64,000 nt of DNA from Anaerolineae bacterium. Lineage in GTDB: Bacteria > Chloroflexota > Anaerolineae > S140-20. The position numbers were made by a program, and so were the translations under genes. Positions 1 through 64,000 of the stretch are shown one piece after another. The notes under the pieces were generated by a model. The model was not told where the DNA came from. It did not search any database and was given only the letters and a program-made list of their open reading frames with translations. Location of the stretch: the NCBI GenBank assembly GCA_027021705.1, contig JALUTT010000099.1, positions 44,974 through 108,973 of the forward strand, written 5' to 3'. The first letter of the stretch is position 1. The number at the start of each line of letters is the position of its first letter.

Positions 1-128
1 ACGTCGGTGAGGAAGATGGCGTAGAAGATCTGACGCAGCGTGCCAAAGCTGGCCAGCCCCCAGTCGCCGGAGCCGTAGATCAGCTTGGTCCAGAAGGAGA
101 GCCGAGAGGAGGGCAGGCGGTCGGGCAT
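1..128 (-). CDS. MFS transporter, GPH/MelB-like (5' part; runs off window)
   Basis: Manual translation MPDRLPSSRLSFWTKLIYGSGDWGLASFGTLRQIFYAIFLTDV matches the 'K..YG.GD' N-terminus of GPH transporters; its ATG overlaps the TGA of the upstream gene. Confidence 0.75.
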   Translation of the reverse strand, partial: MPDRLPSSRLSFWTKLIYGSGDWGLASFGTLRQIFYAIFLTD

Positions 129-1591
129 CAGGTCCTCCTTTCAGGTCGGGTCAATCGGTCCAGGAAGTCCAGCACGACTTCGTGGATGTCTCCCCGGTTG
201 GGCAGGGTGCCCATCATCCCGTACATCGCCGCCGAGCGTCGGGGGAGCCCCCCATCCCTCCCGCCCAGCAGGGCGGAGAAACGGCGGGTCAGGCGGCTGA
301 GGAGGCCGGCAGGCAGCACCCGCGTGATGGCCTGGGCCAGCGCCAGCGTCACGGCGTGGCCGATGCGGTGCACGCTGGGCCGCCGGACGGCCTGAGCGGC
401 CTCGGCCAGGTCGGCCAGGAAGGCGTCGGCCACCTCGGCATGGGCCGGTGTCACCGTCAGGTGCAGGCTGGGGGGGAGGTGCTGCCGGTCCAGGTGCCAG
501 CCGCGCAGCGTCATCTCGTCGGCGACTTCGTAGACGTCCAGCCCCTCGGAGCCGATGGCCAGCAGGCTCATGTCGGGGTCACCCAGCACCTTCAGCCCTT
601 CGATGGCCTCGATCCCTGCCCGCAGCTTCTGGGTCGTCTTCATCACCCGGTCGGCCAGGGCCAGGTAGCCCTCCTCGCCCAGGTAGCGGATGACGGCCCA
701 GGCGGCGGCGATGGTGCCGGCCGGGCGGGTGCCGGCGATGGCGGGGGAGGCGTAGATGCCGCCGGGCCAGTCGGTGTAGACGAAGAACTGGTGCCGGCGC
801 AGCGCCCCATCCCGGTAGAGGATCAGCGAGGTCCCCTTGGCCGCGTAGCCGTACTTGTGCAGGTCGGCCGAGATGGAGGTCACGCCCGGCACACGGAAGT
901 CGAAGTCGGGCACGGGGTAGCCCAGCTTGCGGAGGAAGGGGAGCATGAAGCCGCCGACGCAGGCGTCCACGTGGCAGAGGATGCCGTGCTCCTGAGCGAT
1001 CTGGGCCAGCGCCGGGATGGGGTCCACGACGCCGTGGGGGTAGGCGGGGGCGGAGCCGACGATGAGGATGGTGTTGGGGGTGACGGCGGCCCGGACGGCC
1101 TCCACGTCGGCCCGGAAGTCGGGGCCGACAGGGGTGTGGACCGGCTTGACGCCAAAGTAGTGGGCTGCCTTCTCGAAGGCGGGATGGGCGGTGAGGGGCA
1201 GGACCATCTCCGGCGTGCCGACGGCGGGCCGGGTCGCCCGCGCCCAATCACGGGCCGTCTTCACCGCCATCAGGACGCTCTCGGTGCCCCCTGAGGTGAT
1301 CGTGCCCACCGTCTCCTCGTCGCCCCCTAGCAGGTCGGCGGCCATCGCCACGACCTCCGCCTCGAGCTGCCGGATGCTGGGGAAGGCGGTGGGGTTCAGC
1401 GCGTTCTCCGAGAAGAAGAGGGTGTAGGCCTCCCGCAGGAGTTCGGTCACGTCGTCGCCGGCGTGGTAGACGAGGCTCCAGACCTTCCCCTCCTGCCAGC
1501 GCACATCCTGCCGGCGGAGCTCCCGCATTCGGGCCAGGACCTGCTCTCTGGACATCCCCTGGGCGGGGAAGGGGATTCCACCGCTGCCCAT
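128..1591 (-). CDS. PLP-dependent lyase/decarboxylase, sphingosine-1-phosphate lyase-like
   Basis: TSGGTES, HVDAC.GGF, SADLHKYGYAAKG (PLP Lys), WPGG.YASP and C-terminal AAMYGM; start moved to MGSGG after a GAGGTG RBS. Confidence 0.85.
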   Translation of the reverse strand: MGSGGIPFPAQGMSREQVLARMRELRRQDVRWQEGKVWSLVYHAGDDVTELLREAYTLFFSENALNPTAFPSIRQLEAEVVAMAADLLGGDEETVGTITSGGTESVLMAVKTARDWARATRPAVGTPEMVLPLTAHPAFEKAAHYFGVKPVHTPVGPDFRADVEAVRAAVTPNTILIVGSAPAYPHGVVDPIPALAQIAQEHGILCHVDACVGGFMLPFLRKLGYPVPDFDFRVPGVTSISADLHKYGYAAKGTSLILYRDGALRRHQFFVYTDWPGGIYASPAIAGTRPAGTIAAAWAVIRYLGEEGYLALADRVMKTTQKLRAGIEAIEGLKVLGDPDMSLLAIGSEGLDVYEVADEMTLRGWHLDRQHLPPSLHLTVTPAHAEVADAFLADLAEAAQAVRRPSVHRIGHAVTLALAQAITRVLPAGLLSRLTRRFSALLGGRDGGLPRRSAAMYGMMGTLPNRGDIHEVVLDFLDRLTRPERRT

Positions 1592-1687
1592 AGGCACCTC
1601 CTTACACGCTGTGGCTTCTGGTAGAGGGGAGGCCCCATTATAGCCCAAAGCGGACCGTTGCGCAACAGAGAACTCTCTGATGATCAT

Positions 1688-1806
1688 CCACAAGGGAGCG
1701 AGAGAGTGGTCCGTAGCGGGCTGTCCACGAATTTCTCGCGAATGCACGAATGAGGCGGTCCTCAATTCGTGTATTCGTGCCCCATTCGTGGACGGCTAAC
1801 CTCCCT
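1688..1806. repeat. Dispersed hairpin element A (GTCCACGAAT...ATTCGTGGAC)
   Basis: Inverted arms at 1723-1732 and 1784-1793; near-identical sequence recurs at 38020-38260 and, left part only, at 54671-54709. Confidence 0.85.
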
Positions 1807-1902
1807 AAACGGAGCCGGGTGGCGAGGGTTTTTCCTCGCCACCCGGCCTTTCCCATCCTCAACGCTGGGCGGTGGACGGTGGGCTCAGGACCGCCTGCTG
1901 TC

Positions 1903-4900
1903 CTACCCGCCCTTCAGCACCACCGGCAGGTAGAGGTGAAGCTCCTGGGTGCTGAAGGACCAGACGTAGTTGCTCGACAGGGGGTTGCCCGAGGTGTCCC
2001 GGATCCCCGTCGTCAGGGTCGCCGTGTACCGCGTCCCCCATCGGAGCGGCTGGGCAGGGAGGAAGCGAGCCGAATAGTTGAGGCCGTTGTAGGTCACCTG
2101 CCCGGAGACCCGGTTCCCCTTGGCATCGGTCAGGAAGAAGGTGTCATTGGTCAGCGTAGTGGCGCTGATCGGCTCGGAGAACCTGACCCAGATGTATGGC
2201 CGATAGATGCCGGGGGCGGTCTGGACGGTGAAGACAGGCACGTCCTTCGTCCCGCTCGCCGGCGATGTGCTCTGCACCGTCGGTGGCGTGGTCTCGCTAC
2301 CGGGGCGCACCAGGATGCTCACCTCGGCGGGGGCACTCTCGGTCACCCCGTTGCTCACCCGGAAGGTGAAGCGGTCCATCCCCTCGAAGTTGGCCATCGG
2401 CGTGTAGGTGATCACCGGCGGCGTCCCCACCAGCGTCCCGTAGGACGGGGTGGTGACGAGGGTGTAGGTCAGGTAGCTCAGGGTGCCAACGCCCACCGTC
2501 GCCCCGGTGAGGGTGATCACCTTCGACACCCCCTCCACCGTCTCCACTTCCTGCGGATAGGCCACCACCGTCCCCACGAGGGTCACCACCGGGTTGGTCG
2601 GGGTCTCTTCGGGAACGCTGGGGAAGTAGACGGTGGCGCTGTTGACGATCTTCGTGCCGCTGACGACGGTGGAAGGCACCTGGACGCTGAAGTGAAGGGT
2701 TCCGCCCGCCCGCGACGCCACCTCGCCCACCTGCCAGATGATGGTGCGGGTGCTGGCGACGTAGACCCCATCGTCCTGGAGGTTCAGGGTGCTCTCATCC
2801 AGGACGGCGGGGAGCTTGTCGGTGACGTAGACGCCGTAGGCGGTGCCGGCGCCCTCGTTCTCGTACTCGACGGTGTAGGTGATCACCTGACCGGGCAGGG
2901 CACAAGCCGGGCCGTATTTGGCGTTGGGGTCGTGGGCACCGGTGACCTCCGAGGGCAGCTCATCGGTAGGGCCACAGGCCCCGTTGACGCAGCTCTCCCC
3001 CTCCGGACACTCGGAGTAGGAGGGTGGGCCCAGTGCTCCGGTGACGGGATCGCACTCCCGCTCCTCGACCCAGCTCCCGCTCCCGCCGGTGGTGACAACC
3101 GAGGGCCACATCTCCAAGGACTGAGAAGCTGCACCGCTATCGGGTGCCGGCCCACAGGAGGCGATCGGTTTGCACGGCTGGGGCTTCTGGCACTTGTCTA
3201 GGCAGTCGGCGATGTCCAGGGCAATCCCCAGGAGGGGGACCTTGCGGGCCAGGACGCCGACCCCACAGCCCAAGCATCCCCGCGCATCGCCCTGCCCACA
3301 TCGGAAGCAGTCCGCCGCCATAAAGGCCACATCTACGATGGGGAAGAGCTTCCCGAGGATCCACCACGGGATCTGGCCGCCGATGCAACCAAGCAGGCAG
3401 CTCGACGAAGAGCCCGAGCCGGTCTCGCTGCCCGCCTCCAGGTCCATCGCGATGCTCCCATCGCTGGTCAGGATCCCAAACTGGCTGCCCGCATACGTCT
3501 CGACGAAGACGGAGCCGGCATAGACGTTGATGATCCAGATTTCGTGCTCATCGGGCTTCAGCAGCGCCAGTTGGGTGGTCTCTGTGACCTGCCCTCCGAC
3601 GTCAACGGTGAGCTTGTAGCCGGCCTTGTCAAAGCGGAAGCCCTTGCTCTGACCAAGCTGGACGAACTGGAGGACCTCCGGGTTGTTGTTCAGGAGGTCG
3701 TCCACCTCGGCTTCGGTCATCTCCCGTCCGGTGATCACGACGGCGGGCTGGAACGCCAGGTACTCGTCCAGGTCAATCCGGGGGTTGGGGTAGTTGCGGG
3801 CGGCTGCCGTCACTCGGAAGCTCTGGAGCATTCCGTTGCGCAGGCCCCACAGGTACTGGACCCGGACGCTGAGCACGCCGCTCTGCCCCGGTCCAACGTC
3901 CCCCAGCTTCCACACCACCTGGTTCCGTTCGAGCCAGTAGAGCCCACCGCCGGTGCTGGAGAGGTAAACGGCGTACTCGGGCAGCTGGGCCACGATTACC
4001 ACATCCTGCAGGGTGCCGGTGAGGGGATTCTGGTAGGCGACGGCGTAGTCCACTGTCTGGCCTGGACTCACATTCTGCGGCCCGCTGGGCCGCAGCACCA
4101 GCGTCGCACTCACCGCCCCCACCTGCTCCAGTTGAAGCTGATAGGTTCCCGTCCCGTCGCCATCCCGGTCGCCAACGAAGATGGCGTAGTCACCGGCAAC
4201 GGGCAAGGTCATAGACACCACCGGCTTCTGGTCGGCCGTCCCCTGATACATCACGAACCCTTCGGGTCCCACCAACCATGTCTTCGGGACCAGCGACCCG
4301 GAGATGGAAAAGGTGGAGACCCGGATCACGTCGCCGGCCTGGGCGGTGAAGGTGTACGGATCCGTCTCGAGAAACGAGCCAATGGTGCGGGTGACCGTCT
4401 CACCGTAGGTGAGGCGATCGGCGCCTGTCGGCCCGTTGGTGCGCTGAAGGTAGAGGCCGTAGACCCTTCCCTCATAGAGCCTTGCCCAATCCCCCGCCAA
4501 GAGCGTGTAAGTCCCGGTGGTGGGAAGGGACTGGAACAGTTCGGAGAGCATGTTCTCCCGCCCTTCGGCGAGGAGACTCCCATCTGGACCGTAGAGTCGG
4601 AGCAGAGGGTAGAGGGTGCCGCTGACGACGGCCATACGGGAGAAGACCACATCGCCGGCGGTGGCCGTGAAGGTGTAAGTGCCCATCTCCGTCGCCAGCG
4701 TGAGCTCCCGGGTCACCACCGAGCCCAGGGCGATGGGCGTCGCGCTGCCGGGATCGTTCACCCGCTGGACGAAGAGGCTGAAATCGCCACCTACAAAGTC
4801 GGCGTCCTCCACCGTCATCGTGTAGATGCCCGTGGACGTCACCGGCTGGGTGACCTCCAGCTCTCCTTGGCTGCCGACAGCGGTGTGGACCCGCGCGCCA

Positions 4901-5439
4901 TCGGGGGCATACAGGCTGATCTGGGGATTCACGAAACTGTCCTGTTCACTGGCCCAGATCAGGATGACATCCCCGTTGTTGGCTGCGAAGGTGTAGGTGA
5001 CCACGTTCTCAGGAACGGGAATGGTCCCCGTCACCGTCTGTCCAAAGGTGAAGGGGATAGCGGCCGCGCTGGCGGTCTCCACCCCCAGGGTAGGCGGGGC
5101 GACCAGGGGACCGGCAACACCAGAGGACGGAGTACCATCGGCAGCCTGGGGATCCCGTGGCTCAAGCACAGCAGGGACGGTCGGAAGAAGCCTCGCCCCT
5201 CCTCGCGACTCCCCCCCTGGGGGGGCGGAGGCCCCGGGAAGCCGCCTCATGCCAAAGGCGCTGTCGGGAATGGGAAGCGCTTCTCCCATCTCCTCCGCCG
5301 CCGGTCCTATCGGAACGGGTTGGCTGCTCGCACGGCCGGCGGGCAGAGGTCCAACGAAGCCGTGGAGAACCATTGGGGGTAGCAGGACGACGTACAGCAG
5401 CAGGCCGACCACACGCTTGGGGGATCCTCTGTAAGCCAT
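1903..5439 (-). CDS. Large secreted surface protein: PPC-like repeats, DUF11-like domains, Cys-rich segment, Ig-like and SbsA/Big_5-like domain
   Basis: N-terminal hydrophobic signal, three 'YTF.A.AGD..L..PDG' repeats, 'PGQ.I.YTV.YEN.G' DUF11-like starts, 'VRFSEPI...' Big_5-like end, tail LYLPVVLKGG. Confidence 0.75.
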   Translation of the reverse strand: MAYRGSPKRVVGLLLYVVLLPPMVLHGFVGPLPAGRASSQPVPIGPAAEEMGEALPIPDSAFGMRRLPGASAPPGGESRGGARLLPTVPAVLEPRDPQAADGTPSSGVAGPLVAPPTLGVETASAAAIPFTFGQTVTGTIPVPENVVTYTFAANNGDVILIWASEQDSFVNPQISLYAPDGARVHTAVGSQGELEVTQPVTSTGIYTMTVEDADFVGGDFSLFVQRVNDPGSATPIALGSVVTRELTLATEMGTYTFTATAGDVVFSRMAVVSGTLYPLLRLYGPDGSLLAEGRENMLSELFQSLPTTGTYTLLAGDWARLYEGRVYGLYLQRTNGPTGADRLTYGETVTRTIGSFLETDPYTFTAQAGDVIRVSTFSISGSLVPKTWLVGPEGFVMYQGTADQKPVVSMTLPVAGDYAIFVGDRDGDGTGTYQLQLEQVGAVSATLVLRPSGPQNVSPGQTVDYAVAYQNPLTGTLQDVVIVAQLPEYAVYLSSTGGGLYWLERNQVVWKLGDVGPGQSGVLSVRVQYLWGLRNGMLQSFRVTAAARNYPNPRIDLDEYLAFQPAVVITGREMTEAEVDDLLNNNPEVLQFVQLGQSKGFRFDKAGYKLTVDVGGQVTETTQLALLKPDEHEIWIINVYAGSVFVETYAGSQFGILTSDGSIAMDLEAGSETGSGSSSSCLLGCIGGQIPWWILGKLFPIVDVAFMAADCFRCGQGDARGCLGCGVGVLARKVPLLGIALDIADCLDKCQKPQPCKPIASCGPAPDSGAASQSLEMWPSVVTTGGSGSWVEERECDPVTGALGPPSYSECPEGESCVNGACGPTDELPSEVTGAHDPNAKYGPACALPGQVITYTVEYENEGAGTAYGVYVTDKLPAVLDESTLNLQDDGVYVASTRTIIWQVGEVASRAGGTLHFSVQVPSTVVSGTKIVNSATVYFPSVPEETPTNPVVTLVGTVVAYPQEVETVEGVSKVITLTGATVGVGTLSYLTYTLVTTPSYGTLVGTPPVITYTPMANFEGMDRFTFRVSNGVTESAPAEVSILVRPGSETTPPTVQSTSPASGTKDVPVFTVQTAPGIYRPYIWVRFSEPISATTLTNDTFFLTDAKGNRVSGQVTYNGLNYSARFLPAQPLRWGTRYTATLTTGIRDTSGNPLSSNYVWSFSTQELHLYLPVVLKGG

Positions 5440-5771
5440 CTTTCCCTCCTTTCTACAATGTTTGCCCCCCAACCTCCTAAACCGGCCAGGCCAACCGCCT
5501 CTCAGCTTTGGCGGAACCAACCTCCACAGCAGCGTGTCCGGTCGGTCGAGACCATTTTATCACACCTCCCGGTGATCTCCAAGACCCCCGCCCCGGTCAT
5601 AGGGCCTATCAATGCCCAAGCAAGACCCAACCGCAACACGGGTCGGGTTGGGTCCAGGCTTGCGCCGGGATCCCCATCCCCCCGTAGCTCGGGAATTCCC
5701 AGGCCGGGGCAAAGAGGCGAGAGGCGGAGGGTATGGCCCTCCGCCTCGGTTCTTCCGAAGTCTCTTCCCGT

Positions 5772-8687
5772 TCATTTGAGCACCAGCGGCAGGTAGACGC
5801 GCCCCTGCGGAGCGATGGCCTTCGTGACGTCGGTGACGGTGGCAGCCACGCTCCCGTCCGCCTGCGAGGTAGCGGTGACAACGGTCGTATCCACCGTGCC
5901 GCTGACGACGTTGGCCGGCACCACGACGGTGACCTGCACCGTCGCCGAGGCCCCCATCCCCAAGGAAACGGGGTTGGGACCACAGCTCACCCCCCACCCC
6001 TTGCCGCTGGTGCAGGCGATGGTGAAGGTGTCCGGGCCGTTGCCCGTGTTGGTCAGCGTGTGGGCGTAGACGAGGCTCCCTCCGGCGTAGACCTGACCGC
6101 TGCGGTTGGGGGTCATCGCCACGCCGGGCACGTGGCCGGCCGTGGTGGTGTCGGTGACGGTGACCCGGACGGCGTTGTCCGCCTGGGAGGTGACGGTGAC
6201 GGCGGTGCTCTCCACCGTGCCGCTGATGGCGTTGGCCGGCACGGTGACGATGACCTTCACCGTGGCCGTCGCGCCGGGGCCGAGGGTGATGGGCGTGTTA
6301 GGCTGCACCGAGGCCCACCCCCGGCTGCTGGAAGAAGCGATGGAGAAGGTATCGGTGTAGGAGCCGGTGTTGGTCACGATGTGGGTGTAGGTGACGGTTT
6401 GGCCGGGCTTGGGGGAAGCATTCTGACCGCCGGTCAGCGCCACGCCTACCAGCCTCCCGAAGGCGTACTTGAGGTCGCGGTTGGTCAGGTCGTAGTAGGA
6501 TATGTAGATGTTGCCGGCGTCGTCGAGGGTGATGGAGGTGTACAGGCCCACGTCACCGGTGCTGTCCACCGTCTGAGTGATCCACCGGCCGCCGTCCCAG
6601 TAAGCGTACTTCAGGTCACCGTTGGTGGCATCGTAGTAACTGATATGGGGACGGTTGCTGCCGTCCAAGGCCATCGAGGCGTGTCCACCCACATCCCCGC
6701 CGCTGTCCACCGTCTGGGTGACCCACTGGCTGCTGTTCCACCGAGCATACCGGAGGTCCTTGTTACGGTAGTCATAGTAGGCGATGTGCGGGCGGTCGTT
6801 ACCGTCCAGGGCCAGCGCGGTGGACTCCCTCCCTAGAAACCCACGTCCGGCGTTGTCTACCGTCTGGGTGATCCACTGGCTGCCGTCCCACCGGGCGTAC
6901 CGAAGCTCGTCCTTGGCGTCGTTTAACGAATCGTCGTAGTAGTAGCTGATGTGGGGCCGGCGGTTGCCGTCCAGGGCCAGGGAGGTATGGTAGCCCACAT
7001 TCCCGCCGCTGTCCACCGTCTGGCTGATCCACTGGCTGCCGTTCCAGTAGACGTACCTCAGGTCGTTGCCGGTATCGTCGAAGTAACTGATGTGAGGCGT
7101 GTACGGCGACGTCGGCTCCAGGGCCAGGGAGTTGTGCCAGCCGTGCTGCCAACCGCCGGCGACAGTCTGGGTGACCCATTGGGTGCCATCCCAGCGGGCA
7201 AACCCCAGACTGGCCCGGTAGCTGATGCGGGGGTAGCCGTCCCCGCCAAAGGCCAGCGACGTGTCGCCCCAGGCTCCCGTAACAGTCTGGCTAATCCAAG
7301 CCGTGCCACTCAGCGAGGCATATTTCAAGTTGAAGAGGGTGCGGTCCATATAACTGATGTGGGGAGTCCCCTGAGTGTCCAAGGCGATGGACGTGTCCCG
7401 CCCTACGTCGGCGCCCCGGTCTACCACCTGGGTCACCCACTTCTTTTGACTGCTGTCCCAGTAGGCATATTTGAGTGCTCCCGCGCCGTCGTAGTAGCTG
7501 ACGTGCATGGTGTAGGTACCCGAAGGGGCGATGGCGAAGGAGGTGTAGAGGCCGTCGTCGTCCACTTTTTCGTTGACCCATCCCAGCCCGCTTTCGTAGA
7601 ACGCATGCGTCATCCAAAGGCCGTTGAAGCTTATGTGGGGGTTGTCCGCGGCATCCAAGGCGATGGAAGTCCAGGTTTTAAACTCAACGGTTGCGGCTAC
7701 GGTATCCGTGATCCAGTCGCCTGCATTACTGTCATAATAGGCATATCTCACATCATAATCAAAATCCCCCTCGTAGCGATAGCTGATGTGAGGCTTGTCG
7801 TTGCTGTCCAGGGCCAGGGAACAGTAGGCCCCTGCCGCGTTCGGGAAGGGTTGCTCGACTATCTCCGGATTCCAACTTAACACTTTGTAGGTGTAGTAGA
7901 GCGCGCCGTTCCACGAATCATAGTAGCAGATGTGGGGATCCCCGTCGCTATCTATGGCAATGGAAGAGTACATCCCCACGTCGTTGTCGCTGTGGGCGGT
8001 TTCGGTGTGCCACTGGCTGCCGTCCCAGTAGGCGTACTTCAGGTTCTTGTTGGTCACATCGTAGTAGCTGATGTGAGGGCGGCCTTGCTGATCCAGAGCG
8101 ATGGAGGTGTACTGGCCCACGTCCCCATTGTCGTCCACCGTCTGGACGGTCCACTGGCCGCCGGCGTCCCGGCGGGCGTACTTGAGGTCGCCGTTGACGG
8201 CGTCGTAGTAGCTGATGTGGACGGTGATGGCCGTGGTGCCGGTGACGGCGATGGCGGCGTGGGAGCCGACGCCGGGGCTGGTGTCCACCGTCTCCCGGTG
8301 CCAGGTAGAGCCGTCGTAGTAGGCATAGTAGAGGCGGTCGCCGCCGTAGGCGATGTGGGGGCGGGCGTTGCCGTCCAGCGCCAGGCTGCGGTCGGTCATA
8401 TCGGCGAAGTACTTGGGCGCGTCCACCGCCCGCACCGTCCAGACCCGTTTGGAAGCGCTCACCACGGAAGAGGAGGAGGCCGCGGCCCTGGAAGGACCGG
8501 TCGCGTTGCCCGGGGAGACGGCACGCAGGCGGGCATTCCCCTCGAGTTGAGGTGAAGCGGGCAGGCGCTCATGGGCCAGCGCCCGGCTGCTTCCCCACAC
8601 CAATGCCAGCGCCCCCACCGTGATCGCCGTGAGCAGTAGCGCCAGGACACAGGCAAACAAAAGCCGTTTCCACCTCGTTGTGTTCAT
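5772..8687 (-). CDS. Secreted beta-propeller repeat protein with two C-terminal Ig-like (NEW3/CARDB-like) domains
   Basis: Many 'SLALD..G.PHISYYD....DLKYA.WDG..W.TQTVD' repeats; two 'TNTG...DTF' Ig domains; tail VYLPLVLK. Confidence 0.8.
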   Translation of the reverse strand: MNTTRWKRLLFACVLALLLTAITVGALALVWGSSRALAHERLPASPQLEGNARLRAVSPGNATGPSRAAASSSSVVSASKRVWTVRAVDAPKYFADMTDRSLALDGNARPHIAYGGDRLYYAYYDGSTWHRETVDTSPGVGSHAAIAVTGTTAITVHISYYDAVNGDLKYARRDAGGQWTVQTVDDNGDVGQYTSIALDQQGRPHISYYDVTNKNLKYAYWDGSQWHTETAHSDNDVGMYSSIAIDSDGDPHICYYDSWNGALYYTYKVLSWNPEIVEQPFPNAAGAYCSLALDSNDKPHISYRYEGDFDYDVRYAYYDSNAGDWITDTVAATVEFKTWTSIALDAADNPHISFNGLWMTHAFYESGLGWVNEKVDDDGLYTSFAIAPSGTYTMHVSYYDGAGALKYAYWDSSQKKWVTQVVDRGADVGRDTSIALDTQGTPHISYMDRTLFNLKYASLSGTAWISQTVTGAWGDTSLAFGGDGYPRISYRASLGFARWDGTQWVTQTVAGGWQHGWHNSLALEPTSPYTPHISYFDDTGNDLRYVYWNGSQWISQTVDSGGNVGYHTSLALDGNRRPHISYYYDDSLNDAKDELRYARWDGSQWITQTVDNAGRGFLGRESTALALDGNDRPHIAYYDYRNKDLRYARWNSSQWVTQTVDSGGDVGGHASMALDGSNRPHISYYDATNGDLKYAYWDGGRWITQTVDSTGDVGLYTSITLDDAGNIYISYYDLTNRDLKYAFGRLVGVALTGGQNASPKPGQTVTYTHIVTNTGSYTDTFSIASSSSRGWASVQPNTPITLGPGATATVKVIVTVPANAISGTVESTAVTVTSQADNAVRVTVTDTTTAGHVPGVAMTPNRSGQVYAGGSLVYAHTLTNTGNGPDTFTIACTSGKGWGVSCGPNPVSLGMGASATVQVTVVVPANVVSGTVDTTVVTATSQADGSVAATVTDVTKAIAPQGRVYLPLVLK

Positions 8688-8872
8688 TGCTGCTGACCTC
8701 CTTTGTGCTCAGAGAGGATGACCTTCCCGGCAATGATCACCACCTTCTATTGTCTCCGTGCCAACAAGTCCTCAAGGGAGAACAGGAACGGCTCCCCATC
8801 AAATCTGAAAAGTCTCATCGCCTATTCACCTCCTAACATTACAACCGTCACTCAAGCGAGCACGAACCGAAG

Positions 8873-9202
8873 TCAGCGCGGAACCGTTTTGGAAAAAGCG
8901 TGGATCACCACCACACCGGCGATGATTAGAACCATCCCAACAACAGCAGGTAGGTCCGGGACCTCCCGGTAGAGTACAGCGCCGGCGACGGCGATCAACA
9001 CGATCCCTAGCCCACTCCACACCGCATAGGCAACCCCCACAGGGATGTACTTGAGCACCAAGGTCAGGAAGTAGAAAGCCGTGCCGTATCCGACGACGAC
9101 CAGCAAGCTCGGTACCGGGCGGGTAAAGCGTTCCGAGGCCTTCAGCGCACTCGTTGCGGCCGTCTCGGCGATGATCGCGATGATCAGATAGAGATATGCC
9201 AT
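8873..9202 (-). CDS. SMR family (EmrE/QacE-like) efflux transporter
   Basis: 109 aa, 4 TM, conserved TM1 Glu (AIIAE), 'VAYAVWSGLG' motif. Confidence 0.9.
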   Translation of the reverse strand: MAYLYLIIAIIAETAATSALKASERFTRPVPSLLVVVGYGTAFYFLTLVLKYIPVGVAYAVWSGLGIVLIAVAGAVLYREVPDLPAVVGMVLIIAGVVVIHAFSKTVPR

Positions 9203-9648
9203 CCTAAAGCCCCTTCCTCCCCCGGCGGCTCGTCCGTACTCCCTCGCTCCCAAGTCCCCTGCACCCCCCATCCTCTTCCTTCGTCCAGCAGATCAATCCG
9301 CCACAGCACGACCCGGACGACGACGTAGAGGTCTTGGAGAGGCCGGCCAACCCCTCGCGCCAACGCCCACTCGGCCCAGTCGGGCCTAGGGAGAATCCGC
9401 GCACGGCCCCAACAGCGCAGCCAACGCAGCGGCTCTTCAACATCCGGCACCACGAGGGCCACCCGGGGGTCCTGCTCCAGGTAGTAGACCAGATCGCTCC
9501 AACGAGGCAGCAGGCAATCCACCTCCAACCCGTGGTTACGGTAGCGGACCAGCGCGGCCCGCCCGCCCTCCGGGCTCGCCACGCTGAGGACGCAGGTCCG
9601 GTGGGCGGCAAGATAGGCCACAACCTGGTCTCGCAACTCCTCCAGCAT
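9184..9648 (-). CDS. Pyridoxamine-5'-phosphate-oxidase-like FMN-binding split-barrel protein
   Basis: 'YL..HRTCVLS' start and 'DPRVALVV' motif. Confidence 0.6.
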   Translation of the reverse strand: MLEELRDQVVAYLAAHRTCVLSVASPEGGRAALVRYRNHGLEVDCLLPRWSDLVYYLEQDPRVALVVPDVEEPLRWLRCWGRARILPRPDWAEWALARGVGRPLQDLYVVVRVVLWRIDLLDEGRGWGVQGTWERGSTDEPPGEEGALGWHISI

Positions 9649-9723
9649 AGCGGCAGACTTTCCCCGAAGGCGAACGGTCGGATCAGAGCAACCAGACTAT
9701 ACGACATCCCAGGGGGGAGTGTC

Positions 9724-9741
9724 ATCCCCCAGTTGGGGGAT
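9724..9741. promoter_or_regulatory. Palindromic operator, probably for the adjacent LuxR/MalT regulator
   Basis: Perfect ATCCCCCA-GT-TGGGGGAT upstream of a minus-strand TATAGT (-10-like) at about 9696-9701. Confidence 0.5.
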
Positions 9742-9778
9742 TCGATGGAGAAGAGAAGGGGGATTTTTCACAGGGAGG

Positions 9779-12475
9779 CTACTGCTGAGTCGGGGGGAGG
9801 ATGCCCAGCTCGCGGGCGCGGACGGCTGCCTGAACGCGGGAGTCCACGTCCAGCTTGTGCAGGATATGGGAGACGTGGCTCTTGACCGTCTCCGGGCTGA
9901 TGACGAGCTGTTGGGCGATGGCCCGGTTGCTGGCCCCCGTAGCGATGAGGCGCAGGACCTCAAGCTCGCGGGGCGTGAGCAGGTGATGGGCCTCCAGGGA
10001 GTGGGCCGGCCGATGGCGGTCCTCGGCCCCAAACAAGTCCAACAGCGAGGCAACGAAAGATTTTTGGAGGCCCCGTTCCATAGCCAACCGGAGCAAGGGG
10101 ACCACCAAGGCCCCTTCCTTCAGGATGAGGCCCGGAGCCCGCTGTGCTTTGCTCTGGGCCAGCAAGGGGGCCCAACGGTCCAGCGCCGCCGAGGGATGGC
10201 CCCGCTCCAACAGGAGGCGGGCCAAGAGCGTCTGGGGGCTGCCGAAGAAGACGAGGGCAGGCTTTCCCTCCCCTTGCCGAACCGCTTGGCGCAGGGTGTG
10301 CTCGGCAGTCCCGTAATCTCCATCGGCCATCTCCAGCAAGCCGCGCATCATCAGGCGCAGTACCGAGGCCGAGGGGAACTCCCGCTCAACCGTCGCCGCT
10401 TCCATTCGATGATAGATCTGGCGGGCCTCCTCCAGCCGGCCTTGAAGCCAGCGGGTGCGCCCCAACAGGTAGAGGAAGCCGACGACGACCGCCTTGTCCA
10501 GGGGAGTCACCTCGATGTGGTGGAAGAGCCGCTCGAAGTAGCGGTCCGCCACGTCTTCCTCTCCTCGGATGGCGTGGACGACGGCCATCAGCGCCGCCAC
10601 GTCTGTCTCCAGGAAGGGATGCCCGCCCAAGGTCTCGCTCTTGGCCAGGGCGGCCTCGCCCAGCGCCACAGTCTGCGCCAGGCGGCCCCGCCAGAAGTGG
10701 ACAAAGGCCATCAACCCTTCCAGCAGCGCCCACAAGAGACCGGTCTGATCCCCCAGACGGGCCAGCGCATAGCGGTAGACCGTCTCGATCCGCTCAGGTC
10801 CGCCGGGGGGGAAGGTGGAAAAAGGGGATAGGTAGAGGATCAGGGTGCGCAGGCAATCGGAAGCGCCGGGCGGGTGGACGAGCGCCAGGGCGGCGTCGAA
10901 GTCGGCCAGGGCCTGGGCCTGATCTCCTTGGAAGAACCTCAAGTAGGCCCGCTCCATCAACAGCTGCACCCGGGTGGATGGGGAGATGGGGCAGGCCAGC
11001 GCTTGCTCGATCAGCGCGTTGCCTTCCTCCAAATCGGCCTCCAGGAGAGCACAGGCGGCCAGATCGCCCAGGACCTCTCCACAGCCGGCCCGGTCGCCGG
11101 CGGCCTCGGCGCCTCGCAGGGCCTCGGTCAACAGCGCCCGGGCCTCCTCCGCGTTTCCCTGCTGCCAGGCGCAGACCCCCAGGAAGTAGGTCAGCCGAGG
11201 ATGGGCCTCACGAACCGAGGGAGGCAGCGCCTCGATCAGGGAGGTGAGCGTGCTCAGCATCCCCTGCCACAGCAACTCCTCGCCCACCTGCTCGATGAGC
11301 CGAGCGGCTTCCTCCCCCATCGCCGCCGCCAGGTAGTGGCCGATGGCCCGGTGGGGCTGCTCCGCCTCCAGGGCCCGGGCCGCCCGCCGATGGAGTGTCG
11401 CCATCCGCTCCGGCTCCTCTCGCTCCAAGCGCCGGCGGAGGAACTGGGCGAAGAGGGCGTGGTAGCGGAAGGCGGTGCGGGCCTCGTCCAGGGCGACCAT
11501 GAAGAGGCTCCGCCGGTCCAGCTCTTCCAGAATCGCCTGGGCATCGGTTCGCCCCGTCACCGCGTTGCACAGGGAGGCCGTCAGCTCCTCCAAGATGGAA
11601 GTCTCCAACAGAAAGGTGCGCACTTCCTCCTGCTGGTGCTCCAGCACTTCCTCGGCCAGGAAGTCGAAGACGTAGCGGTCCGTGTGGGCGAAGTGGGCGA
11701 TGAAGGCGGCGCGGCTTGCCGACGCGGGGATGCGACCGAGGGAGTCGGCCAGCAGGCGCAGCCCCGCCGGCCAGCCCTCCGTGCGCCCCTGGAGCAGACG
11801 CAACTCCTCCCCGGAGAGCCCCAACCCCCGCTTCCCGTTGAGGAAGGCCGCCGACTCCTCCAGGGGGAAGCGCAGGTCTGGGACCCGCAGCTCCAGCATC
11901 TCCCCCTGGGCCCGCAGCCGTGCCAGGGAGAGGGGGGGATCGTGACGGGTGGCGATCACCAGGTGCATCGTCGGGGGCATGCGGTGCAGCAGGTAGTCCA
12001 GCGCCACGTAGACCATCGGCTCGGTCACCCGGTGGAGGTCGTCCAGCACCAGGGCGAAGGGCTCCGACATCACCTCGGCGATCTCGTTGATCAGGACGCC
12101 GATAACCCGCTGCACCGGGAACCCTGGGGCGGGGAACTGGGGCAACTCCCGCAGCAGCGCGTGGACCGTTGCCCCGCAGCGGGGGTCCAGCCGCTGCAGG
12201 GCCGCGACCAGGTAGGCCAGGAAGAGCGCCGGATCGTTCTCGCCTTCATCCAGGCTCAACCAGGCCAGGGGGAGATCGGGAAACGAGGCCACCAGGTTGG
12301 TCAACAGGGTCGTCTTGCCATAACCGGCGGGGGCAGAGAGGAGGATGAGCCGATGGGAGCGCAGCCCCTCCCGCAGCCTCGCGAGCAGGCGCTCACGGAG
12401 GATCAGATCGCTCCGCAGGGCGGGCGGGTGGAGCTTGGTCTGAACCAGCCAGACGGACCGCTTCAGGGCTTCCAT
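9779..12475 (-). CDS. MalT-like (LAL) LuxR-family transcriptional regulator
   Basis: TKLHPP, Walker A APAGYGKTT, LVLDDLH, TEGWPAGL, FRYHALF, TPR region, C-terminal LTPRELEVL...SPETVKSH HTH. Confidence 0.92.
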   Translation of the reverse strand: MEALKRSVWLVQTKLHPPALRSDLILRERLLARLREGLRSHRLILLSAPAGYGKTTLLTNLVASFPDLPLAWLSLDEGENDPALFLAYLVAALQRLDPRCGATVHALLRELPQFPAPGFPVQRVIGVLINEIAEVMSEPFALVLDDLHRVTEPMVYVALDYLLHRMPPTMHLVIATRHDPPLSLARLRAQGEMLELRVPDLRFPLEESAAFLNGKRGLGLSGEELRLLQGRTEGWPAGLRLLADSLGRIPASASRAAFIAHFAHTDRYVFDFLAEEVLEHQQEEVRTFLLETSILEELTASLCNAVTGRTDAQAILEELDRRSLFMVALDEARTAFRYHALFAQFLRRRLEREEPERMATLHRRAARALEAEQPHRAIGHYLAAAMGEEAARLIEQVGEELLWQGMLSTLTSLIEALPPSVREAHPRLTYFLGVCAWQQGNAEEARALLTEALRGAEAAGDRAGCGEVLGDLAACALLEADLEEGNALIEQALACPISPSTRVQLLMERAYLRFFQGDQAQALADFDAALALVHPPGASDCLRTLILYLSPFSTFPPGGPERIETVYRYALARLGDQTGLLWALLEGLMAFVHFWRGRLAQTVALGEAALAKSETLGGHPFLETDVAALMAVVHAIRGEEDVADRYFERLFHHIEVTPLDKAVVVGFLYLLGRTRWLQGRLEEARQIYHRMEAATVEREFPSASVLRLMMRGLLEMADGDYGTAEHTLRQAVRQGEGKPALVFFGSPQTLLARLLLERGHPSAALDRWAPLLAQSKAQRAPGLILKEGALVVPLLRLAMERGLQKSFVASLLDLFGAEDRHRPAHSLEAHHLLTPRELEVLRLIATGASNRAIAQQLVISPETVKSHVSHILHKLDVDSRVQAAVRARELGILPPTQQ

Positions 12476-12651
12476 GGAGGCTATCTTTCTCGGCGGCGTT
12501 ACCGACAGGCTGGAGCCATTTTATCACACTTCTCGGCAATTTCCAAGGCCCCTACGGGTGGAGGAAGGCCGAGGGTCCCGGCCAGCGAACGGCGGGAACA
12601 AGCGAGGAACGATGGGGGGAGGAATGCGCTCGTCCATTGTCGTGAGTCCTG

Positions 12652-14637
12652 CTACGGGGCCGGTGGCCGCTCCACCCAATAGACAAGGAAGAGCAGCCGG
12701 CCGTCGGCCGTCGAACGGAAGGCGCGGGGAGGCCCTCCCGGATAGCGGGCCTGGGCCGCGTTCAGTTCGCCGGCCCGCTCCGCCAGGAGGACGACGAGGT
12801 CGGGCGGCGGCGCGTCCGGCGGAACGGTCTGCTCGCTGTTGGCCGGCGGCACGTCCACCCCCCGCGCGTGGGGAGCCAGGAAGCGCAGTGAGCCGAAGTC
12901 AGCGTACATAAAGGGTGGGCCGTAGAAGTAAAAGACGGGCCGTCCCTCCTGGGCCGCCAGGTAGCGCCCCAACTCCGTGGCCACCTCCGCCGTCGGATTG
13001 CCGTAGACCCGGCTGGGCGTGTAGTCGAAGAAGTAGTAGCGCCCGTTGAGGAAGGTCACGACGATCAGCACCAGGACCAGGCCCCGCCGCCAGGCCCGGC
13101 GCGACCCGCCCAGCAGCCGCCGGCCCAGCGCAGCCACCCCGACGAGCCCCAAGGCGGCGAAGGTCGCCACAACGGGCGTGATGCCCAGCATCCGCATGCT
13201 GCTGGGCGGATTCTCCGTCAGCACCCACCCCGCCAGGAGGGCCAGCCAGAACCAGAGGAGGAGGAGCTGGTAGCGCCGCTCCCGCCAGTGAACCATCGCC
13301 CAGAGCAGCCCCAGGGGGAAGAAGAGGCCGCTGAGCAGGTCCAGGAGGGGGATGCGGGCCCGGTACCAGAAGGTGGGATCGGTGGTGTAGTTGAAGGCGG
13401 TGACGGCCTTGCGGAACTGCTGCCAGAGCAGCGCGGCGGCGCTCTGGCCCGTCTTCTCCACCTCGCGGGCCAGCCAGCCCGAGGGGAAGATGCCCACCTG
13501 GTTGTAACGGGCGGTGAGGGTGTCGGGGTGGTGGACGTAGTAGAGCAACAGGGGCGAGGCGACGAGGAAGGCCACCGCCAGGAGGACGATCAGCCCCCGT
13601 CTGTGCCGGCCGAATTCGGAGTCCGTCAGGGCCTGCAGGCCGACCCAGGCCGCGCCGATGATGGGGATGATGCGGGCGCCGAAGTAGCCGTACCAGCCGG
13701 CCCCCATAGCCAGCCCGGCGAGGAGGAAGGGCCAGAGGGCGTCGTCCCGCCGCCGACGCTTCCCCAGCGCCTCGGCCAGAGGCCAGAAGGCGAGGGTGGC
13801 GAAGAAGGGGTCGGCGATCTGGTTGGAGCCCAGCCGGCTGAAGTGGAGGTGGTAGTGGTTGAAGGCGAGCAGGGCCAGGGTGACCAGGGCGATCCGGCGA
13901 CCGAAGAGCTGCCGGACCAGCAGGTAGGTGAGGAGCAGGGTCGCCGTGCCGATCAGCGCCGAGAGCATGCGCAGGCCGGCCACGCTCCGCCCGAAGAGGC
14001 GGAGGGAGAGGGCCTGGGCGAAGAAGGACATGGTGGGCACGGAGAACCAGCCGGTGGCGAAGGGGTTGCGTAGCCGGCCCTCCAGCACGTCCACCGCTGC
14101 CATCCCCTGAGTCCCTTCATCGCCCCCCAGGTTGGCCGGGATGTGCTCCAGGTCCCAGGCCCGCAGGAAGAAGCCGACCAGGACGAGAGCTAAGACCAGC
14201 CCCCACGCCGGCGAGGAGCGGAGGCCCGCCCTCGGCCGGCGGAGGCCTCCCCCCGGCACCCTGGTGACCGCCGCGATGAAGAGACCAACGCTCAGCAGCC
14301 AGAGGAGGACGACGGGGCGAAAGTCCGAGGGGGGCGGCGTCGCATTGGCCGCCCGGGCCGCCCAGACGTTCAGGACCAAGGACCAGAGGAGCGCGGCCAC
14401 CCGCAGCGGATGGGCCGCCACCCAGCGGGAGAACCCCGTTGCCGGGGGACGGGGTCGGCTGGACCTGAGCCCGAGCCGCCGCCAGGCCAGGAGCAGGAGC
14501 AGCAGCCCCAGCAGGTGGAAGGCCACGCCGTCCCAGAAGTAGTCGCGTCGGTGGAAGAAGTAGACCTGGCCCAGGAGGGCCAGCGCCAGCCCTCCCAGGA
14601 GCAGCAAGCCCGTCGCCAAGCTCCCTCGACGGCTCAC
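12652..14637 (-). CDS. Membrane glycosyltransferase, GT39/ArnT-PMT family
   Basis: Multi-TM, 'LR..DL..IP..L.GDE' loop, RMLSALIG, H.HFSR. Confidence 0.85.
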   Translation of the reverse strand: MSRRGSLATGLLLLGGLALALLGQVYFFHRRDYFWDGVAFHLLGLLLLLLAWRRLGLRSSRPRPPATGFSRWVAAHPLRVAALLWSLVLNVWAARAANATPPPSDFRPVVLLWLLSVGLFIAAVTRVPGGGLRRPRAGLRSSPAWGLVLALVLVGFFLRAWDLEHIPANLGGDEGTQGMAAVDVLEGRLRNPFATGWFSVPTMSFFAQALSLRLFGRSVAGLRMLSALIGTATLLLTYLLVRQLFGRRIALVTLALLAFNHYHLHFSRLGSNQIADPFFATLAFWPLAEALGKRRRRDDALWPFLLAGLAMGAGWYGYFGARIIPIIGAAWVGLQALTDSEFGRHRRGLIVLLAVAFLVASPLLLYYVHHPDTLTARYNQVGIFPSGWLAREVEKTGQSAAALLWQQFRKAVTAFNYTTDPTFWYRARIPLLDLLSGLFFPLGLLWAMVHWRERRYQLLLLWFWLALLAGWVLTENPPSSMRMLGITPVVATFAALGLVGVAALGRRLLGGSRRAWRRGLVLVLIVVTFLNGRYYFFDYTPSRVYGNPTAEVATELGRYLAAQEGRPVFYFYGPPFMYADFGSLRFLAPHARGVDVPPANSEQTVPPDAPPPDLVVLLAERAGELNAAQARYPGGPPRAFRSTADGRLLFLVYWVERPPAP

Positions 14638-15296
14638 CGACTCCCCCCCTTGAATCGCCTGACCCGCTCCTCGATCTCCGCCACGATCTCCCGCAATGCC
14701 GTCATATCCCCTTCGCCCACGTATTCGGCCAGGATGTCGAGCAACCGCTCCATATCGGGCTCGTATTCGTACACCAGCACCGCGACATCATTCTCGTACA
14801 GCCCCACCCGCACGAAGTCCCCCTGCCGATACAACGAGGGCAGCGCGTACAGCTTGAGCAACAACAGCCCTTCGACCGTCGCCAAGGGAACGCCTTGGCC
14901 CAAGAGTCGCTCCCGCCTCACGTACTCGCGTTGCACCCGCCGGAACAACGGATTGTCGGTGAGCAGGAAATCCACCCGCAACCCTTGAAACCTCCCCCGT
15001 GCGAAGTAGACATCTCGCTCAGCGATCTCGATCTCCGGCAGCCTGTCCAAATCCTCTCCGGCGATGATGAGGTCCAGATCCTGGGTGTTACGCCCCTTCA
15101 CATAGTGAAGCAGCGCAACGCCGCCCACCAAAGCATAGTCCACTTGCCGCTCTGCCAACAACGCAAAGAACCGTGTGACCGCTTCGACAGGAGAGCCCTC
15201 GACCGTTGACGGCATCGCTTCCCGACTCCAGTTCTGAGGATTGAAGAAATGCGCGTTCTGGACAACACGACCGATCTCTTCAACCGTCTTGAGCAT
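14634..15296 (-). CDS. Nucleotidyltransferase-fold protein (MNT/AbiEii-like)
   Basis: LVGGVAL...RNTQDLDL (GG...DxD) and 'EGLLLLKL' motifs. Confidence 0.65.
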   Translation of the reverse strand: MLKTVEEIGRVVQNAHFFNPQNWSREAMPSTVEGSPVEAVTRFFALLAERQVDYALVGGVALLHYVKGRNTQDLDLIIAGEDLDRLPEIEIAERDVYFARGRFQGLRVDFLLTDNPLFRRVQREYVRRERLLGQGVPLATVEGLLLLKLYALPSLYRQGDFVRVGLYENDVAVLVYEYEPDMERLLDILAEYVGEGDMTALREIVAEIEERVRRFKGGSR

Positions 15297-15305
15297 GGCC
15301 ATCCC

Positions 15306-16097
15306 TCAGCCGGAGGTAGGTTTCCGGGCCACGAAGAAGGTGTAAGCGCCGGGGTTCGCCGGGGGTTCCTCGTAGAAGCGCCGCACCAGCCGCTCCGTCA
15401 GCCAGAGGTTGGCCCGCGAGGGCCAGAGCACCCAGCGTCCGGCGAGCTTCTTGGCCACCAGCGCCGGCAGCCCCAGGTAGTGGCCCCACTCCAGGGCCGT
15501 CAGCGCCCCCGGCGAGAAGTAGGACCAGTGGCGCTCCAGCACCAGGCCGGCCCGGGCCAGCCGCGCCTCCCAGACCGCCGGGGGATCGCAGTGGTAGTGG
15601 CGGGAGATGCGGTTGAAAAAGCGCCGATAGCGGTCCCCCAGAGGCCGCAGCCCCACCCGGTCCAGCATCCGTCCAACGGAGAGGAAGGCGAGGAAATGCT
15701 CCCCCGGCACGCAGAAGTAAAAGGGGCCGCCGGGGCGCAGGACCCGGGCGACCTCGTTCAGGACCGCCTGGACATCGGGGATGTGTTCCAGCACCGAGTT
15801 GCTGACCACGGTGCCGAAGTGGCCATCGGGAAAGGGCATCCGGGCCCCGTCGGCCTGGACAAGGACGCGGTAGACCCGGCGGTCGTGGGCCTCGCGCAGG
15901 GGCCGCCACCAGGGGTCCAGGCCGACCTCCGGCGGCTCCGGGAAGGCCAGGGAGGCGAAGTGACCATCGCCGCAGCCCAGGTCGAGGACGGGCCGGGGGA
16001 GGGGTAGGTCGGCGTAGAAGCGGGCCTCCACGGCCCGCAGCAAAGCGCGGAAGGCCGGCACCTCTCGCAAGTGACGCCACAGTAGATCTTCGGGCAC
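15306..16097 (-). CDS. Class I SAM-dependent methyltransferase
   Basis: VLDLGCGDG, SNSVLEHIPD, RVLRPGG. Confidence 0.9.
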   Translation of the reverse strand: MPEDLLWRHLREVPAFRALLRAVEARFYADLPLPRPVLDLGCGDGHFASLAFPEPPEVGLDPWWRPLREAHDRRVYRVLVQADGARMPFPDGHFGTVVSNSVLEHIPDVQAVLNEVARVLRPGGPFYFCVPGEHFLAFLSVGRMLDRVGLRPLGDRYRRFFNRISRHYHCDPPAVWEARLARAGLVLERHWSYFSPGALTALEWGHYLGLPALVAKKLAGRWVLWPSRANLWLTERLVRRFYEEPPANPGAYTFFVARKPTSG

Positions 16098-16145
16098 TGC
16101 AGTCTATCTCCCCACGCGGTTTGACGAACCTGTAAAGCAAGGATA

Positions 16146-16345
16146 GCTGTCAGCGGATTTGAGAACGGATTGAGCGGATAAGAGACAATCGCTCCACAAA
16201 CGGCTTCTCGAAATCCGTTTGATGAGGTAGTAGCGGCCTGGTGGCCTAGCGGCCTAGCACTTCATCAAAGGTGATCCCGACTGGTTGGACCACCCCCTAT
16301 GGGGGCGCTCCTTCCGCTCAATCCGCTCCCTTAATCCGTTGACAG
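16146..16345. mobile_element. MITE-like element B with about 34-bp terminal inverted repeats
   Basis: Left arm GCTGTCAGCGGATTTGAGAACGGATTGAGCGGA, right arm TCCGCTCAATCCGCTCCCTTAATCCGTTGACAGC; related copies at 21951-22125 and 22146-22230. Confidence 0.65.
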
Positions 16346-16496
16346 CAGTCCGTTTTGAAGCGGATAACTGTTAGCGGTTTACCTGGGGTGACCGGATGAC
16401 AGATTTGACGAGTTCGTAAAGCAAGGTATAATTTTGGAATGAGGCCGTCCACCCTCTCCAAAGCCTGGGGATGCATCCCCAGAAAGCAGGCACCCG

Positions 16497-16763
16497 ATGT
16501 CCAAGACAATCGCCCAACAAGCCCTCTCCCGCTACCTCGACCAGGTGATAGACGAGGTGGCCGAAGGCCGCGAGACCTACATCATCGAGGTCTCCGGACA
16601 ACCCAAGGTCGTCATCCTGAGCCTGGACGAATACAAGCAACTCCGAGCAAGGGCCTTCGAGGCCCCATCTCCACCCGCCCGTATCATCAGCCCCCGGCTG
16701 GCAGACCCATCTCAGGCTAAGGACTTTGAACTGGAAGTCGTGGAGGAGGACATCTATGCCTAA
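16497..16763 (+). CDS. Phd/YefM family antitoxin
   Basis: 88 aa, 'L.QVIDEV..GRETYII...GQPKVVILSLDEY' Phd signature. Confidence 0.8.
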   Translation: MSKTIAQQALSRYLDQVIDEVAEGRETYIIEVSGQPKVVILSLDEYKQLRARAFEAPSPPARIISPRLADPSQAKDFELEVVEEDIYA

Positions 16764-17148
16764 CTACGACTCCGAGCACTTTGCACCTCCGGCTCCAATA
16801 GCCTGGGTCAGCCTGATCAACCCCAACACCGGGCAATCCCTTCAAGCCATCCCTATGCTGATGGACACGGGTGCTGACATCACACTGGTGCCTGCCAAAG
16901 CCTTGCGAGACCTGGGTGTGGACACACTCCCGGACTTGTACGCTCTAGAGGGCTTCAACGGCACCCGCGTGATGGCTCCGACTGCCTACTTGAGCCTCCG
17001 CCTCCTAGGCCGGACCTTCTATGGCCGTTTTGTGACCATAGACCAAGAGATAGGCATCCTGGGCCGGAATGTCCTGAACCACCTCGCGCTGCTTCTGGAT
17101 GGGCCTCGGCTATCCTGGCAACTCCTCCCGGTGTCTCCCACCGAGTGA
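16756..17148 (+). CDS. Retropepsin-like (clan AA) aspartyl protease
   Basis: LMDTGADIT catalytic motif and C-terminal ILGRNVL; ATG overlaps the antitoxin end. Confidence 0.85.
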   Translation: MPNYDSEHFAPPAPIAWVSLINPNTGQSLQAIPMLMDTGADITLVPAKALRDLGVDTLPDLYALEGFNGTRVMAPTAYLSLRLLGRTFYGRFVTIDQEIGILGRNVLNHLALLLDGPRLSWQLLPVSPTE

Positions 17149-17160
17149 GCGTTGACCGCC

Positions 17161-17413
17161 ACCCTCCCATAGGCCGCGCAATGCCCAGAGGCTAACGCAG
17201 CTCATCGAAGCCCCCCACAACGCCCTTTACCCTCCCGCAGGCCCCCCGATGCCCAAAGACCAACGTGGTCATCGAAGCCCCCCACAACGCACTGCAAGCC
17301 CGTGGATAGGACCTGCGGGAGGGCAGGCCCCCCGATGCCCAAAGACCAACGTGGTCATCGAAGCCCCCCACAACGCACTGCAAGCTCGTGGATAGGACCT
17401 GCGGGAGGGCAGG
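17161..17413. repeat. 86-bp tandem duplication plus degenerate third unit with CCCTCCCGCAGG/CCTGCGGGAGGG inverted ends
   Basis: GCAGG register at 17237, 17323, 17409; CATCGAAGCCCCCCACAACGC occurs three times. Confidence 0.85.
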
Positions 17414-17420
17414 TCGTTGT

Positions 17421-18488
17421 TCAGGTCTTCTCCAGGAAAAAGATGTACTCGTGCTTGAAGACGTAGAACCCCCCCGCCAAGGCCCGGTAGCGCCAGAGGG
17501 CCTCCTGGGACCGCTTCCCCCGTGTCCCCTCGAAGTTCTTGACCACGATGCTCTTCAGCCGAAAGCCCACGGCCAGCGCCTCCTGCATCCCGTAGAAGCC
17601 CAACGGAATCCACTCCCCCCGGACATACTTGTCCCCTATCACCACGACCATGAACCGCCCCGGCTCCAGAAGGGGATAGACGTGCTCCACCGCCTGCCGC
17701 CACCGGGCCAGGAAGGCTTCGACGCTGGGCGCGGCGCTCAGGTCCCGGGGATCGTCGCTGAAGCGGATGATGTCGTGGTAGGGGGGATGCATCACGACCA
17801 ACTGAAAGCGCCGGACAGGCAGTCGGTCCAGGTCGAAGCTCGTCGCATCCCCCACGATGAGGGGGGTCTGCACATCGTAGGGGTTGGGCTCCTGGGCGAC
17901 GCGGGCCTCCGCCCGGCGGGCCACCTCCGGGTTGAGCTCAATCCCCACGCCGTGCCGGCCCAGCCGGCGGCACTCGATGAGCGTCGTGCCGCTGCCCACG
18001 AAGGGGTCCAACACCCACTCGCCCCGCCGGGTGAAGCGCCACATCGCCTGACGGGGGATCTGAGGCACGAAGTTGCCCCAGTACCAGGCCAGGTGAGCAC
18101 CGCTGGAGTCCCGCCGGTCAATGAGCCAGAGGCTGTCCGTCAGGACCTCCTCGTACTCCTGCCAGCGGTTCAGGTTGATCTCGTTGATGGGCTTGGTGCG
18201 CCGCTCGGTCAGCGCCCGGCGCAGCCGTCGGAGGTAGTAGCCCGCCCGCTCCCGCGTGTAGGCCGCCTCCGCCTGGGCAAGCTGCCGGTCCAGCAGGTCC
18301 AGCCGCACCGCCTCGACGTCGGTGTCGGCCGGCGTCGCCACCACCCCCAGCGGGTCCGCCGGGTCCTGGAGGGCCGCCCGCAGCCCACGCACCCGCTCCC
18401 GTAGCTCCGCCAGCGCCTCCACCCCCAAGAGCTCGTCCAACAGCGCCGCCAGCCGGCTCACGCGCAGGGGAACCCGCTGCCCATCCAC
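17421..18488 (-). CDS. Amino (N4C/N6A)-type DNA methyltransferase-like protein, orphan
   Basis: GNFVPQIP, VLDPFVGSGTT (motif I), MHPPY (motif IV variant), KHEYIF. Confidence 0.8.
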   Translation of the reverse strand: MDGQRVPLRVSRLAALLDELLGVEALAELRERVRGLRAALQDPADPLGVVATPADTDVEAVRLDLLDRQLAQAEAAYTRERAGYYLRRLRRALTERRTKPINEINLNRWQEYEEVLTDSLWLIDRRDSSGAHLAWYWGNFVPQIPRQAMWRFTRRGEWVLDPFVGSGTTLIECRRLGRHGVGIELNPEVARRAEARVAQEPNPYDVQTPLIVGDATSFDLDRLPVRRFQLVVMHPPYHDIIRFSDDPRDLSAAPSVEAFLARWRQAVEHVYPLLEPGRFMVVVIGDKYVRGEWIPLGFYGMQEALAVGFRLKSIVVKNFEGTRGKRSQEALWRYRALAGGFYVFKHEYIFFLEKT

Positions 18489-18566
18489 GCCCCGCTCCTC
18501 GCAACGGCGACCGCCGACGGCAAGCCGCCGACCACCAACGGCGCAGCACGCAACGTGCAGTGCGCC

Positions 18567-19727
18567 TCACGCCTCCCGTTTCCCATCCAGCAGCTCCCGG
18601 AACAACGCTTCGTACCCCTGGGCCGTCCGCTCGGTGCTGAAGCGGGCCTCGATCTCCTCCCGGGGCCGCACGTACCGCTCCCGCTCCCGCAGGACGCGCA
18701 GGATGGCCTCCGCCAGGGAATCGGCGTCCGCCACAGGCACCACCTCCCCCATCCCCGTCTGGTAGACGGGCTGACGCACGCCGGGCAGGTCCGAGGCTAC
18801 CGAGGGGGTGCCGCACAGCATCGCCTCGACTTGGACCAACCCGAAGGACTCGGTGGAGTTGAGGCTGGGCAGGACCAGCACGTCGCTGTTGGCGTAGAAG
18901 ACGGCCATCTCCTCCGGGTTGAGGACGCCCAGAAACTCCCAGTGGTCCCGGTACCGCTCGAGGAGAGGGGCCAGCCGGCGGGCGTAAGCCTCCTCGCCTA
19001 GGACGTTCCGGTACTGCCCGGCGAAGAGGACCCGGGCGTTGGGGAACTCCTCCAGGATGCGGGGCAGCGCGTACAGCAGGTACTCCACCCCCTTCTCCGT
19101 CGCCAGCCGGGCCGCCATCCCGATGACCCGATGGCCGTTGAGGCTGTGGCGCTGGGCGAAGGCGGCGACCGCTTCGGGCCGGGGATGGGGGATCTCCACC
19201 GGCGGCGGGATCACCCGCACCTTGTGGTAGAAGCGAGAGAGGTAGGGGGAGTGGCGGGCGAAGTCCTCGGTGTAGGCGACGATGACATCGGCCAGGCGGC
19301 CGGCCAGGTCGTTCATCACATCCACAACCCGGTTGACGAAGCGGTTGAAGAGGCCGGGGGGTAGGGAGAGGTCGCAGTGGTAGGTCAGCGTCGTCGGCTT
19401 GCCCATCAGCCGGCCGCGCAGGGCGACGCCGGCCGCGTCGAACTGGGGCAGGTGCAAGCTAATCACGTCGTGCTGCCGCACCAGCCGGGTGGCCAGCAGC
19501 CCGAAGGTGGGCATAATCACCCCCTTGCTGACGCGGAAGAGGACCGGAGCCCGCACCACCCGCACCCCATCCCGAACCTCCTCGCGGGGCAGCGTGCGGT
19601 CGTACTGGGAGGTCAGCACCGTCACCGTGTGGCCGCGCCGGGCCATCGCCCGGGCCAGCCGCTCCACGTAGATGGTCAGCCCGCTCACGTGGGGCCGGTA
19701 ATAAGTCAGGACAAAGAGAATACGCAT
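18567..19727 (-). CDS. Glycosyltransferase family 4
   Basis: ARL..EKG, VLPS...ESFGLVQVEAM (EX7E). Confidence 0.92.
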   Translation of the reverse strand: MRILFVLTYYRPHVSGLTIYVERLARAMARRGHTVTVLTSQYDRTLPREEVRDGVRVVRAPVLFRVSKGVIMPTFGLLATRLVRQHDVISLHLPQFDAAGVALRGRLMGKPTTLTYHCDLSLPPGLFNRFVNRVVDVMNDLAGRLADVIVAYTEDFARHSPYLSRFYHKVRVIPPPVEIPHPRPEAVAAFAQRHSLNGHRVIGMAARLATEKGVEYLLYALPRILEEFPNARVLFAGQYRNVLGEEAYARRLAPLLERYRDHWEFLGVLNPEEMAVFYANSDVLVLPSLNSTESFGLVQVEAMLCGTPSVASDLPGVRQPVYQTGMGEVVPVADADSLAEAILRVLRERERYVRPREEIEARFSTERTAQGYEALFRELLDGKREA

Positions 19728-19739
19728 CCCTCGTTTCCC

Positions 19740-20762
19740 TTATGCGAATAGCGCTTGGTTGTCCACTACCCAACGGTAGAGCCGTTCGACACCCTCCTCG
19801 ACGCCGATCCGGGGCACCCACCCCAGCTCTCGGCGGGCCTTGCCGATGTCGGAGACGTAGATCCGCTGATCGCCGGGCCGCCAATCCCCATAGCGGACGG
19901 GGATCTCCCGCCCCATCAGCCGCTCCAGCAGCGGGCCGAACTCCGCCCAGACGGCCATCGTGTGCTCCGGCCCCCCGCCCACATTGTAGACCTGTCCGGC
20001 GGCCACCTCGATCCGCTCCACCGCCCGGTCGTACAGGTCCAGCAGGTCGTCAATGAAGAGCAAGTCCCGCACCTGCTTGCCGTCGCCGTAGATGGTGATG
20101 GGGCGGCCCATCACGGCGGCGATGACGAACCAAGCCACCCACCCTTGGTCCTCCACGCCGAACTGCCGGTATCCGTACACGCACGACTGCCGGAAGACGA
20201 CGGTCCGCAGGCCGTAGATGCGGGCGTAGTCGCGGGTGTACTGGTCCCCGGCCCCCTTGGAGCAGCCGTAGGGGGAGTGGAAGTCCAGGGGCATCGTCTC
20301 GGGAATCCCCTGGGGGTAGTCCCGGTAGCGGTAGCGGGTCGCCTCCTCGAGGACGACCACCTCCTCCATCCCGCCGTAGACCTTGTTGGTCGAGGCGTAG
20401 AGGACGATGGGGTCCGATCCGGCGTGGCGGGCCGCCTCCAGGACGTTGAAGGTCCCCAGGGCGTTGACCTCGAAGTCGGTGCGGGGGTCGGCGACCGAGG
20501 TCGTGACGGCCACCTGGGCCGCCAGGTGGTAGATCACGTCCACGCCTCGGCTGACCTCCGCCAGCGTCGGATAGTCCCGCACGTCCCCCTGCACCAGCCG
20601 GAAGCTGTCCACGCCGTGGCGCTCCCGCAGCCAGGCCAGGTTCTTCTCCGTCCCGCGCCGGGAGAGGTTGTCGTAGATGATCACCTCCTCCCCCCGCCCG
20701 ATGAGCCGGTGGGCCAGGTTGGCTCCGATGAAACCCGCACCTCCTGTGATCAGTGCTTTCAT
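19740..20762 (-). CDS. NAD-dependent epimerase, CDP-paratose 2-epimerase-like
   Basis: TGGAGFIG, HLAAQVAVTTS, STNKVYG, SPYGCSKG, EDQGWVAWF. Confidence 0.88.
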   Translation of the reverse strand: MKALITGGAGFIGANLAHRLIGRGEEVIIYDNLSRRGTEKNLAWLRERHGVDSFRLVQGDVRDYPTLAEVSRGVDVIYHLAAQVAVTTSVADPRTDFEVNALGTFNVLEAARHAGSDPIVLYASTNKVYGGMEEVVVLEEATRYRYRDYPQGIPETMPLDFHSPYGCSKGAGDQYTRDYARIYGLRTVVFRQSCVYGYRQFGVEDQGWVAWFVIAAVMGRPITIYGDGKQVRDLLFIDDLLDLYDRAVERIEVAAGQVYNVGGGPEHTMAVWAEFGPLLERLMGREIPVRYGDWRPGDQRIYVSDIGKARRELGWVPRIGVEEGVERLYRWVVDNQALFA

Positions 20763-20792
20763 CTCCGATGTTCCCTCAGATGGGATGATCCC

Positions 20793-21824
20793 TCACTCTG
20801 CCTGGACCTTGGCCTGGAGCCCCCGCCAGGAGAGGCTACGTCGGGCCAGGACGACCAACCCCCAGAGGCAGAGGGCGACGTACTGAAAGGTGTGGAGCAC
20901 CAAGGCAAAGCTGACCGCCTGGGCCTTCGACACCCCAAAGGGCGTGACCAGTGCCTCTCGGGCCAGGACGTGGTAGACCCCCAGGCTGCCGGGCGAGGCG
21001 GGGATGGCCAGCCCCAGGTTGGTCAGGACGAGGACCAGGCCGCCCGCCGTCAGAGGAGGGTGAGACCAGAAGGCGGTCAGGGTGAAGTAGGGGATGCCCA
21101 GGGCCGAGAGCCAGACCATGGCGGACCAGAAGAAGATGGCCCCCATCCGCCGCTGCCGCAGGACGGCCAGGCCGGCGATTCCTCCCCACAACCACCGGAC
21201 CCACGCCTCGGGGTCCTGCCACCGCCAGCGCCGGAGGAGCGGAAGGCGTCCCCCCAGCCACCGCAAGGGTCGAAGCGCCGAAAGGCGGACCATCAGCCGC
21301 CGCAACAGCCGCTCCCCCCGCTCCCCCTGACCGGCCAACCAGACCAGCCCGATCAGCGTTCCCACCGCCGCGCCGCCGGCCACCAGCCCTGCCCGGACCA
21401 TCCAGACCGGCAGCGCCATCGCCAGCAGCAGCCCCACCATCATCAGGAAGACCATCAGCAGGTCCAACACCCGCTCGACGACGACGGTGGAGAGGGCCTG
21501 GGTCGCCGGAACCGGGGTCCAGAGGCCGATGAGGAAGGGGCGGACCAGGTCGCCGGCCCGGAAGGGGAGCACATTGCTGAAGAGGTAGCCCACCCCCATC
21601 GCGTCGGCGCTGGCCCGAAAGCCGACCTCGGGTCCCAGCAACCGTTGCCAGCGGATCACGCGGGCCGCCATCGAGAGGGCCAGGGCCAGAAAGGCGGGCA
21701 CCAGCGCCCGGTAGTCGGCCCCTGCCAGCGCTGCCCACAACTCCCGCCAGGCTACCCCCCGCATCGCCAGGAGCAGGGCCACCAGGCTGATGCCCATCCC
21801 TATCCAGAATCGCCGTTGTCGCAT
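20793..21824 (-). CDS. Lysylphosphatidylglycerol-synthase TM (UPF0104) flippase-like protein
   Basis: SNVLPFRAGD..R, VVERVLD, P.SPG.LG.YH motifs. Confidence 0.85.
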   Translation of the reverse strand: MRQRRFWIGMGISLVALLLAMRGVAWRELWAALAGADYRALVPAFLALALSMAARVIRWQRLLGPEVGFRASADAMGVGYLFSNVLPFRAGDLVRPFLIGLWTPVPATQALSTVVVERVLDLLMVFLMMVGLLLAMALPVWMVRAGLVAGGAAVGTLIGLVWLAGQGERGERLLRRLMVRLSALRPLRWLGGRLPLLRRWRWQDPEAWVRWLWGGIAGLAVLRQRRMGAIFFWSAMVWLSALGIPYFTLTAFWSHPPLTAGGLVLVLTNLGLAIPASPGSLGVYHVLAREALVTPFGVSKAQAVSFALVLHTFQYVALCLWGLVVLARRSLSWRGLQAKVQAE

Positions 21825-21919
21825 CGTCTTCCACGTTCTCGGTCAGGCCTTGGGATTCGGGAGGTGATTATACCATCGGGTCAGGGGATGGGCAACCGAG
21901 CCATCTTGGTGATTCCCCT

Positions 21920-22230
21920 CCGTTGACAGCCGTCCGTTTTAGAGCGGATAGCTGTCAGCGGATTTGGGAACGGATTGAGCGGATGGGAGACGCCCACTCC
22001 GTGAGCGGTTTATCACAATCCGTTAGATGAGATACTGGTACTTCTTCAAGGTGATGCTGACCGGTCGAATCGTTTCCTGCGGGAACGCTTCTCTCCGTTC
22101 AATCCGCTCTTAATCCGTTGACAGCAGTTCGTTTGGGAACGGAAGGCTGTCAGCGGATTTGGGAACGGATTGAGCGGATGGGAGACGCCCACTCCGTGAG
22201 CGGTTTATCACAATCCGTTGGATGAGGTAC
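21920..22230. mobile_element. Tandem copies of MITE-like element B
   Basis: GCTGTCAGCGGATTTGGGAACGGATTGAGCGGATGGGAGACG... at 21951 and 22146 (195-bp period), inverted arm at about 22095-22125. Confidence 0.7.
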
Positions 22231-23108
22231 TAGAGCGACTCCAACGACTCCAGGAAGACTCGGATGGCCTGGGCCGTCTCCCGGGGCCGCTCCATCGGCA
22301 CCAGGTGGCCCGCCTCCGGGATGACGACGAAACGGGTCTGGGGGACCAGGCGGGCCATCCTCGCCTGGCTGGCCGCCGGGAAGGTCCTGGAATGGGCTCC
22401 CCGCAGGACCAGCGTCGGGGTGCGGAGGCGGGGCACCGCCCGCCAGACATCGGTGGGTGCGGTGGCGAAGATGTGGGCCTCCCAGGCCGGCGGGTAGACC
22501 AGCTCCACCTGACCGTCGGCCCGCTCCCGCGTCCCGGCCTCGACGTAGGCCCGGAGGCTCTCCTCGGGCCAGGTGGCGAAGATGGACCGTCCCGCGTAGT
22601 GCTCGTAACAGGCCTGACGGCTGGGCCAGACCCGGCGGCGGCGCAGTGCCCCCTGCACCAGGGGCTGCCGGTGGCCCAGCCCCAGCCACCGCATCAGCCG
22701 CAGCAGCCACAGCCATCCCGGCGGCATCATCACCGGGTCTATGAGGACGATGGCGCGGAAGAGGTCGGGGCGACGGATGGCCGCCCAGAGGGTCAGCACC
22801 CCGCCCAGGGAGTGCCCCACCCCGACGATGCCCCGCAGCCCCAGTCCGTCCAGGCCGGCGATCAGATCGTCGGCCAGGGGGTGCCAGTCGGGGGCGCTCT
22901 CGGGCCGGCTGCCCGGCCAGAGGGGCCGAGAGGGCAGACCAAGGACGTGGTAGCGGTCGGTGAGGGCCTCGGCCAACGGACGGTAGGTTCCCGGCGGGAA
23001 GCCGTTGGCGTGGGCCAGGTGGATGACCGGCCCCTCCCCACCGAAGTCGTAGGGTGGGACCGGCGGTTCCGGGAAGGCGCGGGTGTCTTCAGGTTCCATA
23101 GCCTTCAT
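22230..23108 (-). CDS. Alpha/beta hydrolase
   Basis: HANGF, GHSLGG nucleophile elbow, GHLVPME catalytic His. Confidence 0.9.
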   Translation of the reverse strand: MKAMEPEDTRAFPEPPVPPYDFGGEGPVIHLAHANGFPPGTYRPLAEALTDRYHVLGLPSRPLWPGSRPESAPDWHPLADDLIAGLDGLGLRGIVGVGHSLGGVLTLWAAIRRPDLFRAIVLIDPVMMPPGWLWLLRLMRWLGLGHRQPLVQGALRRRRVWPSRQACYEHYAGRSIFATWPEESLRAYVEAGTRERADGQVELVYPPAWEAHIFATAPTDVWRAVPRLRTPTLVLRGAHSRTFPAASQARMARLVPQTRFVVIPEAGHLVPMERPRETAQAIRVFLESLESL

Positions 23109-23259
23109 TGTACACGATTCCCGGCCGACGGGCCAGGCCCCCAGGAAGACAGATCGCCCCCCCAATCCCCCCACGCCAACGCACCGGTGCCCCAGGCCGT
23201 CCCCGGACGGGGGATGGGCTGCACAACACGAGATCGGAGGCGGTGGCGACGGCGGCTGT

Positions 23260-24009
23260 CTACAGCAGGCCGACGGCCAGCTTGCCCGCGATGAGGAGAA
23301 GCACCACCCCGAACATCCGCTTGAGGTGACGGGGCTGCATCCGGGTGTGCATCACCCGGGCACCGGCCTGGGAGCCCACGATGACCGCCAGGGCTGTGAT
23401 CACCATCAACGGGCCGTCGAAGTGGCCCACCGCCAGGTGTCCCAGGAGGCCGCCGGCCGAGGAGAAGACGACGGCGAAGGCCGACGTGGCGGCAGCCACT
23501 TTGGTGGGATACCCCATCAGCATCAGCAGGGGGACGATGAGGAACCCCCCGCCGATGCCCAACAGGCCGGCGATGAACCCGATGCCCAGGCCCAGCCCCG
23601 CCCCCAGCACAGCCCGCTGTCGGACCGTGCCCCGCACCGCCTCGGGTTCGGCGCCACCGCTGAGCAGCAACATCCGCCCTCCCGCCAAGAGCACGGCCAG
23701 CGTGAAGAGCCCCAGCAACAGGCGGGTGGGCAGGAACTGGGTGACGTAGCCTCCCAGAGGCGCGGCGAGGGTTGACGTGACAACCAGCGGCAAGGCTATC
23801 CCCAGGTCAACCATGCGGCGGCGGTAGTAGACCCAGGCCGCCGAGGCCGCCGTCAGGCCGTTCAGCAGCAACCCCGTGGGGATCACCACGCTCTTGAAGT
23901 CATAGCCAAACCAAACGAGGAGGGGGTTGTAGACCATCGCTCCCCCCAGGCCCAGCATGGAGAAGAGAAAGGCAAGCCCTGTGATGAGCAAGGCGATGAA
24001 GATCAGCAT
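23260..24009 (-). CDS. TSUP (TauE/SafE) family sulfur-compound transporter
   Basis: Duplicated GLGGA / GIGGG..IVP motifs, A.ATS, 8 TM. Confidence 0.88.
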   Translation of the reverse strand: MLIFIALLITGLAFLFSMLGLGGAMVYNPLLVWFGYDFKSVVIPTGLLLNGLTAASAAWVYYRRRMVDLGIALPLVVTSTLAAPLGGYVTQFLPTRLLLGLFTLAVLLAGGRMLLLSGGAEPEAVRGTVRQRAVLGAGLGLGIGFIAGLLGIGGGFLIVPLLMLMGYPTKVAAATSAFAVVFSSAGGLLGHLAVGHFDGPLMVITALAVIVGSQAGARVMHTRMQPRHLKRMFGVVLLLIAGKLAVGLL

Positions 24010-24102
24010 CTCACCCTCCCACAAGCCCGGTCGGAAAAGAAAGGTGCAACGCACCTCTCCGGCGCGTTGCACCGGTCCGCTCTGCCCTTGGGTCCTCCCG
24101 CA

Positions 24103-24705
24103 TCACGCAGGATAGCCCGCGCAATCGAGGCACAGCGACCTCCCCTGCACGACCCGCAGGTAAGGTTCGGCGATCAACTCGCCACACTCGGGGCAGACGG
24201 CGAAGCGAACCACCTCCTCGGGCTCCTCCCAGGGGTAGTCCACCACCGGCCCTATGGTCATCACGTCCTCCTCGGGAGCCTCCCAGATCAGGTTGACCAG
24301 GTCCCACTGCTCTTCCTCGGGAATCTGGGTAGGCGGGATGCCGGCAGCCCGCTTCTGCATAAAGGCCGATGCCGCGATCTGCTTCTGGAGGGTGGGCTTG
24401 TAGCTGACGCGCACGGCCCGATGGCGGGCCTTGTCCACCAGGGTCAGGGCCAGTTTCCCCTTGGGACGCTTGGAGATGTTGCCTTTGCCGAAGGTACAGC
24501 CGGTGACGTATTGGACGCCATCGCCGAAACACATTGCGCCGTGATGGTTGCCGATCTCCACAATGGCGTGGAGGGACTTGGCCCCGCTGCGCTCCACGCC
24601 CAACGTCCGCATCGCGGCCAGGCCGATGCGCACCCCCACGGTGCTGGCCCAGCACTTATGGCCGTGGAACTTCAGGGCCTCTTCCAGAATCTGACGCGAG
24701 TCCAT
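24103..24705 (-). CDS. FmdE family protein with C-terminal zinc finger
   Basis: FHGHKC, CFGDGVQ.VTGCT.GKGN, CPECGE...CLDC. Confidence 0.9.
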   Translation of the reverse strand: MDSRQILEEALKFHGHKCWASTVGVRIGLAAMRTLGVERSGAKSLHAIVEIGNHHGAMCFGDGVQYVTGCTFGKGNISKRPKGKLALTLVDKARHRAVRVSYKPTLQKQIAASAFMQKRAAGIPPTQIPEEEQWDLVNLIWEAPEEDVMTIGPVVDYPWEEPEEVVRFAVCPECGELIAEPYLRVVQGRSLCLDCAGYPA

Positions 24706-24758
24706 CGTGACCTCCTTGTACAACGGATGAAGTGGCGGGGCGGAACAGACGCCGCTCC

Positions 24759-25295
24759 CTACGTCCGCGCTGGCGCGCTCAGAAGCAGGTCGCGCAGTGC
24801 GGCCAGTTGCTCGGCATACCGGGACTCCAAGAGGGGAGGACAGTCCTCGGGCTTTCGTTGGGCGGCCACCAGCTTCAGTGCGAAGGTGAAGCAGGTCGGC
24901 TCACCACACGCCTGACAGTTGGTCTGGGGCAGGAGCTGAAACACCTCCATCGGCGTGGGGGGACGCCGCGTCTCGTAAGAAGGCGTGATCTCATCCCGGC
25001 GCTCCCAAAGGCGGTTGATCCGCTCGATCACCCGCTCCAAGGCCGCTTGGGCGCTCTCCCGGTCCTGGACTTCGCTCACCAGGACCTCGTAAGGGTGGAC
25101 GGCGACCGTGTGCCCGTCCTCCTTCCAGGTCAGCGCCGGAGCACCGGGGTGGTAGATCGCGCCGCGCACCACGGCGTTGAGGTAGGGCAAAACCTCCCGG
25201 ATGTCGGTCCGCAGGCGTGCCCGGGCGCTAAAGCGCTCCGCCCCCGGCTCACACGGCGGCGTGAACAGTTCCAGGTCATACTCCTCGATCAGCAT
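24759..25295 (-). CDS. Fe-S-binding domain protein
   Basis: LPQTNCQACGEPTC.TFA...CPPL putative 4Fe-4S domain; N-terminal PPC.PG and LPYLNA. Confidence 0.8.
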   Translation of the reverse strand: MLIEEYDLELFTPPCEPGAERFSARARLRTDIREVLPYLNAVVRGAIYHPGAPALTWKEDGHTVAVHPYEVLVSEVQDRESAQAALERVIERINRLWERRDEITPSYETRRPPTPMEVFQLLPQTNCQACGEPTCFTFALKLVAAQRKPEDCPPLLESRYAEQLAALRDLLLSAPART

Positions 25296-25298
25296 AGG

Positions 25299-25556
25299 TC
25301 ACCCCTCATCGGCCAGCGCCTCCGACAACCAGCGCGTCAGGACCTCCCTGTCGGGGACTTCCCGCTGGCTCACCAGCCGACCGTTGATCACCAGGCCGGG
25401 CGTCGCCTCCACAGGGATGTGATGTCGGATCTGGCGCTCATCGTTCACCTTGACGACGGTGACATCCTCCCGCCCCAGCGCCCGCAGCACCTCGCCCACG
25501 AGGAGCTCTAGCTGGAGGCAGTTGTAACACCCCGTTCCCAAGATCTCCACCTTCAT
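25299..25556 (-). CDS. Small redox-active disulfide protein (thioredoxin-like)
   Basis: ILGTGCYNC ... TPGLVING. Confidence 0.88.
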   Translation of the reverse strand: MKVEILGTGCYNCLQLELLVGEVLRALGREDVTVVKVNDERQIRHHIPVEATPGLVINGRLVSQREVPDREVLTRWLSEALADEG

Positions 25557-25568
25557 AGCGCACCTCCT

Positions 25569-25916
25569 TCACACCGGCACGGCTTGCGAAGGCTCCTCCT
25601 GACAACAGGGGCAGGAACAGGCCGGCAGTCGTGCAGGCCCCCTGGCCGGCCCCAAGACTTCCTCCAGCAGCCGTGCCACCTGGTCGTCGGCCAGGCGGTA
25701 GAAGACGAAGGGGCCATCACGGTAGTTCTCGATGACCCCGGCCTCCCGCAGAACCCGCAACTGCTGGGAGATGTACGGCTGAGAGCGGCCCACCACCGCC
25801 TGGAGATGACACACGCAAGTCTCGCGCCGGCGCAGTTCGTCCAGGATCTGCAACCGGGCCGCGTGGGAGAGCACGTGGAACAGCCGAGCCCCTCGACGGT
25901 ACTTGTCAGCATCCAT
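25569..25916 (-). CDS. ArsR/SmtB family transcriptional regulator
   Basis: LSH.ARLQIL, CVCHL, SQQLRVLREAG; C-terminal CSCPCC. Confidence 0.9.
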   Translation of the reverse strand: MDADKYRRGARLFHVLSHAARLQILDELRRRETCVCHLQAVVGRSQPYISQQLRVLREAGVIENYRDGPFVFYRLADDQVARLLEEVLGPARGPARLPACSCPCCQEEPSQAVPV

Positions 25917-25945
25917 CCCCAAAGCACTCCTATGCAATCCCCTGC

Positions 25946-25965
25946 ATATGCATTACAATGCATAT
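25946..25965. promoter_or_regulatory. ArsR-type operator palindrome
   Basis: Perfect ATATGCATT-AC-AATGCATAT 30 bp upstream of the ArsR start. Confidence 0.7.
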
Positions 25966-26131
25966 CATAGCACTGTTTTCCCAAAGGGGAAGGGACGAAT
26001 GTCATCTCCCAGGGCTACGAATGTCACGTTCCCGCCGGCGATGCCCGCGCGACCCTCCGGGCGCGTGCGCCTACTCCGCTTGCAGGGGAGAGAGAGCCGT
26101 GTTACAATGAGGCCGTTCCGACCGCTGGTTA

Positions 26132-26270
26132 AGCGGCCTAGCGACCTAGCGGCCTAGCGGCCTAGCGGCATGACCGACCTCCGACGGCCGACCGCCGACC
26201 GCCGATCAAGCGGCCTAGCGGCGGACTGAGGACTGAGGACTGAGGACTGTGGACTGAGGACTGAGGACCA
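26132..26270. repeat. Composite simple repeats (AGCGGCCT, CCGACNN, GGACTGA)
   Basis: 8-mer and 7-mer tandem runs immediately upstream of glmS. Confidence 0.85.
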
Positions 26271-26285
26271 GGAGGCCAAAGGACT

Positions 26286-28133
<1,848 letters not shown>

Positions 28134-28234
28134 CGGCAGCCCTTGGGGTTGCCCGTGGGGCGAGGGGCAAGGCGACGAGGCGACGCAGGAGCAAGGCAAC
28201 GGGGCGACCAGGCAACGGGGCACCGAGGGATGAG

Positions 28235-29458
28235 GTGATGAAGGGGGGAGTGCGGATCGTGATGGTCGGTCCCTTCGGCCTGCGGCCCAAGGGGACGATG
28301 AGCGTTCGGGCCCTGCCCCTGGCCCGCGCCCTGGCCGACCGGGGCCACCAGGTCACGCTGCTCTTGCCTCCTTGGAGCTATCCCCAGGACAGCGGCCGGC
28401 GCTGGCAGGAGGAGGGCGTGACCGTCGAGAACGTCCCGCTGCCCCCCCTCCCCTCCTTCTGGCCCCTGACCCTCACCGGACGGCTGGTCCGGCGCGTCCT
28501 GGCCCTGCGCCCCCAGGTCGTCCACTGCTTCAAGCCCAAGGCCTACGCCGGTCTCGTCCACTACCTCCTCTGGTGGCGACGCCGCCTCCCCCCTGGGCGC
28601 GGGGGCCCCTCCCCCCGCCTGGTGGTGGACACCGATGACTGGGAGGGGCCGGGGGGCTGGAACGAGGTGGTGGACCCATCCACGGGCCGTCCCACCTACT
28701 CCTGGCCCCAGCGCCGTCTCTTCGCCTGGCAGGAGCGGTGGGGGCTGACCCACGCCGACCGGATCACCGTCGCCAGCCGGGACCTGGAGACCCTCGTCTG
28801 GAGCCTGGGCGTTCCCCCGGAGCGCGTCGTCTACCTGCCCAACGGCGTAGGCGTCCCGCCTCCCTCGGATCTTCGGCCCCGCCGACGGCAGGAAGGGCCA
28901 CCCACCCTCCTCCTCTACACCCGCTTCTTCGAGTTCGACCCCGCCCGCCCCCTGCGCGTCCTGCAACGGGTGCGGGAGGCGGTGCCCCAGGCCCGGCTCC
29001 TGGTCGTGGGGAAGGGGCTCTTCGGCGAGGAGCAGACGCTGCTCCGGCTGGCCCAGGAGATGGGGCTGACCCAGGCCGTCCACTACGCCGGATGGGTCGA
29101 GCCCCAAGCGCTGGGGGGCCCCTTCGCCGAGGCCGACCTGGCCCTCTACCCCTTCGACGACACCCTGATCAACCGGACCAAGTGTGCCGTCAAGCTGCTG
29201 GACCTGATGGCCTGGGGGCTGCCCGTCGTCGCCGACGCCGTCGGTGAGAACGCCCAGATGATCGTCCACGGCGAGAGCGGATGGCTGGTGCCGCCGGGGG
29301 ATGTGGAAGCGATGGCCACCGCCGTGATCCACCTGCTGCGACAGGCCCCGCTCCGACGGCGGCTGGGCGAGGGGGCTCGACGACGGGTGATGGCCCGCTA
29401 CACCTGGGAACACCTAGTCGCATACGCGGAGGAAGCTTATGGATTCACCCGCCGATGA
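28235..29458 (+). CDS. Glycosyltransferase family 4
   Basis: LA..GHQV, PNGV, K..VKLLDLMA.GLPVV...VG, GWLVPPGD. Confidence 0.88.
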   Translation: MMKGGVRIVMVGPFGLRPKGTMSVRALPLARALADRGHQVTLLLPPWSYPQDSGRRWQEEGVTVENVPLPPLPSFWPLTLTGRLVRRVLALRPQVVHCFKPKAYAGLVHYLLWWRRRLPPGRGGPSPRLVVDTDDWEGPGGWNEVVDPSTGRPTYSWPQRRLFAWQERWGLTHADRITVASRDLETLVWSLGVPPERVVYLPNGVGVPPPSDLRPRRRQEGPPTLLLYTRFFEFDPARPLRVLQRVREAVPQARLLVVGKGLFGEEQTLLRLAQEMGLTQAVHYAGWVEPQALGGPFAEADLALYPFDDTLINRTKCAVKLLDLMAWGLPVVADAVGENAQMIVHGESGWLVPPGDVEAMATAVIHLLRQAPLRRRLGEGARRRVMARYTWEHLVAYAEEAYGFTRR

Positions 29459-29822
29459 ATCGCTCCTTCGTCACCGGCTCCGCTTCTGGGGGCCTCCCAT
29501 CCTCTGGATGGGGCTCATCTTCTACCTCTCCGCCCAGCCTCAACTTCCCACCCTCGACGAGACCTGGCTCGACTTCCTGCTCAAAAAGGCGGGCCACATC
29601 GTCGTCTACGCCGTGCTGGCCTGGCTCCTGGTTCGCGCCTTGGTTCAAGAAGGGCCGGTCCAGCCCCGCCACCTCCGCCTCGCCCTCCTCCTCACCATCC
29701 TCTACGCCCTCTCCGACGAGCTCCACCAATCCTTCGTCCCCGGCCGCACCGCCCGGCTGCTGGACGTGGGCTTCGACACCTTGGGCGCCCTCCTGGCCCT
29801 GGCCCGTTTCCGCCGACTCTGA
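29439..29822 (+). CDS. VanZ family membrane protein
   Basis: W..LIFYLS, K.GH...YA.L, YALSDE.HQSFVPGR. Confidence 0.9.
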   Translation: MDSPADESLLRHRLRFWGPPILWMGLIFYLSAQPQLPTLDETWLDFLLKKAGHIVVYAVLAWLLVRALVQEGPVQPRHLRLALLLTILYALSDELHQSFVPGRTARLLDVGFDTLGALLALARFRRL

Positions 29823-29884
29823 CCCATTTCTAACGCGCCCTCGACAGCCCTCTCACCTTTGCCGAGTATCATAGGGACTTGGGG

Positions 29885-30072
29885 GGCGGCAAGGGACAAG
29901 GGGCAGGGGGCAAGGGGCAGGGGGCAGGGGGCAAGGGGCAGGGGGCAAGAAGAGGCAAGGGGCAGGGAGCAAGGGACCATCCGACCACCCGGCCACCCGA
30001 CCATCCGACCACCCGGCCACCCGACCATCCGACCACCCGACCACCTGACCAAGGGACCACTTGACCAAGGAG
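29885..30072. repeat. Composite simple repeats (GGGGCAA/G heptamers then GACCACCC-like octamers)
   Basis: Directly visible intergenic tandem runs. Confidence 0.88.
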
Positions 30073-30076
30073 CAAG

Positions 30077-31054
30077 ATGATCCTGGTCACCGGCGGTACC
30101 GGCTTCATCGGCTCGGCCCTGGTCCGGGCTCTGCTGCAGGAGGGCCATCGGGTGCGGGTGCTCACCCGCCGTCCCGACGGCCATCCTTTGCTCTCCCGGC
30201 CGGGCGTCGAGCCCTTCGTCGCCGACCTGACCGACCCGGCCTCGCTGACCGGCGTCGCCGAGGGGGTCGAAGCCGTCTTCCACCTGGCCGGTCTCCTAGG
30301 CGGGAAGAGCGCCGACCCGACCGCCTACGAGGCCCTACACGTCCGGGGCACCGGCCATCTGCTGGAGCAGTTCGCGGGCCGCTTCCTGGTGCGCTTCGTC
30401 CACTGCAGCACCACCGGCGTCCTCGGCCCCATCGCCCACCCGCCGGCCGACGAGAGCCGGCCTCCGCGCCCCTCCAACCTTTACGAGCGAACCAAGGCGG
30501 CGGGGGAACGGCTGGTCCTGGAGCGGGGGCGGCAGCAGGGCACGCCCGTCACCGTCATCCGGCCCGGGATGGTCTACGGGCCGGGGGACCTGCACCACCT
30601 GGGGCTCTTCCGGGCCGTTCAGCGCGGCTACTTCGTCCTCATCGGCGGTGGGCGCAGCACCCTCGATCCCGTCTACATCGCCGACGTGGTGCAGGGGCTG
30701 CGCCGGGCGCTGGAGAACGAGCAGGCGGTGGGCCAGGTCTACCACATCGCCGGCCCCCGCCCGGTCACCGTGCGGGAGCTGGCCGAGGCCATCGCCCGAG
30801 CCCTGGGCCGGCCCTTCCGCCCGCCGACGGTGCCCCGCCCGCTGGCCTTCGCCGGGGCCTGGCTGATGACCGGCCTGCTCCGCCCGTTGGGGGTCCAGCC
30901 CCCCCTCACGCCCGGCCGCGTCCGCTTCCTGACCGAGAACCGGGGCGTCTCCATCGAGAAGGCGCGGCGCGAACTGGGCTACGAGCCGGCCTACTCCCTG
31001 GAGGCCGGCCTGCGGGAGACCGTGGCCTGGTACCGCCGGCACGGATACCTGTGA
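30077..31054 (+). CDS. NAD-dependent epimerase/dehydratase
   Basis: TGGTGFIG, YERTK (YxxxK), RPG.VYGPGD. Confidence 0.9.
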   Translation: MILVTGGTGFIGSALVRALLQEGHRVRVLTRRPDGHPLLSRPGVEPFVADLTDPASLTGVAEGVEAVFHLAGLLGGKSADPTAYEALHVRGTGHLLEQFAGRFLVRFVHCSTTGVLGPIAHPPADESRPPRPSNLYERTKAAGERLVLERGRQQGTPVTVIRPGMVYGPGDLHHLGLFRAVQRGYFVLIGGGRSTLDPVYIADVVQGLRRALENEQAVGQVYHIAGPRPVTVRELAEAIARALGRPFRPPTVPRPLAFAGAWLMTGLLRPLGVQPPLTPGRVRFLTENRGVSIEKARRELGYEPAYSLEAGLRETVAWYRRHGYL

Positions 31055-32103
31055 GCGACAAATTGCGAATTGCGAATTGCAATTTGCAATTTGCAATTTG
31101 CAACTTGCAACTTGCCACTTGCCACTTGCAACTTGTAACTTGCAACCTGAAACTGCCCGTGAACGCTTTTGAGAGGTTCTCCGTCATCATCCCGTCCTAC
31201 AACAGCGCGGCCACCATCCGGGCCTGCCTGGACTCGGTGCTGGCCCAGGAGACGCCGCTGCCCTACGAGATCATCGTCGCCGACAGTTCCGACGACGCCA
31301 CCCCTCGGATCATCCGGCAGCGCTACGGCGACCGGGTGCGGCTCCTCCGCTTCCCCCGCCGGACCGATCCGGGCACCGCCCGCAACACGGCCATCGCCCA
31401 GGCCCAGGGTGACCTGCTCCTCTTCACCGACGCCGACTGCATCGTGCCCCCCGACTGGGCAGCGCGGATGGTCCAGGCCCACCGGGAACAGGACTGCCGC
31501 ATCGTCGGCGGAGCGGTGGTGAACGGCAACCCGGAGAGCCTCATCAGTTGGGCCGGCTACCTGAAGGAGTTCAGTGAGTACCTGCCCGACGCCCGGCCCG
31601 GCTTCGTCCACAGCCTGCCCACCTGCAACATCTCCTACCGGCGGGAGGTCTTCGAGGAGTACGGCGGCTACCAAGGCGACTACTACCCCCAGGAAGACTA
31701 CCTCTTCCACTGGCGGCTGATCAAGGGGGGCGAGCGCATCTACTTCGACCCGACCATCCAGGTGCGCCACGTCCACCGGGCCACCCTGCGCGACTACCTG
31801 CGCCACAGCCACCGCTTCGGCGTCGTCACCTCCCAGGTGCTCAAGATCACCGACCTGCCGGGCCACTGGTTCGCCCGCCGACCCTGGCTCGCGCCCCTCT
31901 TCATCCCGTTTCTGCCCTTCATCAAGTTCACCCGGACGACGCTGCGGACCTGGCGGGTCAACCCGGAGCTGATCCGCCGGCGCCCCCTCGTCCTCCCCCT
32001 CCTCTTCGTGGGCCTGCTGAGCTGGGAGATCGGCTTCATCCAGGGCGTCTATACCGACCACCGACCGCTGACCGCCGACCGAGGCGGGCGGACCGAGGGT
32101 TGA
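31051..32103 (+). CDS. Glycosyltransferase family 2 (alternative start GTG 31159)
   Basis: SVIIPSYN, CL.SVL.Q, ARN, FTDADC (DxD), QED. Confidence 0.88.
   Translation: MSDKLRIANCNLQFAICNLQLATCHLQLVTCNLKLPVNAFERFSVIIPSYNSAATIRACLDSVLAQETPLPYEIIVADSSDDATPRIIRQRYGDRVRLLRFPRRTDPGTARNTAIAQAQGDLLLFTDADCIVPPDWAARMVQAHREQDCRIVGGAVVNGNPESLISWAGYLKEFSEYLPDARPGFVHSLPTCNISYRREVFEEYGGYQGDYYPQEDYLFHWRLIKGGERIYFDPTIQVRHVHRATLRDYLRHSHRFGVVTSQVLKITDLPGHWFARRPWLAPLFIPFLPFIKFTRTTLRTWRVNPELIRRRPLVLPLLFVGLLSWEIGFIQGVYTDHRPLTADRGGRTEG
31061..31148. repeat. AT-rich heptamer repeat TTGCAA(T/C)
   Basis: About 12 imperfect units in otherwise GC-rich DNA. Confidence 0.88.
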
Positions 32104-32108
32104 GACCG

Positions 32109-34766
32109 ATGGCAGAGGGTTCGAGGCTCGGGGTCACAAGCGTTGGACGCGCGGGGCTGGAGATCGCCCTCCACGGGGTCCGGCTGGCCCTGGTGACGGA
32201 CTACCGCCCCCTGCTGGCCTTCGGGCGGGAGTACCTGGGGCCGCTGCTGGTGACCCATCGGGCGGAGCCCGAGGTGACGGTCTCCTTCCGGTTCGACGCC
32301 GATCCGCTGCCCCCGGCGACCTCGGCCACCGGCCTGCGGCGGGCCGGACGGCGGCTCTGGCTGGACGACGGGCGGGTCTACCAGCCGGAACTGCTGGGGT
32401 TCCCCGGCCTCGCCCTCCTGACCCGGCGCCGGGGCAACCGCTGGACCGTCCGGGCGACCTACCGCCCCCCCTCCCGCCTGGCCCGCTGGCACCACCGGCT
32501 GCGCGGCCCCGATCCCCGCCTCGTCGCCACCCTGCTCTACTACCTGGCCTACTTCCCCCTGCTGGCCTACCTGGAGGCGCACCGGGGCTGGACGCCCCTC
32601 CACGCGGCCGGCGTCGCCCTCCCCGAAGGGGGCCTCCTCATCGCCGGCCTGCCCGGCTGCGGCAAGACGACCCTCGCCCTCGCCTTCGCCGCCCGGCCCG
32701 GGGCCCGCCTCCTCTCCGACAACCTGGTGCTCACCGACGGCCGGCAGCTCTACGCCTGCCCCGAACCCATCCACCTGGACGACGGCCTCCGCCCTCTGCT
32801 GCCCGACCTCGCCGACCTCCTGGTGGCCGAGGAGCGGACCGTCACCCACGGGCGGCGCGACTACCGCCCCCGCCCCCACCGCCAGGCCGCCGCGACGCCC
32901 CCCCGCTGGCTCCTCTTCCCCCTCTTCGCCGACGAGGTCCGGCTGGCCCCCCTCTCCCCGGAGGCCGCCCTGGACCGGCTGCTGACCATCGGCGAGCAGA
33001 CGAAGGAGCTGGCCGCCTACACCGCCCAGCGGGCCGTCTGGGGGCTCCTGGACGATGCGCCGGGGTGGGCGGGCCGGGTCCGAGAGCGGCTGACCGACCT
33101 GGTGGAGCGCCTGGCCTGCTACGAGCTGCACCTACCGCCGGGCCGCCCCCTGCCCCCCCTCACCGCCGAGGTGCTGACGGCCCTCACCGCCGTTCCCGCC
33201 TCCTCCGGTCCGGGAACCCCTGCCACCTCCCCGCAAGCCCCCCTGGCCGCCGGCCAAGCGCCGAACCGCCCGGCTGAGAGGGGGAAACCCCCTTCGGGGG
33301 CTGCAAGTCAGCCCGCAGGGCTCTCTTCCCTTAGCCCGGACCTTCCAGGTCCGGGCCAGGCCGGGCAGACACCCCCCGCCTTCGACGCCCGGACCTTGGA
33401 CCCCCGCGCCCTGGAGGCGCTGGAGGCGCTGGCCGCCCAACCCTTCCTGGCCTGCCCCCCCGTGGCCCTGCCCGACCTACACCTCAAGCCCCGCCTGGAA
33501 GCGCCCTCCAGCCTGGCCACGGCGACCCGGGAGCACCTGGTCCTGGGGCTGACCAGCCCCTCCCCCGGCTGCGGGATGGCGCTGGCCGTGACCCCGCTGG
33601 GGGAGGCCGACCTGAGCGCCGAACGGCTGGACCGCCTCTTCGCCCACCTGGGGGCCGTGCTGGACCCCGACCGGTCATCCCCGGCCATCGGCGAGGAGGC
33701 CCTGGACGCGGTGCTGCTGCGGGGAGCCGCCGCTTGGGCGGAGCGGCTGGGGAGGAGCGAAGCGCTGCTGAAGGCCATCGAGGGGGGAGGCGCTGCCTTC
33801 GCGCCCGAGGAGGTGGAGGCCCACGGCCCGGCCATCCTGGCGACGGTGCCGGCCGCCTTCCGCCCCGTCGCCCGGCGGGAGTTCGGCCTGGTGGGGCGGG
33901 GCAACCATTTCCTGGAGGTGCAGGTGGTCGAGGCGGTGCTGGACCCGGCCACGGCGGCGGCCTGGGGGCTCGCCGTGGGCCAGGTGGTGGTCCTCTTCCA
34001 CGCCGACTCCGGCCACCTGGGGGCCATCGTGGGCCGCCTCTTCGCCCACCGGCGCAAGAACAGCCGCCGGGGGCGGCTCATCGAATGGCAGATCAAGCTG
34101 CCCTACCACCTGCGGGGGCTCCGCTCACCGGGGGTTGCCTGGAGCCGAGCCCGCTACTTCCTCCCCCGCCGCTGGCTGCCCATCCCGGCCGACTCGGAGG
34201 AAGGACGGCGCTGCCGATGGGCCCTGGGCGCTGCCACCAACTACGCCTTCGCCAACCGGCTGGCCGTCCTGGCAGCGCTGGAGCAGGCCCTGCAGGCGGT
34301 TTGGGGCGAGCGGGTCGGCCCCCTCCGCCTCCTCTACGACGCGCCCCACAACGGCATCGCCCGGGAGCGCATCGGCGGCCAGGACCTCTGGGTCCACCGC
34401 CACAACGCGGTGCGCGTCACCCCGCCCTCCCGCCTGCCGCCCGACAGCCCCTACCGGGCCACCGGCCACCCCGTGCTGCTGCCGGGAACCCATCGCACCG
34501 CTTCCTTCCTGTGCGCCGGCGATGAAGGGGCTGCCCACACCCTCCACTCGGCCGGCCACGGGGCCGGGGAGACGGCCTTGGCCCTGGGCCGCCCCCTGGA
34601 GGCCCCGGACCGCCGGACCCGCCTCTACCGCTACCGGCGGGGCCTGGTCGAGGAGAGCCCCCCCCTGAGCGACGAGGGCGTGGAGGCAGTGGTGCAGACG
34701 CTGCACCGGTGGGGGATCTGCCGGCCGGTGGTCCGCCTGCGCCCCGTCGCCACGCTCAAGGGGTAG
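32109..34766 (+). CDS. Fusion: HPr-kinase-related P-loop kinase + P/A/S linker + divergent RtcB-family domain
   Basis: N-half LHAAGV...LIAGLPGCGKTT...LLSDN; C-half PDLH, GCGM, GNHFLE, FHADS, PHN, VHRH, GHGAG, terminal LKG in RtcB order. Confidence 0.85.
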   Translation: MAEGSRLGVTSVGRAGLEIALHGVRLALVTDYRPLLAFGREYLGPLLVTHRAEPEVTVSFRFDADPLPPATSATGLRRAGRRLWLDDGRVYQPELLGFPGLALLTRRRGNRWTVRATYRPPSRLARWHHRLRGPDPRLVATLLYYLAYFPLLAYLEAHRGWTPLHAAGVALPEGGLLIAGLPGCGKTTLALAFAARPGARLLSDNLVLTDGRQLYACPEPIHLDDGLRPLLPDLADLLVAEERTVTHGRRDYRPRPHRQAAATPPRWLLFPLFADEVRLAPLSPEAALDRLLTIGEQTKELAAYTAQRAVWGLLDDAPGWAGRVRERLTDLVERLACYELHLPPGRPLPPLTAEVLTALTAVPASSGPGTPATSPQAPLAAGQAPNRPAERGKPPSGAASQPAGLSSLSPDLPGPGQAGQTPPAFDARTLDPRALEALEALAAQPFLACPPVALPDLHLKPRLEAPSSLATATREHLVLGLTSPSPGCGMALAVTPLGEADLSAERLDRLFAHLGAVLDPDRSSPAIGEEALDAVLLRGAAAWAERLGRSEALLKAIEGGGAAFAPEEVEAHGPAILATVPAAFRPVARREFGLVGRGNHFLEVQVVEAVLDPATAAAWGLAVGQVVVLFHADSGHLGAIVGRLFAHRRKNSRRGRLIEWQIKLPYHLRGLRSPGVAWSRARYFLPRRWLPIPADSEEGRRCRWALGAATNYAFANRLAVLAALEQALQAVWGERVGPLRLLYDAPHNGIARERIGGQDLWVHRHNAVRVTPPSRLPPDSPYRATGHPVLLPGTHRTASFLCAGDEGAAHTLHSAGHGAGETALALGRPLEAPDRRTRLYRYRRGLVEESPPLSDEGVEAVVQTLHRWGICRPVVRLRPVATLKG

Positions 34767-34776
34767 GAGGGGAGCC

Positions 34777-36162
34777 GTGCGCTTCTTCCGCCACGTCCTA
34801 AGCACCTTCTTGGCCGAGATCGCCATCGTCGGCCTCAACCTGCTCCTGGGCGTCCTGACCGCCCGGGTGCTGGGGCCGGAGCGCCGGGGCATCCTGGCCC
34901 TGGTGATGACGCTGCCCGTCACCCTGGTCACCTTCGCCGACCTGGGCATCTCCCGGGCCAACATCTACCTCATCGGCCGGCGGGGGCGCTCCCCCCAGCA
35001 GATCGCCTCCAACGCCCTCTTCTTCGCCCTGGCGACGGGGGCGTTCCTGGGGCTGGGCCTCTGGCCGGTCCGGGGGCTGGCCCTCCGCACGCTGCTACGG
35101 GGGCTCCCGGCCCGCTACCTGGCCCTCATCCTGGTGCTGACCCCCTTCCTGCTCCTCTACACCCACTGGCTGGCGATCCTGCGGGCCTTCCAGCGCTTCG
35201 AGCTCTTCAACCTGATCCGGCTGCTGATGCCCCTGAGCCTGTTGGGGATGATGGGGGCGGCGCTCCTCGTCTTCCACGGCGGGATCGGCTGGGCGACGGC
35301 GGCCTACGGCGCGGGGGTCCTCCTGGCCGTGGGGATCAGCCTCGCCATCGTCGGGGCCATCACCCGCCCCCGGCTCCGCTTCGACCGCTCCCTGGCCGGC
35401 GAGGCGATGGCCTACGGCCTCAAATCCTACCTCCAGAACCTGGTCAGCCACCTCACCTACCGGCTGGACCTCTACCTGGTGGCCTACTTCCTCAGCCCGC
35501 GCGAGGTGGCCTTCTACGCCATCGCCACCTCGGCGGCGGAGCTGGCCTGGTACATCCCCAACTCGGTGGGGCTGGTCCTCTTCCCCAAGCTCTCCGCCAC
35601 CGAGGAGGAGCGCATCCACCCGCTGACGGCGGAGATCAGCCGCCACACCCTGCTGATCACCCTGCTGGCGGCCGGCGTCGTCCTGCTGGCCGGTGGCGTC
35701 GGCATCCCCCTGCTCTACGGGGCCGACTACCGGCCGGCCGTCGGTCCGATGGTCATCCTGATGCCCGGCGTGGCGACGATGGCCCTCTACAAGGTGCTGA
35801 GCCGCAACTTCTCCAGCCGCAACCGGCAGGAGGTCTCCATCGCAGCGGCCGCTTTGGGGCTGGCCCTCGACGTGCTCCTCAACGTCATCTTCATCCCCCG
35901 GTTGCGGGTGATGGGGGCGGCTCTGGCCTCCACCATCGCCTACAGCCTGGCGGCGCTGGTCCTGCTGGAGGCTTTCCGGCGGGAGTCGGGGCTGAGCCGG
36001 GAGGCGGTGCTCCGGCTGCGGCAGGACGACCTGCAGCGGTACGCGGAGTTGGTGGCGACGGTCCGGGCGGTTCTCGGCCGATGGCCGACCGCCGATGGCC
36101 GATGGCCGACCGCCGACGGACGACGGCCGACGGCCGACCGCCGATGGCCGACCGTGGACTGA
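34777..36162 (+). CDS. Polysaccharide flippase (Wzx/RfbX-like)
   Basis: ARVLGPE.RG, DLG, RLD.YLV..F, V..YAIA, IP...MGAALAS; multi-TM. Confidence 0.88.
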   Translation: MRFFRHVLSTFLAEIAIVGLNLLLGVLTARVLGPERRGILALVMTLPVTLVTFADLGISRANIYLIGRRGRSPQQIASNALFFALATGAFLGLGLWPVRGLALRTLLRGLPARYLALILVLTPFLLLYTHWLAILRAFQRFELFNLIRLLMPLSLLGMMGAALLVFHGGIGWATAAYGAGVLLAVGISLAIVGAITRPRLRFDRSLAGEAMAYGLKSYLQNLVSHLTYRLDLYLVAYFLSPREVAFYAIATSAAELAWYIPNSVGLVLFPKLSATEEERIHPLTAEISRHTLLITLLAAGVVLLAGGVGIPLLYGADYRPAVGPMVILMPGVATMALYKVLSRNFSSRNRQEVSIAAAALGLALDVLLNVIFIPRLRVMGAALASTIAYSLAALVLLEAFRRESGLSREAVLRLRQDDLQRYAELVATVRAVLGRWPTADGRWPTADGRRPTADRRWPTVD

Positions 36163-36188
36163 GGACCGTGGACCGTGGACTGTGGACT
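36077..36188. repeat. Heptamer repeats CCGA(TGG/CCG/CGG) then GGAC(TGA/CGT/TGT)
   Basis: Spans the flippase stop and encodes the RWPTADG tail. Confidence 0.85.
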
Positions 36189-37052
36189 GGCGAGGAACAC
36201 GAAGGACACCAAGAACTCAAAGAGCACAAAGCGGTACGAAGGGCTGGAGCCCCGCCCCCCCATCCGCTCAATCCGTTCCCCAATCCGCTGACAGCTCGTC
36301 CGCCCCGGCCACGGCGGAGGACACAAAGGACACCAAGAGCGCAAAGAGCACAAAGCGGTGCGAAGGGCTGGAGCCCCGCCCCCCATCCGTTCAATCCGCT
36401 CCCCAATCCGCTGACAGCTTGTCCGCCCCGGCCACGGCGAGGAACACGAAGAACACCAAGAACGCAAAGAGCACAAAGCGGTGCGAAAGGCTGGAGCACC
36501 GCCCCCCCATCCGTTCAATCCGCTCCCCAATCCGTTGACAGCTCGTCCGCCCCGGCCACGGCGGAGGACACAAAGGACACCAAGAGCGCAAAGAGCACAA
36601 AGCGGTACGAAGGGCTGGAGCACCGCCCCCCCATCCGCTCAATCCGTTCCCCAATCCGCTGACAGCTTGTCCGCCCCGGCCACGGCGGAGGACACAAAGG
36701 ACACCAAGAGCGCAAAGAGCACAAAGCGGTACGAAAGGCTGGAGCCCCGCCCTCCCATCCGCTCAATCCGTTCCCCAATCCGCTGACAGCTTGTCCACCC
36801 CGGCCACGGCGAGGAACACGAAGAACACCAAGAGCGCAAAGAGCACAAAGCGGTACGAAAGGCTGGAGCACCAACCCCCCATCCGCTCAATCCGTTCCCC
36901 AATCCGTTGACAGCTCGTCCGCCCCGGCCACGGCGGAGGACACAAAGGACACCAAGAGCGCAAAGAGCACAAAGCGGTGCGAAAGGCTGGAGCACCGCCC
37001 CCCCATCCGTTCAATCCGCTCCCCAATCCGTTGACAGCTTGTCCGCCCCGGC
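36189..37052. repeat. Tandem array of seven about 124-bp units
   Basis: Unit starts at 36189, 36313, 36436, 36560, 36684, 36808, 36932; near-identical along the whole unit. Confidence 0.95.
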
Positions 37053-37096
37053 CTGAAGCGCCGGGGCTGGGAAAGAAGAAACCCAGCACCGCCTGT

Positions 37097-38025
37097 TTAC
37101 GGCGGTGCACAAGGGATGGGGGAGACGCACCGAAACCCGACGTTGACGCTCGAGATGTACGGGACGACCCTGACGCACACCGCACAGCGGGCGATCTCCT
37201 GAAAGTCGTACCACGAGCCGCCACGCACAACGCGCGCTACCTCGTCACCTGGGGAGGGATCCTCCCGACCGTCGTCCGGGCGGTAGGGATAACCGAAGGC
37301 CGGCCGCCGCCAGTCCGGCCCCCACAGGCTCAACGTCCATTCCCACACATTCCCCGCCATGTCGGCCGCGCCATAGGGGCTATCCCCGCCCGGCAGGATC
37401 CCCACAGGTGAGGGTTGCTCGAGCCCGGCCTCGCCCGTATTGGCCCTGCCCTCTTCCCACCTGTCCCCCCAGGGCCAAGTCCGGCCGTCGGTACCCCGAG
37501 CTACCTTCTCCCATTCGGCCTCCGTCGGCAGTCGAACGATCTCGGGTGTCAGGTTCAGGGTCTGAAGTTGTCCCTCCTGCCAGACCTGTACCCTGGAACC
37601 CGTAGCTCGAAACCGCTCCTACAGCCATCGGCAGAAAGCCATCGCTTCGTACCAGGTCACCCCCACCACCGGCTGGTTGGGAGCATTAAAGCGGGGATCG
37701 TGCCAGAAGTCGGGCCGGCCGGTCCGCTGCCACTCCCGGCGCGGCTTTCCCCGCCGCCAGGCCCAGCCGGAGCTCTCTTCGCCCCCCCACCAGGTCGGGT
37801 CGTCGTACCCACCGGCCTCGATGAAGCAGCGATATTGGGCGTTGGTGATGGGGTAGCGGCTGATCAGGAAGGCGGGCAGATCCAGTTGATGCCGGTCCCG
37901 CTCCCCCTCCAGCCATCCCCATAGGAGCTCGAGGAGTTCCTCTTGAGACAACCCTTCAGCGGTATACGTGCCGTCTTCCACCTTCTGCTGTACCCACGCT
38001 TTCCATCGCTCCACTTCCTCAGCGG
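37097..38025 (-). pseudogene. FGE-sulfatase (SUMF1/C-type lectin fold) domain gene, 5'-truncated with in-frame TAG
   Basis: ORFs 37619-38014 and 37097-37405 share a frame; reading through TAG at 37619-37621 gives ITNAQY, PVVGVTWYEA, RLPTEAEWEK, DMAGNVWEW, RGGSW, GFRC. Confidence 0.85.
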
Positions 38026-38280
38026 TCCTTAATTCGTGTATTCGTGCCCCATTCGTGGACGGTCGGTCTCCCTATCTCCAAAGATATGGGGAATCACCAG
38101 GCTTGACAGCGGTGATTCCCCACAAGTGAGCGAGAGAGTGATCCGTAGCAGGCCGTCCACGAATTTCTCACAAATGCACGAATGAGGCGGCCCTTAATTC
38201 GTGTATTCGTGCCCCATTCGTGGACGGCTCGTCTCCCTATCTCCAAAGATATGGGTAATCTAATCACCGGGCGTGACAGC
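38020..38280. repeat. 1.5 tandem copies of hairpin element A
   Basis: 165-bp period (38022/38187); matches 1688-1806. Confidence 0.85.
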
Positions 38281-38378
38281 GTTGACGGAGGGGCGGAGTT
38301 GCGGTAAACTCCTGTGAGCAACTACCCGCACCATCGGCAGCGGCAGCGCCGCCTGCCCGACCGCGAAGGAGTTCCCTG

Positions 38379-39038
38379 ATGGCACCCATCCGTGTCCTGC
38401 TGGCCGACGACCACGCCGTGGTCCGCAAAGGTATCCGTGAGTTCCTCGAAGCGCTGGGAGAGATCGAGGTGGTGGCCGAGGCGGCCGATGGCGAGGAGGC
38501 CAAAGCCCTCATCCGCCAGCACCGGCCCGACGTCGCCATCCTCGACATCCGCATGCCCAAGGCCACCGGCATCGAGGTCACCCGCTGGATCCGGGATCAG
38601 GAGATCCCCATCGGCGTGCTCATCCTGACCGCCTACGACGACGATCCCTTCGTCCTGGCCGCCCTCCAGGCCGGTGCCAACGGCTACGTGCTCAAGACGG
38701 CCGAGGCCGAGGAGATCGTCGCCGCCGTCCAGGCCGTCCACCGGGGGCAGTCCGCCCTCGACCCGGTCATCGCCCGCAAGCTGATGGCCCACCTGGCCAG
38801 CCCCGCCTCCACGGCCAGGCCGGTCGAGCCGCTGACCGCCCGCGAACGCCAGGTCCTGGAGTTGGCCGCCCGGGGCCTGACCAACCGCGCCATCGGTATG
38901 GAGCTGGGGATCAGCAACCGCACCGTCCAGGGCCACCTGGCCAACATCTACGCCAAGCTCCAGGTGGGCAGCCGCACCGAGGCGGTGACCAAAGCCCTCC
39001 GCCTGGGCATCATCCGCCTGCCGGAGGAGGCGTCGTGA
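38379..39038 (+). CDS. NarL/FixJ family response regulator
   Basis: LADDH, LDIRMP, GYVLK, LT.RE.QVL LuxR HTH. Confidence 0.95.
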   Translation: MAPIRVLLADDHAVVRKGIREFLEALGEIEVVAEAADGEEAKALIRQHRPDVAILDIRMPKATGIEVTRWIRDQEIPIGVLILTAYDDDPFVLAALQAGANGYVLKTAEAEEIVAAVQAVHRGQSALDPVIARKLMAHLASPASTARPVEPLTARERQVLELAARGLTNRAIGMELGISNRTVQGHLANIYAKLQVGSRTEAVTKALRLGIIRLPEEAS

Positions 39039-40735
39039 GGAAGAGGTGGGCTTCCGTCAGCCTGCGCAGCCTCCAGGTCCAAATCCTCCTCTGGACCATC
39101 CTCCCCCTCACCATCCTCCTCATCGCCCTCTCCCTCACCGGCATCCGCAGCCACCAACACTCGATGCGCCTCCTGGTCGCCGAACGGGACGCCGGGCTGG
39201 CCCGGCTGCTGGCCGACGACATCGCCACCGCGCTGGCACGCTACACCACCGGCCTGCAGGTCCTGGCCGCGTCCGAGGCCCTGCGCCACGGCGACAGCCA
39301 GACTGTCAAGATCGCCCTGACCGAGGCCAGCCACCAGATGGACGGGATGGTCCTCCTGACCGTGGACGCCTCAGGACGGGTCCTGACCGGCCCCCCGGTG
39401 CTGCCCGCCTGGACCGATGAGGCCGTCCGCCACCTCCTGACCGCCCCCCAGGCGATGCACGCACCCGCCGTCACCACGATGGCCGACCAACGGACCCTCG
39501 TCTGGAGCATTCCCCTGGGGCAGGAGGGCTCAACGTCGAGCCCTCGGAGTTGGCTGCTGGCCGGCCTGCCCCTGGACGCGCTGTCCCTGGCCCGGCTGCG
39601 CGAGACCAGCCACCTGAGCCAGGTGGGAACCGTCGTCCTGGTGGACCAAGAGAAGCGTGTCCTCTACGCCAGCGGCCCCCTGGTGGACGGCGAGACCTTG
39701 GACGACGGGCCAGGGGTCGCGCCCGCCCTGGCCGGTGAGCACGGTGTCCTCTTCGTCCCCACCCCCCAGGGCGAGTTGGTCGTCGCCTACACCCCCGTCC
39801 CCGGCCCCGGCTGGGCCCTTGTCCTGCGCGAACCGTGGGAGTCGCTGGCCGCCCCGCTCCTGCGCTTCGACCGGGTGATGCCCTTCGTCCTGCTCACCGC
39901 CGCCGTCGTTTCCCTCCTCACCCTCTTCTTCGGCCTGCGCTACGTCGTCCGCCCCCTGCAGAAGCTGGAGGCCCAAGCCCGCCAGATCGGCCTGGGGGAC
40001 TTCGAGGCCGTCGCCGACCCGGTGGGGGGCGTCAAGGAGATCGAAGAGCTGCGCCGCACCCTCGACCAGATGGCCCACCAGGTCCAGCGCTACCAGGATG
40101 CCCTGGAAGCCTACCTGGGCGCGATGACCCGGGCCCAGGAGGAGGAACGGGCCCGGCTGGCCCGGGAGCTGCACGACGAAACGGTCCAGACCCTCATCGC
40201 CCTCAACCAGCGGGTCCAGATGGTGCAGCGGACCCTGGAACGGGATCCGCCCCATGCCGCCGAGCGGCTGGCCGAACTGCGGACGATGCTCAGCGAAGCC
40301 GTCGAGGAAGTGCGTCGCTTCAGCCGGGCCTTGCGCCCCCTCTACCTGGAGGAGCTGGGGCTGGTGCCGGCCCTGGAGATGCTGGCCCGAGAGGCCGGGG
40401 CCTTCTTCCGCTACAGTGGCCCCCTCCGCCGTCTGACCGCTGAGCAAGAGCTGGCCTTCTACCGCATCGCCCAGGAGGCGTTGAGCAACGTCCAGCGCCA
40501 CGCCAACGCCTCCCACGCCGAGATCGAACTGACCTTTGCCCAGGACAGGGTGCTCCTGCGGGTGTGGGACGACGGGAGGGGCTTCGCCGTCCCGGAACGC
40601 CTCACCGACCTGACCCGCAACGGTCACTTCGGACTGATGGGGATGTACGAACGGGCCCAGCTCATCGGGGGCCGGCTGACCATCACCTCAACCCCCGGCC
40701 ACGGAACGACCGTCGAAGTGGAGCTCCCCCTCTGA
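39035..40735 (+). CDS. Membrane sensor histidine kinase (Cache-like, HAMP, HisKA_3)
   Basis: Two TMs, EERARLARELHDE, QEALSN..RHA, DDGRGF, GL.GM.ER. Confidence 0.93.
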   Translation: MRKRWASVSLRSLQVQILLWTILPLTILLIALSLTGIRSHQHSMRLLVAERDAGLARLLADDIATALARYTTGLQVLAASEALRHGDSQTVKIALTEASHQMDGMVLLTVDASGRVLTGPPVLPAWTDEAVRHLLTAPQAMHAPAVTTMADQRTLVWSIPLGQEGSTSSPRSWLLAGLPLDALSLARLRETSHLSQVGTVVLVDQEKRVLYASGPLVDGETLDDGPGVAPALAGEHGVLFVPTPQGELVVAYTPVPGPGWALVLREPWESLAAPLLRFDRVMPFVLLTAAVVSLLTLFFGLRYVVRPLQKLEAQARQIGLGDFEAVADPVGGVKEIEELRRTLDQMAHQVQRYQDALEAYLGAMTRAQEEERARLARELHDETVQTLIALNQRVQMVQRTLERDPPHAAERLAELRTMLSEAVEEVRRFSRALRPLYLEELGLVPALEMLAREAGAFFRYSGPLRRLTAEQELAFYRIAQEALSNVQRHANASHAEIELTFAQDRVLLRVWDDGRGFAVPERLTDLTRNGHFGLMGMYERAQLIGGRLTITSTPGHGTTVEVELPL

Positions 40736-40899
40736 CCGATGCGCCATTTGGCGGGGTGGCCAATGCGCCGAAAAGCCCTTGCGGACGTCCGAGAGCTATG
40801 CTACACTCCTGGTCAAACCCGCCAGGCGCCAAAGCGCGGGATAAGCCTGCGAGGGCCGGGGCGTTGAAAAGCCCCGGACAAGCCTTGCGAAGGTGGAGT

Positions 40900-41124
40900 A
40901 TGGCACGAGCACGGGTCAAACGTCGAAAAGAAGAGAAGCCGCGAGACTGGCTTCCCCTGGTCGCCTTCCTGGGGACGATGGCGGGGTTCCTGGGGGCCTA
41001 CCTGGGTGCTGAGGTCCTGCTGGGCACCCGGCCCCACCCGCTGCACTGGCTGGTGGCAGGCTCGGGGGGCCTCCTGGGTTATCTGGGTGGGATGATCCGA
41101 TACTGGCGTCGAGGAGACCTATGA
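40900..41124 (+). CDS. Small membrane protein
   Basis: 74 aa, RBS AGGTGGAG, two hydrophobic helices around 'HPLHW'; stop overlaps next ATG. Confidence 0.65.
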   Translation: MARARVKRRKEEKPRDWLPLVAFLGTMAGFLGAYLGAEVLLGTRPHPLHWLVAGSGGLLGYLGGMIRYWRRGDL

Positions 41125-41525
41125 ACGAGTTGATGCGGGTGGCTAGGGACTGGCAGGAGGTGGTGGAACGCCTGATCCAGGCGCTGGAGACGCAGGGAAT
41201 GCGCGTCTACCGCAGCTTCGATCTGCGCACCGCCCTTGCCGCTCTCCCTGATTGCGGCTGCCCCCATCACGGCACCGAACAGTGCACCTGCCAGTACGCC
41301 GTGCTGCTGGTCTACGGGGATGCCCCCTCGCCGGCTCAGGTGGTGACCCACGGGCGCGATGGGCAGACCTGGCTCTCCGTGCTCGGCGCTGACGACCCCT
41401 CCCCTTCGCTGAAGGCCCGTATCCTGGAGCTGCTGACGGCCACCTTCACGCCGGAAGAGCGGGGGTATCGGCACGCCACCCCCACGGGCGTCGCCGGAAC
41501 CATCCCCCGCACCCCTTCGCCATGA
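41121..41525 (+). CDS. Hypothetical protein with CxCPHHG...CxC putative metal site
   Basis: DCGCPHHGTEQCTCQY; translationally coupled. Confidence 0.65.
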   Translation: MNELMRVARDWQEVVERLIQALETQGMRVYRSFDLRTALAALPDCGCPHHGTEQCTCQYAVLLVYGDAPSPAQVVTHGRDGQTWLSVLGADDPSPSLKARILELLTATFTPEERGYRHATPTGVAGTIPRTPSP

Positions 41526-41552
41526 TCCATCGGATGGGCAACGGAGAGACCT

Positions 41553-42347
41553 ATGGACCAACCGAGCACGAAAAAGGTGGTGACCGGTCGCACGCGCACC
41601 GTGGTCATCTGGCTACAACGCCGGATCCTGGAGCTCAGCCGCCACTGGCTGGCCTGGGCCAACCTCTTCTGGGGCCTGATGGTGGGCCTGCCTTGGCTGG
41701 CCCCGGTCCTGATGAAGCTGGGGGCCACGACCCCGGCCCGGGCCATCTACTTCGTCTACGGCTTCCTCTGCCACCAGTTCGCCAACCGCTCCTTCTTCCT
41801 CTTCGGCCCCAAGACGATGTACGCCTACACGGAGCTGCTGCCCTACGCTCCCGACGCCAACACCTGGCTGGGGCTGCGGGCCTTCATCGGCAACGCCGAA
41901 CTGGGCTACAAGGTCGCCTGGTCCGACCGGATGGTCTCGATGTACGGCGGCGTCTTCCTGGGCGGATTGCTCTTCGCCCTGCTGCGCCACCGGATGAAAC
42001 CCCTCTCCTGGCGCACCTTCGGGCTGATGATCCTTCCGATGATCGTGGACGGCTCCACCCACTGGATCAGCGACCTGGCCGGCGTCGGTCAGGGCTTCCG
42101 CTACCACAACGGCTGGCTGGCGACGCTCACCGGGAACCTCTTCCCCTCCAGCTTCTACGTGGGCAACGCCCTGGGCTCCTTCAACTCCTGGATGCGGCTG
42201 ATCACCGGCCTGCTCTTCGGGCTGGCGATAGTCTGGATGGTCTACCCGCTGATGGAAGCCTCCTTCCAGGACGTGCGCCAGACGCTGGAGCCCCGGATGC
42301 GGCGGCTTCGCTCCCCGCTCCCCCAGACCGTGATAGATGTCACGTGA
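41553..42347 (+). CDS. DUF2085-like membrane protein
   Basis: Y..LCHQ...RSFF, P..VDG.TH, R..TG.LFG. Confidence 0.75.
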   Translation: MDQPSTKKVVTGRTRTVVIWLQRRILELSRHWLAWANLFWGLMVGLPWLAPVLMKLGATTPARAIYFVYGFLCHQFANRSFFLFGPKTMYAYTELLPYAPDANTWLGLRAFIGNAELGYKVAWSDRMVSMYGGVFLGGLLFALLRHRMKPLSWRTFGLMILPMIVDGSTHWISDLAGVGQGFRYHNGWLATLTGNLFPSSFYVGNALGSFNSWMRLITGLLFGLAIVWMVYPLMEASFQDVRQTLEPRMRRLRSPLPQTVIDVT

Positions 42348-42542
42348 TATTTGTCACCTATTCCCCTCGCCATTTGGCCTGCTCCCAACCCCGCCATTCG
42401 GCGCTGGCAACCGCCTTCCTTCTATGGTATGCTCTTCCCCAAGAAGCCCCGTGGCCCTCCCAAGGCCAGGTCCGGGAGGCAGCCGGGGGCTCCCCACCAT
42501 CTCTAGCCGATTACTATCTCCTCGTCGGAAGGACGGTTCGCC

Positions 42543-43793
42543 ATGCACCGTTGGCAACGATGGATTTCCGGGCTGAGCCTGCTGATCATCTTGGCGGGAT
42601 GGGCAATGCCGGTCCTGGCCCAATCGGAGACGACCGAGGGCTTCCACATCTTCTTCAGCGCCGGCTGCGCCGATTGCTGGCCCTACGTCGAAGAGGTCCT
42701 GGTGCCGGCCCTCCAGGCCGGCGGTGTCACCGCAGAGCCGGTCATCCACGACTTCACCCGTCCCGGTGGTCGCCAGTTGCTGGCCGACCAGGCCAGAGCG
42801 GTCGGGCTGCCGCGTCGGATCGCCGACTCCCTCTACGCCTTCGTCCCCCGTCCCGACGGCGGCTTCCTGGTCGTGCTGGGCCACGTGCCCGGCCCGCTGC
42901 TGGAGGAGTTGCTGGCCCGCGACGACCTGCCCCGCAAGCTGGTCATCCAGCAGCCCAAGATGCACGGCCAGCCCGAAGAGTACCGCCTCTGGTCCTTCAC
43001 CGGCGAGATGCTGAGCTTCCCCATCAACACGCCGTTGGACGAGGCGATCCCGCTGTTGCCCCCCACCCCCAGCCAATCGCTGCTGGACCCCGCCGAGGCC
43101 AACCTGGCCACGCTGCTGCCGGCCGTCGTCGTCACGGGCCTGCTGGACAGCGTCAACCCCTGCGCCTTCGCCGTCATCCTCCTGCTGCTCGCCTTCCTCT
43201 TCACCCTGCGCAAGAGCCGGGGCCAGGTCCTGAAGCTGGGGGCCATCTACGTGGCCATGATCTTCCTCGTCTACTTTGCCATCGGCCTCGGCATCCTGAG
43301 CACGGTCCGGCTGAGCGACGACCCCCACTTCGTCGCCCGCATCGGCAGCTACCTGCTCATCGGGCTGGGGGTGCTGAACCTGATCGAGTACCGGTGGCCC
43401 CGCTTCCCCATCAAGCTGCACATGCCGGCCGTCGCCCACAAGAAGGTCAACCAGCTCCTGAAGGTAGCGACCGTACCGGCCACCATCGGGGTGGGCCTCA
43501 TCGTCGGACTCTGCACCTTTCCCTGCTCCGGCGGCGTCTACGTCAGCATCATCACGCTGCTGAACGCCAAGACGACGATGGCCTGGGGGCTGGCCTACCT
43601 GACGCTGTACAACCTTCTCTTCGTCCTTCCGCTGGTCGTGATCCTGCTGGCCGTCGGCAACCGGGTCACCGCCAAGCGGTGGGCAGCCTGGGAACGGGAG
43701 CACGCCTTGGCCCTGCGGCTCTGGTTTGGTCTGATGATGATTGGTCTGGGAGTGCTGATGTTGACCGTCGTAATCCCCTCGGGAGGTGTGTGA
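42543..43793 (+). CDS. CcdA/DsbD-like membrane protein with N-terminal CxxC domain
   Basis: Signal peptide, GCADC, GLLDSVNPCAF and FPCSGG.Y paired Cys. Confidence 0.8.
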   Translation: MHRWQRWISGLSLLIILAGWAMPVLAQSETTEGFHIFFSAGCADCWPYVEEVLVPALQAGGVTAEPVIHDFTRPGGRQLLADQARAVGLPRRIADSLYAFVPRPDGGFLVVLGHVPGPLLEELLARDDLPRKLVIQQPKMHGQPEEYRLWSFTGEMLSFPINTPLDEAIPLLPPTPSQSLLDPAEANLATLLPAVVVTGLLDSVNPCAFAVILLLLAFLFTLRKSRGQVLKLGAIYVAMIFLVYFAIGLGILSTVRLSDDPHFVARIGSYLLIGLGVLNLIEYRWPRFPIKLHMPAVAHKKVNQLLKVATVPATIGVGLIVGLCTFPCSGGVYVSIITLLNAKTTMAWGLAYLTLYNLLFVLPLVVILLAVGNRVTAKRWAAWEREHALALRLWFGLMMIGLGVLMLTVVIPSGGV

Positions 43794-44426
43794 GTGGTGC
43801 TGAACATCAACGTGAAAGAGACTATGGCGACGCGAGCGCGTTACAACCGCATCGCGCCGCTCTATGATTTTTTGGAGACGTTGGCCGAACGTCGCTACCG
43901 GAACTGGCGACAGCGCGTCTGGTCCCTCGTGGAAGGGCCGAAGGTGCTGGAGGTCGGCGTGGGAACCGGTAAGAATATGCCCTACTACCCTCCGGGGGTC
44001 CAGGTGACCGGCGTGGACCTGAGCGAGAAGATGCTGCTCCGCGCCCGACGCCGGGCCGAAAGGATGGGCCTCTCGGTGGCCCTCTTGCAGATGGACGCCC
44101 AGGTCCTAGACTTCCCCGATGACACCTTCGACAGCGCCGTCGCCACCTTCGTCTTCTGCTCCGTGCCCGACCCGGTGCAGGGACTGCGGGAGATGGCCCG
44201 CGTGGTCAGGCCGGGAGGTCGGATCGTGCTGCTGGAACACGTGCGGGCAGAACACCCCCTCCTGGGGCGGCTGATGGATCTGCTCGATCCGCTCGTCGCC
44301 CGGCTGATGGGGCCTCACATCAACCGGGAGACGGTGGAGAACGTGCGACGAGCGGGGCTTACCTTGGAACGGGTGGAAGACGTTGGCATGGGGGGGATCT
44401 TCAAGTTGATCGTAGCCAAGATCTAG
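43794..44426 (+). CDS. Class I SAM-dependent methyltransferase
   Basis: LEVGVGTG, FVFCSVPDP, RPGG..LLEH. Confidence 0.9.
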   Translation: MVLNINVKETMATRARYNRIAPLYDFLETLAERRYRNWRQRVWSLVEGPKVLEVGVGTGKNMPYYPPGVQVTGVDLSEKMLLRARRRAERMGLSVALLQMDAQVLDFPDDTFDSAVATFVFCSVPDPVQGLREMARVVRPGGRIVLLEHVRAEHPLLGRLMDLLDPLVARLMGPHINRETVENVRRAGLTLERVEDVGMGGIFKLIVAKI

Positions 44427-44470
44427 CCAAGGTCAGCCAAGGTCAGCCAAGGTCGGAGGAGAGGAACACG

Positions 44471-45067
44471 TTGGAACGCAAGCTGCCGGACTGGGACAAC
44501 CGGACCACCTGGCGGGGGCTGATGGCCTTGCTCTTGGTCGCGGGCCTGGCCTGGATCGCCCTCAGCCGGGTGCCTGAAGGGGAGATCACCACCCGCCACG
44601 ACCGTCCTCCCCAGCCCCAACGGGGCTTCCCGGCCCCGGACCTCTCACTGGAGACGTTGGAAGGGCAGACGATCGCCCTCTCCGACCTGCGGGGCCAAGC
44701 GGTGATCATCAACTTCTGGGCCACCTGGTGTCCGCCCTGCCGCGCGGAGATGCCGGCCCTCCAGAAGGTCTACGAACGGTATCGGGACCAGGGCCTGACC
44801 ATCCTGGCCGTCAACCAGCAAGAGAGCAACGGACGGGTGGCCGACTTCACCGCTCAGTTCGGCCTCACCTTCCCCATCCTGATGGATCGGGATGGCCGCG
44901 TCTTCGCCCGCTACCGGGTCACCGCCCTGCCCACCACCTTCTTCGTGGACCGGGAGGGGATCATCCGAGAGGTGACCATCGGCGGACCGATGAGCGAGCC
45001 CTTCATCGAGAGTCAAGTCACGGCGCTGCTGGGGACCACCACGGCCCGTCAGGAGCCTGAGGGATAG
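44471..45067 (+). CDS. TlpA/ResA-like membrane-anchored thiol-disulfide oxidoreductase
   Basis: APD..L, NFWATWCPPCRAEMP, LPTTFF. Confidence 0.92.
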   Translation: MERKLPDWDNRTTWRGLMALLLVAGLAWIALSRVPEGEITTRHDRPPQPQRGFPAPDLSLETLEGQTIALSDLRGQAVIINFWATWCPPCRAEMPALQKVYERYRDQGLTILAVNQQESNGRVADFTAQFGLTFPILMDRDGRVFARYRVTALPTTFFVDREGIIREVTIGGPMSEPFIESQVTALLGTTTARQEPEG

Positions 45068-45080
45068 CCGGAGGCCGACG

Positions 45081-45860
45081 ATGGCACCAACGCTCAACCT
45101 CTTCGGCGCTGCCGTCCGGGTCTACGGGCTGATCCTCCTCCTGGCCGCTTGGGCCGGGTTGTGGCTGGCGGCCCGTCAGGCCCGACGGCTGGGGCTGAAT
45201 GAAGACCACGTCTACAACTTGGGCTTCTACGCCCTGCTGGCCACACTGCTGGGGGCGCGGCTGGCCTACGTCCTCCGCTACTGGTCCGTCTACCAGGACG
45301 CCCTCCTCTCGGCCCTCTCACCGACGCCAACGGCGCTGGCCTGGTCGGAGGGGGCGCTCATTGGTGCGGTGACCGCCATCGCCTACGGCAGCCGCCGCCG
45401 GCTGCCCGTGGGGGCCACGCTGGATGCCCTCGCACCGGGAGCGGCCCTGGCCCTGGCCCTGGAACGGCTGGGAGCCTTCCTCGACGGCAGGGGCTTCGGA
45501 GAGCCGACAACGCTCCCTTGGGGTGTCCACCTGTGGGACGAGGTCCGCCACCCGGTCCAGCTCTACGAGATGGCAGCGCTGCTGATCATCCTGGGAGTCC
45601 TCTGGTGGGGAGTGAAGCGCAGCCCCTTCCAGGGCTACCGCTTCACCCTGTTCGCGGCCCTCTACGCCGGCGCCCGCCTCTTCCTAGAGGCCTTCCGGGC
45701 CGACGCCCCCCTGATGGCCAACGGCGTGCGGACCGTCCAGGTCATCGCGTTGGGAGTGATGCTGGGGGCCATCGGCTACCTCTACCGCCGTCGCTTCCCC
45801 CCACCGGCTCCCCAGGAACCACCTGCCGGTCACGCCCCCCAGGGGTCTGGGGCAGAGTAG
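45081..45860 (+). CDS. Prolipoprotein diacylglyceryl transferase (Lgt)-family protein
   Basis: YG, GARL.YV, D..APG, LPWG, HPVQLYE, RLFLE.FR. Confidence 0.8.
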   Translation: MAPTLNLFGAAVRVYGLILLLAAWAGLWLAARQARRLGLNEDHVYNLGFYALLATLLGARLAYVLRYWSVYQDALLSALSPTPTALAWSEGALIGAVTAIAYGSRRRLPVGATLDALAPGAALALALERLGAFLDGRGFGEPTTLPWGVHLWDEVRHPVQLYEMAALLIILGVLWWGVKRSPFQGYRFTLFAALYAGARLFLEAFRADAPLMANGVRTVQVIALGVMLGAIGYLYRRRFPPPAPQEPPAGHAPQGSGAE

Positions 45861-45945
45861 AGCCCGCCGGTCGGACACTTCCCTTGGGAATCCGACCGGG
45901 GATTGAAGCAATGACCGTCAAATCCACCAACGAGAGGGAATGGCT

Positions 45946-46341
45946 ATGCGAAAAACCCTGCTCATCGGCGGCCTGTTCACCCTGCTCCTCCTCGCCGCCT
46001 GCGCCCGTGGACAACCCGACATCGCCGTAGACACCACCCGTCACGACTTCGGTTCCATCCCCCAGGGCCAGGTCGCCACCGCCGAGATCACTGTGCGCAA
46101 CACCGGACAGGGAGCCCTCAAGATCGAGGCCGTCTCCACATCCTGTGGCTGCACCTCGGCCCGCGTCGAACCCACCACCATCCCCCCCGGCGGGGAGGGA
46201 CGGCTCCTCATCCGCTACGACTCGGGCCTCCATCCCGACAGCGGACCGGTGCGACGCCACATCTACATCGCGTCCAACGACCCCGATGAGCCGGAGGTCG
46301 AGGTGATCATCACCGCCGACGTCCAGGAGCCGACGTCGTGA
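45946..46341 (+). CDS. DUF1573-like lipoprotein
   Basis: Lipobox LAAC, HDFG.I, N.G...L.I, TSCGCT, IPPG, SNDP. Confidence 0.8.
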   Translation: MRKTLLIGGLFTLLLLAACARGQPDIAVDTTRHDFGSIPQGQVATAEITVRNTGQGALKIEAVSTSCGCTSARVEPTTIPPGGEGRLLIRYDSGLHPDSGPVRRHIYIASNDPDEPEVEVIITADVQEPTS

Positions 46342-46397
46342 CGACAGGACACCCTCAACCGAGGGCGTCCCGTTGAGCAACCCAGGAGGAAGAGACG

Positions 46398-47000
46398 ATG
46401 AGCAAACGTCGAACTCCCAAACGCCGCTCGCGCCGCTACAAGTCCTATAAGAAGAACAACAGCCTGACGATGGTCCTCATCGGCGGTGCCGCCCTGATCC
46501 TGCTGCTGGTCGGATGGTACCTCCTCCAGGATCGGGAGACGCCCAGCCTGGCCGCCTCCACCGACACCCTCACCTACAATCCTGAGGACGTCGTCTACGA
46601 CGAGGGGCTCTTCGGCGTCCACGAGATGGGGCCCTCCCAGACCCCCATCCCCTTCCTGCCCGCCGACGGCCCCCAACCCAAGCTGGAGATCCCCCAGACC
46701 TACTGGAGCTTCGGCCAGGTAGGACCGCGTGACGTGGTGGACCACGTCTTCGTGCTGAAGAACGTGGGCGACGCCCCCCTGACCATCAGCCGCATCTACA
46801 CGACCTGTGGCTGCACGACGGCGGAACTCTCGGCCCGGGTCATCCCCCCGGGCAAGATCGCCCTGTTGCGCGTCATCTTCGACGCCGGCTACCACGACGT
46901 GCGCGGGCAGCGGGTGCGGCGGGGCGTCATCATCGAGAACAACGACCCCACGAACAGCCAGGCCGAGGTCTGGACCGAGGCAGCCGTCCGCTGGAAGTGA
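46398..47000 (+). CDS. DUF1573-like membrane-anchored protein
   Basis: Basic N-terminus + TM, N.GDAPL.I, TTCGCT, IPPG, NNDP. Confidence 0.8.
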   Translation: MSKRRTPKRRSRRYKSYKKNNSLTMVLIGGAALILLLVGWYLLQDRETPSLAASTDTLTYNPEDVVYDEGLFGVHEMGPSQTPIPFLPADGPQPKLEIPQTYWSFGQVGPRDVVDHVFVLKNVGDAPLTISRIYTTCGCTTAELSARVIPPGKIALLRVIFDAGYHDVRGQRVRRGVIIENNDPTNSQAEVWTEAAVRWK

Positions 47001-47035
47001 AACTCCACAATGAGCTACCGGACCCACTCCCAGGG

Positions 47036-47098
47036 ATCCTCCCGCAGGTTCCCTTAAGCCACCGCTGCCGCCGGGCACCGCGCGACCTGCGGGAGGAT
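47036..47098. repeat. Intergenic hairpin with 14-bp perfect inverted repeat
   Basis: ATCCTCCCGCAGGT ... ACCTGCGGGAGGAT; same arm at 17230 and 54811. Confidence 0.75.
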
Positions 47099-47151
47099 GA
47101 CAACGGTCAGGTAGCGAGACTCCACAAACCACCAGGAGGAGAACAGGTCTG

Positions 47152-47877
47152 ATGCCTTCGCTCACCGTGCCCCTGGCCTTTCTGGCCGGGCTGCTTTCCT
47201 TCGTCTCACCCTGCGTGCTGCCCTTGGTGCCCGTCTACCTGGGCTACCTGTCGGGAAGCAGCCTCACCGACGATGCCCCCCTGCCCCGCCGACGGTGGGT
47301 CTTCAGCCACGCCCTGGCCTTCGTCGGCGGCTTCACCTTCATCTTCATCGTCCTCTTCGGCCTGCCGACGACCCTCCTCGGCAGCACCCTGCAACAGTAC
47401 AGCGATGGGATCGCCAAGGTTGGGGGAGCCATCGTCATCCTCTTCGGCCTGCACACGATGGGGATCATCACCATCCCCTTCCTGAACGTGACGCGCCGGG
47501 TGGAGATAGGAGGGGGGATGGAACCCGGTCACCTTCGCTCGACCCTCTTCGGCGTCACCTTCGCCGCCGGTTGGACACCCTGCATCGGGCCGCTGCTGGG
47601 CACCGTGATGACCCTCGCCTTCACCGAGCCCTCTCGGGCGGTGGGGTTCATCCTCATCTACGCCCTAGGGCTGGCCACCCCCTTCCTGGTGACGGCAGCC
47701 CTGCTGACGCGGGCCATCGGCTGGCTAAAGCGGCTCAACCGATACCTGCGGGCCGTGGAGATCGCCAGCGGTGCACTGATGACCGGCGTGGGCCTCCTAC
47801 TGGTCAGCGGAACCTTCTCCGTGCTCAACAGCTACTTCATCCAACTCACGCCGGAGTGGCTCCTGCGCTACCTGTGA
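47152..47877 (+). CDS. ccdA: Cytochrome c biogenesis protein CcdA
   Basis: AGLLSFVSPCVLPLVP.YL and GWTPCIGP.LG. Confidence 0.92.
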   Translation: MPSLTVPLAFLAGLLSFVSPCVLPLVPVYLGYLSGSSLTDDAPLPRRRWVFSHALAFVGGFTFIFIVLFGLPTTLLGSTLQQYSDGIAKVGGAIVILFGLHTMGIITIPFLNVTRRVEIGGGMEPGHLRSTLFGVTFAAGWTPCIGPLLGTVMTLAFTEPSRAVGFILIYALGLATPFLVTAALLTRAIGWLKRLNRYLRAVEIASGALMTGVGLLLVSGTFSVLNSYFIQLTPEWLLRYL

Positions 47878-47888
47878 GGAGCCAAGCC

Positions 47889-48581
47889 ATGCCCAAAGCC
47901 AAGATCCTGGTTGTGGACGACGAACCGACCATCGTCAACACGGTGCGGGCCTACCTGGAGCAGGAGGGCTACGGGGTCCACACCGCCACGGATGGCCCCG
48001 CCGCCCTCAAGGCCGCCCGCACCTTCCGACCCGACCTGATCGTGCTGGACATCATGCTCCCCGGCCTGGACGGGCTGGAAGTGCTCCGGCGGTTGCGCCA
48101 GGAGTCCGACGTCTACGTCCTGATGCTGACCGCCAGGACCGAGGAGACGGACAAGATCGTGGGCCTCACCATCGGGGCCGACGACTACCTGACGAAGCCC
48201 TTCAGTCCACGCGAGCTGGTGGCCCGGGTGAAGGCCATCCTACGCCGGGGGCGGGGCATCACGACGGGTGAACCAACGCTGGCCTTCCGCCGCCTGCGCA
48301 TCGAGCCCGAAGCCCGCCGGGCCTGGAAGGACGGGGAAAGCCTCGACCTGACGCCCATCGAGTTCGACCTGCTCCACGCCTTGGCCCGCCATCGGGGTCG
48401 GGTGCTGAGCCGGGAGCAGCTCATCGAGCAGGTGTGGGGCTACGACTACTACGGCGACGAGCGGGTGGTGGACGTTCACATTGGCCGCCTGCGCAAGAAG
48501 GTGGAAGACGACCCGGCCCACCCGACGCTGATCGTCACCGTGCGGGGCGTCGGCTACCGTTTTGAGGACGAGGCGGTGTGA
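47889..48581 (+). CDS. OmpR/PhoB family response regulator
   Basis: VVDDE, LDIMLP, GADDYLTKPF, VDVHIGRLR.K, TVRGVGY. Confidence 0.95.
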   Translation: MPKAKILVVDDEPTIVNTVRAYLEQEGYGVHTATDGPAALKAARTFRPDLIVLDIMLPGLDGLEVLRRLRQESDVYVLMLTARTEETDKIVGLTIGADDYLTKPFSPRELVARVKAILRRGRGITTGEPTLAFRRLRIEPEARRAWKDGESLDLTPIEFDLLHALARHRGRVLSREQLIEQVWGYDYYGDERVVDVHIGRLRKKVEDDPAHPTLIVTVRGVGYRFEDEAV

Positions 48582-48582
48582 G

Positions 48583-49692
48583 ATGAAATGGGAAAGCCTC
48601 CACCGGCGGCTGGGATGGAAGCTCTTCCTCTCCTACCTGCTCATCGTTGTGGTGGGGGTGGTGGTGCTGGCCGGCACGGCCGAGCTCCACGCCCCCACCG
48701 CCCTGGCCCGGCACATCGCCCGGATGGAGACGGCGCTGGGGGATAACCCTGAGCTGGTGGCCGACCTCCACGCCAACTTTCGGGCGGCGGTGAACGAGGT
48801 CCTCGCCGTTGCAGCCCTGGCCGCCTTCTTGGCAGCGATCGCCGTCAGCCTCTTCACCAGCCGGCGCATCGTCGGCCCCATTCAGGCGATGATGGAGGCC
48901 AGCCAGCGCATCGCTGCCGGCGACTACCACGAGCGGGTCCAGATCCCCAGCCAGGATGAGCTGGGAGCCCTGGCTCAGGCCTTCAACCGCATGGCCGAGA
49001 CCCTGGAGCAGGTGGAGCGGCGGCGGATGGAGCTCATCGGCGACGTGGCCCACGAACTGCGCACCCCCCTCAGCAGCATCAAGGGCATCATGGAGGGGCT
49101 GGTGGACGGCGTGCTTCCGATGGAGCCTGCCACCTTCCTCGACGTTCAGCGGGAGGTCAACCGGCTCCAACGGCTGGTCCACGATCTGGAAGAGCTCTCC
49201 CGGGCCGAAGCGGGCCAGATCCCCCTGGCCCCCCGTCCCACCGCTATGACCGACCTGATCCGCACCGCCGCCGACCGCCTACGCCCCCAGTTCGAGGACA
49301 AGGGCATCGGCCTGCACCTGGACCTCCCGGCCCACCTGCCCCCGGCCCGCGCCGATCCCAGCCGCATCACCCAGGTGCTGCTCAACCTGATGGGCAACGC
49401 GCTCCAGTACACCCCGCCGGGGGGCCAGGTCACCGTCCGGGCCTGGAACACAGGCACGGAGGTGACCGTCGCTGTGCAGGACACAGGCATCGGGATCCCG
49501 GCCCAACACCTGCCTCACATCTTCGAGCGCTTCTACCGGGTGGACAAGTCGCGCTCCCGAGCCGGCGGCGGCAGCGGCATCGGCCTGACCATCGCCAAAC
49601 ACCTGGTGGAAGCCCACGGCGGACGCATCTGGGCCGAGAGCGCCGGCCCGAATCGGGGCAGCACCTTCACCTTCACCCTCCCCCTGGCCTGA
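48583..49692 (+). CDS. HAMP sensor histidine kinase (BaeS-like)
   Basis: AHELRTPL, NL..NAL.YT, DTG.GI, FERFYR, GSGIGL. Confidence 0.95.
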   Translation: MKWESLHRRLGWKLFLSYLLIVVVGVVVLAGTAELHAPTALARHIARMETALGDNPELVADLHANFRAAVNEVLAVAALAAFLAAIAVSLFTSRRIVGPIQAMMEASQRIAAGDYHERVQIPSQDELGALAQAFNRMAETLEQVERRRMELIGDVAHELRTPLSSIKGIMEGLVDGVLPMEPATFLDVQREVNRLQRLVHDLEELSRAEAGQIPLAPRPTAMTDLIRTAADRLRPQFEDKGIGLHLDLPAHLPPARADPSRITQVLLNLMGNALQYTPPGGQVTVRAWNTGTEVTVAVQDTGIGIPAQHLPHIFERFYRVDKSRSRAGGGSGIGLTIAKHLVEAHGGRIWAESAGPNRGSTFTFTLPLA

Positions 49693-49781
49693 GAGCCAAC
49701 CGTTCTGCGCTTGCTAGGAAGGAGTTCTTGAGGTACAATTGGGGGCGCAGAGCAGGGAAAGCTCAGGAGGCCTGGTGAAAC

Positions 49782-50588
49782 GTGGTCCAGCCCGATCCTC
49801 AACCCCCGGTGCCACCAACACGCTACGATGAGGATTACTTCCTGACGGCCTGTGAAGGCTACGAGGAGTTCCTCGCCACAGAAGGAGAACATCTCTCCCG
49901 TCGCCTACGGGCCGCCTTCCGGCAAGCTGATGTCAGTCCCGGCATGCGGGTGCTCGACGTAGGGTGTGGACGGGGGGAGATCCTGCGCCATTGCGCCCGG
50001 CTGGGGGCCGATGCCTACGGCATTGACTACGCCCCGGTGGCCGTCCGCCTCTCCCGCCGCCTGGCCGACGCTGCCGGGGAGACCCCGGGCCAGATCGGCG
50101 TCTACCAGGCCGACGCCAAGCACCTCCCCTTCCCCGCCGCCTTCTTCGACCGGGTCCTGATGTTCGACGTGGTGGAACACCTCCACCCGTGGGAGCTCCA
50201 TCAGGCGATGCGGGAGGTGCACCGGGTGCTGGCTCCGGAGGGGCGCTTCATCATCCACACAGCGCCCAACCGCTGGTACGACGCCTACGCCTACCCGCTG
50301 GTCCGGCTGGTGCGCACGCTGATGGGCGAGGGGGAGCGCTACCCCCGCAACCCCCGGGCGCTGAACGTGGCCGTGAACCTAGACGTTCACGTGAACGAGC
50401 AGGACATCCTGAGCCTGCGCCGGGCGTTGAAGCGAGCAGGCTTCCGGGCCCGCATCTGGCTGGACACCCCTCCTCAGAACCGGGACGAAGGGCCGGTGCT
50501 GACCGCCCTTCGCCACATCGCTTTCAACTGGCCGCCTTTTCGGTGGTTCTTTGAACGGGAGATCTTCGCTGTGGCGTGGAAAGGGTAG
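49782..50588 (+). CDS. Class I SAM-dependent methyltransferase
   Basis: VLDVGCGRG, DVVEHL, RVL.PEG. Confidence 0.88.
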   Translation: MVQPDPQPPVPPTRYDEDYFLTACEGYEEFLATEGEHLSRRLRAAFRQADVSPGMRVLDVGCGRGEILRHCARLGADAYGIDYAPVAVRLSRRLADAAGETPGQIGVYQADAKHLPFPAAFFDRVLMFDVVEHLHPWELHQAMREVHRVLAPEGRFIIHTAPNRWYDAYAYPLVRLVRTLMGEGERYPRNPRALNVAVNLDVHVNEQDILSLRRALKRAGFRARIWLDTPPQNRDEGPVLTALRHIAFNWPPFRWFFEREIFAVAWKG

Positions 50589-50604
50589 GAAACGGTGTAG
50601 GACG

Positions 50605-51654
50605 ATGAAGGATCGGCGTTCGGTTGACGACCTGAGCATCGAGGAACTGGAACGGATCCTCCTGATGAAGAAGCGGGAGGCCCGGCTGGCCCGACTGCGC
50701 CGGCAGCACCCGTCGGAGTGGGACGTGACCCGCGACCCCCTGGCCCCGGATCCCCCGGAGCCGGAACCCTTCCTGCCGGTGGAGCATCGGGAGCACGACG
50801 GCGAAGGGGCGACGGCCACCTACCGCACGGTCGAGCTCCCCCCTCGGCCCCCCCTCTGGCGGCGGCTGCTCCGCCTAGGCCCCCGCCCTGAGGAACCATC
50901 CCCATCCCCCTGGGCGCAACAGGAACCCCCGCCTCCCTGGCACCGTCGGGTCCGGTGGCGGTGGGTGCGGGATACCTTCCTCCTGATCTTGGAGGTAGCC
51001 GCCCTGGTCGGGCTGATCCTCGTGCTGCTGGAATCGCTCATCAACCTGCGGATGCTCAACGAGGAGGCGGCCCGGGTCCAGGCCCAGCAGCTTCAACCTC
51101 TGCCCACCCCATCGCCGACGCCGCTCATTGACGTGGTGCTCCTGCCCAGTGGGCACAGCCCTCCCACCTCGCCCCAAGGGGCACAACCGGAAAAGGTGCC
51201 CGAGCACCTGCGCCCCCTGGTCCAGCAGATCACCCCCCGCCCCGTGCCCACGCCGGGGCCGGAACAGGCGACCCGCATCGTCATCCCCGCCATCGGGGTG
51301 GATGCCCCCGTCGTCGAAGGGGACGATTGGGAGGCCCTGAAGCGAGGCGCGGGCCACCACATCGGCAGCGCCAACCCCGGTGAGGCAGGGAACGTCGTCA
51401 TCTCCGCCCACAACGACATCTTCGGCGAGATCTTCCGCCGGCTGCCGGAGCTGGAGTTGGACGACGAGGTCTACGTCTACACAGCGACCCGGGCCTACCG
51501 GTACGTCGTCCGGGCCAAGCGGATCGTGGATCCGACCGAGGTCAGCGTGATGTACCCCACCCGGGATCCCATCCTGACGCTGATCTCCTGCTACCCCTAT
51601 CGAGTGAACACCCACCGCATCGTCGTCATCGCCGAATTGGCATCCAACCCCTGA
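50605..51654 (+). CDS. Sortase with long N-terminal extension
   Basis: I.IPAIGVDAPV, GNVVISAHND (His), LTLISCYPY (Cys), R; single TM. Confidence 0.9.
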   Translation: MKDRRSVDDLSIEELERILLMKKREARLARLRRQHPSEWDVTRDPLAPDPPEPEPFLPVEHREHDGEGATATYRTVELPPRPPLWRRLLRLGPRPEEPSPSPWAQQEPPPPWHRRVRWRWVRDTFLLILEVAALVGLILVLLESLINLRMLNEEAARVQAQQLQPLPTPSPTPLIDVVLLPSGHSPPTSPQGAQPEKVPEHLRPLVQQITPRPVPTPGPEQATRIVIPAIGVDAPVVEGDDWEALKRGAGHHIGSANPGEAGNVVISAHNDIFGEIFRRLPELELDDEVYVYTATRAYRYVVRAKRIVDPTEVSVMYPTRDPILTLISCYPYRVNTHRIVVIAELASNP

Positions 51655-51700
51655 GCATTCACCTCAGGGCATTCCACCCTGTGACATCGAGGAGGTCTCT

Positions 51701-51994
51701 ATGGCAAAGAAACGCGCACGCAAATCCCGCCGGGCACGACGCCCCCGCCTCTCAGCGACGCAACGGGCGATCCCTACCGCGACCGAGCAGCCGGCCCAGC
51801 CCAAGCATCAGGCGACGGCCCCCGCCCGCCGTGCTCCGGCTCAGCCCACCCCCTGGGCCGCTTCCTACGCTTCGTCCTCCCAGGTGGACTTCGCCCAGGA
51901 GTACGCCTACGTCATCGCCGACCTCAAGCGGATCGGCCTCATCGCCGCCTCTATGCTGGGATTCCTCTTCTTGCTCTCTCTGTTCATCCGATAG
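51701..51994 (+). CDS. Small basic protein with C-terminal TM
   Basis: RBS GAGGAGG; 'EYAYVIADLKRIG' then hydrophobic tail. Confidence 0.7.
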   Translation: MAKKRARKSRRARRPRLSATQRAIPTATEQPAQPKHQATAPARRAPAQPTPWAASYASSSQVDFAQEYAYVIADLKRIGLIAASMLGFLFLLSLFIR

Positions 51995-52005
51995 GGGATA
52001 GGCCG

Positions 52006-52716
52006 CTAGGCCAGCTTCCAGACCAGCAGCAGGTGGACCAGGCCGCTGAGCCAGAGGTTCCCTGTGGCGAGGAAGAGGAGCAGACTGACCACCCAGGTCA
52101 GTCCGCGCAAAACCAGGTAGGGATTGTGGTCGGGGTCCCGCAGTTGCCAGCGGACGTGGGGATCCAACAACGCTTCCAAGAGCACCAGGCCGGCACCGGC
52201 AAAGGTGCCCGTGTAGCGGGACGCGAAGAGGAGCAGAGGAAGCGCCCGGTAGAAGGCCCAATGTAGCTCATCGTAGAAGGCATCACGCAGACGGATGCCC
52301 AGGGGAGGGAAAGAGCAGGGTGGCAGGGAACGTCTCCCCAGGAGCCAGAGGCCCCCGCCCCCCAGCGAGAGGACGACGCCCACCCCCACCCCCTCCACCC
52401 ACGTCTCCCAGGGAAAGGCGAGGAAGAAGGGCTCTCCCCCCCCGCCCAGCCTCCCTCCCACCATACCCAGCAGGTCCAGCCCCAGCACACCCCGCATCAG
52501 AGCGGCGTAGGGCAGCCCCACGTAGAAAGCGAAGCGGAGCCCTTCCAGCAGCCAGGGGCTGTAGGGAGCGCTCAGCAGGCCATCGGCCAGCCGCTGCCAC
52601 ACCGCCGGCCACAGTTGGTGCCGGTAGCTCCACAGGAGCCAGCGGGTGACCGTATAAAGCGCGAAGGAGAGCAGGACCCAGAGGGCCAGCTCTCCCTGAA
52701 TCGGCCACGGCATCAA
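52006..52716 (-). CDS. Hypothetical integral membrane protein (possibly CAAX-protease-like)
   Basis: Multi-TM, 'E.HWAFYR' and 'T.NLW....VH' motifs. Confidence 0.6.
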   Translation of the reverse strand: MMPWPIQGELALWVLLSFALYTVTRWLLWSYRHQLWPAVWQRLADGLLSAPYSPWLLEGLRFAFYVGLPYAALMRGVLGLDLLGMVGGRLGGGGEPFFLAFPWETWVEGVGVGVVLSLGGGGLWLLGRRSLPPCSFPPLGIRLRDAFYDELHWAFYRALPLLLFASRYTGTFAGAGLVLLEALLDPHVRWQLRDPDHNPYLVLRGLTWVVSLLLFLATGNLWLSGLVHLLLVWKLA

Positions 52717-52724
52717 TCCGTTAC

Positions 52725-54458
52725 CTACCCTTCCTCCAGAGGCACCTGAACGGTAATGCGCGTTCCCTCCCCCGGTGCGGACTCGATGCGCAAGGTGCCG
52801 CCGATCAACTCCGTCCGCTCGTGGAGGTTGATCATCCCCAGGCTCCCCCGCTCATCATATCGCTCCTGGACCCGACTGACATCGAACCCGACCCCATCGT
52901 CCTCCACCTGGGCGAAGAGGAATCCATCGCGGATGCCCACCCGGATCCAGAGGTGATCGGCGTGGGCGTGCTTCCGGGCGTTGGAGATGGCTTCCTCGAT
53001 GATGTAGAAGAGGGTCCCCTGCACGTCCTTGTCCACGTACTCCTCGACGGGCTCGACCTCCAGGTGGATCTCCAGGCTGTCGGTCTCGCGGAGCTTCTGG
53101 ACGTACTGCTCCAGCGCCGCCGTCAGCCCCTGGTTCTCCAGGATCAGTGGACGGAGCGTGAAGAGCATCTGCCGGATCTCCTTGGTGGTCCGGCGGGCCA
53201 AGTCCTCGATCTTCTTCAGCTCCGCCTTCACCCGGACCGGGTCCTTGTCCAGGAGGAGCTGGATGTAGTTGAGCCGCATCGCGATGGCGGCGATGGACTG
53301 GGTGGGGCCGTCGTGTAGGTCGCGAGCCAGCTTCTTGCGGGCCTCCTCCTCCACCTCGACGATGCGCTCCTTCTCCGCCAGCAGCTCCTGGTAAAGCTGG
53401 GCATTCTGGAGGGCGATGATCGCCTGGTTGCAGACGGCCGTCAGCAGTTCAATCCGATCCTGGGTGAAGGTATCGGGCTCCGGGCTGCCGAAGACGACAA
53501 CGCCGTAGCTCTCGAAGCCAGCCCGTAGGGGGATGGCCACCGCCGACCGGCAGTGCTGGAAGGCGACGAACTGACCTAGCTCCGGGTCGTGACGGGGGTC
53601 CAGCGTCAACCCGGGCTCCGCCGTGTTGATCACCTGGGCCAGCAGCCCCTCACGCCCCGGAGGGCGGCGCAACTGGTCCATCCGGGTCAGCCGGCGAGAG
53701 GCCGTGATGAAGAGGCTATCCTCGCCGAAGAGGAGCACCGCGCTGACGATCTCGTTGGCCAACGGCCCCAGGTCCTGCAGCCCTACAACGCTGATGTCCA
53801 GCACCGCCTCCAGGATGCGCCGGTAGTTCAGCGTGGCGCTGAGCATGCTGGCCATCTCGTAGATGGCCTTCGCCCGCTCCCGAATCGCCCGCAGCCGCCG
53901 AAGTTCCGCCTCCTCTTCCTCCCGGATCGCCTGGGCGGCCAGCCTGGTCACCCGATCGGCCACCAGGCCGCTCAGCAGGGCAGCCAGCAGCAGGATCAGC
54001 CCCCCCACCGCGACGGGGAAGTAGGTGGCCAAGGAGAGCTGGGGGTCAGTCAGGTAGGTGAGCCCCACGTAGGCCAGCACGATGGTCAGGGCAGCCCCCA
54101 AGCTGGCCCACCAATTGTAACGCAACGAGGCGGTGATGATGGGAAAAAGGCCGAAGAAGAGGTAGGGAGTCTCCGGTACATCGGAGGCGTAGATGAAAGC
54201 GACGGCCAGGGCTGTATCGGCGACCAAGGTGAGGGCGGAGAGGGGCTTGGGGAAGGTGCGCAGCACCAAGAGGAGCATCACGATCAGGTTATAGGCTGCG
54301 CCGGCCAGCAACAAGCTGATCAGGATAGGGGAAAAGAGGTTCTCGCCGGCCTGGAGGGACTGGAGCAAAGCGACAATAGCCACGCTGATCAGGAGGAGCC
54401 AGCGCAGGTTGCTGAGCAGCCAGTCAACCTGGAAGAGGGAACGACTTTTCAGAGACAT
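52725..54458 (-). CDS. Membrane GAF-domain sensor histidine kinase (HisKA_3)
   Basis: N-terminal TMs, GAF, RKKLARDLHDG, EAISNARKHA, DDGVGF. Confidence 0.92.
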   Translation of the reverse strand: MSLKSRSLFQVDWLLSNLRWLLLISVAIVALLQSLQAGENLFSPILISLLLAGAAYNLIVMLLLVLRTFPKPLSALTLVADTALAVAFIYASDVPETPYLFFGLFPIITASLRYNWWASLGAALTIVLAYVGLTYLTDPQLSLATYFPVAVGGLILLLAALLSGLVADRVTRLAAQAIREEEEAELRRLRAIRERAKAIYEMASMLSATLNYRRILEAVLDISVVGLQDLGPLANEIVSAVLLFGEDSLFITASRRLTRMDQLRRPPGREGLLAQVINTAEPGLTLDPRHDPELGQFVAFQHCRSAVAIPLRAGFESYGVVVFGSPEPDTFTQDRIELLTAVCNQAIIALQNAQLYQELLAEKERIVEVEEEARKKLARDLHDGPTQSIAAIAMRLNYIQLLLDKDPVRVKAELKKIEDLARRTTKEIRQMLFTLRPLILENQGLTAALEQYVQKLRETDSLEIHLEVEPVEEYVDKDVQGTLFYIIEEAISNARKHAHADHLWIRVGIRDGFLFAQVEDDGVGFDVSRVQERYDERGSLGMINLHERTELIGGTLRIESAPGEGTRITVQVPLEEG

Positions 54459-54534
54459 TGCACCCTGACGCCAATAAAAAAAGCCCCGGCCCGCCCGCCT
54501 GAAACGCGGGCTCCGCCGCGGCCGGCGGGGCTAG

Positions 54535-54608
<74 letters not shown>

Positions 54609-54925
54609 GTGCCAAAAATATTATAGCATCAAACGGCGAAGATGGCAAGGGGGAATTCTCCGGCGATTACCCACAAGTGAGCGAGAGAGTGGTCCGTAGC
54701 AGGCCGTCCCCTCGCCCACTGATGGGCAATCACCAGGGAAATTCCACATGATCGCCAGCCCCCCTTGACTTTTCGGCCACTTCTGGCTATGCTTATGAAA
54801 CGACCGTTCCCCCTCCCGCAGGTTAGGCGCGTTTCCGACGCGAAACCGTGCTTCAAATAGCCCATCGGAGCTGAAAGCGCCCTCGACCGGCGACCTGCGG
54901 GGGAGGGTAGGCTGAACAGATACTG

Positions 54926-55738
54926 ATGCGCAAAGAACGCCTGGATCGGCTGCTGGTGCAGCACAAGCTGGTGAGAAGCCGGGAGGAAGGACGACGGCTC
55001 ATCATGGCCGGTCAGGTCCGCGTGGACGGTCAGGTCGTGGACCGACCCGCCACCCGCGTTCCCACGAGCGCAGAGGTGACCATCGTGCAGCGCCCGCGCT
55101 ACGTCTCCCGAGGAGGGATCAAGCTGGAGGCCGCCCTCCAACAGTTCCGGCTGGACGTGACGGGGATGGTCTGCGCCGACGTCGGTGCATCCACAGGCGG
55201 CTTCACCGACTGCCTGCTCCAGCACGGCGCTGCCCGCGTCTACGCCATTGACGTCGGCTACGGCCAACTGGCCTGGAAGCTGCGGCGCGACCCTCGGGTC
55301 GTGGTGATGGAACGGGTCAACGCCCGCTACCTAGAGTCCCTGCCCCAGCCGGTGGACCTGGTGACCGTGGACGTCTCCTTCATCTCTCTGCGCCTGATCC
55401 TACCTCAGGTCCACCGCTGGCTCAAGCCCGACGGTCACGTCATCCCCCTCATCAAGCCCCAGTTCGAGGCCGGTCCCCGCGACGTGGGGAAAGGGGGGAT
55501 CGTCAAGGACCCCGCCGTGCACCGACGGGTCCTCCGGGACCTGCTGACCTGGGTGCAGGAGACGGGGTGGGAGACGGTGGGCCTGATGGCCTCGCCCATC
55601 ACCGGAGCGACGGGCAACGTAGAGTTCCTGGCCCACCTGAGGCCGGCCGGAGCCAGCGGCGAAGGCTCTCCACCAGCGGTCGAAGCCTGGGTCGAGGCTG
55701 TGATCCCTCGCACCCCCGACGAGGGAACCGAGGACTGA
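54926..55738 (+). CDS. tlyA: TlyA family rRNA 2'-O-methyltransferase
   Basis: S4 domain [40 protein letters not shown]. Confidence 0.95.
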
Positions 55739-55818
55739 GCACCATCCAGGGGCACGCTGACTCCAACGGTGCCGGTGATCGCCCCCTGGAGGCAGCCCAT
55801 AGAACCTGGAGACGGAAG

Positions 55819-57120
55819 ATGAAGAGCGTGGCGGAGCCAACCATTGACGTCCAAACCCGTCTGCGCTACCTGGAGGACCAGGTTGCCCGATTGGAACGGA
55901 TGGTCCGGGTCAGCCGGATGCTCAGCTCTACGCTGGACCTGGAACCACTGCTCCAGCGCATCATCAACACCGCCACCGACCTGGTGGGCACCGAGGCCGC
56001 CTCCATTCTGCTGGAGGATGAGCGCACAGGAGGGCTCTACTTCGCCGCTGCCACCGGCACCGAACGGGAAGAACTTCAGCGCATCCAGGTTCCCATCGAA
56101 GGCAGCATCGCCGGGACGATCTTCCGCACCGGTCAGCCCCTCATCATCCAGGACGTCCACCGGGACCCCCGCCACTACCGGGGGGTGGACCAGAGCACCC
56201 GCTTCGAGACCCGGGCCATCCTAGGTGTGCCGATGCGCTTCAAGGACCGCTGCATCGGCGTCCTAGAGGCGGTGAACAAACTGGGCAACGCCCCCTTCAC
56301 TCAAGACGACGTCCACATCCTTTCCACGCTGGCCTCCCAAGCAGCCGTCGCCATCGAGAACGCCCGCCTCGTGGGAGCTCTGCAGGAGGCCAACGCCCGA
56401 CTGGCCGAGTTGGATCGCCTCAAGTCGGACTTCATCAGCATCGCCTCCCACGAACTGCGCACCCCGCTGAGCCTCATCCTGGGCTACGCCACCTTCCTGA
56501 AGGAACAGAGCACCGGAGCATTCCAGGAGCAGTTGGAGATGGTCCTGAAGGGAGCTCTCCAGCTCCAGGGCCTCATCGAGGCGATGGTCAACCTGCGCTA
56601 CCTGGAGGCGGGCGTCGCTCGGCTGGAACTCTCCGACGTGGTACTTCAGGAGTTGGTGGAGGAGGTGTGCGCCGAATGGCGTCCTATGGCCGAGGCGCAG
56701 GGGCTGCACCTGCGCCAACGGGTCCCCCAAAAGCCCGTTCGGGTCCGGGCCGACCGGGCCAAGATCGCCCTGGTGCTCTCCAACCTGCTGAACAATGCCA
56801 TCAAGTTCACCCCGCCCGGAGGCCGGATCGAGGTCACCATCCGACCACAGACGGGGATGGTCGCCCTCTCCGTAGCCGACACAGGCATCGGCATCCCCCA
56901 GGACGAATTGGACCGCATCTTCGACCGCTTCTACCAGGTGGAATCCCACCTGACCCGCCACCACGGTGGGATGGGGCTGGGCCTCTCCATCGCCAAGGGG
57001 TTGGTCGAGCTCCACCAGGGGCGAATCTGGGCGGAGAGCGTGGAGGGGAGGGGAAGCCGCTTTACATTCACCCTGCCGGTATTATGGAAAGAGGCTGTAC
57101 AGGCGCGGGAAGGGAAGTGA
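55819..57120 (+). CDS. Cytoplasmic GAF sensor histidine kinase
   Basis: GAF, ASHELRTPL, NLL.NAIKFT, GMGLGL. Confidence 0.92.
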   Translation: MKSVAEPTIDVQTRLRYLEDQVARLERMVRVSRMLSSTLDLEPLLQRIINTATDLVGTEAASILLEDERTGGLYFAAATGTEREELQRIQVPIEGSIAGTIFRTGQPLIIQDVHRDPRHYRGVDQSTRFETRAILGVPMRFKDRCIGVLEAVNKLGNAPFTQDDVHILSTLASQAAVAIENARLVGALQEANARLAELDRLKSDFISIASHELRTPLSLILGYATFLKEQSTGAFQEQLEMVLKGALQLQGLIEAMVNLRYLEAGVARLELSDVVLQELVEEVCAEWRPMAEAQGLHLRQRVPQKPVRVRADRAKIALVLSNLLNNAIKFTPPGGRIEVTIRPQTGMVALSVADTGIGIPQDELDRIFDRFYQVESHLTRHHGGMGLGLSIAKGLVELHQGRIWAESVEGRGSRFTFTLPVLWKEAVQAREGK

Positions 57121-57126
57121 AGGAGG

Positions 57127-58734
57127 ATGAGCGAGGACAAAGCACTAGGTGAGCAGATCAGGCTGCTGGAACGTCGGCTGGCCCTCATCCAGGCCGTGGA
57201 CCAGGTCCGAGACCTCACCGTCCAGGATGTGCAGGCAATGTTAACGGCCCTTGCCGGACTGATCACGGACACCCTCCAGGCCGACCTCTGCCTGCTCAGC
57301 CTGGTCGAAGAGGAGAGCGGAGAACTCTCCCTGAAGACCATCGTGGACCGGTCGGGCCTTGCCACCCCGGAGGTGCTGGAGACGATCCAAGAGAGGACGG
57401 AACATGCCTTGGAGCAAGAGCAAATCCTGTCCTGGAACGCGGGAGACGAGGCCGCGCTCCAAAAGCTGCCCCACGGGGTGATCATCCCCATCGTCCTCAA
57501 CGGAGAGCGGCTGGGGGCCATCACGCTGGCGAACCGGGACCATCCCTTTTCCGAGGAGGAGATCACCCTCCTAGACCTGGCCGAGGATCAGATTGACTCC
57601 GCCCTCACCCACGCCCGTACCTACGCCCGGCTGGTGGCGCGCAACCGAGAACTGGAAACCCTCTACCGGGTAGACCGGTTGCGGGATATGGGCCTCCCTT
57701 TCGACGAGATGCTGACGGCCGTCTTGAGGGAACTCTGTCAGGTGCTGGAGGCCGAAGCCGGCTTCGTGATGCTCTTCTCGGACCGGGGGCAAGAGCTGGA
57801 ATTGCGGGCTTCGACGCATCGGGATTTCTTCACCGCCAGCGCCCAGGCCGACCTGATCCGCCGGGTCGCCCATCAGGCGATCCGCGAGGCCCACTTGGTG
57901 GAGCGGACGGAACTGAGCCCCCAGGTCCGCTCCCTCCTCTGCGCCCCCCTCATCCTGCACGACACCATCATTGGCGTCTTCGGCGCAGTCAACCGCCGGG
58001 GGCTGCCCTCTTTCACCCACCAGGACCGACGTCTGCTCCACGCCATCATCAGCCAGATGGACACGGCCATCTTCGAGAGCCTGGAGAAGCGCCGGCTGCG
58101 CCGGGTGTTGGAGCGGTCGGTGGATCCCCGGGTGATGGAGATGCTCCTCAACGCCGATCAGGACTTCCTGCGGGGCCAGCGGGCCGAAGCGACCATCCTC
58201 TTCTCCGATATGCGGGGCTTCACCAACGTGGCCGAGCGGACGCCTCCCGAGACGCTGGTCGCCCGTCTCAACGAGCATTTGGAAGCGATGACCGAGGCGA
58301 TCCTGGCCCACCAGGGGACCCTGGACAAGTTCGTCGGCGACGCGGTGATGGCCCTCTTCGGCGTTCCCTGGCCGATGGAGGACCACGCCCTGCGGGCCGT
58401 GCGCACGGCAATGCAGATGCAGAAGGCCCAGCAGCACCTGATGGAACACTGGGTCCGCATCGGCTGGGAGGCAGTGCCCATCGGCATTGGCATCAACACC
58501 GGCCCGATGATCGCCGGGGAGATCGGTACTCTGCGCCGCTCCGACTACACGGTGATCGGGGACGCCGTCAACCTAGCCTCCCGGCTCTGCGATCTGGCCC
58601 AGCCCAACCAGATCCTCATCAGCCAGGCCACCTATGAACGAGTCCGCGAGGCCGTGGAGGCCCGTCCGCTGGAGCCGGTGATCGTCAAGGGGAAAAGCCG
58701 GCCCGTGATGATCTACGAGGTCCTAGCCGCCTGA
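57127..58734 (+). CDS. GAF-GAF class III adenylate cyclase
   Basis: LFSDMRGFT, DKFVGDAVM, DYTVIGDAVNLASRL (Lys/Asp ATP-specificity pair). Confidence 0.92.
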   Translation: MSEDKALGEQIRLLERRLALIQAVDQVRDLTVQDVQAMLTALAGLITDTLQADLCLLSLVEEESGELSLKTIVDRSGLATPEVLETIQERTEHALEQEQILSWNAGDEAALQKLPHGVIIPIVLNGERLGAITLANRDHPFSEEEITLLDLAEDQIDSALTHARTYARLVARNRELETLYRVDRLRDMGLPFDEMLTAVLRELCQVLEAEAGFVMLFSDRGQELELRASTHRDFFTASAQADLIRRVAHQAIREAHLVERTELSPQVRSLLCAPLILHDTIIGVFGAVNRRGLPSFTHQDRRLLHAIISQMDTAIFESLEKRRLRRVLERSVDPRVMEMLLNADQDFLRGQRAEATILFSDMRGFTNVAERTPPETLVARLNEHLEAMTEAILAHQGTLDKFVGDAVMALFGVPWPMEDHALRAVRTAMQMQKAQQHLMEHWVRIGWEAVPIGIGINTGPMIAGEIGTLRRSDYTVIGDAVNLASRLCDLAQPNQILISQATYERVREAVEARPLEPVIVKGKSRPVMIYEVLAA

Positions 58735-58821
58735 TCTCAGGCCCAGACCTCTCCAACGATCCGCCAACCATTTCCCAACGGCGCCCCTTAGAAAGGGGCA
58801 CTCCCAGGCCATTACCCCTGG

Positions 58822-58879
58822 ATTTCTAACCATTTTCTAACTCTTTTCTTACCAGATTCCAACCGATACATGCTATAGT
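58822..58879 (+). promoter_or_regulatory. Phased direct repeats followed by extended -10 (TGCTATAGT)
   Basis: TTCTAAC, TTCTAAC, TTCTTAC, TTCCAAC at about 11-bp spacing upstream of the NRPS. Confidence 0.5.
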
Positions 58880-59652
58880 GAGGTGACGGTGTTATGGGGG
58901 GTTCTCAACATCCGACAGGCCGGATTTCCGCATTGGCTTTGGGAGATGGGGAAACGGCCTGTGTCTGCCTTTTTGGATCGAGCATCAACTGGTCTGGTGG
59001 GCTAGACCTGGACCGCTTTCTCTCAAGTAAAATCCACGGCGTGCATCAGGCCCTTGGAAGTTCCCATCGCTGTACAGATAGCCGGACTGTACCTTAAAAC
59101 GTAAGTGTCAGTACCCGTGATATTCGCAGAGCCAAAGGCGGCGGGCAGCAGTCGTATCGTTTTTTATACCTCCCTCCACTCGCTTTATCTCCCCCCTCCC
59201 CGCCCCAGGATGGCCACTGTTATCCTATACGCCAAATCTGCCTCAACAGGAGGGCTTGGGTATCGGCCTTCCGTCTTCCCGACTTGTGCACTATCGGACC
59301 TCCTAATCTATGCGACATACGGCTGTCCTGTCCCTGGAGAGATCATCCCCGTCGTGGCTCATCTCAAACCTCTCCTCTCGACGACTATTTCCCATCCACC
59401 TGAATACCTAGCCCACCAGACAGCCGAAAAGGGGTTGGCCTTTGCGGCCTGAGCCATCTTTGAAGCTTGGCCAGGACCCTGAAGCGGCCAATACCGTTCT
59501 CAACTGGGCGACCGGGCAACGTATGCCCGTCCGTCGTATTTCCCGTTGGGAACAAGAGTCATCTGGAGCAGCCCTTCCGGGCTGTTTATGGGCAACATCC
59601 GCGATAACGGACCCTGTCCCTGAGACCTATCCAGACGGTCAAAAGGAATGCG

Positions 59653-62600
59653 ATGATCAACCATACGGGTCTCTCGTTCGGCTCTTCCTCCGATCCCTCC
59701 ACACTGGTTGATCTGCTCCGCCGGAGGGCGCGCCACCAGCCCGACCTCCGGGTTTACACCTTTCTGACAGATGGGGAAACGGAAGAAGCGCACCTCACTG
59801 TCGAGCAGTTGGACCGCCGGGCACGGGCTATCGGGGCGTTGCTGCAGGAGATGAGCGCGGCCGGAGAGCGGGCCCTGCTGCTCTACCCGCCGGGGCTGGA
59901 GTACATCGCCGGCTTCTTCGGCTGCCTCTACGCCGGTGTCATCGCCGTCCCGGCCTACCCGCCTGACCCGGCCCGGCTCAACCGCACCCTTCCCCGCCTC
60001 CAGGCCCTGATCGCCGATGCCCGGGCGACCGTCGCCCTCACCACAACGCCGATCCTGACGATGGCCCAGTTCCTCTTCGACCAGGCCCCTGATCTGAAGG
60101 CGCTCCAATGGATCGCCACCGACAGCCTGGAGGAGGGGCTGACAGACCGATGGCAGGAGCCGGACGTGGACCGCGACACACTGGCCTTCCTCCAATACAC
60201 CTCCGGCTCCACGCGCACGCCCCGGGGGGTGATGCTCACCCACGACAACCTGCTGCACAACTCGATCCTGATCACCCGCGCTATGGGGATCACCCCCGAG
60301 GACATCGTCGTCTCCTGGCTCCCCCCCTACCACGACATGGGCCTCATCGGGGCGATCCTGCAGCCCCTCTACATCGGGATCCCCTGTGTCCTGATGTCAC
60401 CCCTTGCCTTTTTGCAGCGCCCCTTCCGGTGGCTGAAGGCCATCTCCCGCTACCGGGCCACCGTCAGCGGTGGACCGAACTTCGCCTACGACCTCTGTGT
60501 CCGCAAGGTCACCCCGGAGCAGCGGGCCGGTCTTGATCTCAGCAGTTGGACCCTGGCCTTCAACGGCGCGGAGCCCGTCCGCTGGCAGACGCTGAAGCAG
60601 TTCGCCGAGACCTTTGAATCCTGCGGCTTTCGGTGGCGGACCTTCTATCCGTGCTATGGGCTTGCCGAAGCGACGCTTATGGTTTCGGGGGGTCGAAGGG
60701 TTGACCCCCCGGTCTTCTGCACAGTCCGCAAGGACGCCCTCGAGCGAGACCAGGTGGTGGAGGTCTCCGACGACGGCGAGGAGAGCCAGACCCTCGTCGG
60801 CAGCGGCCAGCCCGGCGAGGGCCATCAGGTCGTCATCGTGGACCCGCAATCCCTAACCCGGTGCCCGCCGGACCGGATCGGCGAGGTCTGGGTCGCCGGC
60901 CCCAGCGTGGCCCAAGGGTACTGGAACCAGCCCGAGGAGACGGAGCAGACCTTCCGCGCCTACCTGGCGGACACGGGCGAGGGGCCTTTCCTGCGCACGG
61001 GCGATCTGGGCTTCCTGAAAGATGGCGAACTCTTCATCACGGGACGGCTCAAGGACCTGATCATCATCCGGGGGCGCAACCACTACCCCCAGGACATCGA
61101 GCTCACCGTGGAGCAGAGCCATCCGGCCCTCCGTCGGGGCTGTGGAGCCGCTTTCTCGGTGGAAGTGTCCGGCGAAGAGCGGCTGGTCGTCGTCCAGGAG
61201 GTCTACACCCACAAGCCGTGGGACTGGAATGAGGTGGCGGCGACCATCCGCCGGGCAGTGGCCGAGGCCCACCAGGTCCAGGTCTACGCCGTCGTCTTCA
61301 TCGAGCCCCGCACCATTCCCAAGACCTCCAGCGGCAAGATCCAGCGACGAGCCTGCCGGACGATGTACCTCTCCGGCACCCTGGACGTGGTGGCGACCAG
61401 CGTGCTGGACGAAGCGCCGCCTCGGACAGAGCCGGCGCCGGCCGAGGAGCGCCCGCCGGAGAGCCTGCTGGTCAAAGCGCTCCGAGCGATGGCGCCGGAA
61501 CAGCGCCAGGCCCTGCTGGAGTCCCACCTGCAGGAGCAGGTGGCCCGAGTGCTCCGGCTCTCCCCCTCCCAGGTGGACCCCCAACAGCCCCTCGCCAACC
61601 TGGGCCTCGACTCGGTGATGGTCGTGGACCTGGCGGGCGAGCTGGAGTCCAGCCTGGGGGTGACCCTCGACCTGGGAATGCTGTTCCAGGAGATCACCCT
61701 CTCCCAACTGGCCTCCCTGGTGCTGACCGAACTGACCGCGCCTTCCGCGCCGCCACCGCTCCCCTCGGCACCGGCCCCGGAGATCGTCGCCGAATACCCC
61801 CTCTCCTACGGTCAGCGGGCCCTCTGGTTCCTCCAGCAGGTGGCCCCCCAGAGCGCGGCCTACAACCTGGTGCACGCCGCACGGGTGCCCACACCGCTGG
61901 ACGTTCCTGCGCTTCGGCGGGCCTTCCAGCGGCTGATGGACCGCCACCCCGCCCTGCGGACCACCTTCACCACCCTCAACGGGGAGCCGGTCCAGCGGGT
62001 CCACGAGCGGATGGACCTCTCCTTCCAGGTCGAGGACGCCTCCGCCTGGAGCGAGGCCCGTCTGCAGGCCCGGCTGGCCGAGGAGGTCTACCGCCCCTTC
62101 GACCTGGAGCGGGGGCCGCTGATGCGGGTGCTCCTCTTCACCCGCGCTCCCGACGATCACATCTTGCTCCTGGCGATGCACCACATCGTCACCGACCTCT
62201 GGTCCCTGGCCATCTTCCTGCACGAACTGGGAGCCTTGTACACGGAGGAGCGGAGCGGTCGTCCGGCCTCGCTGAAGCCGCTGCGGGCCCAGTACGCCGA
62301 TCACGTGCGCTGGCAGGCCGAGATGCTCTCCGGCCCGGAGGGAGAGCGATTGTGGGCCTTCTGGCGGGAAGCTCTGGCGGGCGACCTGCCGGCGCTGGAC
62401 CTGCCCACCGATCGGCCTCGACCCCCGGTTCAGACCGATCGGGGTGCCGCCCGGACCCTCCGGCTGAGCGCCGAACTGACCCAGGGGCTCCGGTCGCTGG
62501 CCCAAGCCCACGGGGCCTCCCTCCACACCATCCTGCTGGCTGCCTTCCAGGTGCTGCTCCACCGCTACACTGGCCAGGACGAGATCCTGGTCGGCTCCCT

Positions 62601-64000
62601 GAAGGCGGGCCGGAGCTGGAAGATGGCCCGCGTCATCGGCTACTTCGTCAACCCGGTGGTCGTGCGGGCCAATCTGTCCGGCAACCCCACCTTCACCGCC
62701 TTCCTCGAGCAGGCCCACCGGACCACCTTGGCGGCCTTCGAGCACGGGGATTTCCCCTTCCCCCTGCTGGTCGAGCGGCTGCAACCGATGCGGGATCTGA
62801 GCCAATCCCCTCTCTTCCAGGTGCTGTTCGCCTGGCAGAAGACGACGCGCCTGCTCGACAGCCGAAACATCACCGCCTTCGCCGTGGGAGAATCAGGGAA
62901 GCGGCTGGAGCTGGGCGACCTGGTGCTGGAGTCCCTCCCCCTGGAGCACCGGGTCTCCCCCTTCGACCTGACGCTGCTGATGGCTGAGGCCGACGAGGAA
63001 CTGGTGGCGACCATCGAGTACAACAGGGACCTCTTCGACGGGGCGACCATCGGGCGGATGCTGGGCCACTACCGCACCCTGCTGGAGGCCATCGTCGCCG
63101 ACCCCGACCGCCCCATCGCCCATCTCCCCCTCCTGACGGAGGCCGAGCGCCACCAGATGCTGGTCCAATGGAACGACACCGCCGTTGAGGTTCCCCTCGA
63201 CCAACCCGTCCACCGCCTCTTCGAGGCCCAGGTCGAGCGCACCCCTGACGCCGTCGCCCTCACCTTCCAGGACACCCATCTCACCTACCGGGAGCTCAAC
63301 CGCCGGGCCAACCAACTGGCCCACCACCTTCAGAAGCTGGGCGTCGGCCCCGACACCCCCGTCGCCCTCTGCCTGGAGCGCTCCCCTGAGATGGTCATCG
63401 GCCTTCTGGGCGTCCTCAAGGCCGGCGGCGCCTACCTCCCCCTCGACCCCACCTACCCCCCGGAACGGCTGGCCTTTATGCTCCGGGACGCCGGCGTCGC
63501 CATCCTGCTGGTGGACAGCCGGGGCGCTGAGGCGATGGCGGCAATGAGGGATGAGGCGGACGAGGCACCGAGGACTGAGGCACCGAGGACTGAGGCGGAC
63601 AAGGAACCAAGGGATGAGGCACCGAGGGCCGAAAAAGGGCACCCTCATCACGCCTCACGCCTCACGCCTCACGCTTCACGCTTCACGCCTCACGCTTCAC
63701 GCTTCACGCCTCACGCCTCACGCCTCACGCTTCACGCCTCACGCTTCACGCTTCACGCCTCACGCATCACGCCTCACGCTTCACGCATCACCCTCCACCT
63801 CGACGACTGGTCCACCTTCGCCGGCGAGCCGGACTCCAACCCGAACACCCCCCTCTCCCCCGACCACCTCGCCTACATCATCTACACCTCCGGCTCCACC
63901 GGCACTCCCAAGGGCGTCCTGCTCCACCATCGCGGCCTCGTCAACCTCGTCCTCGCCCAGGTCCGCGCCTTCCGCGTCCTCCCCTCCTCCCGCGTCCTTC
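59653..64000 (+). CDS. Lipopeptide NRPS, FAAL-ACP-C-A (runs off window; absent from the ORF track because it has no stop)
   Basis: Manual translation: TLVDLL..RA, FLQYTSGST..PRG, WLPPYHDMGLIG, CYGLAEAT, PKTSSGK; ACP LGLDS about 61600; C domain LSYGQRALW, HHIVTD; A domain LTYRELN, YIIYTSGSTGTPKG. Confidence 0.95.
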   Translation, partial: MINHTGLSFGSSSDPSTLVDLLRRRARHQPDLRVYTFLTDGETEEAHLTVEQLDRRARAIGALLQEMSAAGERALLLYPPGLEYIAGFFGCLYAGVIAVPAYPPDPARLNRTLPRLQALIADARATVALTTTPILTMAQFLFDQAPDLKALQWIATDSLEEGLTDRWQEPDVDRDTLAFLQYTSGSTRTPRGVMLTHDNLLHNSILITRAMGITPEDIVVSWLPPYHDMGLIGAILQPLYIGIPCVLMSPLAFLQRPFRWLKAISRYRATVSGGPNFAYDLCVRKVTPEQRAGLDLSSWTLAFNGAEPVRWQTLKQFAETFESCGFRWRTFYPCYGLAEATLMVSGGRRVDPPVFCTVRKDALERDQVVEVSDDGEESQTLVGSGQPGEGHQVVIVDPQSLTRCPPDRIGEVWVAGPSVAQGYWNQPEETEQTFRAYLADTGEGPFLRTGDLGFLKDGELFITGRLKDLIIIRGRNHYPQDIELTVEQSHPALRRGCGAAFSVEVSGEERLVVVQEVYTHKPWDWNEVAATIRRAVAEAHQVQVYAVVFIEPRTIPKTSSGKIQRRACRTMYLSGTLDVVATSVLDEAPPRTEPAPAEERPPESLLVKALRAMAPEQRQALLESHLQEQVARVLRLSPSQVDPQQPLANLGLDSVMVVDLAGELESSLGVTLDLGMLFQEITLSQLASLVLTELTAPSAPPPLPSAPAPEIVAEYPLSYGQRALWFLQQVAPQSAAYNLVHAARVPTPLDVPALRRAFQRLMDRHPALRTTFTTLNGEPVQRVHERMDLSFQVEDASAWSEARLQARLAEEVYRPFDLERGPLMRVLLFTRAPDDHILLLAMHHIVTDLWSLAIFLHELGALYTEERSGRPASLKPLRAQYADHVRWQAEMLSGPEGERLWAFWREALAGDLPALDLPTDRPRPPVQTDRGAARTLRLSAELTQGLRSLAQAHGASLHTILLAAFQVLLHRYTGQDEILVGSLKAGRSWKMARVIGYFVNPVVVRANLSGNPTFTAFLEQAHRTTLAAFEHGDFPFPLLVERLQPMRDLSQSPLFQVLFAWQKTTRLLDSRNITAFAVGESGKRLELGDLVLESLPLEHRVSPFDLTLLMAEADEELVATIEYNRDLFDGATIGRMLGHYRTLLEAIVADPDRPIAHLPLLTEAERHQMLVQWNDTAVEVPLDQPVHRLFEAQVERTPDAVALTFQDTHLTYRELNRRANQLAHHLQKLGVGPDTPVALCLERSPEMVIGLLGVLKAGGAYLPLDPTYPPERLAFMLRDAGVAILLVDSRGAEAMAAMRDEADEAPRTEAPRTEADKEPRDEAPRAEKGHPHHASRLTPHASRFTPHASRFTPHASRLTLHASRFTLHASRITPHASRITLHLDDWSTFAGEPDSNPNTPLSPDHLAYIIYTSGSTGTPKGVLLHHRGLVNLVLAQVRAFRVLPSSRVL
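63648..63794 (+). repeat. 21 x TCACGC(C/T/A) heptamer, in frame within the NRPS A domain
   Basis: 20 clean units plus 1 degenerate unit (147 bp) encoding (HASR[L/F/I]T[P/L])n. Confidence 0.95.

Follow-up and report, generated by a model that had tools for sequence, protein, structure and literature searches.

A kinase module fused to a divergent RtcB-like domain in a surface-polysaccharide locus of an Anaerolineae bacterium

In this study, we analysed a 64,000-nt stretch of a contig from an Anaerolineae bacterium (hereafter the window) and found on its + strand a gene (32109..34766) whose 885-aa product joins a two-domain P-loop kinase module, a linker and a divergent RtcB-family domain within a run of surface-polysaccharide genes. 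Our best reading, drawn from sequence, is that the kinase would make a phosphomonoester and that the RtcB-like domain would cap it with GMP, either for phosphodiester formation or for donor activation. Because the residues with which RtcB holds RNA are absent, the kinase fusion lies in a glycan operon and the pair recurs across phyla, the two activities probably handle a glycan phosphate. RtcB uses GTP, passes through a His-GMP intermediate and forms RNA(3')pp(5')G. If our reading is true, it would give the RtcB family its first substrate that is not a nucleic acid, and a route to glycan phosphodiesters without CDP- or UDP-activated donors that is present in at least four phyla. Full-text searches, whose scope was mostly literature other than subscription journals, returned no link between RtcB and polysaccharide or glycan synthesis, in keeping with the original prediction that no system of this kind has been described. 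The papers naming both 'RtcB' and 'polysaccharide biosynthesis' were unrelated, as judged by title and start of abstract, and the available parts of our sources (PMC8051266 and PMC10630183 among them) present RtcB as an enzyme that ligates or caps nucleic acids.

The fused reading frame

The frame ends at a stop codon at 34766 and starts at either TTG 32100 or ATG 32109; a Shine-Dalgarno-like GAGGG lies about 10 nt 5' of ATG 32109, and the length of 885 aa is counted from this ATG. The prediction of one continuous frame stands. GC3 in this frame is 0.85-1.0 across the kinase half and the RtcB half alike, so the fused ORF is no chance ORF of GC-rich DNA. All the motifs on which the prediction had drawn are present where it placed them, namely LHAAG at residue 164, GLPGCGKTT at 180, LSDN at 202 and HGAG at 817, and the proposed P/A/S-type linker corresponds to residues 367-432 (33207..33404, + strand), 42 of whose 66 residues are P, A, G or S. 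The GC3 signal is lost at 33200-33320, and the flanks on both sides stay in one frame. In relatives that carry the kinase and RtcB genes separately, 48-230 nt lie between them, and the linker is apparently read-through of a former intergenic region.

The fusion could have arisen from sequencing, assembly or gene calling, with halves that are in reality separate or non-functional, and such a view could point to the lack of a single-frame counterpart in 80 related loci, to the stand-alone state of the closest relatives of the RtcB half (487-494 aa, 65-67% identity) and to the weak coding signal in the linker. However, one contig (X2), which comes from another study, covers 33187-33700 and differs from the window there by 7 substitutions, without any indel; another (X3), from a third source, covers 33273-33423; and applying the differences of both to the window leaves the fused frame free of stops. 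Since the frame stays open in contigs of two other studies, the fusion did not arise in assembly. The high GC3 of both halves, the retention of every conserved catalytic residue and an independent kinase-RtcB fusion elsewhere (P0181) likewise make an artefact or a dead gene barely credible. The fused form is nevertheless rare: the concern that it might be a one-off is nearly borne out by the count of 0/80 loci, but the independent fusion exists and the pair recurs as two genes. The sequence cluster of the fused protein is reported to have 6 members. Long 'RtcB' ORFs of 640-826 aa at six loci (L018, L019, L032, L045, L063 and L077) proved to be start-codon artefacts, none with kinase and RtcB in one frame, and a protein made up of a CapD fragment, the kinase and an RtcB fragment (P0058) resembles a frameshifted gene call and was left uncounted. 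A complex prediction for the kinase and RtcB domains (score 0.00, mark 0.32) was run without controls and carries no weight either way.

Kinase module and RtcB-like domain

The kinase half (residues 13-366; 32145..33206, + strand) is predicted to be a two-domain P-loop module of the PEPCK/HprK superfamily. The AlphaFold check suggested for this half gave a confident two-domain P-loop fold (AF2 pLDDT 91.1, pTM 0.89), and the top structural match of the model, along both domains, was the ATP-dependent phosphoenolpyruvate carboxykinase (PEPCK) chain 1ii2_B (Z 15.2, residues 13-366, 286 residues aligned; Foldseek E 1e-10 against PEPCK). HprK/P chains matched residues 158-370 (1ko7_B, Z 12.0; 3tqf_B, 11.8; 1knx_A, 11.8; 1jb1_A, 11.7), and the nearest unrelated chain reached Z 4.9. 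In the predicted model, ATP-PEPCK is thus at least as near in fold as HprK/P. The module is nevertheless only 11-18% identical to ATP-PEPCK and about 150 residues shorter, and a Pfam scan assigned it to no family, matching neither PEPCK nor PF07475 (Hpr_kinase_C), the latter also in a search of the organism's own genome; it has a superfamily, and not a function, in common with ATP-PEPCK.

With HPr kinase/phosphorylase and the HprK-related kinases A and B (TIGR04352, TIGR04355), the module has in common the C-terminal P-loop fold, the motif pattern H...G.G.GK[ST]...DN and weak NCBIfam matches (HprK_rel_A, E 1.7e-9, 37.2 bits; HprK_rel_B, 25.5 bits), but both matches fall far below the cut-off of 200 and the N-terminal domain is PEPCK-like. 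FomB was a further sub-threshold NCBIfam match. The label 'HprK-related' used in the original prediction is therefore valid at the level of superfamily and fold only. The Walker-A P-loop GLPGCGKTT (residues 180-188; 32646..32672, + strand) has two glycines, G183 and G185, that are invariant among 29 aligned kinase homologues, and its Lys is replaced by Arg in 11 of the 29. An HPr domain occurs on another contig (C67) of the same genome, and nothing ties it to the fused gene.

The RtcB-like assignment of the second half was borne out. Residues 433-885 (33405..34763, + strand) form a divergent RtcB-family domain, with a match to PF01139 over residues 440-885 (E 2.4e-53, 182.4 bits against a cut-off of 27) and to Pyrococcus horikoshii RtcB (PhoRtcB) chains over residues 451-885 (E 9e-34). 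In the alignment to 1uc2, His817 (codon 34557..34559, + strand) is the counterpart of PhoRtcB His404, the guanylylation nucleophile. We compared 80 paralogs with six canonical RtcBs, using PhoRtcB numbering. All 80 paralogs keep Cys98, His203, Phe204, Glu206, His234, His329 and His404. According to the available part of one structural study, Cys98, His234 and His329 bind Mn1, and Asp95, Cys98 and His203 bind Mn2 (PMC8051266). The Mn1 ligands are intact in the fused protein (Cys488, His631 and His747), and the Mn2 set is incomplete: Asp95 is Ser485 here, though Cys98 and His203 are retained, and it is replaced in every paralog (Ala in 40, Ser in 39, Gly in 1).

The same source, as far as available, describes Arg190, Gln194, Arg238 and His242 as gripping the 5'-OH strand in PhoRtcB (PMC8051266). 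In the fused protein these are Val587, Glu591, Gly635 and Ala639; across the paralogs, Arg238 (replaced by Gly or Glu) and Gln194 are lost in 80/80, Arg190 in 78/80 and His242 in 72/80. Asn202, which contacts the attacking hydroxyl and is required for sealing in Escherichia coli RtcB (PMC8051266, available part), is Asn599 in the fused protein; 45 paralogs have Asn at this site and 35 have Thr. Lys480, on the guanine side, is retained in just 22 of the 80. In a quick tree, the paralogs formed one side of a branch with 100% support, separate from the canonical RtcBs, with the position of the long branches P0181, P0035 and L072 unsure. On sequence grounds, the RtcB half is a divergent paralog that appears to have kept the guanylylation core and dropped the RNA-holding residues clade-wide. 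It thus resembles canonical RtcB (P. horikoshii PH1602, E. coli RtcB, human RTCB) in Pfam family and fold-level sequence match, His nucleophile, bridging Cys98, His203, His234/His329 and the GNHFLE and HGAG motifs, but differs in its replaced Asp95 and strand-binding residues, its separate clade, its kinase fusion and its glycan operon, in which neither archease nor RtcA stands alongside.

Gene neighbourhood and recurrence

The fused gene lies in one + strand run from 26286 to 36162. The run is headed by a GlmS-like glutamine-fructose-6-phosphate amidotransferase gene (26286..28133; SIS and GATase domains), followed by genes for a GT4 glycosyltransferase (28235..29458; Glyco_trans_4_4, Glycos_transf_1), a VanZ-like membrane protein (29439..29822; PF04892, E 5e-14), an NAD-dependent sugar epimerase/dehydratase (30077..31054; PF01370, E 3e-42) and a GT2 glycosyltransferase (31159..32103; PF00535, E 4e-35), the fused gene itself and the gene for a MOP/Wzx-type flippase (34777..36162; Polysacc_synt_3, Polysacc_synt, MurJ). 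The GT2 gene (314 aa) was placed at about 31159-32103 by a frame switch and start candidates; a 680-aa ORF from 30061 was rejected as the GT2 gene, its first half overlapping the epimerase gene in another frame. As predicted, the GT2 stop lies 5 nt ahead of the fused gene and the flippase start 10 nt past it, an operon-like spacing that supports a glycan role. With a flippase, glycosyltransferases and sugar-modifying genes in one run, the locus as annotated fits a Wzx-dependent surface-polysaccharide set; the window ORFs scanned, which were part of all ORFs, included neither a Wzy polymerase nor an initiating phosphoglycosyl transferase, whose genes may be sited elsewhere in the genome.

The absence of RNA-repair genes that had been predicted for this neighbourhood extends to the whole window, which holds neither rtcA nor archease; elsewhere in the genome, a canonical RtcB gene (586 bits) adjoins an archease gene on contig C8, and RtcA is encoded on contig C125. 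A tRNA at 54535-54608 was the sole match in an Rfam scan of the window, so no RNA element lies close to the fused gene. A defence-system reading was rejected, PADLOC giving no defence match for the fused protein and three neighbours.

Recurrence of kinase and RtcB pairs with GT or Wzx genes had been named beforehand as a check, and such pairs did recur. In 75 of the 80 loci, the RtcB paralog is preceded on its own strand by a kinase homologue, which is adjacent (<300 nt) in 43 of them, one gene away in 12 and two in 20; of the other five loci, three have too little DNA upstream and two (L043 and L057) have no kinase within 8 kb. The loci come from at least four phyla (Chloroflexota, Acidobacteriota, Actinomycetota, Dormibacterota and others). 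The neighbours of the homologues are glycan genes and not those of RNA repair: an ORF of family GT4 or GT2 lies near the paralog in 60/80 loci, CapD/epimerase in 51/80 and DegT in 34/80 (counts from rough ORF clusters, with Pfam assigned via cluster representatives), and amino-sugar genes are also among the neighbours of the pair. The gene directly 3' of the paralog (n = 76 loci) encodes an APH-type kinase in 43, a Wzx/MOP flippase in 10, Wzy_C in 7 and GT4 in 6, and in all nine of the loci L004-L012 the flippase is the next gene downstream. One ORF cluster (F0) is present in 65/80 loci, a count that is merely a rough marker because the cluster lumps Wzx, Wzy and APH-kinase ORFs. NTP_transferase (family F22) occurs in a few of the paralog loci, a radical-SAM/SPASM gene in some Chloroflexota loci, and ABC exporters were seen at Acidobacteriota loci only. 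The window GT2 is 48% identical to the GT2 5' of the kinase in Chloroflexota loci, and the window flippase 46% identical to the flippase 3' of the RtcB paralog in these loci.

Among the best 150 of 1.84 billion representatives, the kinase family is also fused to GT2 (GT2-kinase, P0141), to GT4 (kinase-GT4, P0113; GT4-kinase, P0170) and to an ABC exporter (P0110), besides the second kinase-RtcB fusion, P0181. Gene neighbourhood and fusion indicate a functional link and are not proof of chemistry. We favour a non-RNA, glycan-linked substrate, given the loss of the 5'-OH-strand contacts throughout the clade and the fusions that join the kinase family to GT2, GT4 and an ABC exporter.

Proposed function and alternative explanations

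We propose, with close to an even chance of being right, that the fused protein is a bifunctional cytoplasmic enzyme of surface-glycan assembly that works in three steps. With ATP, the PEPCK/HprK-type module would phosphorylate a glycan building block at a hydroxyl; this acceptor would be a sugar or else a lipid-linked repeat-unit intermediate from the adjacent GT2. The RtcB-like domain, to judge by its retained catalytic residues, would then use GTP to guanylylate itself at His817 and move the GMP onto the phosphomonoester, giving X-O-P-P-5'G, which compares with the RNA(3')pp(5')G of RtcB. In the last and least certain step, the glycan or a substituent may supply a hydroxyl that displaces GMP, and the repeat unit, now with a phosphodiester within it or attached to it, would be exported by the downstream Wzx flippase. 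Counting against this route are the loss of Asp95 in 80/80 paralogs, Thr in place of Asn202 in 35/80, Lys480 in only 22/80, the Walker-A Lys to Arg change in 11/29 kinase homologues, the two loci, L043 and L057, without a kinase within 8 kb and the lack of a Wzy polymerase or initiating phosphoglycosyl transferase among the window ORFs scanned. The wider idea that RtcB-type chemistry has been recruited to exported glycans, where it would form phosphodiester or pyrophosphate links, seems to us plausible, if somewhat short of an even bet. As to the original prediction that RNA-ligase chemistry is reused for glycans, genomic context and residue losses favour a glycan-linked non-RNA substrate, while the exact chemistry is still something that we infer. 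Its more speculative variant, glycan-RNA joining, found no support in our analysis, and it is highly improbable that the exported polymer remains guanylate-capped or RNA-joined.

The order of phosphorylation followed by activation with a nucleotide has parallels. HldE and Fkp are bifunctional kinase/nucleotidyltransferases of sugar activation, and in CofC/CofD of F420 synthesis a hydroxyl displaces GMP to form a phosphodiester. These enzymes follow the same order but have unrelated nucleotidyl-transfer folds and no covalent His-GMP intermediate. If the kinase made a sugar or acid phosphate, an RtcB-like domain that stopped after GMP transfer and released a GDP-sugar or GDP-X for a GT or other transferase would make the protein a functional analogue of HldE or Fkp, which we consider unlikely. 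The residues that would bind a second, hydroxyl-bearing strand are indeed gone clade-wide, Asn202 is Thr in 35 paralogs, a GT gene adjoins the pair in the window and at most loci, three representatives among the best 150 have the kinase fused to GT2 or GT4, and the APH-family kinase directly 3' of the paralog in 43/76 loci is suggestive. The APH family includes anomeric sugar kinases. RtcB3 of Myxococcus xanthus carries out 5'-phosphate capping. As far as the available parts of the sources go, the M. xanthus RtcB paralogs differ in capping versus ligation activity (PMC10630183), and the Asn167Ala variant of E. coli RtcB is unable to seal (PMC8051266). The M. xanthus paralogs set a precedent for divergence within one genome, some mainly moving GMP onto a phosphate end, but they act on nucleic acids, with no glycan context or kinase fusion described in the part available (PMC10630183). 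Against a protein of activation only, ordinary nucleotidyltransferases already do this job (and NTP_transferase is found in a few such loci), there is no indication of an anomeric phosphate, and the active-site Asn, retained here and in 45/80 paralogs, is compatible with a third step.

If instead the substrate were a nucleic acid, the gene would encode an RNA or DNA end-healing or capping pair lodged in a glycan operon, or an RNA-repair enzyme of envelope stress. The characterised RtcBs in the available parts of the reviews and structure papers all act on RNA or DNA ends, and the strong Pfam match and the intact nucleophile and Mn1 site agree with this. We nevertheless regard it as improbable, as the clade has other residues in place of four 5'-OH-strand side chains and lacks Asp95, the genome has its canonical archease-RtcB pair and RtcA elsewhere, at least four phyla share the setting among GT, Wzx/Wzy and amino-sugar genes, the kinase (best 150) is fused to GTs and an exporter, and the tRNA at 54535 is the only Rfam RNA in the window. 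A peptide or protein substrate, with the kinase phosphorylating Ser and the RtcB-like domain coupling that phosphate to a sugar (phosphoglycosylation) or another group, has a precedent in lasso peptides: according to the available part of one review, HprK homologues phosphorylate the C-terminal Ser of the precursor and, for pseudomycoidin, a second enzyme adds hexose onto that phosphate (PMC8498205). The paeninodin and pseudomycoidin systems follow the same logic of an HprK-type kinase phosphate and then a sugar linkage by a second enzyme, HprK_rel_A and HprK_rel_B are the nearest sequence families of our kinase, and the radical-SAM/SPASM gene of some Chloroflexota loci would suit such a role. 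However, those systems pair a ribosomal peptide with a nucleotidyltransferase, whereas the partner here is RtcB-like and no lasso genes were seen; no RRE/PqqD, lasso cyclase or protease match was found among the ORFs scanned around the gene, ABC exporters were confined to Acidobacteriota loci among those seen, the resemblance of the kinase module to PEPCK, a small-molecule kinase, extends over both its domains, and the kinase fusions are to GTs. We judge a peptide substrate very improbable.

A glycan phosphate remains our preferred substrate. Nothing else indicates joint action of the kinase and the RtcB-like enzyme as directly as the fusion in the window, which also offers a single polypeptide for biochemistry. 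The whole clade is genetically tied both to the kinase and to genes of glycan assembly and export, and this points to an undescribed step in envelope-polymer biosynthesis. The question is open to genetic testing because the split pair has cultured carriers, Streptomyces, Streptacidiphilus and Amycolatopsis being among the loci.

Reading frame and authenticity of the fused gene

The fused gene occupies one uninterrupted open frame on the plus strand (32100/32109-34766), and translation from the ATG at 32109, which has a GAGGG about 10 nt to its 5' side, gives 885 aa. This single frame carries a kinase, a Pro/Ala/Ser linker and an RtcB-like part, as the original prediction held: PF01139, the Pfam RtcB family, covers the C-terminal half (residues 440-885, E 2.4e-53), and the quoted motifs are all in place (LHAAG at residue 164, GLPGCGKTT at 180, LSDN at 202 and HGAG at 817). 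The third-position GC of the frame is 0.85-1.0 on either side of a short central stretch, indicating that the ORF is coding rather than a chance frame of DNA with 76% GC. The codon signal drops out at 33200-33320, in the linker (residues 367-432, of which 42 out of 66 are Pro, Ala, Gly or Ser), and the flanks on both sides share one frame. Given this collapse, and the separate genes of relatives, the linker seems to consist of what was once intergenic DNA, together with the RtcB gene's N-terminal tail, now read through and translated.

Contigs from public runs were compared over 32800-33700. One set (X1, perhaps the source sample) covered the whole interval with zero differences; contigs from a different study (X2) tiled it, one of them spanning 33187-33700 with 7 substitutions and 0 indels, and a third study (X3) covered 33273-33423. 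The frame remained stop-free when the X2 and X3 differences were put in, so the fusion is not an artefact of a single assembly. The fear that it might be an artefact was thus not borne out, whereas its rarity was: kinase and RtcB parts shared an open frame in none of 80 related loci from species-representative genomes, and one independent fusion is known (P0181, discussed below). In a word-indexed protein search, which scored the 7999 candidates with the most shared words, the 885-aa form retrieved only itself, the other 33 matches all being stand-alone proteins of 487-523 aa (closest, 65-67% identity). Three of 40 same-class relatives have the RtcB paralog, each with a separate neighbouring kinase gene; in relatives the two genes lie 48-230 nt apart.

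Features of the two halves

P. horikoshii RtcB (PhoRtcB) chains align to residues 451-885 (E 9e-34). PhoRtcB sites were transferred through the alignment to the 80 locus paralogs and to six canonical RtcBs from the same genome and its relatives, with residue roles taken from passages of PMC8051266. All 80 paralogs retain Cys98, His203, Phe204, Glu206, His234, His329 and the nucleophile His404, the counterpart of which is His817 in the fused protein. The Mn2 ligand Asp95, which in PhoRtcB helps to keep the metal in place at the gamma-phosphate of GTP, is Ala, Ser or Gly in 80/80 (Ser485 in the fused protein). According to the same passages, the 5'-OH strand is held by the side chains of Arg238, Arg190, Gln194 and His242, and the E. 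coli counterpart of Arg238 has a 200-fold effect on sealing (PMC8051266). Arg238 is replaced by Gly or Glu in every paralog (Gly635 in the fused protein), and Gln194, Arg190 and His242 are retained in 0, 2 and 8 of the 80, respectively. The Asn202 site is Asn in 45 (Asn599 in the fused protein) and Thr in 35, and Lys480 persists in 22, as it does in the fused protein. The canonical RtcBs match the PhoRtcB residue at all census sites, the sole exceptions being an alignment gap at Asp65 and another at Asp95. In a quick tree, a branch with 100% support parts 83 paralog rows from the canonical RtcBs, and the RtcB half of the fused protein falls within a Chloroflexota subclade.

RtcB and archease form the classical RNA-ligase pair. 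The window contains neither rtcA nor archease, as had been noticed, and both are found on other contigs of the genome: RtcA on C125, and archease on C8, about 200 nt from a canonical RtcB (586 bits; C8:64505-66398, minus strand).

AlphaFold2, given 29 homologues, produced a confident model of residues 1-370 (pLDDT 91.1, pTM 0.89). Its best Foldseek matches are ATP-dependent PEP carboxykinases (PEPCKs; E 1e-10). A Foldseek-independent structure search gave PEPCK 1ii2_B (Z 15.2, 286 residues aligned, model residues 13-366), four HprK/P chains (Z 11.7-12.0, residues 158-370) and a PPi-dependent PEPCK (Z 7.5), the next unrelated chain scoring 4.9. By sequence, the half has only sub-threshold NCBIfam matches (HprK_rel_A, scoring 37 bits where the cut-off is 200; HprK_rel_B; FomB), and a Pfam scan found no Hpr_kinase_C. 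It is therefore assigned, from model and sequence, as a predicted two-domain P-loop kinase of the PEPCK/HprK superfamily outside any named family. The earlier label of HprK-related thus holds for fold and superfamily but not for family, PEPCK being closest over both domains. The 29 homologues share nine invariant positions (P150, H165, G183, G185, D204, N205, E219, P220 and E300). The Walker-A Lys is Arg (G-x-G-R-S/T) in 11 of the homologues, all from actinobacterial-type loci (L030, L037, L039, L042, L050, L060, L065, L067, L071, L076 and L079); Arg at this position is unusual in active P-loop kinases.

Conserved linkage to glycan-assembly genes

The fused gene lies between GT2 and Wzx genes, in agreement with the original prediction, in a plus-strand run headed by GlmS (26286-28133) and continuing with GT4 (28235-29458), VanZ (29439-29822), an NAD-epimerase (30077-31054), GT2 (about 31159-32103, directly before the fused gene), the fused gene and, directly after it, a MOP/Wzx flippase (34777-36162). 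A 680-aa ORF from 30061 was rejected as the GT2 gene, being a composite whose coding frame changes near 31054.

Scanning one genome per species yielded 251 relatives of the RtcB paralog, and 80 loci were kept, from Anaerolineae and other Chloroflexota, Acidobacteriota, many Actinomycetota, Dormibacterota and a few others. In 75 of these, a profile search placed a kinase homologue upstream on the same strand: next to the paralog in 43, at a distance of one gene in 12 and of two genes in 20. The five loci without a match comprise three that are short of upstream sequence (L020, L033 and L040) and two, L043 and L057, in which the 8 kb upstream contain no kinase. Pfam scans of representatives identified the recurrent neighbour families as GT4, GT2, CapD/PglF-type dehydratase, DegT aminotransferase, Wzx flippase, Wzy_C proteins, UbiA-type prenyltransferase, PPDK/PEP-utiliser-type phosphotransferase, radical-SAM/SPASM enzyme, ABC exporter, Mur-ligase-like protein, Asn synthase, PIG-L deacetylase, formyltransferase and NTP_transferase. 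The recurrence of kinase-RtcB pairs with GT and Wzx genes, singled out earlier as a check, is thus found. The GT2 and Wzx of the window share 48% and 46% identity with same-position genes of Chloroflexota loci, which indicates inherited synteny of the series GT2, kinase, RtcB-like, Wzx.

The gene directly 3' of the RtcB paralog, typed in 76 loci, encodes an APH-family kinase in 43, a Wzx/MOP flippase in 10 (including all nine of L004-L012), a Wzy_C protein in 7, GT4 in 6 and other families in 3, with no family found in 7. The APH-family (PF01636) kinase belongs to actinobacterial-type loci (e.g., L026:9316-10590), where the paralog thus lies between two kinases unrelated to each other; the window lacks an APH-family kinase gene. 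In several Chloroflexota loci a PPDK_N plus PEP-utiliser phosphotransferase (~870 aa), a UbiA-type prenyltransferase and a radical-SAM/SPASM enzyme lie near the pair (examples at L004:11947-14592, L005:10823-11896 and L003:3646-4749); tblastn with cluster representatives found none of the three in the window.

Of 1.84 billion cluster representatives, 280 matched the kinase-family profile at E <= 1e-30. Long proteins within the best 150 comprised GT2-kinase (P0141, 635 aa), kinase-GT4 (P0113, 784 aa), GT4-kinase (P0170, 790 aa), ABC exporter-kinase (P0110, 984 aa), a kinase preceded by a region without family match (P0057, 760 aa) and a second kinase-RtcB protein, the metagenomic representative P0181 (755 aa); P0058, which appears frameshifted, was left out of the count. 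The RtcB part of P0181 is nearer canonical RtcB (297 bits to PF01139). Its Arg at the Arg238 position and its placement in the quick tree, where it forms a long branch that does not belong to the paralog clade, indicate an independent fusion.

Possible function and surrounding sequence

On genomic grounds, the predicted kinase and the RtcB-like enzyme are tied to each other and to cytoplasmic glycan-assembly steps, and the evidence argues against RNA as the enzyme's likely substrate. The retained catalytic core suggests that the enzyme may still form His-GMP and pass GMP to a phosphomonoester, for which the partner kinase would be the obvious source of phosphate. We therefore tentatively favour, at somewhat less than even probability for the whole sequence, a route in which the kinase would put a phosphomonoester on a sugar or lipid-linked intermediate, the RtcB-like domain would turn it into a ppG-activated form, and a hydroxyl would displace GMP to give a phosphodiester before the unit's export by the Wzx flippase. 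This route is weakened by the loss of Asp95, by Thr in place of Asn202 in 35/80 paralogs and by the Walker-A replacement in 11/29 kinases.

The main rival is that the reaction ends at the cap and a GDP-linked donor is released for the neighbouring GT; we consider this unlikely. Other readings are less likely. A nucleic-acid role, the function of the canonical enzymes, is improbable, the strand-holding side chains being largely replaced; a peptide or protein substrate, as for the lasso-peptide kinases in passages of PMC8498205, is more so, and an artefact or dead gene is very improbable in view of the open, coding frame. No link between RtcB and polysaccharide synthesis was found in full-text literature searches on RtcB and glycan topics, and the RtcB roles given in passages of a 2023 review are RNA ligation, rRNA repair and DNA capping only (PMC10630183). 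New from the window are the covalent kinase-RtcB fusion, the assignment of the kinase to the PEPCK/HprK fold, and a collection of fusions joining the kinase to GTs or an exporter.

The surrounding DNA is repetitive in places. In the epimerase-GT2 spacer (about 31060-31150), a TTGCAA-like unit recurs as short direct repeats that fill the interval. At 36075-36189, repeats of 7, 14 and 21 nt cross the 3' end of the Wzx ORF, giving a repetitive 'RWPTADG' tail, and precede seven tandem copies of a 124-bp unit (92% matches) immediately 3' of Wzx (36192-37053). Two minus-strand ORF pieces (37097-37405 and 37619-38014) both match FGE-sulfatase (PF03781; profile positions 173-254 and 24-108); since the profile middle is absent and the frames differ, they look like a broken gene. 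A non-ribosomal peptide synthetase module (AMP-binding, PP-binding, Condensation), unrelated to the fused gene, runs off the window end on the plus strand (59653-63999).
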